Shown here piece after piece: positions 1 to 64,000 of a stretch of DNA of 64,000 bases. The translations under genes were made by a program, and so were the position numbers. The notes under the pieces are model-generated. The model did not search any database and was not told the origin of the DNA. It was given only the letters and a program-made list of their open reading frames with translations. The DNA is from Yuukianura sp. NJ FZ-2021 (taxonomy: Eukaryota), in the NCBI GenBank assembly GCA_046563655.1, contig CM102286.1, forward strand, positions 1,240,001 through 1,304,000. The letters are read 5' to 3'. How positions within the stretch are numbered: position 1 is the stretch's first letter; each line of letters opens with the position of its first letter.

Positions 1-1331
1 GCCACAAGCCATTATTTGCATTTCCGCTACACCCTGTGTAAACCACAATGAATTTTGGCAAATTTTAAAATGAATTTAAAAAACTTACTACAACCTAAAA
101 CACTTACAGTTCTTGGTGTTTTTGGTTCTAGATTTCCAAAATTTGTTTGACAGTGTTGTAGGTCAGTCGTTTTTCGAAATCCGTACAACTTCCACCCGGT
201 TTCGCACAAACGCAGCAACTCCCAAAAATGTTCGGTTTCCTAAAAAAAGAAACTTGTTTTAAATGCCGACAGACTAGGGAAAATCATAATGCAGCAAACT
301 ACTTTCGCTACTTAATAACTGCGTTTTATCTAACTGGGTGACGAGTCGGTTTCACTTCATTTTCATAAGGGCGCCAACTTGTCGGAATTCCATTTTTGAA
401 CTCCTGCGCAACCTGTTGACTTATCCAGTCGAAATCGTGCTCAACCGGAGTGTGACCAGGATCTTTGAGCCAAGCGTCGTAGTTCCAGGACTCCAGGAAA
501 TCATCATGTTGAGCCATACCACTGCGTTTGAATCGCAAAGTGTGGTCGACATACACTGGATTATGTTGAGATTCAGTTGGAAATACAATGTGTTGCATGT
601 CATAGGTCACCGGACACTGCCCAAGTATTGACCTCTCCTGGACAGAGTATTGCTGTGAAGTAGGATGTGCTTGAGTGATGCTGTTGGCACTTTCTGAAGC
701 AGTGTTTGAATTTCCCAAGAAAGTGAACCTAGAAACTTGTGTTTTCTTTAAATTCAAAGCCCATTCGGGTAAGTTTGCTTGAACTTTCATAGAAACCGGT
801 TGACCCAAACCATCCATCGTCACCTCCATCGGAGATTCAAGAAAACTTCGGATTCTGTCCGACATTTTCAACTCTCGATTCGCTCCATTCCGTTTTTGAT
901 ACTCGAATATCCGAAAGTCTTGAGGCTAAGAATAAAAAACAGTTTTCCATAATTTATTAGAAATTTAGAAAATACTAAACATTCAAGCTTTTTAGTTTAA
1001 AAAGTCAAATGTCACTGACTTGTATGAGCAGCATGTTCTTCCCAACTGCCGTGACTTTTAGAAAATACTGCGCAGACGCTGTTTCTTCAATGCTATCATT
1101 CGGGAATCCAGGCGGCGACATGAAAGAATTGACGTCGCCATGTACTGCATAAGTGTACATCCGACCAAGGGCAAAGGAATTAGTTTGTGCTTCAGCGACA
1201 TTGAAGCTGTGCGCGTCTGAAATAACAAATTCAAAATTATTCTTACGGAATAGTTTAGACTTCTTGAACTTTTTGAAAATACAAAAAATATGCAACTTGC
1301 AAATGAAACAGAACACGATGAACTCCCGCAT
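1..1331 (-). CDS. Vitellogenin-N::BBE-like oxidase fusion gene, copy A (5' part only; runs off the window edge)
   Basis: Near-identical to 4219-5558. ATG at 1331 (MREFIVFCFI); exons approx. 1331-1301, 1216-1020, 925-335, 239-108, 33-<1. Motifs FALGRMYTY, PEWALNLKK, ERSILGQCPVTY and KTTDLQHC resemble the Vitellogenin_N beta-barrel. The oxidase part would lie outside the window. Confidence 0.75.
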
Positions 1332-2227
1332 TCTCGAATAGAGTAGAACAAAAATCAGCACAAACATCAACTTTTTATTTGTAAAACTCTTGAATGCGAA
1401 GCGAAGTGAAAATAGGAACTGATTTTGGTTCGGGGATTCTGCACACCAACTTATCCTTACTTAGTTTTCAATTTGAAACCTAGCCAAAATGTTCCTTTCG
1501 GTTTCACCTTACAGTGAAAAATTTAACACATTTGGCAATTAAAAAATACAAATCGAAAGCTTGTACTAATTACCAGAAAAAATGTTTATTTTTATGTTCA
1601 TGTAACGAAAGGAACAAAGTGAAAAGAATAGAAATTAACTTACGGAAAAGTCCATCAGTAAATCAAAAAATAACACAAAACTGATATCCATCCAAAAATT
1701 TCTTTAAAATTGGATTACGTACTACACAAATATTAGGCAAAATCTAACCCATGAATCATATGTGAAACGAATCGTATCATCTTCAAAGTGCTCAAGCGTG
1801 CAAACTACGTTAAGAGAGAGATTTTTCACACTTTTTAGTTTTTTGGTAAAATCATTTTTGTAGTTATTAATTTTGTAATTTGGAAGTACACAAAAAATCA
1901 TAATGAATGCCTGTGTGTTGTTACGCTTATAGATCAGAGGTCAGTAACCCCAATCCGTTGAAATTGAAAAAAAAAATACGCAGAACTACATCTGAAGATT
2001 GAGCTTTTCATTTCATTTTTTTTTTACTAAGTTTCATGTTTTTGAAAAACAAAGACATAAGTAAAATAGTTCAAAGATTTTTGATTGTTAACAATTTTTG
2101 TTATGCTTAGGAGGGATTTTGACTTAACCTAAAATTGTAATCTTAATCCTAATTCTAAATCTATAAATCTAAAAAACCAAAATTCTAAACTAATCCTAAC
2201 ATAAAATTGTAAACTTTAAATTCTAAA

Positions 2228-5200
2228 CTATCCGTTACTTCGCGTGGAATTGACAGGCAATGAAAGTTGAGTGACAAAATAGTTGGTTGGATCCCATTTC
2301 GTTTTTTGTTGAATCAATCTGTTCAAATTTTGACCGTAATATCGAACATGATTATCCGGGATATCCAAATCAGGACTATTTTGATACGATTCTCCTCCGT
2401 CCATGAATTGAATAGTGTCCCACAGTTCATACAGATATTTCATTCCTTCTTCAACTTGATCAGGATCAGAAGAACCTTCGTAGTTAATCGTAATGACCCA
2501 AAGCGAGTCTCGGTGGACAAAAGCTGTTTCGTTTTTTCGAAATTTTTGAATTGCTCCAATTTCAGTGCCACACAGAATCCAAATATTTCTGTTTGGAATT
2601 CTCTGCAGAACTTGAGCAACTTGTTGTAGTTGAGCCATTGTGAAAAATCTTTTGATAAAAAATGATTTTGCTTTGAAGTAGCGCAGAGCAGCATTTTCTT
2701 TACGCAGACTCTTTAGAAATGCAATTCTCTCGGCGTCTGGTTGTGGACGAAAGGCGCGAGTTCTCAAAACAAGGTCAGCGGGTGACAAAATGCTGGTTTG
2801 ATTTTGAAATGGATTTGGCGGTTTTACGGTAATTGGCGAATTGCCGGTCAAATCTACAAATTGAATGAAATTTGGAAAAGTAGTTGAGGAACTAACTGGT
2901 GGCGGGAAAGTTTCAAACAAGATTTTCAAAAATGTTGAGTTTCCTTTTGGTTGAATCTTGGGATCTTGAATGTGCACAAAGCCAAAGGTAATACCGCCCC
3001 CAACTTCAGGGTTAGATGACACGAGTCCATCTTTAACAAAGAGTTTAACAATGGATTCAACGTTAGAAAATTTTGAAAATGTCATTTTGAAATTCAAATT
3101 TTGAAAAAGTGGAACTTACCGCCTGCGAGGAAAATGTTCACATAAATGGGTTCATTGACCTTGCTCCATCGAATCATATTTTGTAAAGCGAGATACGTTG
3201 GAACAAAATCTTTGACGGCATAACTCAGTCTCACAAAAGTAATTTTCATTTTGGTGGCATCGAATAATTTGAATTTGAATTTCGTCACGATTCCGATGTA
3301 CCCTGGACCACTTCCACGCAGAGCCCAAAACAAATCCGAATTCTCCCGCTCATTTGCCACCACAATTTGGCCACGCCCATCAACCATCTCAAATTCAACG
3401 GCATTGTCAATTGCCAAGCCATAATGTGCTGAGAATAGTCCCACGCCACCACCAATTGCATGACCACCCATCCCCACCGTCAAGCAACTCCCGAGTGGTA
3501 TCCCATAGCCACCATTTTCCCAAAAGTAAGCAAAAACATGCCCCAGCAAAGCTCCCGGCTCCACCAGCCCCACCGCATTGGCCCCACTTCCTTCCACACT
3601 CATTTTCTGCATGTTCCTGAAGTCCACCACGAGAGTGTGGTTGGTGCCCCACCCAATGCTTTCGTAAGAGTGACCACCACTGTTCGGCACAACGTGAATC
3701 CTGGTCTGCAGTCCACATTTGACGGCAGTCGCCACGTCATGCGCAGACGTCGGCAGGAAATAAGCCACTGGGTAAACTTTCTGTTTGCGCAGATTCCATT
3801 GGACGTTGAGGCGATTGTAGCGGTTGGAATTGGAGTCACGTGGAACGAATTTACTGCGCATGACTCCGTTTCTCTCCAAACAGGTTTGATACCATTTGAG
3901 TCGACTAGTTCGCTGAAATGGAAACAAATATTTGTTATAACAAAATTTACATTTTCGAATTATTTTTACCGTTGTTGCATTATGAGTTGGATTTCCGAAG
4001 TTCGGTTTCGGCTTTGTGTAATTTCCAAAATGTAGTCCATGTGTTGCCGGTTTGTAAGTAAAATCGGTTACTTGTTGCACAGGCCCAGGAATTCCGTGAT
4101 ACTGCATCGTTCTGGCATAGCTGATGTCGACTAGCATCATACTGTCTACATCACGCTGCGATCCTTCACGAATCATCTTGTGCGAAATTTCAAGCATGCT
4201 AACATTTTTAGCATGTTTGCCACAAGCCATTATTTGCATTTCCGCTACACCCTGTGTAAAACACAATGAATTTTGGCAAATTTTAAAATGAATTTAAGAA
4301 AACTTACTACAACCTAAACCACTTACAGTTCTTGGTGATGTTGGTTCTAGATTTCCAAAATTTGTTTGACAGTGTTGTAGGTCAGTCGTTTTTCGAAATC
4401 CGTACAACTTCGACCCGGTTTCGCACAAACGCAGCAATTCCCAAAAATTTTCGGTTTCCTAAAACAAGAAACTTGTTTGAAATGCTGACAGACTAGGGAA
4501 AAGCATAATGTACAAACTACTTTCGCTACTTAATAACTGTGTTTTATCTAACTGGGTGACGAGTCGGTTTCACTTCATTTTCATAAGGGTGCCAACTCGT
4601 CGGAATTCCATTTTTGAACTCCTGCGCAACCTGTTGACTTATCCAATCGAAATCGTTCTCAACCGGAGTGTGACCAGGATCTTTGAGCCAAGCGTTGTAG
4701 TTCCAGGACTCGAGGAAATCATCATGTTGAGGCATACCACTGCGTTTGAATCGCAAAGTGTGGTCGACATACACTGGATTATGTTGAGATTCAGTTGGAA
4801 ATACAATGTGTTGCATGTCATAGGTCACCGGACACTGCCCAAGTATTGACCTCTCCTGGACAGAGTATTGCTGTGAAGTAGGATGTGCTTGAGTGATGCT
4901 GTTGGCACTTTCTGAAGCAGTGTTTGAATTTCCCAAGAAAGTGAACCTAGAAACTTGTGTTTTCTTTAAATTCAAAGCCCATTCGGGTAAGTTTGCTTGA
5001 ACTTTCATAGAAACCGGTTGACCCAAACCATCCATCGTCACCTCCATCGGAGATTCAAGAAAACTTCGGATTCTGTCCGACATTTTCAACTCCCGATTCG
5101 CTCCATTCCGTTTTTCATACTCGAATATCCGAAAGTCTTGAGGCTAAGAATAAAAAAAAATAGTTTTCTATCAAAATTTTCAAAGCTCATAAAATTACAA

Positions 5201-5558
5201 AATATTCCAACTTTTTGTGTAAAAAGTCAAATGTCACTGACTTGTATGAGCAGCATGTTCTTCCCAACTGCCGTGACTTTTAGAAAGTACTGCGCAGACG
5301 CAGTTTCTTCCAAGTTGTCACTCGGAAATCCAGGCGGCGACATGAAAGAATTGACGTCGCCATGTACTGCATAAGTATACATCCGACCAAGGGCAAAGGA
5401 ATTCGTCTGTGCTCCAATGCCATTAAAACTCAATGCATCTGAAACAAAAAGTTTGAAATATCTTTTAAAAACTTCTCTAAAACAGTTTAATTACAGAATT
5501 TTGCAATTTTTTGAAATTAAAACTTACAAATGAAACAGAGCACCACAAATTCCCTCAT
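2228..5558 (-). CDS. Secreted fusion protein (~942 aa): signal peptide + vitellogenin/LLTP N-terminal domain + FAD-linked BBE/AA7-like oxidase, copy B (complete)
   Basis: Seven phase-compatible GT-AG exons: 5558-5528, 5438-5242, 5143-4553, 4458-4327, 4251-3970, 3912-3120, 3030-2228 (2829 nt). Oxidase motifs: P.AYFLP.S..DV..AV, SGGHSY (FAD His), GSCLTVGMGGHAIGGG (FAD Cys), NSDLFWALRG, and C-terminal BBE motif YQNSPD...YYGQNLNRL...KTKWDPTNYF. Confidence 0.8.
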
Positions 5559-6631
5559 TGCAGCAGAAAAAAAATAACGCAATTTTAACTTTTCATTTGT
5601 AAAACTCCTCTTTACTGCGAAGTGAAAATTACGAATGATTTGGATTTGAGGATTCTGCAGATCTCCAACTTTTTCTTTTAGTTGGCTGATATTTATTAGT
5701 TTATATTTTGAAACCTAACAAATTTTTCACATAAAGTGAAGAATACAGCAATTAAAAAAAATACACGAATCGAAACCTAACTACCAAAAAAGTTCAATGT
5801 TTAATGTTTGTTCGTGTAACGAAAGGAAGAAAGTGAAGAGAATCGCAATTAACTTAAGGAAAAGTCAATCAGTATACCAAAAAACAACATCCAACGGATT
5901 CACATGAAAAATTTCAAAAAAAAAATACATTACACAAATCCTAGGCAAAATCTAACCGTGAATCATGGGTGAAACGGATCGCATCATCTTCAACAGATCT
6001 TCCTCAGATCACTCTCCTCTCAAGCGTTCAAAATATCTCAAGAGAGAGATTTTGGCCACTTTTTAACTAATTTTTTGGCAAGAGAGAGATCGTTTCTGTA
6101 ATTGTCAATTTTGTAATTTGTAAGAGTTTAGAGTGGATGTCATAAAGTCAAATCCGTTGAGATTTAAAAAAAAATTTAACACTACATTCGGAAATTATTT
6201 TTTGTTTTGTTTTTACTAAACTTCATTCCTCAAAAAACTACGACTTGCTTAAACATAAGTAAAATAGTTTAAACCTATACTTATTTTTGATCGTCAACTT
6301 TTGTTTTGTTAGAAGTAATTTTGCTGCCTAAACTAAAAACTCCAAATTATGTCTTACGGGGCTGTGAAAAACCAAAAATTTGAAACTGAAAAAAACATCA
6401 CGAGTGATTCAGACTGTTTGAATTTAATAGCGAGGTTTAGGATTTCCTTGGGATAAGCACAAAATTAAATAAATAAAACGGGCATTCAAAATAATTAGTT
6501 TCAGAAAAATACTGTTGACAGACAATGATATTTTTTCTTTTTAAAGTTCCCGCTGTTTTCAAAAATGGTGAGTCACGGGAAATCTTTGGTAACAAATGAA
6601 ACAGCATCTCAGCACATTCCACGCAGTGAAG

Positions 6632-7279
6632 TCATAATGCTGCCAGTACTTTTGATTCATGCTGTCCATTTTCCTCCAGTTTCTTGACTGCCAATTCCAA
6701 GTTCAGTAGATGAGGATCCAGTGCTTCAGGGCAAATCTCTCTCATCGCTTCAGCCAACTTGAATAAATACTCTCTGTTCGTTCCACTCACTCCCGAACTT
6801 TCGTAAATTTGGAGCGCCATTTTTGAAATTGACGACGGACCGACAAAGTGCTCATTATCTTCAGATCCAAAGTACATCGTGACACGGAAGGAACGGCCTT
6901 CTCGGACACTTTCGTACAAAGCGTCAAAGTCATCTTCATCTGAACTAATACTTTCGTTGTCCGTGTCTGAAGTGTCACTCCGCGTCTCCTCTTCACTTAT
7001 GAAGCTTCCACGTCCACTGTCGCTGTCATTTTCCATTTCTTCTGCGCGTTTCCTTGACGACGGTGGTTCCAAGTACTCAGTACTTGACTGTATTGCTGCT
7101 GGAATGGAAGAAGAAGAGGCCGGTGAGTCCGTTTCAAAAATATTGAGAGGATGATTTGGAATTGGATGAAATTCGGCTGGCAGTTTTTCGTATCCCATCA
7201 CTTCTCGCATGTCTAAATGCCGTATGACGAAATCCACATCTCTGCTATGAATTTTGTAAACAACGCCCCACACACGGTT
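6632..7279 (-). CDS. CHAC: ChaC alternative distal last exon B (second copy of the C-terminal half of the GGCT domain)
   Basis: Phase-0 acceptor ttgcag| NRVWGVVYKI...HLDMREVMGY...GVSGTNREYLFKLAEAMR...DPHL. No separate WIFGYGSL exon was found between 7280 and 8213. Confidence 0.8.
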   Translation of the reverse strand, partial: NRVWGVVYKIHSRDVDFVIRHLDMREVMGYEKLPAEFHPIPNHPLNIFETDSPASSSSIPAAIQSSTEYLEPPSSRKRAEEMENDSDSGRGSFISEEETRSDTSDTDNESISSDEDDFDALYESVREGRSFRVTMYFGSEDNEHFVGPSSISKMALQIYESSGVSGTNREYLFKLAEAMREICPEALDPHLLNLELAVKKLEENGQHESKVLAAL

Positions 7280-8212
7280 CTGCAATCACAAAATAAAACA
7301 AGTTGTTAAAAAATTGTCATCATCATCAACTTTCATTACAAATTTCATCATCTAAAAAATCTATGACCAAATTCTCAAAATTTTGAATTGCAAAATCAAA
7401 TTCTATTGATTTAAAAATGAATTCCTAACCCGCTATGTCAGCAAGTTTACGTCAATTTCCAGACGACAATTTAGCAATTACTTGCTGTGTCATTCTCAAC
7501 CTTGCACTTTGCTCCTAAAATTAAATCTCAAATTGGTCTTTTCTGTCTCAATTGGTCTCAAATGACCTTTTAAGATACCGAAATGACCAAAACGTCAAGT
7601 GAAATGAGTTTTTCCGCACTTTTTAAGACTTCCACAACCATAGAAAAAAAGATTCGAAAAAACGAAACATGAACATCCTCTGGGACAAAAAGCAATCGCT
7701 TGGCTAAAACGACCGTGCTCTGTACAATGTCGTTAGTCAATGTCAATGTCAAATAAAAAATATAGCATATACATGGCAAAGCCGTTTTTCAGACAGCGCG
7801 TGCCAAATTTTTGCATCTTCGAAGCAACGAAGCAAGTGGAGTTTGGCGGAGTGGAATTAATTGAAATTGGACCTTGGTTTCCAATTTTTGCATGATGACA
7901 TGAAAATGACAAATGGAGTTACATCAATTGATTGTAATTTCCATGTTAATCCATTTACTAAACTGGTTTTTACAACATGATAAGACATCCACTTGGGAAA
8001 TTAAAAATGAAATGACACGAGCTACACTAGAAACCTAACTCACTTTATGTATTTTCGGACACAATAGACGTCATTAACACATTCATTAGTGCTAAACTTG
8101 TCAATTTTCCAAAAACTCGAGTGTTTAGTCAGTTTGTAAACATGGAAATTACCAAAATTTACTCAGCAGGTGGATGTACTATGTACAGACGGACGGACTC
8201 ACTCAATTTTCA

Positions 8213-9723
8213 TTAGTTATCATCACCCTGTCCATCGACAGAACATGATAAAATACTCAACAGTTCCTTTTCAATGGCAAACAAATGTGGATCAGTGACA
8301 TTGGGAAGTTGTGATTTCATAAAGTGGGTCAAGTTAAATAGATATTCCCGATTTGGACCACTCGGACCTTCAGCCTGCGCAATTTGCAATGCAATGTCAT
8401 AGAGTGGAGCAGGACCTAGAAATAGCGGTCCATCAATGTCACCGATGTACAAACTGACAGTAATGGATTCCACGGGAGTCTTTTTGCATTGTACTATGAC
8501 ATCACAAAGATAAGCAGCATTTGAACTTTCGACAGGATCATGTCGGTATCCGGTTTCAGCTTCTTCGGTGTCCTTTGATGCTACTGATGAGCCGGTCGGA
8601 GCGGCTTCATTCTGAGCCTGAACTGGATGGAACAAAGTCTGAGTTTGGCCAAATCTCTTCTCACGCAGATTCAAGGATTGGATCGTTTCAGAGTCAGAGT
8701 CCAAAAGTTCATAGGCAACTCCCCATACTTTGGCCTAGAGTTGCAGAATTAGAATTAACAAAAAAATGGATGACATGACATGGACTCGTGAAACTGCCGA
8801 AGTCTTCAGTCTCTAATTCTCTAATCATTTCAAAACTTTCCTAAACTTTTCAATGAAAAGTTTTCATGTTAAGTCGATACTGCACTACAATTGTCAATTA
8901 TTATCCCTCTGAAGAATGCGACTAATAAGCAGACGAGAACTTCCACTCTACGACGGAAAATTACATCGCAGTCATAATGTCACAGCTTAGAATATACTTT
9001 TCGCGCTGGAGGAAGATAATCAACGGAAAACGTTAAACCACAAGGGCTACCCCAATCGCAAATTGTTAGTGGCAGAACTAAAACCTAAACTAAAATGCCT
9101 ATAAAGTAGACCAAAGTGCTACGAAGTAGGTAGTAATCGGAATCGGGAACGACCTCTGACCACTGACCTCGGATTCTGAACTCTTTTAAGCACGACGTAG
9201 AAACAAAACACTGATACAAAAATAGATCAGGTTCCATTTGAAACTCCAACACCACAACTAAAAAGTTTGCGAGTGCCAAAATCTTTTAGCACGCGTGGAA
9301 CTAACGATATGATGGAAATAAACCTCAGCTTTGTAAACCTAAGCTTATTGTTAATACACAAAAAAAAACGAACATAGAATGGAAATGTACTTTCACTTAC
9401 ATTCGGGTCATCGGATGGAATCAGTGTGACAACTCTGCCTGGCTGTAAATAAAAAAGACAAAAATAGAACACAATGCTAAACTTAATTTCACTTTTAGGT
9501 CGTAAAAACATTCAGGAAGGTTAATTACAATAAGGAAGTAAAAACTAGTGTAACCTTCAATGATTGAAGGAAATTGAACGTAAATTACCTTTTCAGGAAT
9601 TCCACGATGATCGATACTGGCTTGGTAAAATACTCGCTCGTAACCTTTGACATATCCCACTACTTTTTTGATGTAAGGAAAGTCCGCTTTCCACACGAGT
9701 GAACCGTATCCAAATATCCACAT
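8213..9723 (-). CDS. CHAC: ChaC glutathione-specific gamma-glutamylcyclotransferase, isoform using proximal last exon A
   Basis: Exon 9723-9589 [12 protein letters not shown]...[10 protein letters not shown]; exon 9442-9401 [14 protein letters not shown]; exon 8734-8213 [10 protein letters not shown]...LNLREK...[13 protein letters not shown]. Confidence 0.9.
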
Positions 9724-11480
9724 CTTGAATGCTTCTCAAATTTTTAGCTCTCCGTTGAATTTGTAATTTCCAATTTTCAGAACTGAAATTAGAACAATAT
9801 GGAATTATTATTGAAACCCATAAACCAACGCTGAGTTTACAAAAATGGAATAGATAATGCTAAAAGTGGAACACTTACAATAGTGTTGTCGTAAACAATT
9901 GTAAGGTAAACACTAACCTGCTTGGCTCCTCCAACTGTCAAAAGTGCAATGGCAAAGGATAGGTTGGTGACAAGTGGTCCTTTATAAAGATTTCCATTCA
10001 CAGTCCCGTTCCTAAGTTTGTTGCCGTCTGTGGCTGGGTCTTTCACCACGCGGAGTTACTGTCGATGTTGGGTGTGCTTGTGGAATGCCTTGTAACGTGT
10101 AGTAAGTTGTAGAATTTTCGGTGGGGATCTTCCTTTTTACCCTAACCTTGCTTTGTAACTCCTTCTTTTGCGGTGGTGGTAATTTGCTAGTTCGAAGTGG
10201 ATGATGCAAGTTCCTGTGCTTGTTGCTGTGATGTCACCCTTATCCTGAAGGAAGTAGAGCAAAAAGAAAGGATAAATGCACAATTATGAAAGTGAGGTCA
10301 AAAGAATCAGTAATTTCTAGTTTCAGTTGCATCAAGTCAAGATTAAATGGTTTCACATACGAATTCTTTTATGTCGTCAACAAAGGAACGTCGCTGGAAT
10401 TTTGATAGGTGGGACGACTGCAGATACGATTTCTAGTTACGACGAGACAATGATGTCGTTGTCACCAAAGCGACATTGTACGATAGCTGGGTACTGGATC
10501 TTCCCGAAAGTGTCAACGCAAAGACATGGTGAACCCGGCAGTGTTGACGACGGCAATGGCCGAAGTAGAGACACTTCTCACTCTTCCATCTTCCCGAAGT
10601 TGCAATTTTTTGACACATTTCTTCCACTCTACTTTTTTAATGAAAACAAAATCGATACTTTCGCCTTTTTTGTCATTTTGCGGAACTTTCAACTTCCTTC
10701 GGTCCGACTAAAACTTTCTACCCAACCCCGGAACTGGCATACACCGATGGGCATCCAAACTTTTCTAAAGTTTTAAATGTAAAGAAATGTGTTAATTTAT
10801 TCACAAAAGCTACCTTGATAAAAACTAAAACAAAGTTTTGGAAGTACTAAACGTAGTGCGTAATTAACTTACTCCTTAAATATTGATAACGACTAGATTA
10901 CATGTAGTAAAACCCGTGTTGTGGGATAGATAAAACTAAAATCTTTCACCTAACATCGTATTCGTTGGAAGTATAATGCAGCATCTGGTACTTATATCCA
11001 TTTCATCCAGCCGATTCTACCGGACAAAATGTCAAAAAAGTGGATAATCTATCAACACTGAATAAAACTGCCAAATAATAATTTATTTAAAATTTTTATT
11101 ATTTTCTGGTGCCCATATAAGGTGTAAGGATGAAGGTGTGTAGGTAGCTCTTAGTACGACCTTACCAGAATTTGCGAATGTTTACATTTTTATTTTGATT
11201 CAATTTGGCAGGACACAGACAGATTACCCTTTAATCGGATCATCTCAGCTTCATACCCTCGAGTCGTCCACTTCCACTGTTCCAGTCATCATCGCCTCAT
11301 AAAAAGCCGAGATTCAATATCGATTTTTCGGTACGTAGCCATTAATTGAACAATTTTTATGGTGTTGGGGAAGGTTCATTTGTTGAAAGTTTCAACTTTA
11401 AACTCTGTTCCATTTTCAGGAAGTGTTCTTCGTTCAAAGGATAAACATATCCATTCTGAATCTTGAACTTGGACAAAACA

Positions 11481-14400
11481 ATGATTGGCACACAATCTTT
11501 ACTTCTGAATGACCAAGCCCTCGCACAGCTTCAAGAGATCCACAAGCCTCTGTACATTTTGGAATGGCTGAGACGACTGGAACACTTTTTGCCTCTTGCC
11601 CCTAAAGTAACTTGATTTTAGCTTTAGCTTACAAACGTAATGAGACAATACATTTAATTGTACTTTGTTTTCAGAGCGATATCAAGACATGTCAAAAGCA
11701 GTTGATTGAGCAATTACTTAGTACAATACAAACTGGGCCGGGAGTTCCAGCTCGGAATTGTCTATCCAGATGTATGGTGTCATTGTTCAAGGTTGGAGAC
11801 ACCATTGACTTGTTCGAGACTGTTAACAAATGCAACGATATTTTAAAAGGAAAAGATGAAGGATCGACCTCAACTGCTGTGAAACTGTAAAAGCATACTT
11901 TCTAAGATTCTACATTCATTTTTCATCGCAGTTCACTAATATTTACCATCTTTAATTCAGAGCCGCCGTATGCTGTTTGGGTGAAATGTACGAAAATCTA
12001 GGGAGGATGATGGGTCGTTCCTATGAAGAAACTGTCCAAATCCTGAGCAAATCTTTCAGGAATTTGGAGTCGCAATCCAGAATAGAGTCAATGCAATGCT
12101 TCGAGAAGGTGACTGTACTTACTTTCTTCTCCAGTATTATCCAAAAGTTTCAACAGTTTCAACACTTTATGTTTACAACTCTTGCTGTGTAGATCTGTGG
12201 TGGAATGGACACTGCTGCAAGCAGTTCACACAAGGATATTTACAAGGTGGCTCGTATTGGATTGGCTGATAGAGTCATGGCCGTTCGCACAGCTTCTGCA
12301 AAATGTCTCACCAAAATGGCTTCCTCTGCTACATTCTTGTACACAACGGAACTGGAAAGCCTCACTTCTACATGTCTGCGTGCATTAGACGGCGCTGACT
12401 ACGACGCTCGCATTGCTGTAGCAGAATTATTGGGGTACATTATAGCCTTTACCCAGCTTCCACCTAGCACCAAAGTTCGGCCCTCCGCATGTAAGTTACT
12501 AACTTTTTCGAATCATCACTCAACTTTTTGCTGTTTGACCATGATGTTTTTTATTTTTTTTTAGCATCCACCGCAAAACCAGTAAAGCCAATGTCACTGG
12601 ACGAATCTTTAAACATTTTGATGACTGGATTTCTACGAGGTGCGACGAGCTTCCTGAAAGGAGATATTATCAAGGGCGGATCTGCCGTTACTAGAGAAGT
12701 TCGCGTTGGAGTTACTTATGTAAGTTTATGTTTTAACTCAATAGTAATCGAAGAAGAACTATACCTTTGGTTTTTGTTTATTGCAGGCTTATATTTCATT
12801 TGTGGAACGAATGGGGCCTGTTTGGCTTGAGAAGCACCTCGAGCCATTTTGTTCCCACATTTTAGAATTAGTTGCAAATCCGAAAGCGGCGGCATCACAT
12901 GTCGATTCAGTGTATTCCCGAAAATGTGTTAACTTTATTCTACGGCGGGCCTTCGGGCGACTACTGGATGAGAAGTCACAGTTTTCGGCTCTCAAAGTCG
13001 TCGCTAACATTATCCTTACCCAGATGAATTCAATTGGTAAGATTCAAAGTCAAAAACTTAACATAAAGTTTGTTAACTCTACTTTGATTTTCTCTGTCTT
13101 TTTTTTAGATTTTAGTCCTGAGAATGCAAAAGAGTGCAATCAGGAAACGATTTTCAACCAGCACTTGCTCGTTTGCGCCCTTCAAGAACTTTCAGCACTT
13201 TTCATAACATTGGGAACTTCAATTCATCACTACTTGACTGATCCAAGTAGTAAACTGACAGAGAGCCTTTTCAGTGTCTTGATTCATCCGTCACAGTCAA
13301 CGCGTTTATCTGGAGCATGGGCTCTCCGATGTCTCTGTGTTGCTTGTCCATCAGAAGCTAGAAAGTCTATTGAACGTTGTCTCAATGCCTTTGAAACAAT
13401 GAAAACGTCACCGGAAGCTGTGTCGGGATACAGCGCTGCACTGGCAGCACTTTTGGGAGCAGTGAGGCATATGCCACTGGGTGTTCCGTACGCCACTGGA
13501 AAGGTATTACACAAATTTTAGTAACCTGAAAGTTATCAGCTGATCAATACTTTTCCTGACAGCTCTTCTGCATTTTTTCTAATCAGCTGATCAATATTTC
13601 TTTTAGTCAGCTGATCAATACTTTTTTATGTTTAGATTGTTTTCAACACTGCAGAAGAACTGCTTAGAAGTGCAAATCAGAATAGTCGACTATCCATGCA
13701 GAAGTCCAGCGCTGGATGGTTGCTTATTGGTGCAATTATGACCATGGGTGACTACAAAATATTTCATGTTTGGAATGATTCAAAAGTATTTATGAAATTC
13801 TTGTTTTGCATTGTAGGAAATAGCGTCGTGAAAGCCCTTTTGCCTCGAATGCTACTTTTGTGGCGTAACTCTTTTCCGAAAACGAGCAAAGACTTGGAGT
13901 CTGAGAAGGCCCGAGGCGATGCCTTTACGTGGCAAGTGACCTTGGAAGGAAGGACGGGCGCCCTATCGTCAATTTACAGTTTTCTTCTGCATTGTCCAGA
14001 GCTAGTCACAGATGAAATAATTTCCCGCCTACTTGTTCCAATCGAGTCTGCTTTGGCTATGATGACAAAGTAAGTTACAGACGTAACTTCAGAAAATTCC
14101 CTTCTTCTTTTTGAGAATACGTTTTGATTTTGAAATTGTAGTTTATCCGCCACGATTAAGAATTATGGACAACCGCTCAAAGCATCAGCAGCGGGGCTGA
14201 GATATCGGCTCTACCAGGCTCTAGGACTCATCAAACCTTCGTTTTTTGAACGTGAGTGTAATTTTGCACGGTGTTAAATTGTTAAGTGTTGTGGTACTAG
14301 TTGGATGTTTAGAATGAAATCGTTTCTTGTCCGTAGGTTCGTATACTCACATGCTTCGATTTGTGATATGGGAACTAACCTTGAATGATAATGCAGCCAA

Positions 14401-17400
14401 TACGACGACGTCTCTGTTTACTCGCGTTTGCCAGTCACATTCCATTTTTAACTCTTTAGTCAGTGATCACATGTCTTTAGAAGAACAGGTAACTTATAAT
14501 GTCTAATTGCAAAGTTAATGTAACTATTGAACTACTAACTGCATTTTTCACTTTAACTTCACTAACAAACTTCGTTTTTAATGCATTTACTCACGCTCAC
14601 TATGAAGTCGTATCAGGTGCCGGTCTTTAGCTTTCGTTTCTGCACTTTTCGCTTTTCGTTTTTGCAATTCTTGTTTGCTTTTTAATCGAATTTCTAAAAT
14701 ATTAGTAGGAATTTGGGTAACGTTTTATAATTTGTGTAAAAATTTAGTTGCAACCGGTTGGAGCTGTTGGATTCGGAGCTATAGAGCATGATCCATGCAG
14801 TCTATACCTGGACATTCAGGAGGTAAAACGATTCATAAACGTTTTATTTGTCAGTAACTTTTAGATTTGGGTGCTGTTTCCAGGAATTCACAGTTCCTCG
14901 TCCGCTCCCGCTTGGCGTATCGGTGATTGACGCATCAATTGAGCTCTTCGGAAAGTTGTTTCCTCACATTTCGTCAAAACATAGACAACAGCTGATCGAA
15001 CACTTTGTAGAGTGTCTCAAAGTGACCAAGTATGCTCGTAAAGATGCTGTTCTGATCAATATGTTTTGTGCCTTTTTGTGTGCCATGAAATCAATTCGGA
15101 AACTGAATCCCGGTGGAAATGATTCTAATGGAAAAGGTTATGGGACAGACGAACTGAAAGTAATTGCTCAGCAGTTGGTTATGGTAAGTACACAAATTGT
15201 CTCCCGATTGAGATTGTTAGAATGTAAATGTATACTTGTCTGCCATATAGAATGCACTTGGTCATCCAGCGCCTGTTATAAGATGTGCTGCGGCAGAAGT
15301 GATTGGCCGGATAGCCCAAGCTGTAGCGGATTCAAAGTTTACGTCAGAAATGACTCAGTTTTGTTCTGATCGACTCAAGGCGTCAAGAGAAGTGGCTAAC
15401 AGAACTGGTATGTCAATTAATTTTTCGTCAGCTTGCTTTGTGTTGATGAAAAATTGTTCAATTAGGTCACTCTTTGGCACTTGGTTGCTTGCATCGATAT
15501 TTGGGCGGAATGGACTCGTCGAGGCATCAGCATGCAAGCGTTTCAGTCCTGCTAAACTTGGCTCAAGATTTGTCATCTCCAGAAACACAAGTACTAATTT
15601 AACCATACAGCTTCCTTAACCGTGGACCAAATTCGCGACCATCACCCACTTCCTTGACCATGACCACCGACCACTTTCTTCACCGACCACTTTCCCGACT
15701 ACCGACACTTTCTTCACCTCCGGCCACTTTCCCGACCACCGACCACTTTCTTTACCACCGACCACTTTCTTCACCTCCGACCACCGACCACTTGCTCTAT
15801 AATATAACATAACAATAACATGTAATTATTACATTAGGTATGGGCTCTACATTCTTTGGCGCTGATAGCTGACACTGGTGGGCCCTTATTTCGCTCTTAC
15901 GTGGAACCAGTACTGTCTCTACTTCTGAAACTGGTCATGACAGTCCCACTGTCGTCGGTGGACTTACGTCAAGCAACTGGAAAGATGATAGCAGCTCTCA
16001 TTACTGGGTTTGGACCAGAGTTGCAAGGTAAAGTTGAAATTATGAATGTTGAGATTTTTTTAGACTGTTGAATTTTGAAAAATGTTTTTTTTTCTGTTTT
16101 TAGTTGGGGCAGGAAAGGAAGCTGAGAAGATAAAGAAATCGTTTGAAACGTGTTGCTCAATTTTGTCATTGGAGGAAGAACATCCGTTGGTACAGAATGA
16201 AGCTGTCACTTGCTTTCAGCGGCTTCATCTCTTCGGCACCGTTAACTTCGGTGTCGTTGTTCCAGTGTTGTTTCGATCCATCAAATCGAACAATTTAGTG
16301 CTTCGGAGAACAGCTGTTGACTGCTTTCGACAGTTGACTCAGCGGGATACCGAAATTGTTTGTCAACATGTTGATAGACTTTGCACTAAGTTTGAAGATT
16401 CTGTTTACGCTGAGTATGGAATAAGTGGAACTCTGTTTTTGATGATGGATAAAGAGTCTGATCCAGTGCTTCGTAAAGGAATCATGGACACACTTTCCAG
16501 TGTCATGGCTGCCAGTATTCAAGACTATGATCATCTTCAACGCTCGATTTCACTGTGCAAGAGCATCCTTACAGCAGGTACGAATTAATTCAAATGCTGG
16601 ACAAGTATTTAATAAGTGCTGGACAATTATGTTGTAACATGATAACTTTATGTTGTAGATTCTGGAGCTGACGGGACAGTTGAGGAATTGAATGATGAAA
16701 CGGATGATGATGTTGAGGAGTTCAGAATTAGTGGACCAGAAGAAGGAAGTTCGGTGTCGAATGTAAAAAATTACTCAAGATGGACATCGAGAGTATTCGC
16801 GGCAGAATGTGTCCGGAAAATCCTGATTACTTCAAATCATATCACAAGCAAGACTGGAGCGGAGCTGTTGAAGCATTTGTCAGACTTGATTCGAATGTCA
16901 TTCATGGGAGCCACGAGTAACTCGGATCAGCTGAGATTGGAAGGTCTTCTTAACCTTGAAACTGTAATTGATCGATTTGCGCATCTCAAGGATCCTGATT
17001 TTCCATCAGCTTCGATCCTAGAACAATTCCAAGCGCAGGTAAGGAAATACTGACAGCATTTTGCTTTTTTTTTTTAGAAACTTTGAGAGAAAACATCACT
17101 TTTTGTTTCAGGTGAGCGCTGCTTTGAGACCAGCCTTTGCAACTGAAACGGATCCATATGTAAAAGCCACGGCGTGTCGTGTTTGCAGTGCTTGGATTTG
17201 TGGAAATAGCCAAGGAGGGGAAGATTTGCGAAGAGTTCACACTCTAATGGTGTCAGCATTGGAGAACATTAGAGAGAAACCTACGCTGCCAGATTACAAT
17301 GAAAAGGCTAATACGCTCGAGAAACTTGCAATTCTGAAAGCATGGGCACAAGTTTTCACGACTGCAGTTGAAAATGGATTAAGAAATTCCGAATCCCTTA

Positions 17401-19828
17401 GCGAAATTTTAAAGTAAGTTTTATGAAAAAATGTGAAGAAAAGTTTCAATGATTTTTTTTTGTTTTTGAATTTTTAGAATTGGAGTTAAAACTAAAAACC
17501 ATTTGCTGGAATTGGTCAAACCACAACTTCAAATCTTGTCTCCTTATTGGCTGTCTGTGCTGCGAGATCGTGGTTTAATTGAGTTACCAGCAGAATTCTC
17601 ATCTCAACTACCAAGGGACGGTGGTTCCTTCTTTTCCGTTGATACGAAAGATGTCGTGAGAACTTTCTACGAAGATTCGTGGGCGTCTATACTCTTTGCA
17701 TCGGCTATAGTACTTTCAACTACTCCGCAACTTCTTGTCCAGAACGAACCAGAGGAGAGGCAAAACGAAGTGAAGATTGACAAGTTCAACTTGATTTTTG
17801 GTAAAAAAGGCGAATTCAACAAAATAACAACCAAAATGAAACAAAACTTTACAAGAGGCCTTTGTAAACTTTTTAATTTTTGCAGGTCTCAGCATGGAAG
17901 CACTTTGCAAACCACCGTTTTCAGAACCGCTGGAGTCTGTTGAAAAATACTTGAAAAGTATTTGGGCACTGCTGTGCTCAAGATGGCCGAGAGAAATCAT
18001 CACACGGGAGAAGAACATTGCGATTGAGTTGTGCTGTGTACTCCATCGGTAAGGTTTCAAAGTTTTTCAAAAATTCACAACTTTTGTTCCACATGATTTT
18101 TTGTGTCTGATTGGCAAAAAATTGTCTCTAGGCAACTTGTAACACGTTCAGCAATAAAAGTGCAGTGCCTCGTGATCGAAGTGCTGAAGCTAGTCATTGA
18201 AGGAATGCGAGAAGATTCAAACAGGATCTCCACGGACAACGGAAAGAAAGAACCGGAAGACGAAGATTCCGAGGTTTTAGAAGAATTGGTTCCCGGAAAG
18301 TCTCCTGTGCTGGCTATTTTGGAAGTGGTATTTTGTCTGTTGATTCAAAAAGTGGCTTTACTAAATTCAAATATTTCTGGATTTCATTCCACCCCGACTG
18401 GCTCAAATGACGAAAATGATGAACTAGTGGCAGAAGTCGTCAAGTGTTTGGAAATGCTACCTGATGTTTGTTCGGACAGAGGTAATTTTGCCTATAAATT
18501 TCAAAATCTTGGAATATACTATATTTTTGCTTTATTTTTTGAAAACAGCGGCAATTGAAGTGCAACCTACAATTCTGTACCTGTCAACATGTATTTTGGG
18601 AGAGTCGAGACCCCATAACTTACTACGGTCTACAGTGCTCCATTGTTTTCATAAAATTGCAACGCACAGACTCAACACAAGCCCTCTCTGGCAGAAGTAC
18701 CTTCTCAGTACTTTGGCAAAACTGCTTGACCTTGCAAAAACAGGTAAAGTGTAGACTAAAATTCACTAAAATTGATTTCAAATTTTACTTTTTTTGATGA
18801 TGCAGGCGGAGATGAAAACAATTGTGGCGGGAATCATTGTCGAGTTGATCTGTTGTCGGCAATTACAACGTTTATTAAAGAGTCTCCGCCAGAATTAGTT
18901 GGAATTCCAGAAGTTTTCTACCCGTCGATTAACCTGTATCAACAAGCTATACGATACAACGACGACATTGCAGTACGTTTCAACCTAAAAACTTTCTAAA
19001 TACTGAGGAATTTAGTTTTATGTCGTTTTTGCTACTCCTTTTGTAAAACTTTTCCAGGTACGCATAAAGTCCGTGACTTTGGTGTGTGAGATTTTTGAAA
19101 AGGCGGATCGTTCCGTATCGACTCCGTTTATCCATGCCCTGGCACCCCGAATTCTGGAATTTTTGTACTCTGAAGAGGCAAGAAACGTTCAAACTAAGCA
19201 ACAACTAGACATGACCCTGGAATGTATACGAGCTATTCAGATACTGGTCCAGATTGTGTCTGGATCAGAAAAAAGTAAGCGAACTTGATTCTTCCTTACG
19301 AACTTAACCTAATTTAAAACTCGTTTGGTGTTTATCGCTTCTAATCGCTTCAGGATCATTAGCAGAAGGTAGACAAGCGTCACAAGCATTCATGGTTTTA
19401 ATACTAATCTTTCCTTTATTCTTTACTGATCACTTAGGAATTCAGATGCTGACGCTGATTGTTCCAGTACTGATTAGATTTTTGGACGCTGCTCAACTCA
19501 ACCCCCGTTCCTCACATGCCAAAGTTCTCTACGAACATAGCCTCCAGAAGCTAATGAAAATTGGGCCGCAATATCCAGCGGTATGACATTGACAACTTAG
19601 GTGACTAAGATTTCTTTATGAACGTCATTTCTACGTTTTTTTTAGGAATTTCGTGGTCTGATGAGTCAATCGGTGGAAATGAGAACAAAATTAGAATTAG
19701 CCATCAAGAATTCCAGAACTGTAGCTTCGAAGCAAGCGGAATTGTATGACAATACTGCCAATAGCACTCCCTCTGCACCACTTGTTGGTTCCATTAAGCT
19801 CAAGACTGACTTTAGTAACTTCTCCTGA
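11481..19828 (+). CDS. HEATR5B: HEAT repeat-containing protein 5 (HEATR5A/B family), multi-exon
   Basis: N-terminus SLLLNDQAL...ILEWLR. Internal motifs [80 protein letters not shown]-terminus [11 protein letters not shown], stop at 19826-19828. Confidence 0.93.
13535..13625. repeat. Three copies of tcagctgatcaata in a HEATR5 intron
   Basis: Direct repeats at about 13536, 13584 and 13607. Confidence 0.8.
15640..15795. repeat. Degenerate C-rich minisatellite (core accgaccactttc) in a HEATR5 intron
   Basis: About 8 imperfect copies; source of the spurious ORF 15616-15810. Confidence 0.85.
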
Positions 19829-20131
19829 AAATGAAGACAAATTAGCAGCTTCGCACATGTGTAAAATAGAAACCGATTCGGAACCACCTACAGCTATAAA
19901 CTAATTAACTGATTAATTAGTGAGTATTAACCCCTTTTCGATTAACTTTTACAAAACGCACTCGACCACAAACTAAACAGACTTCCAAAGAAATAATAAA
20001 ATGAGATTTTAGAGTTTAATAGACTAGCAGCAAAGTGTCTACAATTTATATTTTGTTTTACTTACGGAAATTGAGAACGAGTCCTGGGTTAGGTAATTGT
20101 AACAATTCTAATCTAACTTCCCGTCAATATG

Positions 20132-20548
20132 TTATGTCTCTTTGGATCCTGTATCTGATTCGGTAGATTTAGAAGCCTTTTGACGTTCAGCATCTAAGCG
20201 AAGTTCTTCATCTAAACGTTCTTTGGCTCTAAACACTTTGGATTGGATATAAAAGGAGCCACCTTTGGCCTTGTCATTGACATTGAATAAATGTTCGTAC
20301 TTCTTTAGCACTTCCTCTGGTTTGGCATCAGGAGAAACGTTAAGAATTTGTCTAGCTTCTTCTAGTGACATTCCGAGGCGCATGTTTTCTGCTGCCGTTC
20401 GACTGTCGACACTGCCTGGACGATTGACGCCTCTTCTACTGGCTGCAGCAGTTTGACTCGCTTGAATTTCTTGCCGAAGAGCTTGAGCAAAAGCTTTCCC
20501 TACTGTTTGAGCTCCAAGAACGATGATTTGAATAAGATACTTCGCCAT
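20132..20548 (-). CDS. PAM16: Mitochondrial import motor subunit Pam16/Tim16 (Magmas)
   Basis: [27 protein letters not shown]...[13 protein letters not shown]...[29 protein letters not shown]; single coding exon. Confidence 0.96.
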
Positions 20549-21608
20549 TAATCGACCTTCGACGAATCACTTCTCATAAACAGCGATCTAGAACAAACCA
20601 AATATAGCGTTAATCACCAAATTAATAATCAATTCGGTGATTCACTTTGATTAACTAGAAGTTCTAGTCCAGAACTTCTGGATCTGGACTAGACTTTTAC
20701 TAAGTATTTTCGTTAATCTAACGTACCTCATCTAAGGTTGATGAATGTTTGTTTACCTAATTTTCTCCAAGTTTTCTAGTTCAGCCAGTTTAACGTTATG
20801 TTGACAGATGCGCTGCGTTTGTCTTTCGTTTTTCGGTTTTCGCTTTACTTGTCAATCGTCTCCTCTTCGTGTTCTTACGTCTTACGTGCAAAACGTAATG
20901 TTCAATTATTAATTGAGGTAATTGTTAAGGTAAGGCTAACCAGAAACTAATATGAAGAGCCGCTATAAGAATTTTATAACCTCTGAATTGAGAGAGACGT
21001 AATGAAAATGATGTAAAATTCCACGAGACTTCTCGCGCACTAAAATTTTCACGTGCTTCATTTCACGTTCGGAAAAACGCAAAATAGCGTGCGGTAAACT
21101 TAGGAAAGTAACGTAAAAATTCTAAAACTGTTTGAGAATTAACTAAACACAACCTTAAAACACTTTCAATATGAACAAATACTTTTATTTCAAACGGGAA
21201 TTGACACGGTATCCGAATCCTGTTAAACTGAAAACATTCCCTACAATAAATTAGGAAAAACATGATAAATAGTGTAAAAATTAGAATGTAAATTTAAAAT
21301 TACTCAATGGTAGTAAGTTGAAAACCGACGTTCTAAACAAACCTAAGTAAAAATCTTGTACAAAAAAAAAGTAAAACACCAAAACGATAACCAGGAATAG
21401 TTCATACTATGTCTGTAAAATCATTGTTCTTTAGGAAAAAGCAGCCTAATCGGTAATAAAAACATGTTAAGGTTGATTTTTGTTTGTATCACGACATGAA
21501 TATTCGATAACAATTAGTTCATTACGAAAAATGTGGATTCTATTATACGCCTGAAATGGTTACCCTGAACATATTCTTAACAATTGAGAGTCTACAAATC
21601 ACAAAGGT

Positions 21609-24600
21609 TCAAAGTAGCGCTTGCGTATTAGTGGTAGCGGAAGTTTGTATCGCAGGTTTGGCAGGAGGTGCTGGAGCTGGAGACAGGAGACGAGCGAATA
21701 CCTGATTACTTGATGACACGACAGGTATCATTTTGATTCCTAAAACAAACTTTCAATTAACTTAACTTCTCAATTAATCAACTTCTGCCATGATTTACCT
21801 TGTAAAGCTCCAGCACTTCTTCCTGAGGCCAGACGCTGCGTACTAGGATTATGATATTCCACTTGTTTTGATCTTATAACCACCGGAGCATTCGGCAACC
21901 GAGTATTTAGTACAGTAGAGGGAGCTGACGTTGTGACAGTTAAACCACCTACTGGATTTCTTCTTTGAAATTGAGCAACTTCCGCCATTTCCATCGGAAG
22001 TTTATTATTAGTGTTTGGAAGGGTAGTGCTCGAAAGAACTGATCGATTTGTCGGTCCAGTTGCACTTCCAGGAGGTAATCGAAAGACAGACGACACTGGT
22101 GGGGTTGAGAGCTTCAGTTGAGGAGATGCTGACATATCCTCAGACTGTTGTGCGACTGCAACAGGAACGGGTGAATTTTCTCTCGGCGTGATGCTGCTAC
22201 TGTTGGACATTGTAGCGACTGGAGTCGAAGCTACAAATGTTGGTCGGGTTGCATTGTCTGCAGTAGGCAACTTGAGAATCGCTGCTGAAGGAAATGTCGC
22301 CGAAGTGGTGGACTCTGTAGATTGAGTCGGCTGAGTTGCGAATGATTGCGTTTGGGTCGACAAAACCTGTGGCCCTCCAATTGCTGTATCAAAAAATAAC
22401 GAATAAATAACACCATATACATAATTAATTGTTGAAATATCTTCTAATCCACTCACCCGAAATTATTACAGTCTGACCCGAAGGAGTATGACCAACAATC
22501 ATCCCCTACACAAACAAAATTCACAGTTAGCACAGGGACAAGAATATAACGTTATTGTTATTACGCTAAAGATAAAGATAAAGACCGATAAAGCTTACCT
22601 GTCCAGGACCATAACCCGGAAAAGCCGGTCGTAGAACTATTCTTTGTTGTGGAAGTCTCAACGGGTTGAGTTGAACTTGTTGTCCAGCCCCAGCGGGTGC
22701 TGGTTGAATCCTCAAAAATCGTACGTTATCCGGTAACTTCAGATTTGGTAGTCGAAAGATATTGTTGAAGATAAAGCTGAAAAAAAATAAGGAATCCGTT
22801 AGTAACAGCAAAACATAGGTTACCATACATCTTTATCCTTACCTAATATATCCTTACCTCATATATGCTTATCTGGTATAACCTTACCTGATATATCCTT
22901 ATCTCATTCCATATAACCTTATCTCATATATCCTTATCTGGTATAACCAATTCTCATATAACCTTATCTCATACACCTTTATCTTTATCTCAAATTCTCA
23001 CCCTTGTTGCTGCGCGGAGGCGGTCGTTACACAATTCGGAGTGGTCGTAGAAGACGAAACCGTCAACGGACTTTCTAGCTTTATACTCAAAGGTATCTGT
23101 GTTTGGGATGAGTTTGTCGCTGGAACATAATGGTTTTGACGTATCGCTGCTACTCCACTGGGGGTCACACCAACCGACGACGTTGGGGCAGAGTTTGTCA
23201 CTCCATCACTCAAGCTTGGAAGACTTTGATGAGTATGTGTTGCTGCGTTTAGCACTGTCTGATTAGTTGACACAGGAATTGCAAACTGCATCGCCGGAGA
23301 TATTACGGTTTTGGCTGAAACAAAAACGTTATTTCCTACAGCCGTTGTTGGCTTTGCTATTGAAGGACTCAGTAGTGGTGAACCGCTGGAGGAAGGAACA
23401 GCTGACAGAGTGCTTTGTGATATCGATGCAGGTACATTGCTGTCAGTTAGTGTCACGAGACTGGGTAATGCCTGAGGAGCAGTGACATTTGACGGTGTGA
23501 CTGGAGTTGATGAGACACTGGAATTGGCTGACTGTGCACCAGACGCTGAAGACACAGATTCAGTTGCAGAAGTGCTGTTTTGAGATAACGTTTTCTTCCG
23601 TGACTTTCTACCACCATTGTTTCTAGATTTTGTTGACTTGGTATAACTCCTATTATGATGCAGACGTTCTGAGGAACAAAAATGATGTATGAAATCAGCT
23701 ATCAAATCCAAATTCAAACGTTTTTAAAACGCGAAATCTTAAATGTCAACTTACCAAACTGCTCTTGAGAGCGATCACGATGTAAGTAAATCCAATTCTT
23801 CTTATGCGAGTCATAACGAACACAAGGGTCTCTCTCGTAGTGTAATCGGTCCAAAGCGCCACTCACGACGCTGTTTAGCGTAACATTGGAAGCTTCCGGA
23901 GCCAGGAACGCAGAATCCCTCAGCATTTCACAGATTTCAGATCGCGTTCCTTCTCCATTTGGTAATCTCGCAACCGAATCTCTCACTAAAATGATATAAA
24001 AAGCATGTCAATAGAATCAGCTGTATCAGCTGTAATCGTTTTCAAAACGCTTACCTAAAGCTAAAATTGTGACATAAGGTGGCCTATCGTCGACTAAGAG
24101 TGAATGACCTCTGGCCTTGTTGGTCACTCCAGTCTGGTTCGAATAGACTCCTTTCACTGGTCCAACAACAGATTCGTACTTGTGCATTCGGTAAGTGAAT
24201 GCTTTGTGCGGGTTATCGAATCTCACTTTTTCCTATTCATAAAAAATGCTTAGTATAACTTGGTAAGTTTGGTAAAGTTGTATTCGTTTGTATTGACGAC
24301 GTACCTGACACTGAAATTCGTCTTTCTCTTCTGTTGTTGATGGTCTCACGGTCCAGTCAGTCACGAACCGTGGCGGTGGAGGCGTCTTTGGCCTGAGATA
24401 CTTCTTCACTTCTTCCGTATGCTCATCTGAATCTTCGTTTTCATCTTCCTCCTCTTCTTGCTCTTCGTTTTCTCCATCTTGCTTTTTCACCGGTGGCAAT
24501 TTATCTAGATTGTCCAGCCACATATGACAGAGTGTCAGTAGGTTTCCGTCACTATCACGACCGGCTCCGATCCACTGAAATTATGAGAAGAAACGTTAAC

Positions 24601-27376
24601 AATACGTCGATTGTTACTTTAATTTTGCAATCAAGGTACCTGATAATACTTTGTTTTATATTTGTACTCAAGGTAAGGAACAAAGTCCTCCGGATGAATT
24701 TCTTGGTAGTTTCCTGCAAGAAAATTCAGAGCCGTAATTAAAGCTTCACTCCATCCAGTTATCCTGTGGAACCACGGATTGAGTCCCGCCGAACCACTAA
24801 GGGCCCACTTCTGTACAGTCTTCTCCAAACACGAGTAAGTCATCCTATGGTTCTGAGTTGAACAAAGGACTTCACGAATCAGTGCAAAGAAACTGGAGTA
24901 TTGCTTCTCCTCTGACAACATCACTCTGAAATATCCAAGCACAAGAATTTAGTAACTGATTGGCATAATTTACATAATCAGAAAAGTAATCTGATCTTAC
25001 TCAAAGTCGCACAGTCCATCCACGAGATCCAAGTCAAATACGTCCAGATCATCACCCAAGTTAGGAATTGAGTCAAATGCATTTCCATCCAACACCGGCA
25101 GATCAATCTTATCCTCCAACTTATCTCCTGACACGTCCAGTCCCAAGTTCAAACTCAAACTTAGATCGCTCAGAGTCATCGGTAACGGAGATAACGAAAG
25201 TGCCCGCGGTTTGTTCACTCCTCTTCCAACAGCTGACATTGCCAATCCTCCAAAACTCGTAGATGCCGTATCAGCTGTTGCCACCGTGAAATGAGTACCG
25301 CCAGTTCTTGCTCCCTGGTGCATAAACGTCGGAGTTCCGTTCACAGTGACAGTGCCAGGCTGAGTCGCAATAACTGCCGGAGTTGTATTTAGATTTGATA
25401 ATCCCCCGATACTTGAACTCGAACCGTTCCGAAACGATCGTACTTTTGAGTTTTGCTGATGATTGAGTTGATGATGGTGTTGAGCTAAGGTGGATAGAGT
25501 AATTGGATTTAGCTTATTAGTAGTTCCTAAATGGTTCTGTGCTGTTGCAAACATGACTTTAGAAGGTCCTAGTTGAGAAGATACTGTTGATGCTGTCGTA
25601 GTTGAGGATAAGGAATGTGTTGAATTTTGAACAAATGTGTTAGAGGTTGGTGCAACTTTCCCGCCAGATTCTGCTGGTGATCGTAGAAATTTATTGCTTT
25701 GTGGAGTGACCAGTGTGGGAGTTGCGGTGATAATGGCCTTGGAGTTGGTCACTTTGACGTTGACATGGAACGACTCTGCATTTGATTTCGGGGGATTCGT
25801 TTGAGAGTTTACTTTTGACAACGTTCGTTTTTTCGACGTTGTGATTTTGTTATTTGTCTGATGATTCCTTGGTGTGGTGTAAGTAGATCCTTTCGTATTG
25901 ACAACTTTTTGATGTGGAGGTTTATTGCTAGTGGGAAGCATTGTCGAGAAGAATCCAATCGTGGGTTCGATTGCTTCAAATTCGTCGTCACCTGAAGACG
26001 TTTCTTCTTCCATTTTGAGAGCATGTGGTAACTCTTTCGCTAAATTATTAGTATTGTGCATGATAGGTCTAACGGAACTAACTGTTGAAGAACTTGATTT
26101 GTCAACGGCTGTCACTATAGGAGCTTGAAGTTGTGATGCCAGAATGGGTGATGCTTTTAGGACATGCCTTTGCATTACTTGCTGAGAGATCAGAGGAGTC
26201 GTACTGGAAGTTACCGTGGTTTGAGCTTCCTGAATCAGAGGTGTTTTGTTCTCAAAATGATTTGAAATCACTTGATGTTTAGGAGGATGACAGAGACCGG
26301 ACGAGGGACTTTGAGTGACATTGATGACACCAATCAGAGATGGCGGAATGACGGATGGAAACTTGGCCATTTGAATTGACGTTTGAGGCGGAGCGACACT
26401 GATGGGCTGGATGCCAGTTCGAAGTTGACTTAATCCGAAGTTGTGTTGCGGCTGATCAGTTTCCGTCTTCAAATTATTTGCAGTCTCATTGATTGGAGTG
26501 GGTTTCGGGCTAATACCTTTTTTCGGTTTTCTTCTCGATTTTTTCTGAGCTGCTCTCACACAAAAACAAAATTGAACTTTCAACACAAAACACAAAAAGT
26601 GAATCTAAAAACCATACCTGGCGGTTCGTCGGCTTGCGATGTCACGACTGAAGCGACAGGAGGAAATGCTTGACTCATTGCCTGAATCTCATTATGAAGT
26701 CTTTTGGCAACTTTCTGACGTAAAGGAGACGGCTTGGAAGTACTCGGCTTCTTCTTTGCAGTCGTCTGTGGAGGTTTTGGAGATTCTTGTTTCTGTATCT
26801 TGGAATTTTTACAAGATTTGGCTTTTGGAGTCTTTTGAGCCTTAGATGATGTTTTATCACTTAACTTCTGGAGACATGCCTGGCTGGATACTATAACGTC
26901 TTGCATGAACTTGGTATGATAATGCTGCATCCTTTCTTGTAAATCCCGTCTCCAAATGCGGTTCATTTTGGCCTGAAACTCCCGCACCCCAGGGTCGTAT
27001 CCACCATTATTAAGCTCAGTGAAGAAAATATCAAGTGGTGTTCTGTTAAAGCGCTGCAATGTTCCCGAAATCAAGTCTTCTATTGTCGAAACGGCTGCAC
27101 CGGGAGTTGACAGGACTTCAGCTGGGAGCATTTTCTGTAACATATGAAAGTAACACCTTAGCACAATAAGCTTAAGTCGATGACATTACATTGACATGAT
27201 ATTGACAGTCGACATACCATAATTCTGTCTTTCTGATCTGGTCTCAACACAGTGTTCCACGTATCCAAGGAGAAGATATGGTTGAAAATTGTACGATCTG
27301 TACAAATATCCGACGGAAGCCAAACGTGACTACTTCCGGCTTGAACGTTCTCAGACTCTGGTTCTTCATTCATCAT
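21609..27376 (-). CDS. NFRKB: Nuclear factor related to kappa-B-binding protein (INO80 complex subunit G), multi-exon
   Basis: DEUBAD-like N-terminus (IFSLDTWNTVL); SFFALIRE; RFDNPHKAFTY...VVGPVKG...ARGHSLL..DRPPYVTILAL; VRDSVARLPNGEGTRSEIC...SGALDRLHYERDPCV; S/T/P-rich C-terminus; stop at 21609. Confidence 0.9.
22830..22990. repeat. ~15-bp minisatellite (atatatccttatctc-like) in an NFRKB intron
   Basis: About 10 imperfect copies of atatatccttatct/ataaccttatct. Confidence 0.85.
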
Positions 27377-29130
27377 CCCTTTAATCAAGCTGCGACGTAC
27401 GCCTTTCCCAATGTAAATCAGATTGAGCTTAGTAACCAGTCATTGGTAGCCAAGTTGGCACTACATCAGACGTATTGTGGAACCTGCAACAGAAAATACA
27501 AATTGACTGTCAAACTCTGGTCAAAGGTCACGTAATATTAGATGTAAATTGGATCAGTTTCGTTCCGGCAATCGTGAAATCCGATTACTGGAATATCGCA
27601 GTCTCCGATTATCGGAAAAGAAACGATTTCAGCAGTTGACAGACAATTGACAATAATTTTAGATTGACAGATAGACCTTTCTTGGTTGATTTTTCCAGTT
27701 TTTAGGCTCAATTCTTACCGTCCATTGCAAAAAACACTCGTGAGTCAAGAGCGACGAGTAACGCACAAATCGTGACCTTTGACACTTACTAAGTTCATTA
27801 GGTACAAATCTAATTAAATTAGTAAATTGTTTAGTAAAATCCGTTGGTTTTGTATTGTTTACAAATAAATTTAAACTTTTGTGTCATTGAAACTCCCACC
27901 GGAGCAAACAACAGTACATTTCCTGCTCCAGAGATGGCGAATCGCTGTGCATCCTTAACGTTACAAACGCCAGTTCCTGACTTAATCTAACTCCTTAGTA
28001 ATTGCTAGTTAACGAATAACAACTAATTCTTATTCAATTTTGAACACCAGATACTGCTATTACTGCATCAAATGAAGGTCACGGTGTATCAGCCGTTAAT
28101 TTTCAAATAATTGCAAATTGCAACTTTTTCCTGGAGCGAAAAGTAGTTTTTGTTACTTTACAATTTCTCCACGTCTGTCTGTCTGTCTGTCAGCATGACG
28201 CTATACGCAGGAACCGATTTTTATTCTGTCTTGCATTCAACACACGACGCTACTTAGATACATAAGGCGTTTATTACTTGATTGACTTGTGAATGTGATG
28301 GAGGTTATCCAGTACCTCATGGTTTCCAAAAATCTTACTCCAAACAAATTTCTGCACCAATTCTGCACCAATCCCATTTGCATCACATGCAAAAAATTAC
28401 CATGGAAAGTCAAAATTTTTTGTTCAAACAAATTTTAAAAGTTCCAGTTTAATACTTGATTGACTTGAGCTTGTGATTAACTTTAATGTTGTTAAAAGTT
28501 AAACTTGATCATTCAGTGTCCACGGTCAAACCATATTGTTTGACATTGAGAGTGAGGAGGACTTTGACCTGAGGTCAGATGTGGTCCAGACTTAACGTCT
28601 GTCCTACTCGTGTAATTATAAAAAAGTGTATTTATCAATCACCCTTATGTGTCACTGATAAAGCATCGCTCATCGCATCCAGTCCACAAGTACGCTGGTG
28701 CTCTCCAAAGTCCAAGTTCAGCTCTCGACTGATCTAATTCTCGTGTCAAATCAACGTGTAAAAGCGTCTCATGCCACTGTCAAGTATAATGAACATCAGA
28801 CTGACTGTGCAAAACACTCAAATTAACACTTTTAGCAGAGTTTTATAATCAAGAGTTTCTCTATTTACATTTTAGTAAAGTCTAAAAAGCATAGAACACT
28901 TGAGACAAAATTGACAAAAAATCTCTCTGACGAATTTATTGTCCGTGACCTGCGACCTTCTCCAGTGAGTGAAAAATTTTAAGCTAAATTTTGTGGAATT
29001 GGTAATGGGCAAGGACATGTTACTCAATAGTAGTTGCATTTCCAAATTGCGATTAAAATCTAGCAGTGGTCGTGTGCACTTAAAGTTCAGTTAAGAATAT
29101 TTTTAAGCTATAGTGAACAATTTGTGTTAA

Positions 29131-31053
29131 ATGGAAGGTGCGCCAACTTTTTACAAAGTGAGTCATCTTTTTTAATAGTTTGAAAACGTGCGAAGGCTGT
29201 TCTGGAAATTCTAATTTCATCTATAAGTTTTTTGTGAAATTATTTGAGTTGTTGCTTTGGAAATCAAAGTCATTGCTTTGATTATCAGTTTTTTTTGAAT
29301 CACTGTCTACAGTTTGAAATTTTGAAAACTAAGCGCCCGGAACTTTTTCTTTTGAATTTCCCGCCTAAAATGGCTCCACCAGAGGAATGGGTGACACCGT
29401 TCGTATTTTACCTCAACATCATCCTGTACAGTATTCGACGTCTCCTGCGCATGCTCTACGATGTTATTTTTCATTCCAAGAAGTTCAAAAATGAAAACAA
29501 AATTCAAATGCGTCCAAAGTGTCTTTCAGCCCCAGAAAATGGAATTCAGCAATATGCTAAACTACATGTAGGAAACGAGTTTTCACAAAAATTTCAAATT
29601 TTGGTGCCAATTTTACGCAACTTCTTTTTTCTTCTAGAGAACGAAATTGCATTATGTTGAGAGAGGATCTCCGAGTCAGCCTCTTCTGCTTCTGCTCCAT
29701 GGTTTCCCAGAATTTTGGTACTCGTGGAGGTACCAACTTCGGTCGTTGTCCGAAAACTTTTGGGTTGTAGCAGTTGACCTCAAAGGGTTTGGAGATTCGG
29801 ACAAACCAAAATATCGGTCAGAGTACGACATTCCTGTGCTGGTTGATGAGATTCGTGGTTTACTTACCGCCATTGGCACAGGTAATACAACAATAACTAA
29901 ATTTTGACAAAGATTTTTTTAAATTTTTGACTTTTTTGAAAATTGGGTTCAAAATTTTTTAGGGGACAGAAAATGTACAATTGTGTCACACGGACTTGGA
30001 GGCCTTGTGGCTTGGCACTTCCTCAACGAGCATCCAGATTTGATTGAAAATTTTATTTCAATTGCCAGTCCCCATCCAGTGTCGTTTCTGCAAGAACTCA
30101 ATGCTGGTAGAGTCGGTTGTAAAAAGTAAGCTAAAAAATTCCAAAATTTTGAAAAAAGAAAATTTGTAAAATTTTTTAAACGTAGGTTTCTAACATTTTA
30201 ATCTACTTTGCAGTTGGTATTACTCTACACCGCTTCCCTTCGTTCCAGAAAAAGACTGCTTAAAACAAGACCTCAAAATTTTTGATACCGTGTTTCGCGA
30301 CTTTTTGAAACAAAGAAACAGAAATATGTCTCTGCAAGATCTGCAGGCATACAAGTACACATTCTCAAGATATGGTAACTTTTTTTCAATTTTGAAATTG
30401 AATTTTTTTTGAAATTTTTGAAATGAGGGTTATGACCTTTGACCTTTGGTTTGCAGAAGACTGGATTGGTCCACTCAACTACTTCAGAACTTTACTTCTG
30501 CGCCAATCAAAATACTCCAAAAAGTTCAGAAAGTCAAACGTTCCTGTTTACTTTATTGTGGGAAACAAAGATCCATACTGTACATTAGAAATGATTTGCA
30601 AATCATCAGAGTACGTTGAAAATTTTACTCTGAAAATCGTTGAAGATGCGGGACACTACGTTAACCAAGAAATGCCCAACTATGTCAACAGTCTCATTGA
30701 AAACTTTATGAAAAGTGAGTCCAACTTTTAAAATTTTGAAAATTTGAATTCAGTTTTCCACACCAAAATTTTAAAATTTGGAAATAATTTCTAGGAGGAC
30801 AAAATGATGGGTTTGGTAATGGCGATGAGCATCCAGACAAATCAATTCTTCGGAAAGTTTTTGGTGCTGGAAGGAACGTGATGACCTCAACGGTAAATTA
30901 TGGAAATCATGTAGGTTTTGCTGTCAAATTTCAAAATTTGACCTAGGTCAAATTCAAAATTTCAATTTTTTTTTTAAATTTCAGTTTCTAGGAATCGAAC
31001 CCAAGTCACACTTACTACTCAACGCTACTTCAAAAGATGCTGGCAGCAGTTAG
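29131..31053 (+). CDS. Epoxide hydrolase 3/4-like alpha/beta hydrolase with nucleophile Asp replaced by Gly
   Basis: LLLLHGFPEFWYSWRYQL, VAVDLKGFGDSDKP, nucleophile elbow SHGLGG, GPLNYFR, GNKDPY, AGHYVNQEMP. The start at 29131 is inferred from a short exon ending aaa|gtgagt; stop at 31051-31053. Confidence 0.85.
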
Positions 31054-31203
31054 TTTGAAAAAAAAAGTATAGCGAATTATAATAAACTCGAACCAACAAT
31101 ACTCACAAAAATTCGACTGATTGAAAATTTAAGAAAAATTAGCTTACTTAGTTATTTCGAAACATGTAATTTCGAGTTAAATATTTAGTAATTACTCCAG
31201 TAA

Positions 31204-32326
31204 TTAAGTAATTACGAAATTTTTATTTAAATCTCCAGTATCATCCTCCAGTTGAAGTTCACTCAAACATTTTTGACATTGACAGTCAAAGTAAAACGAT
31301 TCTTGCAAGTACTTTCTTCTTTCAGAAACAGAATTTGTTGAACTATTTGTATAGTTGATTGTAATTTGTTGACCTTGTTGAATTGACCTTGTTGCAACAA
31401 TTCTCATGTAAGTAATTGTTTTTGTGAATCCATTCAATGTGATTTGTTCATCCAAAATTTCCTGTTTGGCATTTGGATCACAGTCGTGGTTAAGGAGCGT
31501 CACTTCTTCAAAAAGCAAAGACGAATTTGATCTGCAATTCAAAATTTCAACACTTTCAAAAAAAAAAGTTCACAATTTTGGATTTTTTTGATTGTTCTAA
31601 CCTTTCCATGTCATCCATACCCCAGAATGCATTCACAGCACAAATTCCTGTAACTTTTTCAATAATTTCCTGTTCGAAAGTTTTTTGAAGTTGACACTTT
31701 TCTTGAACAAAGTTTCGAACAAATTTTGTTAGTTCGTTTGCAGTTGGTGAAAGTCTCCTTTCTTTACAGTGAGATTCGAATTCCATAATTTTGGACCATT
31801 TTTCGAAATTTGTTTCCCGTAAAAGTAGAACTCGAAGAACCTCAATTGCTGAGTAATGGAAAATGTTTAGATTTTTTGGCAAAGTGTTGAGCGATTTTAC
31901 AAAAATTTTGCACTCCTGGTCCGCATGCACTGTATCCTGTTGAAGCAACAAAAAACCTAAAAATTTCAAATTCAAAAACTTTTCGAAAATTTTGATTTGA
32001 AAAATTTTGCTTACAGATTGACATGAACCATTTTCGCAAATTGGCCAACCGCACTTGCTACACTGGGAAACTGTGGAAGGTTTTGCACAAGCCAAACAAA
32101 ATGGAAGATCCTCAGAATTTCCATACGGAGTTGAACTGAGTGGAAATTCTTCAATGAGAATTTCACCTTTTTCAATAAACTTTGAAGCGATAACAAAATT
32201 TCCAAAATTTGAACTCTTCCAAATTTCTCCAAAATTTCCCCACTTTCTTCCAGTTGAAACGGAAGATAAGTCAGTTGACCCTGGTAGAAAACCGGTTGAA
32301 TTTTCGACAAACATTTTACGTTCCAT
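31204..32326 (-). CDS. SMYD-family (SET and MYND domain) lysine methyltransferase-like protein
   Basis: Split SET start (GNFVIASKFIEKGEILIEEFP); MYND-like CLAC..CSKC..PIC...C..H...EC; VNAF; LLNHDCDPN; ITINY...ERRKYLQESFYFDCQCQKC; two short introns. Confidence 0.85.
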
Positions 32327-33058
32327 TTTACTCAAATTTCCCACAGAAACTACAAAATTGTAACCAGACAATTTTTTTTAACTTTTTCAAAACGTGGATT
32401 CTGCACGCAAAAATGGGCAAGATTTGAATTCAGAGAAGCAAAACTCCTTCTAAATTCTAAATATAGATTTTTTTTACTGTTGAATTTTGAATGAGTTCCA
32501 AAAAATTCTGCAAAACGAAGCTAGTTGTTAGTTCTCCAGTGTCATAAATGTATTGAACAAAATTCAGCAATTTCTGAAAAAAATACTCTTTTTAGCAAGT
32601 ATTTAATTTTCCTGTTGCATATAATGAAACTCACGGTTTAACTAATTGTAAAAACGATAGGATGTGTTGTAATATTTCATAAAGGTTAGGTTAGGCTTGC
32701 TTAACGAGAGTATTTAAACTGTAGAACGGAATTACAATTTATGCAACCAAAAGCAGTAAAACTAAAATGAGCAATAAAAACGTTTGTTAACTTGGACGTC
32801 GCGTGCCTAAATGTTGGCAGACAAACTCAAAAATTCTGACATTTTATAAAATTCTCTTTGTTTCGGACTTTCTGCCAATTATCAGAAATTTTATAAGCAA
32901 TTTAGCTTTGTTCGTGACAATTTTTTAGTCGCCTGGAAATATCACTTTGTGATCATGCATTGAGCTATAAACAACTTAAATCTAACTGCTTTGAATTTCA
33001 ATTTACTAACTAATATTCTTTCACAAAGTTTTTGTTTAATTTTGAAGAAAAAACAAAA

Positions 33059-36000
33059 ATGTTGTCTGTTAACTGCCTTAAGCCGTTTTACTTTTTAGTT
33101 TATTTTGGAAATTTAATTCACCTCTTACCATTTAACTACAATCGCAAAACTGGAAAAATTTACATTTCCTCAACTGGCTCAAAATTTAGTCGCTTGCTAC
33201 CATTTTGTCTGATGCGATTTGCTGTAATGGGTGTTACATATATTGTTTCTAGTTTCTTTTGCCATGTATTTTTTGATCCATTGGCTACAGCTACCGACGT
33301 CGTTACCGTAATCACTTTTAACACTGCTGTATTGGCAACATTTCCGCTGTACTACACGGTGGGTACAAATTACAATCTGGTTCCCATACATTTCGATGGA
33401 ATACTATACTTTGACGCACTGGAGAGTAAGACGCACTATATTATATGCTAATAATTATATTATATTATATGTTAATAGTATATTACATAATATATTAAAG
33501 GATTTATTTTACTGGAATTCTGTATTCCTAGGAAGAATATGTGCACAGCCATGCTCTTCATCCAAAGACAAAACTTTTGAATTCTTGTCCATTCTTCTTT
33601 TTGGTACAGCCGTTTCCATGGTGATATTGTGTTGGCCAGCAGGTATCGGTGCCATACACTACAATTTTCCAGGATTCAGATACTTTAACACTGGCTGTAT
33701 TTGGATAACAATGCTCAATGTGACTGGGTTCACTGTAATACTCACAGCAAATGTCACGGTGGGATACACTGTAGCTTATATTGCCATTTTGCATATATTT
33801 GCTACTATAACATTTCAGGAAAGCGTAGCGAATCAACGGTAACATTATTAACTCTGCAGTATAACAATAATACACATAAATTTAAATTGAAAATTACACA
33901 GCAGTATGCTTTTAGTTGTCGCTCACTGTACAGTGAGCAAGGCTGCTATAGCAACGAAATTGTTTTGCTTTAAGAGGTTTGGCAATAAGTCCAGTTTACG
34001 AAAAAATTCGCTCCAAACAATTTTTCCCTCCAATCCCATTTGATTGCATATAAATCATTACCATAGGAAGGCACGGGGAACCAAGTTTTGCTAATTTTTA
34101 AACAAAATTTAAAACGCTTGAGTTATTGCCTAACCTGTTGAAGGAAAAACTATTTTCTTGTTTTTTCCGGACGAAACTCAATTTCGTCCATCTGAAACTG
34201 GATTTCATCCGGATTTATCCATTTATCCAGTGGATATATCTTGGACGAAATGCTCAAAAAGTGGATATCCACCAACACAGTGATTAAATACAACAGAAAT
34301 AACATTAATGTTCTTTCTATCTTGTTCCTACACAACCAATTCTACAAAATACACATCATTTACAGGCTTCTTTAAAATTTTTACAAGCAAAATTCGAATA
34401 TTTCTTGCGTAATTTCAATGAGAGGTTAGTAAAAAATAATAAGCTTTTTGGAAAAAAAGAATTAATACACCGTCCCTAATAGTACACCAGGTCTCTAATA
34501 GTACACCACCCCCAGAAGTCGAAAACAAAATTAGTACACCAGGTGTATTATTTGGGAAAATACGGTAAGTTAGTTATAGAAATCATAGAGCGTATAGAAT
34601 TCAACGATTGACGACACCAATCGCCATAAATTCTATAATTTTGTTGGCGTCTGCTGCGTAGGCTTAGTAGCCATAAGATTATATCTTATTGAGATTGTAG
34701 AGAGATGCGGCGAGTGGAGTCGCGGGAGATTTGAGATGCGGTGTGGTAGAGAGAGAGATGAGCATTGTATATAGAGTTCAGTCGGTTTCCGGTTTTTGTA
34801 GAGATCGGAGGGAGATCCAGTATGTTTTAGTTTCATCAGTTGTATATTTTTCAGTTCCATCGATTCAATAAATATATACATATATTTATTATTCATCGAT
34901 GGTGGTTTTCCAGTTGTGGTGATTTTCAGTTGTCATTGGGATCTGGAGTCTGCAGACTCAGAGGAGTAGTCTGGTGGAGTGTTTTTCAGTTGTTTAGCGT
35001 CGTAGGGCGTTACACATGGCGACCGTTTGTGTACAGATCCAGTGACCTGGAGGTCACCAGAGGCCAAAGAAGATACAGTGAGTGAAATTTGTTAAAAAAT
35101 TGTGCCTAAAACAGTGTGTTGTACATAAAATCATCTCAGGAGAGTCGCTAACAGCGGCTTTCGCCCATTTATTCATCTGGGAGTCACTAACAGTGGCCTC
35201 CGCTCATGTCAAAGGTCACGAATGACCACGAATCAGTGAAATTTGTGCAGTTCCGAGATAAAGAAGTGACTAATTTGTACCATTTTGGTACCGAAGACGG
35301 ATCTAGTTTTTGCTGCGGCAGAACATTCCATTCATTGTGTAATTCGCCTTAGTGTGCGTGGTTAGTGAATCAGTGCCGTCTCCTGCGGGTGATTGGGCCA
35401 TGGCAACTTACACACAAGCAGATGTAGATAAAATTGTTGCTGCTGCGGTAGCCAAAGCCATGAAAGGCGTGGAGGAAAAAATAGTGCAAAAAGTGTCTAT
35501 GGGAGTCGCTGCTGCGGCCTCCGTTAAAAGTGAAGGTGCAAGTTCAACAGAGGCGCTCATTACGGCCCTGAAAAATGTTAAGTTCACCTCGTTGTCATCT
35601 AAATTGCCAGTTCCAAAATTCGACACCAGGCGGATGTCAGCGGAGGGATACATTCGTGACGTGGAGCGTTATTTTTCTGCACAAGGGCATGCAGAGTCAC
35701 AGTTTCTGTATTTAGTGAAAACAGTTTTGCCGGTTGAAGCACAGCCATGGTTGGAGCATGTGCTCATCAGTGTTAGTGAGTGGAGTGATTTCAAAGAAGC
35801 TTTTGTCAAACGTTATGACAATTGGATTGATGTGGCAGAGCGGACTAGACTCTTGCACACACGAAGACAAAAACTGGATGAACCAGTTGAACAGTTTATT
35901 TATGAAATGGTGAAAAGTGCAAAGTTGATTTATCCTAACGAAGCAGAGGCTGATTCAGTGCTTAGGGCAAGGCTTGCTCTATATCCTAGGCTTGGTATAG

Positions 36001-38919
36001 CCTTAGGAACAGTCACATGCTACAGTTGAGCAGTTGTTTTTAGCATGTCGAGTTGAATATGCTAATTTATGTGCAGAAGATGAACTTTACAAACTGAAGA
36101 ACCAGTTACCTCCGATTGTCAGGGTAAATTTCGAAAACCAAGAAAGTGATTGTGAGAAAGAAGATAGTGATTGTGAAAAAGAGGAAGTTCATAACGGAGT
36201 CAGTGACACTGGCTTCGACAATTTTGAAATTGAAGATTGTGATGAAAATGAGGGTGCAGAAGTGGAAATCGGTGAAAATATTGTACATAGTGATGTGGTA
36301 GTGCGTGCCAGTGACCCACAGAATCATTTTAATGGTTCTCAAAGTAGTAATTGGCAGATTCGAGATCCAGATGCTGTCATATGTTGGAGATGCAGTGGGC
36401 GTGGTCATAAGGAGTTTCAGTGTCCAACGCCAGTGGATTTTGCGCTTGGATCATTTCGATTGGAGAATTTGGAAGATGTTTCAGAAGGTTATGGGGAATA
36501 TGGAGAGGAAGATGATTATGAAAATTCTGACGATGTTCCAGAAAATTTAAACTGAAGAAGGGGAATGACATTTCGTCCATCATTCACCCGAGTGTCAAGT
36601 TGTGTCCGGACGAAGTAGTGCAGTGTTGTGTTGTAAATATGGAGTTGCGTTTTAGCAACTTCCAACTTGTAAATATTGTGTTTTTGTGGAAGAAGGTGAT
36701 AGAGAGGAAGAGAAACTTGGGGGATTTTGAGATTAAGTTATGGAGAGTTCCAGGGAAGCGTCAAGATGGCTGGAGGTCTGTGGAAGGGGACGCCTTTTCG
36801 CGGATTCCAGCGCCATTAGAAGATGAAAATTGTGGATTAGACAAGGGCTCTCCCGAAGACAGTGACTGGCTATCTGCAGTGGCAGTACTGTGCTTCATCC
36901 CGCCAAGAATTGAAGAAGAGAGTGGGAAATTGAGTGGTTTTGTGAAGTGTTTTGTTAAAAGTGTTGGAGGAGACTGCGGGATCCTGCCAACAGGGGGACG
37001 TGTGGAAACGAGGCCTCAATCTTCCAGCGTCAACCCAGAGTACGTTGTCCCAGCCACAAATGGCGAGGCTCGCAGCGTTACTCAAGCTCCAAACAGTGAG
37101 CTTATGAAGAAAATGTTGATTCGGAAATTAGAAGAGGAGGACGTTGTCCCAGCCACAAACGGCGAGGCTCGCAGCGTTACTCAAGCTACAGAAAGTGAGC
37201 TTTCAAGAAAAGTGTTAAATCGAAGAATTACAATTAAAGAAAATGTTCGCCCGGCAGTGCTGAAGTGCGACGTTATAGTTTTGCAAAGTGAGAGTTTTAG
37301 TGCTGCGGTGCTACGAAATATGAAAGTGAGAAATGACGAAAAATTAAGGATTGTGATTAAGTGGATTCAAGTGATTAAATTAACATTTGATGATTATGTT
37401 GGTCCAAGTTCTGAGTTGGGTTGGGTCTCACTGTCCCGTAAAGTGAAGGAAGGTGGCACTCAGAATTTGTGGCAACTAATGGGAGTCAATTTATTGGCCT
37501 CCGCTTATTTGTGTTTTAGTGGTGCTCATTGTCCACAAGTTCAGCCGAGGGTCTCACTGTCCCGTAAAGTGAAGGAAGGAGGAGCTGAAAGTTTGTGGGA
37601 ATGTAGTGGACTCAGTTTTTTAATAACAGTGTTTGCGAACATGTACTTTAAAAGTAAAAGTAATGATGTGGATACAAAGGGAGTTGTCTTGACAACTTCC
37701 ATCAAAGTGAGAAGTGATTTAGTGAGTGACAATGTGAAAGTGCCTGACGTTTTGGATGGAGCGCTCGGGAGGAATCGGATGCTGCGGTGGACGATTACCA
37801 GGATGATGACTACGCTGATGACTATGATGAAGACTCCGCTGATGTCCAGGAGGAGGATGGAGTTTCGGAGCAGCCGCCTTGGGCGTTTGTCGCTGATGGA
37901 TGTCGGCCCGGGTCGTCAGGCTCGACACCCATCATCTGGAGAGGAATGTGTTGGCGTCTGCTGCGTAGGCTTAGTAGCCATAAGATTATATCTTATTGAG
38001 ATTGTAGAGAGATGCGGCGAGTGGAGTCGCGGGAGATTTGAGATGCGGTGTGGTAGAGAGAGAGATGAGCATTGTATATAGAGTTCAGTCGGTTTCCGGT
38101 TTTTGTAGAGATCGGAGGGAGATCCAGTATGTTTTAGTTTCATCAGTTGTATATTTTTCAGTTCCATCGATTCAATAAATATATACATATATTTATTATT
38201 CATCGATGGTGGTTTTCCAGTTGTGGTGATTTTCAGTTGTCATTGGGATCTGGAGTCTGCAGACTCAGAGGAGTAGTCTGGTGTAGTGTTTTTCAGTTGT
38301 TTAGCGTCGTAGGGCGTTACAATTTCTAATATTAATTTTATGTGATTTTATTTTATAATCTTTCTTTTAAGTAATTTTATAAACTTTCTATTATTATGTG
38401 TCATAACATTGTTTTTTTTTTGTTAGTAAAATACGCGAAGGACGTAATGGAGTCTTATACGTCTGCCCCAAGGACGGCACGAATTTGGAGGAATTGACAC
38501 AGACATGGTATCGAATGCAGCAAGTTCATCATAACGTGTACATGGAGTTGATTGGAACCACGTTTCCATGGTTATTCCCAAGCTTTTGCATGGTTTTGAT
38601 CCTCACCATCTTCATGCTCATTCGACTAGTTCATGTCATCATGCCCTTGGTTACAGTCATCATCATCGCCGTGTTTGTGCTGTCCTTTGTTATGTTTACG
38701 CTGGGCTGTGAATGTTTTGCTATCATTGGACAAAATTCAATATCCGACTCAACGTCGCTTACATCAACAAAGTTACAACGCTTGTCACAAAATTCAAATC
38801 GACCGCTAAAGTTTAATATAGGAAGCTTCTTTTACATGTCAAATGACACTTATCTTATTATTTTGAATTCCTTCGTTGTTGTAGTTATTGTCCAATTACT
38901 TGTTAGTATTCCAGTGTAA
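33059..38919 (+). CDS. Gustatory-receptor-like 7TM chemoreceptor 1 (3 exons; intron 2 expanded by an LTR element)
   Basis: Exons 33059-33425, ~33532-33838 and 38428-38919 are phase-compatible (CG|T). Multiple hydrophobic helices; C-terminal RPLKFNIGSFFYM...TYL.IL motif typical of the arthropod GR/OR superfamily; paralog of 39739-41438. Confidence 0.7.
34642..35014 (+). repeat. 5' LTR
   Basis: tgttggcgtc...gggcgttaca; matches the 3' LTR with one visible substitution. Confidence 0.95.
35400..36555 (+). pseudogene. gag: gag-like gene split by a frameshift near 36020-36035
   Basis: Capsid-like VPKFD...WSDFKEAFVKRY...RRQKLDEPVEQF in ORF 35352-36029. The continuation in another frame (36034-36555) carries the zinc knuckle CWRCSGRGHKEFQC. 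Confidence 0.75.
36546..38081 (+). CDS. Long -1-frame ORF2 of the LTR element (pol position, but no recognisable PR/RT/IN)
   Basis: Open from the slippery site TTTAAAC into the 3' LTR. Only an RNase H-end-like remnant (DFEI...PGK...DAFSRIP) is recognisable; internal repeats VVPATNGEARSVTQA x2 and VSLSRKVKEGG x2. Confidence 0.5.
   Translation, partial: FKLKKGNDISSIIHPSVKLCPDEVVQCCVVNMELRFSNFQLVNIVFLWKKVIERKRNLGDFEIKLWRVPGKRQDGWRSVEGDAFSRIPAPLEDENCGLDKGSPEDSDWLSAVAVLCFIPPRIEEESGKLSGFVKCFVKSVGGDCGILPTGGRVETRPQSSSVNPEYVVPATNGEARSVTQAPNSELMKKMLIRKLEEEDVVPATNGEARSVTQATESELSRKVLNRRITIKENVRPAVLKCDVIVLQSESFSAAVLRNMKVRNDEKLRIVIKWIQVIKLTFDDYVGPSSELGWVSLSRKVKEGGTQNLWQLMGVNLLASAYLCFSGAHCPQVQPRVSLSRKVKEGGAESLWECSGLSFLITVFANMYFKSKSNDVDTKGVVLTTSIKVRSDLVSDNVKVPDVLDGALGRNRMLRWTITRMMTTLMTMMKTPLMSRRRMEFRSSRLGRLSLMDVGPGRQARHPSSGEECVGVCCVGLVAIRLYLIEIVERCGEWSRGRFEMRCGRERDEHCI
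37949..38321 (+). repeat. 3' LTR
   Basis: Copy of 34642-35014, preceded by a polypurine tract. Confidence 0.95.
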
Positions 38920-39738
38920 TAGAATAACTACTTACTACTACTAAACTAAATGATTTAAATGTCTCAACATTTTTACAAGCTAAAACTTTGGAATGCACAA
39001 ATTTAATAGAAAGAAAGCGGTTTCAAAAGTTTCGCCTGGAAACTCGATGGTTTAGAAAAAAATTTTAAAGGTTAGGATTTGATTATTTTATGTGAAAACG
39101 AGCCAAGTAAATTTCGCTGGAGTTTTTTTTTTCTCTAATTTTCTCATCAAGTTTTAAATTCTCAAAAGAATAGCTTATTTAAAAAAAAAGCAAGTTATAG
39201 ACAAAATCGACAATTTTTCTAAAATTTCATATCGGAAGCTTGCTTTACATTTCCAATGCTACATATCTCATTGTTTTGAATTTACTTGTTAAGGCGGTTG
39301 TGGTTGTGGTACTATAGTTGTTGTGCCAGTGCCATTAAATGCTCAATAAAAAGTAAACTAAAAATACCAACATTTTTGAAAAACTTTCTAATGAAAATCT
39401 AAATCAATAAACGGCATCAAAAATCGAAAAAGCGGTATGCTCAAATATTTTATGAACATTGCAAAAAATTGTTGAAAAGAATATTTCGACGCCATTTAAC
39501 CATTTTTTCGACTTATGGACTTGAACGTTTGAATTATTGAGGCGACTTTAAAAGAACCCGTCAACTGAAAGTGAATTGTTCATTTTTGCATTAATTAGTA
39601 AATTTACACAAAAAACAAGAAAAAGGCCGAAATATAAAAAAGTCAATTAAAACATGTGAAATTGGGACTTGGAAATATCTAATACTTGTTTCAGTTTTCT
39701 TGAATACTGCAGAGGGAACAAACAAGTTTTTAGAAAAA

Positions 39739-41438
39739 ATGTTGCTTTCGGAAAAATGTGTTTCGCCATTTTACTGGACCATTTGCATTGGGAGTTTCTT
39801 TCATATTTTACCATTTTATTACAACCAACAAACAAGTCGAATTATTTGTTACGCTGGCTCCAAAATTCAAAAATGGCTGTCATTTTTCGTAATTTTTGAT
39901 TCTGCTTTGGTTAATGCTGGAATAATTTTACTTCAATTTTGGTTTTGTTGGGTGGATCCAACTACAAGTTCAGCAGATGTTGTGCCTGTATTTAGCTTGG
40001 CGTTTGCCATGCTGTCATCGTATCCAGCCTACTACATTTTGGTAACAAAGTCAGACTTGATGGATCTTCATTTTCAGGGATTACACTACTTTGACAAAAT
40101 TGGAGGTACTCCCAAGGTTGTTTATAATCGAAATTTTGTTTGTTTTTCCTTAACAGGTTATACTATAACTCCTGTTTAAAAAAAATTCTTTGTTTTGAAT
40201 TTTTTCCACGATCAGTTGATCTCGCGCCATGTAACGCAAACGGAATTCGTACAAAAATCGTACAAACTTTGTTTTTCCGTAATATTTTGAAAAAAAAAAG
40301 TGAGTTATGACATAACCTGTTAGCGTATTTGTATAAATGGACGCTGTGGCTATAACCTAACGTTGGCAATACCAAAATTACGAACTTTTTCTCAAACAGG
40401 GGCAGTATGCAGAGGGCCCGGCATGTTCGGTTGGTACGTTAGTAACCGAAATTTTGCAGAGTCAATGGTAAGAGGAATGCTAGGATCCGCTGTATCTGCA
40501 GTACTCATTGGAATTCCAGCGGGAATTTGTTCAGTTCATTTTGAATTGCCCGGGTTTCGGTTTTTTAACACCGGAAATATTTGGTGGACTGTTGCAATAG
40601 TCAATAGTTTGAGTTTCCTGTTCGCCCTCAACTGGACCGTTTGTCTAATTTTCGCAGATTTAGCCATCTTTCACTATTTCATTACCGCCAATTTCCAAGA
40701 AATTTTGTAAGTCGAGCTCAATTGCTCAATTGCTGAGATTTCCGTGACGAATTTTTATCTGACAGGTTGGACGATCAGTCCAGTGATCGTGCCGAAAAAC
40801 AAAAACTGTACCGTGTCCAGCAAGTGCACCACAACATTTTCATGGATCTGATTGGCAGTACTTATCCCTGTATAGTGCCGATCTGCTGTCTTCAGATGAT
40901 CGTCACAACCTGTGCTCTGATTCGTTTACAACGGCAAATGTCGTTCCTTCCTTTAGGAGTTATGGTGGCAACACTACTGTTCTGCTCAACACTACTCAAA
41001 ACTTGTATGGAAATTTCTGGAACCATAACACGCAGGTCAGAAACATCAGCTTGGATAACACGCAGGTCAGAAACAGAATTACCAACCCGCACAGTCTGCA
41101 AGTCTGTCCAATCGTCCAGATCTACAACGCTCATATCAGTATCAGCAACAGGCCCCTTACGCAGGTCAATGACAACATTGGTATCTGCAACGGGTACCCT
41201 GCGCAGGTCAATGACACAATCGGTATCACCAACGAGTACCCTGCACAGGTCAATGAAACCGTCAGGATCAGCATCGAATTCTACCGTATTACTGGAACAA
41301 ATGCTGATCAAATCAAATCGCCCGCTAAAATTTAACGTAGGAAACCTCTTTTGTATGTCACATGATACTTTTCTTGTTCTACTCAATTCTGTTATCATTA
41401 CAAATATTGTCAACCTTCTTGTCTCAACACGCAAATAA
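39739..41438 (+). CDS. Gustatory-receptor-like 7TM chemoreceptor 2
   Basis: Exons 39739-40106, 40400-40706, 40766-41438. Same exon structure and motifs as paralog 1 (HILPFYYN, PGFRFFNTG, YRVQQVHHN, RPLKFNVGNLF). Confidence 0.7.
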
Positions 41439-43222
41439 AAAGTAAACATTAAAAGAAATTCTTATTTCATTTTACATAAAATATATGCAGTAAAACACAA
41501 AAACTTGCAACATAAAAACATATTTTTGTAAAACCCGACAAAGATTACACATCCAACCTGCCTATTTTTTGGTTGAGTCACGCAACATGAAATGAATTAA
41601 GAATTTGGTTAGAATTGATTTTTTCGTTCCCTTGGAGCTTGTGACTATCGCTTTCACCCGAAGTGAAAGTGAGGCCCATGGACACCCTACCAGGAGGGAT
41701 ATCCGGGGACAGCGTAATCAAATTATGCATTACGCATGCGCAAAGGCACCTTTCAACCTTCTCCCCTCCTAACTCTAACCTTTCCCCCAACTTTCTCCCT
41801 AAGAAACTACTTTCCTCTAACTTTACTTTCCTTTACCCTAACATTTCCCTTGCTACTACTACGTGTTTACCTCCAATTTGTATAGAATTAAGTTCTAGGG
41901 AAGTAATTACGTAATTGACGGGCGTTCACTGGTACAATCACGGTTGAAGTAATCGCGGCTCAATTCAAGTGCCCACAGAGACATTTGGTACAAAGTGTTT
42001 TTAAGGTAATCCAAGTTGAAGTGTCAAAAGTAACACCCCAGTGTAACTTTCTATTTGATTGTCACCCTTCTCACCTTTAGTATATGTTGTTGGGTATGGA
42101 GGGTACATTTCGAGGGTAATAACTTTTCAATTGTTATTCGTGGGACACCCTAACTTGCCACCTAGCGTATCTGACATCATGAATTAACCGGGTAAGCACC
42201 CCAACCACTTTTTGTTATGTATTCATTAGTATTGCTAGTCATTTGTCACACTTAAGATTAGTTTCACGGCTAAAGTGACAAATTTCGCATCCAAATGTCG
42301 TATTTTGGGTACAAAATGTTACTTGAAGTTGAAGTTTGTAAACGAGGATGTTTGCTGTATTTTTTGAAACGGAAAAGAGTCGCATTCCCATTAATCCCAT
42401 TCCCAAGTCGTAGTTTAAACGCATTTAAAATTGCAAAATTTTGGAAAAAGGACTACAAAATTGGAAAATTTTGGCGTCAAAAATTTACCGTTTCGAGAAC
42501 TTACTTTTGGAGCAATTGAGAATTTCCCTCATACGGGGGAATAACTGTAATTTTTCATTTCCTTTTTTGACATTTGCTGTTTTTGCCAAAAGTCTTTGCA
42601 TGTAACAGATTACATAAGGGGGAGATACTGTAATATGGGTGTAGAGTAATTGAAAGTAGTTTGAGGCCAATTGAAACCAATTACTAATCATCCTTGAATT
42701 TCAATTAGATTCTTAACTTCCTTCCTCAGGATTATTAACATGGAGGAAAGGAAAAACAACTATCGTTGCAACCATATACAGCTGACTAGGATACAATGTC
42801 TTACTCATAGTCCTTGTAGTAATAGAATACTTTATCGATCCAACTAATTCGTAATACTGATTTCGTATTACGCTTTTCTGTTTGATATTATTGTGGTGGT
42901 TCATGTGATATACCAATTCCAAAGGCTGAAATGAATTAAATTTAGTTATCAAACACAGTAAGTCAACTAAAAGTGTTTTTCATGTGGATTTTATTATTCA
43001 TTTTTATTTAATTAGTACTTTGTTTGTTGGTTTTAGATACGAATTGATTGCTGAAATGATGTAGATTGGTGAAGCAATACTTTTAAGCAGAGATTCAATC
43101 GTGATGTATCAAGATTTCTGATTGGTCGGCCACCGCAGCCTCAATTTCTTAATCGTTGGTGAATCATGGAGAAAATTTTTAAATAATACTTTTGGATTTA
43201 CGACGACAGTGACATTCAAAAC

Positions 43223-46200
43223 ATGGTGGAAGAAAAGAAAGGCAGTGGAGGACTGGAGAATGACCTCTTGACCTCTACGAATCATCAAATGACACTTCTC
43301 AGGGCTGAACTGCATGACAGCACGCGAAGGCTGTCGTCACAACTGAGTTCCCCACCGTCGTCACCCTCAATTGCCCCACCCGAACTTCCTCAGTTTCCAA
43401 ATGGACATGTATCGCAGAGTGCTGACGAGTCACGGCAGCTGCGCAATGGTCTACTGGGTAAGTTTATGTCAACGACAAAATTTCGTTTATCATTTTTCAT
43501 TTGCTTTGAGTGTCAATTCCTTATTTCGTTTTCAGAAGGCGACGAAGGCGATCCGAAAATTGAAACTTGGAATGAAGAAGAGCTGAGACGAGAGTACGGT
43601 AAACTCCGACTTGAAAACCGACAACTGAAGAATGAACTTCGGAAGGCTCCAGCTCTAGCTGAACTGCAACATGCAAAGGAAGCTCTCAGTGGTGAGCTAC
43701 TTTAAAAAAACACTATTTAAGTTTTATGTCTAACAATTTTGTGTAATCAACCAGCACTCAAGGGAGATCGTAAAAGACTGAAAGCCGAAAAGTTTGAGCT
43801 GCTGAACCAAATGAAGGAACTTTACGCAACACTGGAAGACAAGGAAAAGGAACTGCGGGATTTTATTCGGAATTACGAGCAGGTATTAACATTATACGTA
43901 AGAAATTTATGGAATTTCAGAGTCACGACTCCCATTTCGCTTATTCTACTTTCCAAATGTTTCTTTTTGCAGCGAATGCGAGAAAGTGAAGCAACCCAAT
44001 TACGTTTAGTAACAGAACGGGACGAGGCTGAGAGAGATCGATGGACAATTTTGAGACATGCGCGTGACGAAGCCGAACGTGGAATATCTTTAGCCACTCA
44101 ACTGAATCTCAGAGAGACTCAAGTGCAACAATTGCAGGAAGAATTGCATGACGTATGACATTAAATCTTCATTTTCCTGTTTCTTCTGTCACTAATTGTC
44201 ACTTTTAATTAATTCGTAGGCAAAACGTCATTTATCTCAGTATGGAATCTATGCAGAGCCTGAGCGATCAGCTGCAAGTATAAGTAGTACAAATGCTGCC
44301 ACGTCACATTACTCCATGATATCCCCAAATGCAGCCAATTATGCTACGCTCGGAGACTCTCGCAGTTCACAATCAGCTGATTCTGGTGTTCGGCTTAGTT
44401 CCAATCGCGACTCGGCTCCGAATCACGGGCCGCCTGGACCTTCCGGTAATTCTACAGGCGGGAACATGTCAGACTCTCCAAACGAAGGTTAACAATAACT
44501 ATTTTTTCAAAACTGAACATTTTTTTAAATTGGCAATTTCTAATCATCTAGGAGTCAGTTTAGATTTATGTGGTGACGGATCAGGCGGAGACGATTCGAT
44601 GTCAGTCATTTCCACGGCTACTCTGCCTCAACTGTTTGGAAATTCTCGAGAAAGTCCTGCTCCGATAACATTCGCCTCTCTAACGCGTTCCTTGGATGCT
44701 GCAAATCTGTCTCGTTCAGCTGAACAACTACTTCAAGCTGAAGCTGAAGCCAGGAGAAGAAGCAGTCGACGGAGTGGAGCTGAATCGCTGAGTCGCGGCT
44801 CTTCGACTGGAGCCAAGGGAGCTTGGGGCAGCATTTCCCGCGTTTTCGCCCGCAATAAGCACAGGCGAACTCTCGATTCCTCTATTTATGATGGTAAGTC
44901 AACTTAACACATGTCTTTCTTTAGTCTTCATGAGCGTGACGTGTACTGTTGTTGTCCAGGTTTACATGGCAACAGTGGCGGTCAACGTTCGAGTTGGTCT
45001 CCACAGGGATCAGTTCCTCAGAGTCCAATGACAGAACAGGAAAGCTATGGAGACAAATTACGAGCACTGGAAGAAGCAGCTACATTGCCCATGGAACTTT
45101 GGCGTGCCAGTATGGTCCAAGCATGGGTAGAAGTGTCACTGGGCATGCCGCAGTATGGAAGTCGTTGTGGAGACAATGTCAAAAGTGGCAAACTTTTACT
45201 GGAATTGACAGATGGAGATTTACAGTCAGAGTTGGGCATTTCACATCCACTGCATCGCAAGAAACTGAGGTTGGCAATTGAGGAGCATCGCAATCCTGCA
45301 CTCGTGAGGTTTCCGTGTATCGTCGAGTTGTCCCATGTATGGGTTAGCTCCGAATGGCTTCCAGACATTGGCCTTCCACAGGTGAGAAGTTCAATAAAAA
45401 GTGGAACTTGAAGTGACAACTGAAGGCCAAACGAGTAAACTTTCAAATTGAAAGTGTTTCAATTACCGAGGGTTCAGAAATTACATTACCTACGCCATCT
45501 GGAGAAAAATTGAAATTCAAGAAACCAAAACAAAATCTTTCAATTTTGTTTTTCAAAATTTTGATTTTTCTGGTTTAGTATGCTGAAACGTTTGCGGGAG
45601 GACTGGTAGATGCCAGATTGTTGGAGCATTTGAGCAAAAAAGACTTGGAAAAGTACCTTGGAGTGACAAGGAAGTTCCATTTGGCATCCATTGCCCACGG
45701 TGTTCATCTCCTCCGAATGGTTGCTTATGACAGACAGGTATGAATTACTCTAATTAGTTTAATTAGTTAACTTTTTAATTACTCAAAAGTAAGTGTGCAC
45801 ACTTGATTTGATTACTAATTTTCAGCACCTAGCGGAACGACGACGACAATGTGAAGGCGATCCTCTTGTATGGACAAATCATCACTTTCTCCAGTGGGCC
45901 AGATCCATTGACCTTCACGAGTATGCGGAAAATTTGAAAGGTCAGTTCCAAAATTTCGAAAAATCTGTACTTTGAATTTGAAATTTTATCAAAATTTTGA
46001 AATTCAGGAAGCGGTGTCCATGGGGCCTTTGCTGTTCTGGAACCAACTTTCTCTGGTGACACCTTAGCTTCGGCTATGGGAATTCCACCATCAAAACAAA
46101 TAATACGCAGACACTTAGCAGCCGAATTAGACTCAATCCTCATTCCAGCACGGTAAAACACAAAATTCATAAATTTTTGAAAATCAAAAACACTTTTTCG

Positions 46201-47584
46201 AATAAAATTTTAAAAAGTATGCTGACCAATGTTCTAGATCCAAAATAACCAGTAACTACCGTGTGACGAAACCCCGCTACTCGACCCTGGAGAAACAGCG
46301 TGCAGATTCTCTTGGCCGATCTGCGGTTCCACCAACTGCCGCCGCAATTTCAAGCGACCATTTCCGCCGGAGTACAGAAGATACAAAACGACGGACAAGT
46401 CTTCGGGTGAGAATTTTTTGAAATTTTGAAACCGTTTTCTTAAAATTGTGCATGAGGTTCAAAACGATAAGAGTTTTTGTCATTTGACTTGAACTTTCAA
46501 TTAATGCTGCTACTGTTTGACAATGTGCTGGATGCTGGAACAGGCCTACAGTCATCTCTTTGCCCAAAAGGTCGGACCTTATCACTAAAAATCATCTAAT
46601 TAATCCAATTACTAACTCAAAATCAATGCTTCCTATAAAAACTTAAACTCTCTCTCACTTCTCACCTCATACTAAAGTTCAAAAAAATAAATTATGGCAG
46701 TGCTTCCGTCTGTGCGTGAGTGATTTTGGCCAGTCGCACTTTTTCTGTCTTGTAACTCATTTCAAGTTTATTTTTCAATGCTCAAACTACAAGTAACATG
46801 AACGCTCGCTATTGCCTAACCTAATGCTAACCTCACCTATGCTAACCTTATCCTGCTCAAAACCTAACTTTTTTCGATTTTTTTGAAAAAATTTAATCAA
46901 TTGACTCTTCTTCATTTCCAAAGTTTTCGACCTGGAGGAGCTCACAGGTAAACAACTAACAAAGAACGAGAATCCTGCGTATTGTTTTAAAATTCTAGAA
47001 TCTCTCATGACCTAAAATTTTGAAAAATTTTGAAAATTTTAACATTGAACTGTTGTTTCGTTTTGCAGGGAAGTTTAAGCAGAGCCTTGGGACTCAAAGT
47101 CAAGAGTGATGTCCAGAATCATGGAGAAGCAAAAGCAGAATCCAGAATGACTCCGCCGCCGATACCCGGGTACGCTTCGTCTGGAAAACTGGGATACCTC
47201 CATCAAGGCAGAACACAGTCACTCAATGGCGAAACGTCTCCACTTCACTACAATTCAGCACAGTATCAAAGTCACCCTAACCCCTACTCTGGTCAAGGTC
47301 AAGGTCATTCGGGACTCAAGAAAAGCATGACTAACGCTTCGCATCAACTCGGAGACACTGAAAGTCCTTCCAGGAGCAGTTGCAACAGTAACAGCGAAGA
47401 CATGTCAGAGTCCCAACCACATTTGTCTCAACCTGCCCCGATCCAACCACCGCCACCGCCAGTTGCAAATAGTTCGGAGGTCATCAAGGTCAATGCCCCC
47501 CACAAACATCGCAGAACGACCTCAATTGGGGGAAATCCAACTGACTCAATTCTTGCTCATGTCCCTGTCCATACGCCTGTCTAA
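43223..47584 (+). CDS. KAZN: Kazrin-like protein (coiled coil + three SAM domains), multi-exon
   Basis: AKEAL..LKGDRKRLKAEKFELLNQMKELYATLEDKEKELRDFIRNYEQ; WGSISRVFAR; SAM motifs NVKSGKLLLEL...LHRKKLRLAIEE, WVSSEWLPDIGLPQY, DPLVWTN...GSGVHGA. The start codon is uncertain. Confidence 0.88.
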
Positions 47585-48003
47585 TTCTCAACAAAATTAT
47601 AGACTAAGAGTGAAATTTTGATTTAATGTTCATATCATTCGTAAAGTGAAACGTTTTGCCTGTAAAAATGATATTAAATTAGAAAATAGTTTATGATTTT
47701 AATTTGAAATGGTTAGGATAATAATCTAACCTGGACGATATTTCCCAAATAAACAACTTGTAAGGAAAAAAAAATTGTAGCCTCCCACATTTGGAGAAAA
47801 AAGTTATGTTGTTGGTTTCTGGAGTGCCAATGGATTAATTAACTAATTAATTTATTAATTAAATAACTAATGGTAAGTTAATTAAGTCTGTTAATTAGTT
47901 AATCCATAATCAATTGCAGGTTCAACGACTTCTAGAAAGAAGGAGTGGCGAAATGCTTCGTGAAACTTTCTCATAGTATTTCGAAAGTTGCTTTTCAAGC
48001 GCC

Positions 48004-49359
48004 ATGCATTTCATTCTGTTGAAGGCGAAATTTGTGTTTGTGATGGGTAATTTACTGATGCTGATTAGCATTTTTGTGCCTGTCAGTCTAAGTAGAGCTG
48101 AAAGTTTGAGTAGTGAGGTCACGAGAGGTCAAAGGTCAATGACCTCGAAAACGTGCGAGGTCAAAGTTGCTCTTGTCCTGTGTAGTGAAGACAAAGAAAC
48201 AAAACGGAGAAAAGGTTTTGCCAAACGTTACTGCAAAATAGAGCGACAAATTGACCAGACTTTGGTCCTCATCAAATCGCTGCTCATCACTCTTACGCAA
48301 AATGAGTCCAAGAACTGCATTCACGTAACCATATTTTCAAATCAAAAACAAAATTTTGAAAAAGTGAATGAAACTATTTTTGGTGACAAAAAAAACTGGG
48401 ATCCCAAGTTTACACAAAATCTGAAACTGGATTTCCTTCCTGTCGAATATCCCGCCGGTAAAGTGTTTCAGAAACCTACATTTAGGCTAATTTTAATATT
48501 AACCTAACGTTAGCCTAACTTTTTTTTTCAATGGATTTGCCCAGGTACTTCCTGGATGCGATCACTGGTTCGTCCTTGTACAACTTTTCGAGTATTTCTG
48601 CCCGACGCTTTACCGAATCACGACTCCGTGATTTACGTTGACACGGACTTTATTTTTCTAAGAAGTGTCACTGACCTTTGGGCAGAATTTGGGGCATTTC
48701 GAGACAGCGAGGTCATGGGCATGTCGGAAGTGTGGTTTCGTAACTTCGTCGACCGTCACGTTCCGCATTACGGCCAAAATGGGCTCCAGGCGGGACTGAT
48801 TCTTATGAATTTGACGCGTATTAGATCACTTGATTGGTCTCAAAAAATTAAACAAATTGGAAATGAGTATCGCTCTGAAATTAGCTATGCAGATCAGGTA
48901 AACAAAAAATTTTTTTAAGAAAAACTCTAATACTAATGTAAAACGTAAAATGTTTGAAAATCTGAAAACATGAAATTTTGTTAGGATATGATCAACATTT
49001 ACTTTTCCCAAAATCCGACCGAGGCTCACGTGATTCCATGCGGGTGGAACTTTCGTGCTTTCCAATGTCAACCAAATGCTAGCAACTGCTCTCTGGATGC
49101 TGGCAGTAGTCCTGGAATTTCTGCATTTCATGGAACTGACACCTCCTTTACATCGCAAGGAAATGAACCCATTTTTTATGAAATTTTCAAAACATTCCAA
49201 AAAATTCGACTAACAGCTGCCTTTAACTTGAAAAGTTTCGTCAAAAAATTACAGCGAAACCTTAGTTTTGAAAAACTAACTAAAAACTCTTCATGTAAAA
49301 TGTATCCAGGATTCAAAAAATTGACACTTTCACATCTTGTAAAACAAAGCAAAATGTAG
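48004..49359 (+). CDS. Glucoside xylosyltransferase-like GT8, copy 1
   Basis: Three exons; LVLIKSLL, RPCTTFRVFLP, VIYVDTDFIFL, GLQAGLILMNLTR, DQD, PCGWNFR, FHG. Confidence 0.85.
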
Positions 49360-49806
49360 TCGTCAGTTCGGGCAATTAAAAAATTCTCAACCGTAACTTC
49401 CTCAGTCATGATGACAGACTAAAAATTTCCACAATACTTTTTAAAAACATCATCACACATTCTAGCTTTTAAGCGTATTTCTTTTGGAGGAAATGTTTTT
49501 TTAATTTAGTAAGTCAGTCATCATTATCAAGATTGGACTGGCCCAGGCAACGCCCAAGTAAGCCTCAGTAGCATTCTTGTCACTTCTTATTATTATTTTT
49601 TTGTGTTTAGTTTTTTTTCCAATTGCATTGCTAAAAGTTCAATGACATTTGCAGAAGTTTTTTTTCAGATGTTTAACTAATTAATTGATTTAATTAATTA
49701 ATTAATTGAATGCATTAATACAAATTACAGTCAAATTATTTGGGGCTAAAATATTCGCAACTTCAGTTGAAACTGCAGGTTCTCGTCATCACAAATTCCA
49801 GACGCC

Positions 49807-51140
49807 ATGAAACTTCTCAATTCAAACTGCATTGTCCTGTGTGTAGCTTTAGCCGTTGCGTGCACTACTGTTGGCAGTAGCGAAGAAAATGCTGGTGTTG
49901 GGGTCATCAGAGGTCAAGGGTCAATCACCCCGAATAATTGCAAGATAAAAGTTGTTTCAATTGTTTGCGATAATTTGGATAAAAAGTGTAATAGACGGAG
50001 TGCAAGTAGGAAGAAGCACTACACGAAAACTTTTTGTACTCTGGAGAGACAAATTGATCAAACGCTGGTTTTAATTAAATCGATGCTCATCACCCTCAAC
50101 ACAGGAAACACAAAGATTGATTCTGAGTTATGCATTGACATGACCATTTTTTCAAGTCGAAAACAAATTTTTGAAACGTTGAACAAAACGATTTTTGAAA
50201 GCAACGGAGACTGGGATCCCAAATTTACTCAAAATTTGAAACTGAGTTACAGAGCAATTGAGTATCCTCCGGGTAAGGCAATTTCCAAAAATTTTCGACA
50301 TTCTTAAAAAGTTGTTTTTTTCGAAATCCACAGAAACGGCATGGATGCGTTCGATGTTCCGTCCTTGTGCAACGTTTCGATTGTTCTTGCCCGAAATTTT
50401 AACAAATCACGATTCCGTGATTTACGTTGACACGGATTTCATTTTTTTGAAAAGTGTCAATGACCTTTGGAAAGAATTTGAAAATTTTGGAGACACAAAA
50501 TTGGCGGGAATGTCAGCTGAATGCAAAGGTCTGTATACAAAGTGGGCCAGAATTCCGTACTACGGTGTCAGTGGACTCCAGGGTGGACTGATACTAATGA
50601 ATTTGACCCGCATGAGGTCACTTGGTTGGAATCAGAAAATGCTTGACATTGGAAAGCGCTATCGTTCCAAACTAGTGTTTGCAGATCAGGTACACAATTA
50701 AATATTTTTTCAAAATTTTGAGCCATTTGAATTTTTTTTAACCATTATAATTTTAGGACATCCTCGGAAACTACTTTTTGCAAAACCCATCTCAACTGCA
50801 TGTCACTCCCTGCGCCTGGAACTTCCGTCCATTACAATGTGGCTCAAGATGCGGTGGTTGTCCAATCAAAGGAGGCGTGGCATTTGCACTTCATGGAATC
50901 AATAGCACGTTTTCAGAATTGGGAATAGAACCAGTCATTCGCCAAGTTTTTGAAACTTTTCAAAAAACAAAGCTCACACCGACCTTTGACCTCAAGCGAC
51001 TCACTCAAAAACTAACTCGCAAAGTAAAATTTGAAGTAAAAATGGGAAGCTCTAAATGCGCAAAATTTCCTGGCATAAAGAAACTTTTACTTTGGCAACT
51101 TTCCAACCACAATAAAATTTCAAAGTTCAAAGGAAAGTAA
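49807..51140 (+). CDS. Glucoside xylosyltransferase-like GT8, copy 2
   Basis: Same 3-exon structure; FRPCATFRLFLP, YVDTD, DQDILGNYF, PCAWNFRP, LHG. Confidence 0.85.
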
Positions 51141-51378
51141 AAATACATACACATTTTTAAAAACTTTTCGAAAACCTAACCTATTTGCTTTCCTTCAATG
51201 TTATTGCATTAGTGAAAGGTCCATGACCGTTTACAGACATTTTTTCAGATGTTTAACTACTTGAATTAATTGAATAACCGAATTGACTTAATACAAATTA
51301 CAAACAAATTATCTCGTGTTTTTTTTCTGCAACTTTAGTTGAAACTCCAGCTTCTCTTGGCGACAAATTCCGGACGCC

Positions 51379-52728
51379 ATGAAATTTCTAAATCCAACCT
51401 TCAGACTCTTGTGTGTAACTTTAGCTTTGGCTGTTGCGTACATTGCAGTATGCAGTAGTGACGAAAGTGCTGGTGCTGAGGTCATCGGAGGTCAAGGGTC
51501 AATGACCGCACGTCCTTGTAAGGTCAAAGTTGTATCAATTCTATGTGATAATTTGGATAAAAAGTGCAATAGACGAAGGGTCAGTAGAAAGCACTACACG
51601 AAAACTTTTTGTACACTGGAGAGACAAATTGACCAAACCTTGGTTTTAATTAAATCCGTGCTCATCACACTCAACACAGAAAACACAAAAAATGATCCTG
51701 AGTCATGCATTGACATGACCATATTTTCAAATCAAAAACAAATTTTTGAAAGTTTGAACAAAACGATTTTTGAAAACAAAGGAGATTGGGATCCCAAATT
51801 TACTCAAAATCTGAAACTGAATTACGGAGCAATCGAGTATCCTCCGGGTAATAAAATTTGCAAGATTTTGTAAAATTTTTAAAAATTTACTTTGTTGTTT
51901 TTTTTTTTTTTTTTTGAAATCCGTAGAGACGACATGGATGCGTTCGATGTACCGTCCATGCGCAACGTTTCGATTGTTCTTGCCTGACGTTTTGACAAAT
52001 CACGATTCCGTGATTTACGTTGACACGGATTTCATTTTTTTGAAAAGTGTGAATGACCTTTGGAAAGAATTTGAAAATTTTGGAGACACAAAATTGGCGG
52101 GAATGTCAGCTAAATGTATGGACTTTCATACCAACTACGCCAGAATTCCGTACTACGGTGCCAGTGGACTCCAGGGTGGACTGATACTAATGAATTTGAC
52201 GCGCATGAGGTCAAGTGGTTGGACTCAGAAAGTGATTGACATTGGAAAGCGCTATCGTTCCAAAATACTTTATGCAGATCAGGTACAGAATTTCAAATTT
52301 TTCGTGCATTTCAAACTTTTTTTTTAAAGTTACTAAATTTTTAGGACATCCTCGGAAACTAATTTTTTCAAAATCCATCTCAACTGCATGCAACTCCCTG
52401 CGCCTGGAACTTCCGTCCACGGCAATGTGGCTCAACATGCGGTGGTTGTCCAATCAAAGAAGGCGTGGTATTTGCACTTCATGGAGTTGGTAGCACTTTT
52501 TCAAAATTGGGAATAGAACCAGTCATTCGCCAAGTTTTTGAAACTTTTCAAAAAACAAAGCTCACGCCGACCTTTGACCTCAAGCGACTCACTCAAAAAC
52601 TAACTCGCAAAGTAAAATTTGAAGTAAAAATGGGAAGCTCTAGTTGCGCAAAATTTCCTGGCATAAAGAAACTTTTACTTTGGCAACTTTCCAACCACAA
52701 TAAAATTTCAAAGTTCAAAGGAAAGTAA
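51379..52728 (+). pseudogene. Glucoside xylosyltransferase-like GT8, copy 3, with premature stop
   Basis: Close paralog of copy 2, but exon 3 reads GAC ATC CTC GGA AAC TAA (52360-52362) where copy 2 has TAC. Confidence 0.75.
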
Positions 52729-52999
52729 AAGTAGAAATACAAATATTTAAAAACTTTTCGAAAAAAAATTCCTATGTAATAGAATTTATAAGCTCATTGG
52801 AATAAAAAACAGTTTCAACCATAATTCATTTATGTGAGAATGCAAAATATTAATTAATTAGCTAATTAAGTAATTAATTAGCTAAGCAGTCAATAACCTC
52901 CACAATTTTTTTTGGTTTCCAAATTGATACAAGTGGCACAAACTTTGTCGTTTGTTCAACTCCATCGTCAGTTCAACTTCAAAAATAGAGAAATTGGTC

Positions 53000-54378
53000 A
53001 TGAATCTTCTACGGTCAAAGGTTAAATCTTCCGTTGTTTTCTGTTTTCTTTTGTTCTTTACAATGAGTCTACTCTGTAATTGTACCAACACAAAATTGAT
53101 CAAAAGTCAAAACCCAAATTCTACAAGTTTCCAAAATTTGGAACCAAAAAGTGTCAAATTGTCCAATCCGAGGGACTGCAAAATTAAAATTGTTTCGGTT
53201 TTGTGCAATGACGAAGAATCAATTCGGGAAAAAGGCAAGAAGTTAACAACTTCCAGAAGTTTCAAGAGACAAATTAATCAAGCATTGGTGTTAATTAAGT
53301 CGTTGTTAATTACTTTAAACAAAACTGAAAGTGACTGTATTCACATGACCGTCATGTCCAATGACCAAAAAAATTTTCAAAAATTGTACAAACTCATTTT
53401 TGAACAGCGAGAAAGTTGGGATTCCAAGTTTACGAAACACTTGAAACTCGAATTTCTTCCGTTCCAGTATCCAAATGGTAAGTTTATTTCATCAGCAAAG
53501 CTTTTTAAAAAAAATGTTTTCTTTTTAAATATTTTTTTTTAATTTTGAAAAGGTACCTTGTGGATGCGTTCGCTGTTCCGCCCTTGTGCAACAATTCGAC
53601 TGTTCTTTCCAGAAGTTTTACCACCAACATTTGACTCTGTACTTTACCTTGATACGGATCTAATTTTTCTTAAAAGTGTGACTGACCTTTGGTCACACTT
53701 GAGGTCATTCGAGGTCAACACGACGTTAGCCGCCATGGCACCTTGCCTAGGTCACTACAATACAAAAAGAAACAAAGTTCCATACTACGGTACGACTGGA
53801 CTCAATGATGGCGTTATGCTCATGAACTTGACACTCATGCGCGTGGGAAACTGGACACAAGAAATTATTCAAATTTCGACCCAGTATCGTTCAAAAATTA
53901 GATTCCCAGATCAGGTACAAACGAGCTAAAAATTTAAAAAAGCCTAAAAAAATTTTTGGATTTGACCTTTGACCCTGGATGCATTTCAAGTTTTTGAAAT
54001 TTTTTTTCTGAAATTTTGACCCAGGATGTGCTGAACAGCTATTTTGCAAGATACCCGCATAAATTACACGAACTTCCATGTCATATGAACTTTCGGTATT
54101 TCCAGTGCCGTTCATGGTCGACCTGCAACGACACTGGAAACGGCATTTCTGTTCTGCATGGAAACAACCTCAGTTTTACTCGAAAGGGACCCGATGCTTC
54201 ATTTCACAAAATTTTCAAAACTTTTCAAAAAACGAAACTTTCTGCAAACTTTGACCTCTACCATTTCAGAAAAAGCATTCTCACGGAACTGAATTTGGTC
54301 AAAGAAAGTGGGCGTGGCTTTTGTGCCAAATTTCACGGATTCGACACTTTAGTTCTCAAAGGGCTTCAGAATTCATAA
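53000..54378 (+). CDS. Glucoside xylosyltransferase-like GT8, copy 4
   Basis: LFRPCATIRLFFP, VLYLDTDLIFL, PYYGTTGLNDGVMLMNLT, DQDVLNSYF, LPCHMNFR, VLHGN. Confidence 0.87.
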
Positions 54379-54453
54379 GCACCAAAAGTTGAATAAACTT
54401 TTTCTTTTGAAAAAATATTTTTTATTGATGTGGATTTTTATTTTTTTTTCGTT

Positions 54454-56118
54454 TTATGGACCACTGAATAGCTTGGACATCTTGTCTGCAAGATTAGCGA
54501 GCTTGTTACCAAGTCTGCCCACTGTGGAGCCAACAGTGGATGTAATGTCGCTTAGCAACTTTGGAATAAAGTTGCGGGTCATGTCCAGACGGTAGAGCGA
54601 CACTTTGCGTTGATTAAGAGGTTGGGTCGGCCGGTAGTTCTGCGCAGGCTCAAGTTCTTCATTAAGCACTTGTCGAATAGCACTCATCTTCAGTTTGAAA
54701 AAAAAAGTTTTACAATTTGAAAATTTTAAGAGCTAAACTTAAATTACCCTATTTCACGGCTTATAATGTTCATTGAACATGAATTGAAACCAGAATTTTC
54801 AGTCAAAACTGTAGCCAAAATTTACAAAAACCCAAAGAAATTCGAAATCAATATTTAAATATGTGAAAATTTTTACCCAAATTCTGAGTTTTCTGGAATT
54901 TTTTCTTTTTATGTTATGCTTCATGGTACAAAAATCACAGATAGCGCGTGCGCTATAGGCCGTGAAATAGGGTAATTTTTTTTTAAATTGCCTTACCTGT
55001 CTCTCGTCCAGTTCATTCACGTCAAGAAACACTGCCCATTTGACTTTTTCGTCACAAGTGGGCGTGGTCAGCGATCCGTCGTACACGGCAACTGCTGGTT
55101 GCGACCTTCTGAGTAAGCTTGGATGCGGGTAAAGTGCTTTCAAATTCAGCCTTTTGTTAAAATGGGTCACATTTCCCGGGGTTTGCAGTTGTTTGGCAAC
55201 ATCTACGATTGGCTTCAAACCTAAATTGTAATTTCCAAGCTAAAAACAAAAAAAAATTTTTTTAATTTTTGTTTCAGTCATGAAAAAAATTTTTTTTTGA
55301 AAATTTACTTGAAAAAACACTCCCATCACAACTACAGCATCACGATCATCAGAATGACTCAAAGCATTTGCCAACGAAGTGTAGTTGCTGCGGTAGTGGA
55401 CCATGTGCAGTTCCAATGGATATCGAAATTCCTTTCTAAAAATTTTGAATTTTGGCTTTTCAAAAATTTTTGAATTTTTTCAAAATTTAAGTCTTACCGT
55501 CCAGTTTCATTGTGGGTAATGGAGTGTTCGGATCCACTTGCAGCATTTTCTCCCCAGTGGAAATGGAGTTGCGCAAAAGTGTAGGTGGAGGTCAGGAAAT
55601 CAGCGGTCATGGAATAGTTGCTCTTAAGTTCGGCCGTGTTAGACACAAATTCAAATTGGACTGGAATTTTATAAAAATGAAATTTTGAAACTGAGTTTCA
55701 CTTTTTTTTTTCATAAATGTTAACTTTTTCAAAAATCTTACTGGAGTGTCCATTGTTTTGGGCGTAGAAACTGTGAGATGACTCTGATCCAAAGGATTCG
55801 TGCATAGAAAACAACTTCACATCTGCCTTTTCCAATTCTGCGTTTGTATACTCAATGTCGATTGGCGACTGTTCAGTACCGGTTTGGCAAATACCGCCCC
55901 ACTTCGTCGATTGGTACCCACAGTTCGGATCATCTTCAGAGTAGCAGAAAGCTAAACCGAAAAAAATGTTTCAAAAAGTTCGGTTTTTCAAAAAAAAAAA
56001 TTCCGAAAAACATTATTTACGACCAACCTGTATGATTTGGAGTACCGACGGCGTCGCTGCCCCGGAAGAAACTGGCTGCAATGAGCAGTAAAACGGAGAC
56101 TTTGAGTGTTACCGCCAT
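54454..56118 (-). CDS. Secreted alpha-carbonic anhydrase
   Basis: Signal peptide MAVTLKVSVLLLIAASFF; QSPIDI, NNGHS, QLHFHWG...GSEH, ELHMVH (three Zn-binding His present), YDGSLTTPTC, NYRPTQPLN. Confidence 0.92.
54747..54972. mobile_element. 226-bp MITE with TA target duplication (Tc1/mariner-pogo type) in a carbonic anhydrase intron
   Basis: TIR ccctatttcacggc(t/c)tata at both ends, with TA at 54745-46 and 54973-74. Confidence 0.8.
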
Positions 56119-56650
56119 TTCGTTTCGAAATTTCGGAAATGGATCAAAAAAACGAAACTTAATGAAATTTCAATTTTTGAGAAAAAAAAGTATTTATATA
56201 AAATGGGAGCCATTGTTTGAACAACATGTTCATGACGGCTACTAAACCTTGACGTATGTTGAATTTCATTTTCCATTTCTGATATTACAGATTAAATCCA
56301 TGCTCTCCGACGATTTTTTTTTCAAAAAATATTTTTGTCAAATTCAAATTTTCTTAACAGTGGTGTAATTATGAATTGCCAATTTTAACAAATGGGACGA
56401 AATTGATTAAATTTAGAAATGTGAGCCCGTGTGCAATAATTTGTTAATTTTTTTTAAATAAACGTTCATATGTTTAGTAAGTACGCAAGTGTTGAATCAC
56501 ATTACGTTCAACCAACTGCCAATTTTTTAAATTATCAGCAGAAAAAAAGTTAGGAGTTGCGAAGTTTCATGATCATCATTAACTTTACACTAACGATTCA
56601 GTTAAGAAACGTTAATTTAGGGAATTACTCAAGGATTAGTCTATGATTAG

Positions 56651-56782
56651 CAGGCCTGCCAAAAATATTTATTCCCCTTGTCCTTAATATGTTAAGTTCG
56701 TAAATATTTCGAGCTTTTTCAATAAATATTGTATTTATTTAAATATTTTCCTGGTTTCTAATAAATACTTTTGGCAGGTCTG
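56651..56782. mobile_element. 132-bp hAT-like MITE
   Basis: TIR caggcctgccaaaaatatttatt / aataaatacttttggcaggtctg (2 mismatches); flanks atgattag / cttattag form a degenerate 8-bp TSD (6/8). Confidence 0.65.
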
Positions 56783-57345
56783 CTTATTAGTCAAAATATA
56801 ATTGAGAAATTTAAAAGCGAATCGAAATTCGAAACGTTTTCAATTTTGCATTCGGAACGAGGTCACTGATGGAGCAAAATTCGAAATCTAGAGATGTAAT
56901 TTCCACAACTTAATTGTTATGAAAATTATAACTTCTGCTAATAAGCGTTACATAATTTAAGAATGTTAACTTTTCCAGGTTGTTAAGGTTTTAATTAAAC
57001 ATCCTACCATAGGCATAACATTGTTCACAATTAGGGGTCACTCATGTTAATTTTTGACCTCACATAAGAGTGGTTAAAGTTAGTTTAAAAAAAAGTTTAA
57101 AATTAACTAACTTTAAAAAGGTGGTAGTCAAACAGTCACTTTTGTCAAAATCAAGTTTGAAAATCACTATGCACATTTTATGTAAAGTACGAATGGAAAC
57201 AATTTATGTGAAGGTCACTAGTGTCGCTTGAGGGCAAAACGTCAAAATAAGTTATGTGAGCTGGAATTTATGAAATCCACATTTCAATATGAATTAGTAC
57301 TAAACTGTGCACAAAACACGTCAACCCATAAGTATTCTAAACTTT

Positions 57346-60215
57346 TCATTTCCCCTGGTGAAATTCAGCAATACAAAGAGAACAGCTCCAGGACCCTTCA
57401 GGTGGAGCATCCAACGGTGGGGTCAAGCAGTACATGTGATATCCACGATCACAGTCATCGCAAAAGAGCAACTGATCCTGTTCAACGACATAAAAAACAC
57501 GGCTTTTTAAAAAAACTTCAAAACATGAATGAACTTTTGTGAAAACATACGTCATTGTCCGACGTTCCGCAGATGGAACAACATTTGCATTCGATGCACT
57601 GCCAACGATACTTCTTCACGGAAATGATCATGTTCACTGTAAATTGAAGACAGCTTGGATGTCCTGTGCAAACAAAAAATTGAGAACAGTTTGAAAAATG
57701 AACAGTATTTTTGAAATTGATCATTTTGAAATTTCGAAATAACATTTTGTTCAAAAATGTAATACCCGAGCGTCCACAGTCAGAACATGAAACAAGTTCT
57801 TCTGGTGCTCCAGATTTCTTATTCTCCCCAGCATCTCCCAGACAGAAGTCGCAGTACAACGATGGTTGAACTCTGGGTTTATGACCTTGACCTTCCCCCA
57901 CGCCTTGACCTTTCTTGTTCCCATCTTCCTGCATTGGTCCTTGCTCTGCTGACCTTGACGATGGACCAGGCATAGGTGGCACTGGCGAACTAGAAGTCAT
58001 GCCCATCATGGGTGGATGTGGTGGACTCCCTCTTCCGGCCATATTCTGATGCTGCATGACATGCGGAGGAGGTTGTTGTGGAATAAGATGTGGTGGAGGA
58101 GGGTGGAGTTGGTGTGGATGGGGCATGTGATGTGGTGGGATCATCATGCCGGGATGTGGACCTGGCATGCCCATGCCCATGCCACCCATAAGATGAGGAG
58201 CCTGTTGAGGCTGGAGAGTCGGTGGTTGTAGCTGCATCGGATGTTGTTGTTGCGGATGAAGAATTGGTGGCTGGATGGATGATCCACTTGAGTTTGACGA
58301 CCGCGGCGCTCCACCGTGTCTCCGAACTGAAACAAAACGAAAGAAACGATTAATTTAGTAACAATTTAGCATAACTTGGCAAAAAAAAAGTAAAAGCAAC
58401 AGCAAGAGGTTTTTCCAGCATCAATTTGGACTAACCTTCCCTTTGTCGGAATGAAGAAGCCAGACAGAAGAAAGAATTTTTGTAAGGAAATCATGCTCTA
58501 GAAATGTTTGAGTCCCATCACAAAAGAACTTAAAATTCAAAGCAACGTAAGTTAAATAGCTTCCTACGACGAAGAAGAAGAGTCCAAACTGACTGCCAGT
58601 ATCTTAAATACGTTAATTAAGATTAGACTTAATTAAGATTTAAGTTTATTCGGTGTTGATTAACTTTAAGTTTGTGAGATTAACTATATTAGCAAAAGTC
58701 TTATCATCAATCATCACTCTTGTGAATTATCACGACATTGGACCAGATCATTATAAGAATCGAATTCAGATTTGTTTGGTTACGTTTGGCTTTTTTTTAA
58801 ATCATTATTGTTCGAAAGTTAGCTCATTGTTTGGTAATCTAAACTCCACTTGGAATTCAGGCTTTGACTTTACGTTAAAGAGGTACGTTGCGTTAAAGAT
58901 TGTGCTTAACGATAGGCGAAAACTGTAAGATTGATATCAAAGAAGTGTGACACTCTTTGATCGAACGCGAGATTTCGAGTAAGTGTAAAATAGACTTTTT
59001 TCGAAAATGACTAAAGGTTGAAGGGATTAGACTTAAATGAATATCGACCTGGACTGCCTTCATCGCGTTGTTTCATTTCATCATCGTCTTCTTCTTCTTT
59101 ATCCTTGTGAGAGTGCGTGTAATGGTAGGTTAGTCCTGGTCTTGTCTTATATCGTGCGCCACAAACTGGAATTCAAAGGAAATAGTTCAAGAATCATGAA
59201 TATTCCATGGAGAAACTACCAAACTTACTGTCACATGAAAATGGTTTTTCAGGATCAGTCACAGCATCATAAGTAATTTTCCTTTTCCCACGCGTGTTGG
59301 ACTGCAAAAAGTGACGAAATCCCGTTTAAAATAGTGTATACTATTTTGTTAGCCTGGACAAATAGATTGATTGATCAGCTCTTACCCTTGGTGCCTTGGG
59401 TGTAGTAGCCTTCTTTTTCTTCTTCTTACTGAAACTCTCTTCGTAGTCATAATCCGAATCCGCATCAGGTTCGTCGAATTCTCCTGAATCTGGGAGGTCA
59501 AGGTCATCATAATACCACGCCTCCTGAAACAAAGTCACACGACACTAATACGAATGCTTACTAGTAAAAGTAGATCCATTAATCAGATTAATGTTGGTGT
59601 AACATCTTACCGCAGGCTTTGGCTCTTCCTTTGGAGGAATTTCCTTGGGTTCATCCACAATAATTCCAGGAGTAGCCGTGTTTCCGTTCGGAACTTCCGG
59701 AGTAACTGCTGGTTCGGACTCATCCGGTGTTTCTTTTGCACTAAAGGGAAAAAAAAACAAACAAATTATGACCTACTTCTATTGAAAACTGACTGAGTAC
59801 TGAGTCCTGGGTAAGTCTTACATGAGGCCATGAGGATACCTGGGTTGCATAAAATTGTTGAGATACTGCCGACGTTTCTTCTTCCATCTTTTAGATGGGT
59901 AAGTGTATATCTGTCCTTCTCGTAAACCTGGTAAGCGATCCCTGGCATCCATCCATAGCATAGAATGATTCTGGGCTACTCCTGTCTGAGAATCCAAAAA
60001 TGGCAGTCGAGAAGTTCTGTCAGCTGATAACCGGGCATTGAAAGCAGCAGCACTCTCAATCGTCTCCATATAAATGGGATCATTCATGAATCTAAAGTAA
60101 TAAACGATAATTAGATCGAGTACACTGGTTCATATTCATAACGTTAAAAACGAGCATCTTACGACTGTATCTTCGCGACGAGTACTGGATTTATTTTGAT
60201 ATCTAGGTCCTCCAT
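57346..60215 (-). CDS. d4: Zinc finger protein ubi-d4/DPF (BAF45): Requiem N-domain, C2H2 finger, double PHD
   Basis: [16 protein letters not shown]...[49 protein letters not shown]...[19 protein letters not shown]...WQCIECK...[18 protein letters not shown]. Confidence 0.93.
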
Positions 60216-60787
60216 TGTTATTCATACAGTGTACTTGTACAATTTCCTAGAAAACTTCAACTAATTTAGTTAAATGGCATATGAATGGTTGCAATAACTA
60301 CCAAAACAATAAAAAGTCGAAACCTAAAGAAATATGGCGGTCCCGTTCAGCAAATTACTACTCAAACCACTACTATGCACTAGAACAAATATCGCCATAG
60401 CTCGGCCAACCCAAGCTTAACTTCGGACTGGATCCGCGAAACTTCCAAGCGTCGGCAGCGGTATTTGTATTGGACGCGAAGTGTCAAATGCCATTGGCAA
60501 AACGAGAAAACATTGCAAATTCGGTTGTCCAAAATTGCAAATTGTAAGTCTCTGGGATTCTCTGGGAAGCATGAATTCGGACAAGTCCGAGGATTAGGGT
60601 GACTCAAAAGCAAATGCGAAACTACAAAACTGCAAAATGCGAAATTACAAAAGTACGAAATGCAAATGTCATAACTTTGTCAGCTGTGTTTTTAGCGGTG
60701 TTGTTGGTGTTGATGTTGTGGATATTATCATATCATATTTTCAATTAATTAATTGATTTTACACTACATATACAGTTATTAAGGATA
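60216..60787. promoter_or_regulatory. Probable shared bidirectional promoter of d4 and eIF2B-beta
   Basis: Divergent start codons are only ~570 bp apart. Confidence 0.5.
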
Positions 60788-62365
60788 ATGGACACGATAG
60801 AGACCCAGATACAAGCTTTGGTGATTACTTTGAAGAGAGGGTAAGGAAAACTGAGGCCCTTTTTTAATAATGCTTTAGTAACTTCAACACGGTAGCTTAC
60901 CTCTGCAACTTGTACCTTTTGTTTTCTAGAAAATATCACAGTTCGAGGGAGTTGGCCACGAAGACGTTTCAGCTAATTGAAAATTACATCACCAATGGAT
61001 CATGGGTTACTGCTGGGTAATTTAACTGTTTTGAGCTTGAGGTTTGAGAAACCCAATGAGTACGATTTCTTTTGCTAATTACAATTCTTTGAACAGGGAA
61101 CTAATAAATTGGCTCAACTCCACGAGAAAAGTGTTGTCGCAAGCTGCAGTTTCGGAAACTGCACCAGGAAATATCATCCAGATGATATTGAAGACCGTAC
61201 AAGAACAATTTGCGTCAAGAACTGCTGTACGGGATTTTTAAAACTAATGCTTCTGTTAATTTGGTTATTGAATAGGGAATTTTTGTTTTTCAGAGCGTCG
61301 ACAAAAATCCAGCACTGCTACGAGTCGAATCGGAGGTTAAACCAGATTACAACGAAGAAATAGCAGAACTTCGATCAGACATATTGAACGCCATTCGCGA
61401 ATTGCTTTTTGACTTGGAGTCAAGGTATAACTTCTGTCCTACTGCTCAAAATCTATACGTTTTGGTTTGTGTTGAGTTCGTTTCCATAAAACTTCTTTTT
61501 AGCTCAAGGAACATTGCTGAAGACGCTGATAAGCATATTCACTCTAACGACGTTGTTTTGACGCTTGGAAAATCTCGTACAGTGGAAACGTTTTTGAAAC
61601 GAGCTGCCAAGAAAGCCTCATTTGAAGTTATCGTTTCAGAATGTGCTCCATTCAGACATGTAATTCCCCCATTCAGTTACACACGACACTCATTTCATTA
61701 ACGTTTCTTTATCGTTCTTTTTTTTTTTGTCACACAGGGTCACGATTTAGCCAAGAACCTCGCCAAAGCCAAAATCCAAACCACTTTGATCATGGACACA
61801 GCAGTATTTGCAATGATGTCTCGTGTCAACAAAGTAGTAATTGGAACTCACACGGTACTGGCTAACGGTGGTCTCAAGGCAATTGCTGGAAGTCACTTGG
61901 TAGCTTTAGCAGCCAAGTACTACAATGTTCCAGTGATTGTGCTCAGTCCTTTGTATAAACTGAGTCCAGAGTATCCTGGTTCGAATGACGTTAAAATCAA
62001 GAACCGTTTTGTCTCACCCGAGTCACTTGTGGACTACTCTGATGGTCTTTACGTCGACAGAGCACAAATCTACAATCCACTATTCGACTATGTCCCACCA
62101 GAACTTATTTCCCTCTTCATATTCAACATGTAAGTACATTTCAATTACTAATCGAAAGTTTACATTAGGGAGTTTGCGTTATAAACAGTTTATAGAATTT
62201 ATTCTATAAATTGTTTATAACGCAAACTCCCTATTAGCTTATTTAGCTTAAAAAAACTGAACTCGGACGTTTCTTTTCAGTGGGAGCCATGCACCATCAT
62301 ATATCTACAGACTGCTTCACGAAACTTATCCTCCGATTAACGATGAACAATTGCCTCAAGACTAA
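60788..62365 (+). CDS. EIF2B2: Translation initiation factor eIF-2B subunit beta
   Basis: HIHSNDVVLTLGKSRTVETFLK, VIVSECAP, DTAVFAMMSRVNKVVIGTHTVLANGGL, NPLFDYVPPELISLFI, APSYIYRLL. Confidence 0.95.
62167..62232. mobile_element. Fold-back (hairpin) element / tiny MITE in the last eIF2B-beta intron
   Basis: agggagtttgcgttataaacagtttatagaat followed by its reverse complement with one mismatch; flanked by ATT on both sides. Confidence 0.7.
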
Positions 62366-62509
62366 CGATAATCACAATTAACCTAAAAGTTGTGAAAGAT
62401 GGTATGGAATATAGATTTAACTGATTTAATTCTGTAACATACAAAGTTACTCAAAATTTAAGTTTAGCGTTAGTGTTCAGTTCAGTCTAATGTTTTCACT
62501 TACAATGTT

Positions 62510-64000
62510 TTAGTGGAGAGTTAAGCTAAAAATAGTGGTGGTCAAGGCCTGCAGTGCTTTCGTTGTTTCGTATTCCGGTGCGAGGTAATACATTTTGAGC
62601 CAGCCTGTATCTTCCCCAGCATAGAACCGAATCACACCCATGTTTTCCATTGAGTGCAAGAAGTTGCGAATGACGTCCGTTGTGATCAACTCCTCTGAAA
62701 ACACAGAGTGAAATACCGTATTTCCTTGCTTATAATACGCACTTATTTAATATCTTACCGTTTCGAAGAAATCCTTTTTTGAAACTGGTTTCGAGGCAAT
62801 CGAAAATATGTTTCCGAAGAGTCATGTCTTCTACTCCAAAAAACGTGTCTCCTCCAGGTCCACTTACTGCTGGAATCAGCACTGTCAACACTTCCGTTGC
62901 CACTCCGTAGAGATGTAAATAAGGCAGAACGAGACTTCGCTGGAACTTGAGTTTGTTCAATGCTTCGGAAGTATTGTTGACAGTAAGTCGGATGGAATGT
63001 GGTGTAACAATGATTGGATCGTCACCAGTTTCTGAGAGATCATCAAAGTGGTCAAACCACTCGTCCTGGGTGTGGGGATAGGCCTTCTTCGCCTGAAAGG
63101 TCAAAGGTCGAATAGGTCAATGCAGATTTGCTCAACATAGATTTAGTCCAAACTTCAAATCAACTCGTCAACTCACTCACCCCATCGAATTGCAGTTCGC
63201 CAAAATCTTTCATTTCCCAAAGCGTTTCGGTAATGACATCGGTCAAGTTTTTACACGGGCGATGCAACAGGAACTCTGACTTCAAGAGTTCGCCAATTTG
63301 AATTCCTTTGCAAATCACGTCACTCTCTTCAACTGAAATGGCATTGGATCGGGTAAAAGTGAGATCAGCATACATCCAAACGGAGGGTTGAACAACATTG
63401 AACAGAGCAGTTGCTAAAAGCAGAAGAACCATACGTAAAAATGATAAAACCCGAAGTTTAAACAGTTTCAAACAGTTTTAAACAATTTTTACCTGTTATG
63501 CCACGACGTGCAAACAAAGCTACAATGTGGTTTGCATAATAATTTAGTTTGAGCAATGCGGATTTTTTGGAGCAAGGTTTGAGCCAAACCTTGCCATCTT
63601 TCTTGTATTTCTGGATACATTCAGCACCCAACAGAGCAACCTAACAAACACCCATTTTCAGCGATTTTTGCAATTAGTAATTAAGTAATAAGATAATTTC
63701 AATGATATGCTTACAGATCTTTCAACAACATCCAAAGTTTCGTCAGCTGTGAATCCAAGGTCATGTTTATGAATTGTACGAATTTCAACTTCCAGAATAT
63801 CGAATTCCAAAACAAATCGGTCCATATCGACACCATCACGAAACTTTTTGAGAAGTAGGAACGATACCAAGTGGGTACACATGAAAACCGTAGATTTGTA
63901 GGCATCTGAATCAATTAATTGAAGCAAATCGTGAAAAATGGTGCATATGTTATCGAATTAATTATTATTAATTAATGTTAGGCTAATTAAATTTGAAAAA
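62510..64000 (-). CDS. GPAM: Mitochondrial glycerol-3-phosphate acyltransferase (GPAT1/GPAM-like), 3' portion
   Basis: STVFMCTHLVSFLLLKKFRDGV, HDLGF, LNYYANHIVALF and LLKSEF..HRPC resemble the GPAT1 C-terminal domain; the catalytic region lies beyond the window. Confidence 0.7.

Follow-up and report, generated by a model that had tools for sequence, protein, structure and literature searches.

A probable fusion of a vitellogenin-type beta-barrel with a BBE-type oxidase in Yuukianura sp., and its possible role at the egg

Introduction

A locus in Yuukianura sp. NJ FZ-2021 raises the question of whether part of a vitellogenin and a flavin-dependent oxidase can be encoded as a single secreted protein and, if so, how the two came together and what the first could do for the second. 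The window considered here is a stretch of 64,000 nucleotides (GCA_046563655.1, contig CM102286.1, positions 1,240,001 to 1,304,000 of the forward strand), and all coordinates given below are positions within it. A sequence-only reading had proposed a vitellogenin N-terminal domain fused to an oxidase; we describe the gene model, its tandem copy, the two modules, and the likely origin and function of their combination.

Gene structure

An exon model built independently gives seven exons on the minus strand at 5558..2228, with 2829 nt encoding 942 aa, and bears out the exon number, protein length and end points proposed earlier. Exon 1 (5528..5558) carries the ATG at 5558, encodes residues 1-10 with most of the predicted signal peptide and ends in phase 1, while exon 2 (5242..5438; residues 11-76) supplies the end of that peptide and the first strands of a barrel. 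Exon 3 (4553..5143; residues 77-273) encodes the vitellogenin-type barrel core, assigned by the Pfam family Vitellogenin_N, and exon 4 (4327..4458; residues 274-317) encodes further strands with two conserved cysteines, assigned by collinear alignment with vitellogenin P0004. Exon 5 (3970..4251; residues 318-411) contributes the final strands of the barrel, followed by a linker rich in Pro, Gly and Asn. The oxidase N-terminus and FAD-binding domain, including His492 and Cys554, follow in exon 6 (3120..3912; residues 412-675), and exon 7 (2228..3030; residues 676-942) holds the substrate-binding half and BBE motif, its coding part being 3030-2231 and its stop codon 2230-2228. Upstream of exon 1, on the same strand, lies the presumed promoter region (5559..6124). 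The four motifs quoted previously, among them FALGRMYTY, PEWALNLKK and KTTDLQHC, are present in exons 2, 3 and 4. A non-conserved loop of exon 3 carries an R-F-K-R site, and a tandem-repeat scan of 1300-6500 returned short, low-scoring arrays only.

All six introns are GT..AG, are 57-98 nt long and have a GC content of 19-32%, as against 39-49% in the exons. A stop-to-stop frame at 3094..4293 runs uninterrupted through exon 5, intron 5 and exon 6, so the contention that exon 5 and the FAD domain share one open reading frame holds. The true joint between vitellogenin-derived and oxidase sequence is intron 5 (3913..3969, minus strand, read 3969-3913), an in-frame, stop-free, phase-0 intron of 57 nt inside that frame, with GT..AG borders and 19.3% GC.

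The N-terminus of the model reaches a best 10-residue Kyte-Doolittle mean of 2.91, and this hydrophobicity, together with alignment to the N-terminus of P0004, points to a signal peptide there. In contrast, no signal-peptide-like stretch follows any ATG in 4700-3880, where the best 10-residue value is 1.45; the oxidase thus lacks a start and signal peptide of its own, as had been supposed.

The tandem copy and selective constraint

A second copy of the 5' half, copy B, lies on the minus strand at 1..1886, where it is cut by the window edge. It comprises an upstream flank (1886-1332) and exons at 1331-1301, 1216-1020, 925-335, 239-108 and 33-1, and its frames are open and its splice sites intact, the donor of exon 1 being GC. 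Its oxidase half falls outside the window, and the entire fusion is therefore seen in copy A only. Aligned over 1957 columns, the two copies are 84% identical in nucleotides; the repeat unit measures 4238 nt, and the repetition extends into the upstream flanks (5559..6124 versus 1332-1886), which are 64.5% identical.

Exons are 81-89% identical between the copies where the adjoining introns are 52-76% identical; exon 2, for example, is gapless at 88.8%, against 52-76% in its flanking introns. Over exons 1-2 dN is 0.077 and dS 0.378, giving dN/dS of 0.20 with no indels. Further 3' the copies are close to identical, exons at 96-98.5% and introns 3 and 4 at 93-96%, and the dN/dS of 0.47 for exons 3-5, which rests on very few changes, consequently says little about selection.

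These observations bear on the proposal that there is no single working gene here, and that a short vitellogenin-like remnant stands beside a leaderless oxidase, or that the locus is a young non-functional chimera or has been mis-modelled. Such a reading could draw on the stop that is met after 10 codons if the exon 4 donor is left unspliced, on in-frame ATGs in exon 5, and on the failure to find a fusion orthologue among the relatives and loci searched. However, exon 5, which by homology encodes the final part of the barrel, shares a single open frame with the oxidase, introns 4 and 5 (75 and 57 nt) are too short to accommodate a terminator and a promoter, and both copies have open frames and splice sites. 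An oxidase started within exon 5 would also have no signal peptide, whereas the related stand-alone oxidase P0010 has one. We therefore regard this proposal as quite improbable, and consider it highly probable that the locus is one fused coding gene.

Two technical explanations were also weighed and set aside. The introns of the gene and its neighbours, which are ordinary intron-bearing animal genes, rule out contamination or a contig of bacterial or fungal origin, and the position of the joint within one open frame and the duplication of the 5' half in register argue against an assembly chimera.

The oxidase module

Pfam searches were run on the translations of six exons (exons 2 to 7) separately; exon 6 matched FAD_binding_4 (PF01565; 70.1 bits, E 2e-19) and exon 7 matched BBE (PF08031; 44.1 bits, E 2.1e-11). 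With the exon 3 match described below, the three families predicted for this protein, PF01347, PF01565 and PF08031, are all found and in the right order, exon by exon. Homology to stand-alone oxidases begins at residue 413, among the first residues of exon 6, and the alignment with P0010 pairs residues 413-936 of the model with its residues 29-538.

Among solved structures, the best relatives of both oxidase exons are oligosaccharide oxidases such as PpBBE-like 1. Exon 6 matches Physcomitrella PpBBE-like 1 (6eo4; 4.1e-39), a cellobiose oxidase, the Fusarium chitooligosaccharide oxidase (6y0r; 1.6e-34) and the Acremonium glucooligosaccharide oxidase (1zr6; 4.9e-34), and exon 7 again matches PpBBE-like 1 (2.9e-14). 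These three enzymes have the FAD_binding_4 plus BBE layout in common with the window oxidase and are ~30-40% identical to it in the FAD domain, but they lack an N-terminal barrel. The counterparts of His492 and Cys554 in PpBBE-like 1, chitooligosaccharide oxidase and relatives are likewise a His and a Cys, the residues that tether FAD bicovalently, and the columns that are invariant in 10 aligned relatives are retained. Judged from these family and residue matches, residues 413-942 thus make up a complete FAD oxidase of BBE type, akin to the oligosaccharide oxidases, in agreement with the full-length VAO/PCMH-fold enzyme previously suggested. The chitooligosaccharide and glucooligosaccharide oxidases matched by exon 6 are members of CAZy family AA7, and these matches give indirect support for placing the window oxidase in AA7 as well, as does the mention of AA7 genes in Folsomia (PMC5490193). 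The catalytic Asp396 of PpBBE-like 1 aligns with Ile in the window oxidase, and an Asp is missing at this position from the Folsomia oxidases P0009 and P0010 too, so the chemistry of PpBBE-like 1 is not simply transferable and the substrate is not readable from the sequence.

The vitellogenin-type module

In exon 3, Pfam identifies Vitellogenin_N (PF01347) at 31.8 bits (E 7.6e-8, cut-off 24), covering profile positions 68-155 of 590; exons 2, 4 and 5 taken singly gave no family at E <= 1. On a larger scale, hhalign places residues 1-397 collinearly on residues 1-497 of vitellogenin P0004 (probability 99.35%, E 6.1e-21), pairing 4/4 cysteines of the mature N-terminal part with P0004 cysteines, and phmmer matches model residues 7-261 to P0004 residues 4-261. 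A tblastn search with P0004 residues 10-69 finds 5433-5242, where the alignment is interrupted precisely between exons 2 and 3. For exon 3 itself, a HMMER search of 1.84 billion representatives gave six matches, each of them a Vitellogenin_N protein, and the exon 3 profile matches a vitellogenin structure in the PDB (9enr_A, E 2.2e-13). Other searches with exon 3 were less productive: of 143 candidates from a word-index search of longer proteins none reached E <= 0.001, the ESM Atlas returned no usable match, and AlphaFold2 prediction of exon 3 alone, from seven sequences, gave pLDDT 48.1 and pTM 0.32.

The predicted barrel is completed by exons 4 and 5, whose combined local alignment scores z 4.8 against P0004 (a score reached by 3 of 1000 shuffles) and z 5.2 against P0005 (1 of 1000); exons 2, 4 and 5 are assigned by collinear alignment with just two vitellogenins that span the region. 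The exon 5 alignment ends where P0005 aligns with residue ~329 of honey-bee vitellogenin. According to PMC9207902, the honey-bee barrel can be separated from the remaining protein by cleavage at the linker behind it, and the fusion joint maps to the same point.

The helical subdomain, the lipid-binding open beta-sheets and the VWD domain are all absent, and no such family was found by Pfam in any exon. On this evidence the N-terminal part is, by homology, the beta-barrel subdomain only, which covers roughly the first 280 of the 590 positions in the Pfam model, and as read from the domain content it is a barrel-only derivative and not a lipid transfer protein; with the oxidase directly after the barrel, no lipid cavity is possible. 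The Vitellogenin_N-like region of ~400 aa envisaged in the sequence-only reading is thus upheld in its family match and its collinearity with vitellogenin, and Pfam, hhalign and PDB comparisons all lead to that family, but its extent must be narrowed to the barrel, the helical subdomain being missing. Arthropod vitellogenins (P0004, of 2283 aa, and honey-bee 9enr) have the signal peptide, the whole barrel and the cysteines in common with the window protein; where P0004 continues with helical subdomain, open beta-sheets and VWD, the window protein has the oxidase instead.

Relatives and origin of the fusion

The closest relatives of residues 413-942, among the 120 matches listed, are stand-alone springtail oxidases, with which the window oxidase forms one clade at 100% SH-aLRT support. 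The animal itself is probably a springtail, and no branchiopod. P0009, annotated in Folsomia candida as a 'Reticuline oxidase' of 494 aa, is 53% identical across exon 6, and a clade-specific insertion in the substrate domain (exon 7) is common to the window oxidase, P0009 and P0010. These springtail proteins also resemble the window oxidase in their His and Cys residues, but are ~500 aa long, have their own N-terminus and lack any vitellogenin part, whereas the window protein has 942 aa and a barrel. In P0010 (547 aa) an own signal peptide precedes the point that aligns with residue 413. The Folsomia genome paper lists the AA7 class among horizontally acquired genes (PMC5490193), and the oxidase gene is probably foreign and microbial-type.

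No fusion orthologue was found in another species. PF01347 occurs in 0/120 of the oxidase relatives among the matches listed, the same architecture in 0/6 barrel relatives, and pattern searches for relative loci gave 76 pattern matches with exon 3 and 116 with exon 6, none of which was confirmed. A description of a vitellogenin-barrel plus BBE-oxidase architecture was likewise not found in the literature searched. The earlier remark that no description of the architecture was known stands, in that neither a paper nor a second example emerged from the literature and the relatives examined, and within the searched data the domain architecture is new, albeit built from two known families. The precedent that had been offered, branchiopod vitellogenins with a superoxide dismutase domain, is borne out: Daphnia vitellogenins carry a prokaryote-like SOD domain (PMC2678069), and so likewise combine the vitellogenin family with a prokaryote-like redox enzyme. 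In Daphnia, however, a complete vitellogenin bears a small extra domain at its N-terminus, whereas in the window protein only the barrel is present and the enzyme is C-terminal, replacing the lipid-carrying body.

We propose that a stand-alone springtail oxidase gene exchanged the part encoding its signal peptide for the 5' exons of a vitellogenin-like gene, the two being joined at a phase-0 intron, and that the fused unit was duplicated in tandem afterwards. The product would be a secreted two-module protein with a barrel at residues ~20-385 (exons 1-5), a flexible Pro/Gly/Asn-rich linker and the oxidase at 413-942, and its signal peptide would be the vitellogenin-like gene's own.

Considering such an origin, the barrel could be a passive passenger that binds nothing, the fusion having been kept for its promoter and signal peptide. 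In favour of this, what the oxidase lost on fusion is exactly its signal-peptide part, and the N-terminus, signal peptide included, is vitellogenin-derived; yet a mere leader is expected to decay or shrink, and here ~365 barrel residues are retained with a clean end at a natural subdomain boundary, 4/4 cysteines are in place, and exons 1-2 show the low dN/dS of 0.20 and freedom from indels noted above. On balance we hold a passive barrel to be improbable.

Possible functions of the barrel

If the barrel does bind something, the best explanation of the locus as a whole appears to be a barrel–oxidase fusion that serves egg or yolk addressing, a preference that we hold tentatively. The oxidase is predicted to oxidise a sugar or oligosaccharide with release of H2O2, and the barrel would act as an address tag into oocytes or yolk, either taken up by the vitellogenin receptor or attached to vitellogenin itself, such that soil-laid eggs would carry a peroxide-producing antimicrobial enzyme. 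By analogy with other animals, the window barrel may bind the vitellogenin receptor: in work cited in PMC12604960, the receptor-binding segment of tilapia vitellogenin lies inside the barrel, and receptor binding by prawn vitellogenin is ascribed to the beta-sheet region. Addressing of the oxidase to eggs or yolk is, on this analogy, a possibility that we would not yet back with confidence. In a stronger version the barrel is a portable delivery tag, and females would provision their eggs, by way of the receptor or vitellogenin, with a sugar oxidase that was acquired horizontally and produces peroxide; this version is speculative and, in our view, somewhat unlikely.

The same fused gene could serve outside reproduction, with a barrel that binds or oligomerises and so anchors the enzyme to microbes, lipoprotein particles, clots, gut contents or cuticle in an immune or digestive role, and the architecture is equally compatible with this. 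One oxidase relative, P0026, has an additional module, PF00187, beside its oxidase domains, and thus added binding modules do occur in the oxidase family; PF00187 is a chitin-binding domain family. Springtail AA7-class genes have been proposed to assist feeding on plant and fungal polymers (PMC5490193), and in the lamprey dimer contacts are made by the N-terminal domain of vitellogenin (PMC9207902). Against such roles, the partners of the barrel that are documented in PMC12604960 and PMC9207902 are the receptor and vitellogenin itself, and no tissue is indicated by the sequence. Among the options of eggs, particles and microbes that had been raised for addressing, microbe binding would be the weaker, because pathogen-pattern binding in the honey bee is credited, in PMC9207902, to the helical subdomain that is missing here. 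A non-reproductive barrel is accordingly a doubtful reading, but one to be taken seriously.

Significance

Should the gene not be expressed as modelled, it would be a mere curiosity of exon shuffling. As a fusion, it would demonstrate that vitellogenin's receptor-binding barrel can be excised at a natural boundary and reused as a module, and would amount to a natural experiment on the barrel acting alone. It would also be a case in which a probably foreign, microbial-type enzyme gene was domesticated in an animal by gaining host exons, which provided secretion and possibly an address. If egg targeting is true, the protein would represent maternal chemical defence of soil-laid eggs and might be put to use in bringing other proteins into arthropod oocytes, and if the barrel does act as a delivery tag, it would provide the first natural example of this subdomain targeting a protein on its own, apart from the lipid transfer proteins.

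Gene model of the fused locus

The fused gene (copy A) lies on the minus strand at 5558..2228, and its exons, whose boundaries were located on the reverse complement of window positions 5700..2100, run from 5558-5528 (E1) through 5438-5242 (E2), 5143-4553 (E3), 4458-4327 (E4), 4251-3970 (E5) and 3912-3120 (E6) to 3030-2231 (E7), with the stop codon at 2230-2228. Spliced, these seven exons give a frame of 2829 nt encoding 942 aa, matching the length and end points of the sequence-only reading. All introns are GT..AG and 57-98 nt long, with a GC content of 19-32% versus 39-49% in the exons. The same reading had described a single uninterrupted frame across the junction, and both E5 and E6 do lie within the stop-to-stop frame 3094..4293. 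Inside this frame a 57 nt stretch (3969-3913; 19% GC, good splice signals) is taken as intron 5; as it is in frame and stop-free, the reading frame would be intact whether it is spliced out or retained. Computation shows the locus to be one open gene model in which a secretion leader is followed by a complete barrel, a linker and, finally, a complete oxidase that has its flavin-tethering residues; the original observation of a fused vitellogenin-type/oxidase gene is confirmed.

The vitellogenin-type N-terminal part

When the six exon translations E2-E7 were compared with Pfam, E3 matched Vitellogenin_N (31.8 bits, E 7.6e-8, profile positions 68-155 of 590; cut-off 24 bits), and E2, E4 and E5 individually matched no Pfam family at E <= 1. 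A HMMER search of 1.84 billion representatives with E3 returned six proteins at E <= 0.001, all six containing Vitellogenin_N; among them is P0004 (2283 aa), a complete vitellogenin that includes the open beta-sheet and VWD domains. With E3 and the six matches combined in a profile, a search of the PDB found honey-bee vitellogenin (9enr_A, E 2.2e-13).

In the spliced N-terminal part (E1-E5), model residues 7-261 align with P0004 residues 4-261, starting at the signal peptide, and the tblastn match of P0004 to the window is interrupted precisely at the exon 2/3 boundary. E4 and E5 together give weaker but collinear matches to P0004 (local score z 4.8, reached by 3 of 1000 shuffles) and to P0005, another vitellogenin-type relative (z 5.2, reached by 1 of 1000). 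Using hhalign and the six-vitellogenin alignment, model residues 1-397 were matched to P0004 residues 1-497 (probability 99.35%, E 6.1e-21), and all four cysteines of the mature N-terminal part (C180, C285, C303 and C326) fell on P0004 cysteines. The stretch of P0005 matching this part aligns with honey-bee vitellogenin up to approximately residue 329, just after which the bee protein is cleaved at a polyserine linker (PMC9207902). From these alignments the N-terminal part is judged to be the entire barrel subdomain and nothing beyond; it lacks the VWD domain, the lipid cavity and the helical subdomain. Residues ~190-273 form a non-conserved loop between barrel strands, at the place where P0004 and P0005 have a low-complexity insert. 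The loop contains an R-F-K-R dibasic site, common to copies A and B and given as window 4514-4525 (model residues 207-210), which fits the convertase consensus and might be cleaved as such sites in insect vitellogenins are.

The joint and the oxidase

The exon translations of E6 and E7 matched the Pfam families FAD_binding_4 (70.1 bits, E 2e-19) and BBE (44.1 bits, E 2.1e-11), respectively. Stand-alone oxidase relatives can be aligned from the second residue of E6 (model residue 413) onward, and one of them, P0010, has its own signal peptide positioned before this point, which places the seam at intron 5; the oxidase leader appears to have been replaced by the vitellogenin 5' part. No ATG with a hydrophobic leader was found within 4700-3880 (best 10-residue Kyte-Doolittle mean 1.45); the corresponding value at the model N-terminus is 2.91. 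E5 closes with a stretch rich in Pro, Gly and Asn that connects barrel and oxidase. The structural reading made from sequence alone was right overall, with the vitellogenin contribution now narrowed to the barrel subdomain and the joint set at intron 5.

Of the structures in the PDB, those that match the oxidase best belong to PpBBE-like 1, chitooligosaccharide oxidase and glucooligosaccharide oxidase. The His and Cys that tether FAD in these solved enzymes are matched in the alignments by His492 and Cys554, as they are in the relatives. Where PpBBE-like 1 has Asp396, the window oxidase has Ile, so that the substrate is not readable from sequence; Folsomia P0009 ('Reticuline oxidase') and P0010 likewise lack Asp here. 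A further relative, P0008 (486 aa), matches the oxidase in permuted order, C-terminal half first and N-terminal half second, and is probably a gene call that spans a tandem pair of copies on a contig of short length.

Occurrence of the architecture

Among 955 candidates, 121 relatives of E6 (463-2000 aa) were found at E <= 0.001. PF01347 was present in none of the 120 listed, among which the other added domains were PF00187 (one protein), PF10250 (two) and a beta-glucosidase fusion (two). Conversely, none of the six E3 matches has an oxidase domain, and two metagenome locus scans found no relative; these negatives hold for the collections searched, which are thin for animal proteomes and do not contain the window's own protein. 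No published description of a vitellogenin-barrel/oxidase fusion was found in the literature searched. Judged from these comparisons, the fused protein is a new domain architecture made from two known families, seen in one genome.

The listed protein with PF00187 is P0026 (573 aa, metagenome), which carries this binding module beside FAD_binding_4 and BBE, a second such addition to the BBE-type oxidase family.

Tandem duplication and selection

A second copy, B, occupies window 1-1886 (repeat unit 4238 nt, 84% identity to copy A), its oxidase half falling past the window edge. The five exons within view have open frames and keep their splice sites, one of which, the donor of intron 1 after exon 1 (1301-1331), is GC instead of GT; this could reflect either a rare GC-AG intron or the onset of decay. 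Comparison of window 1-1886 with 4219-6124 showed identity climbing 5' to 3', from 64.5% upstream, 52% in intron 1, 89% in exon 2 and 76% in intron 2 to 98.5% in exon 3 and 93-96% in introns 3-4. This climb, which includes the introns from exon 3 onward, looks like the result of gene conversion across the 3' portion of the repeat. Further 5', where the copies have diverged, exons are better conserved than introns and are free of indels, with dN 0.077 and dS 0.378, which is evidence for purifying selection on these barrel exons; across E3-E5 (dN 0.015, dS 0.033) the differences are too few to judge selection.

Genomic neighbours and oxidase ancestry

The flanking genes are intron-bearing animal genes, viz. 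two adjacent ChaC-like (gamma-glutamylcyclotransferase family) ORFs just upstream (6635-7285 and 8216-8734, minus strand), Pam16 (20135-20566), a SAM-domain gene, carbonic anhydrase, eIF-2B, and three glycosyltransferase family 8 ORFs which, together with closely similar frames beside them, make up a tandem array on the plus strand (47000-54400). Among the best 120 of 300 Pam16 matches, the closest named are from two springtails of the genus Orchesella, at 66-67% identity and 179-180 bits; the highest score for a named fly is 148 bits, and two metagenome proteins reach 84-86%.

A quick, unrooted maximum-likelihood tree was built from 60 rows (the window oxidase, P0009-P0059 and eight named lower-ranked matches), omitting the permuted P0008 and the remainder of P0060-P0127. 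The window oxidase falls in a four-row clade (SH-aLRT 100) with P0009 of Folsomia candida and with P0010 and P0011, nested in a larger clade of 13 rows (99) that takes in Bradysia flies and the fungus Conidiobolus; Nocardia and other fungi come next outward. As the tree is unrooted and quick, no donor is inferred. Horizontally acquired genes of the Folsomia genome are rich in CAZymes, the auxiliary-activity ones being mostly AA7, and vitellogenin is unmentioned in the available text of that paper (PMC5490193). On these placements the organism is probably a springtail rather than a branchiopod, and its oxidase half comes from a family for which a foreign origin was suspected before.

Proposed function

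The oxidase would make H2O2 from a sugar or oligosaccharide and the barrel would supply its address, possibly delivering it to oocytes or yolk via the vitellogenin receptor or by docking on vitellogenin. The nearest precedent comes from Daphnia, where vitellogenins bear a SOD domain of prokaryote-like type and retain the whole vitellogenin (PMC2678069), of which the window fusion keeps only the barrel. The honey-bee barrel is a naturally separable unit (PMC9207902). Microbe binding is the other address to consider, but in the bee pathogen-pattern binding is credited to the helical subdomain (PMC9207902), which the fusion lacks. The receptor-binding segment of tilapia vitellogenin has been located in the barrel, and that of the prawn protein in a beta-sheet region (both cited in PMC12604960). 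Since the tilapia barrel holds the receptor-binding segment and the helical subdomain is missing from the fusion, delivery to oocytes or yolk is favoured over microbe binding as the putative role of the fused protein.
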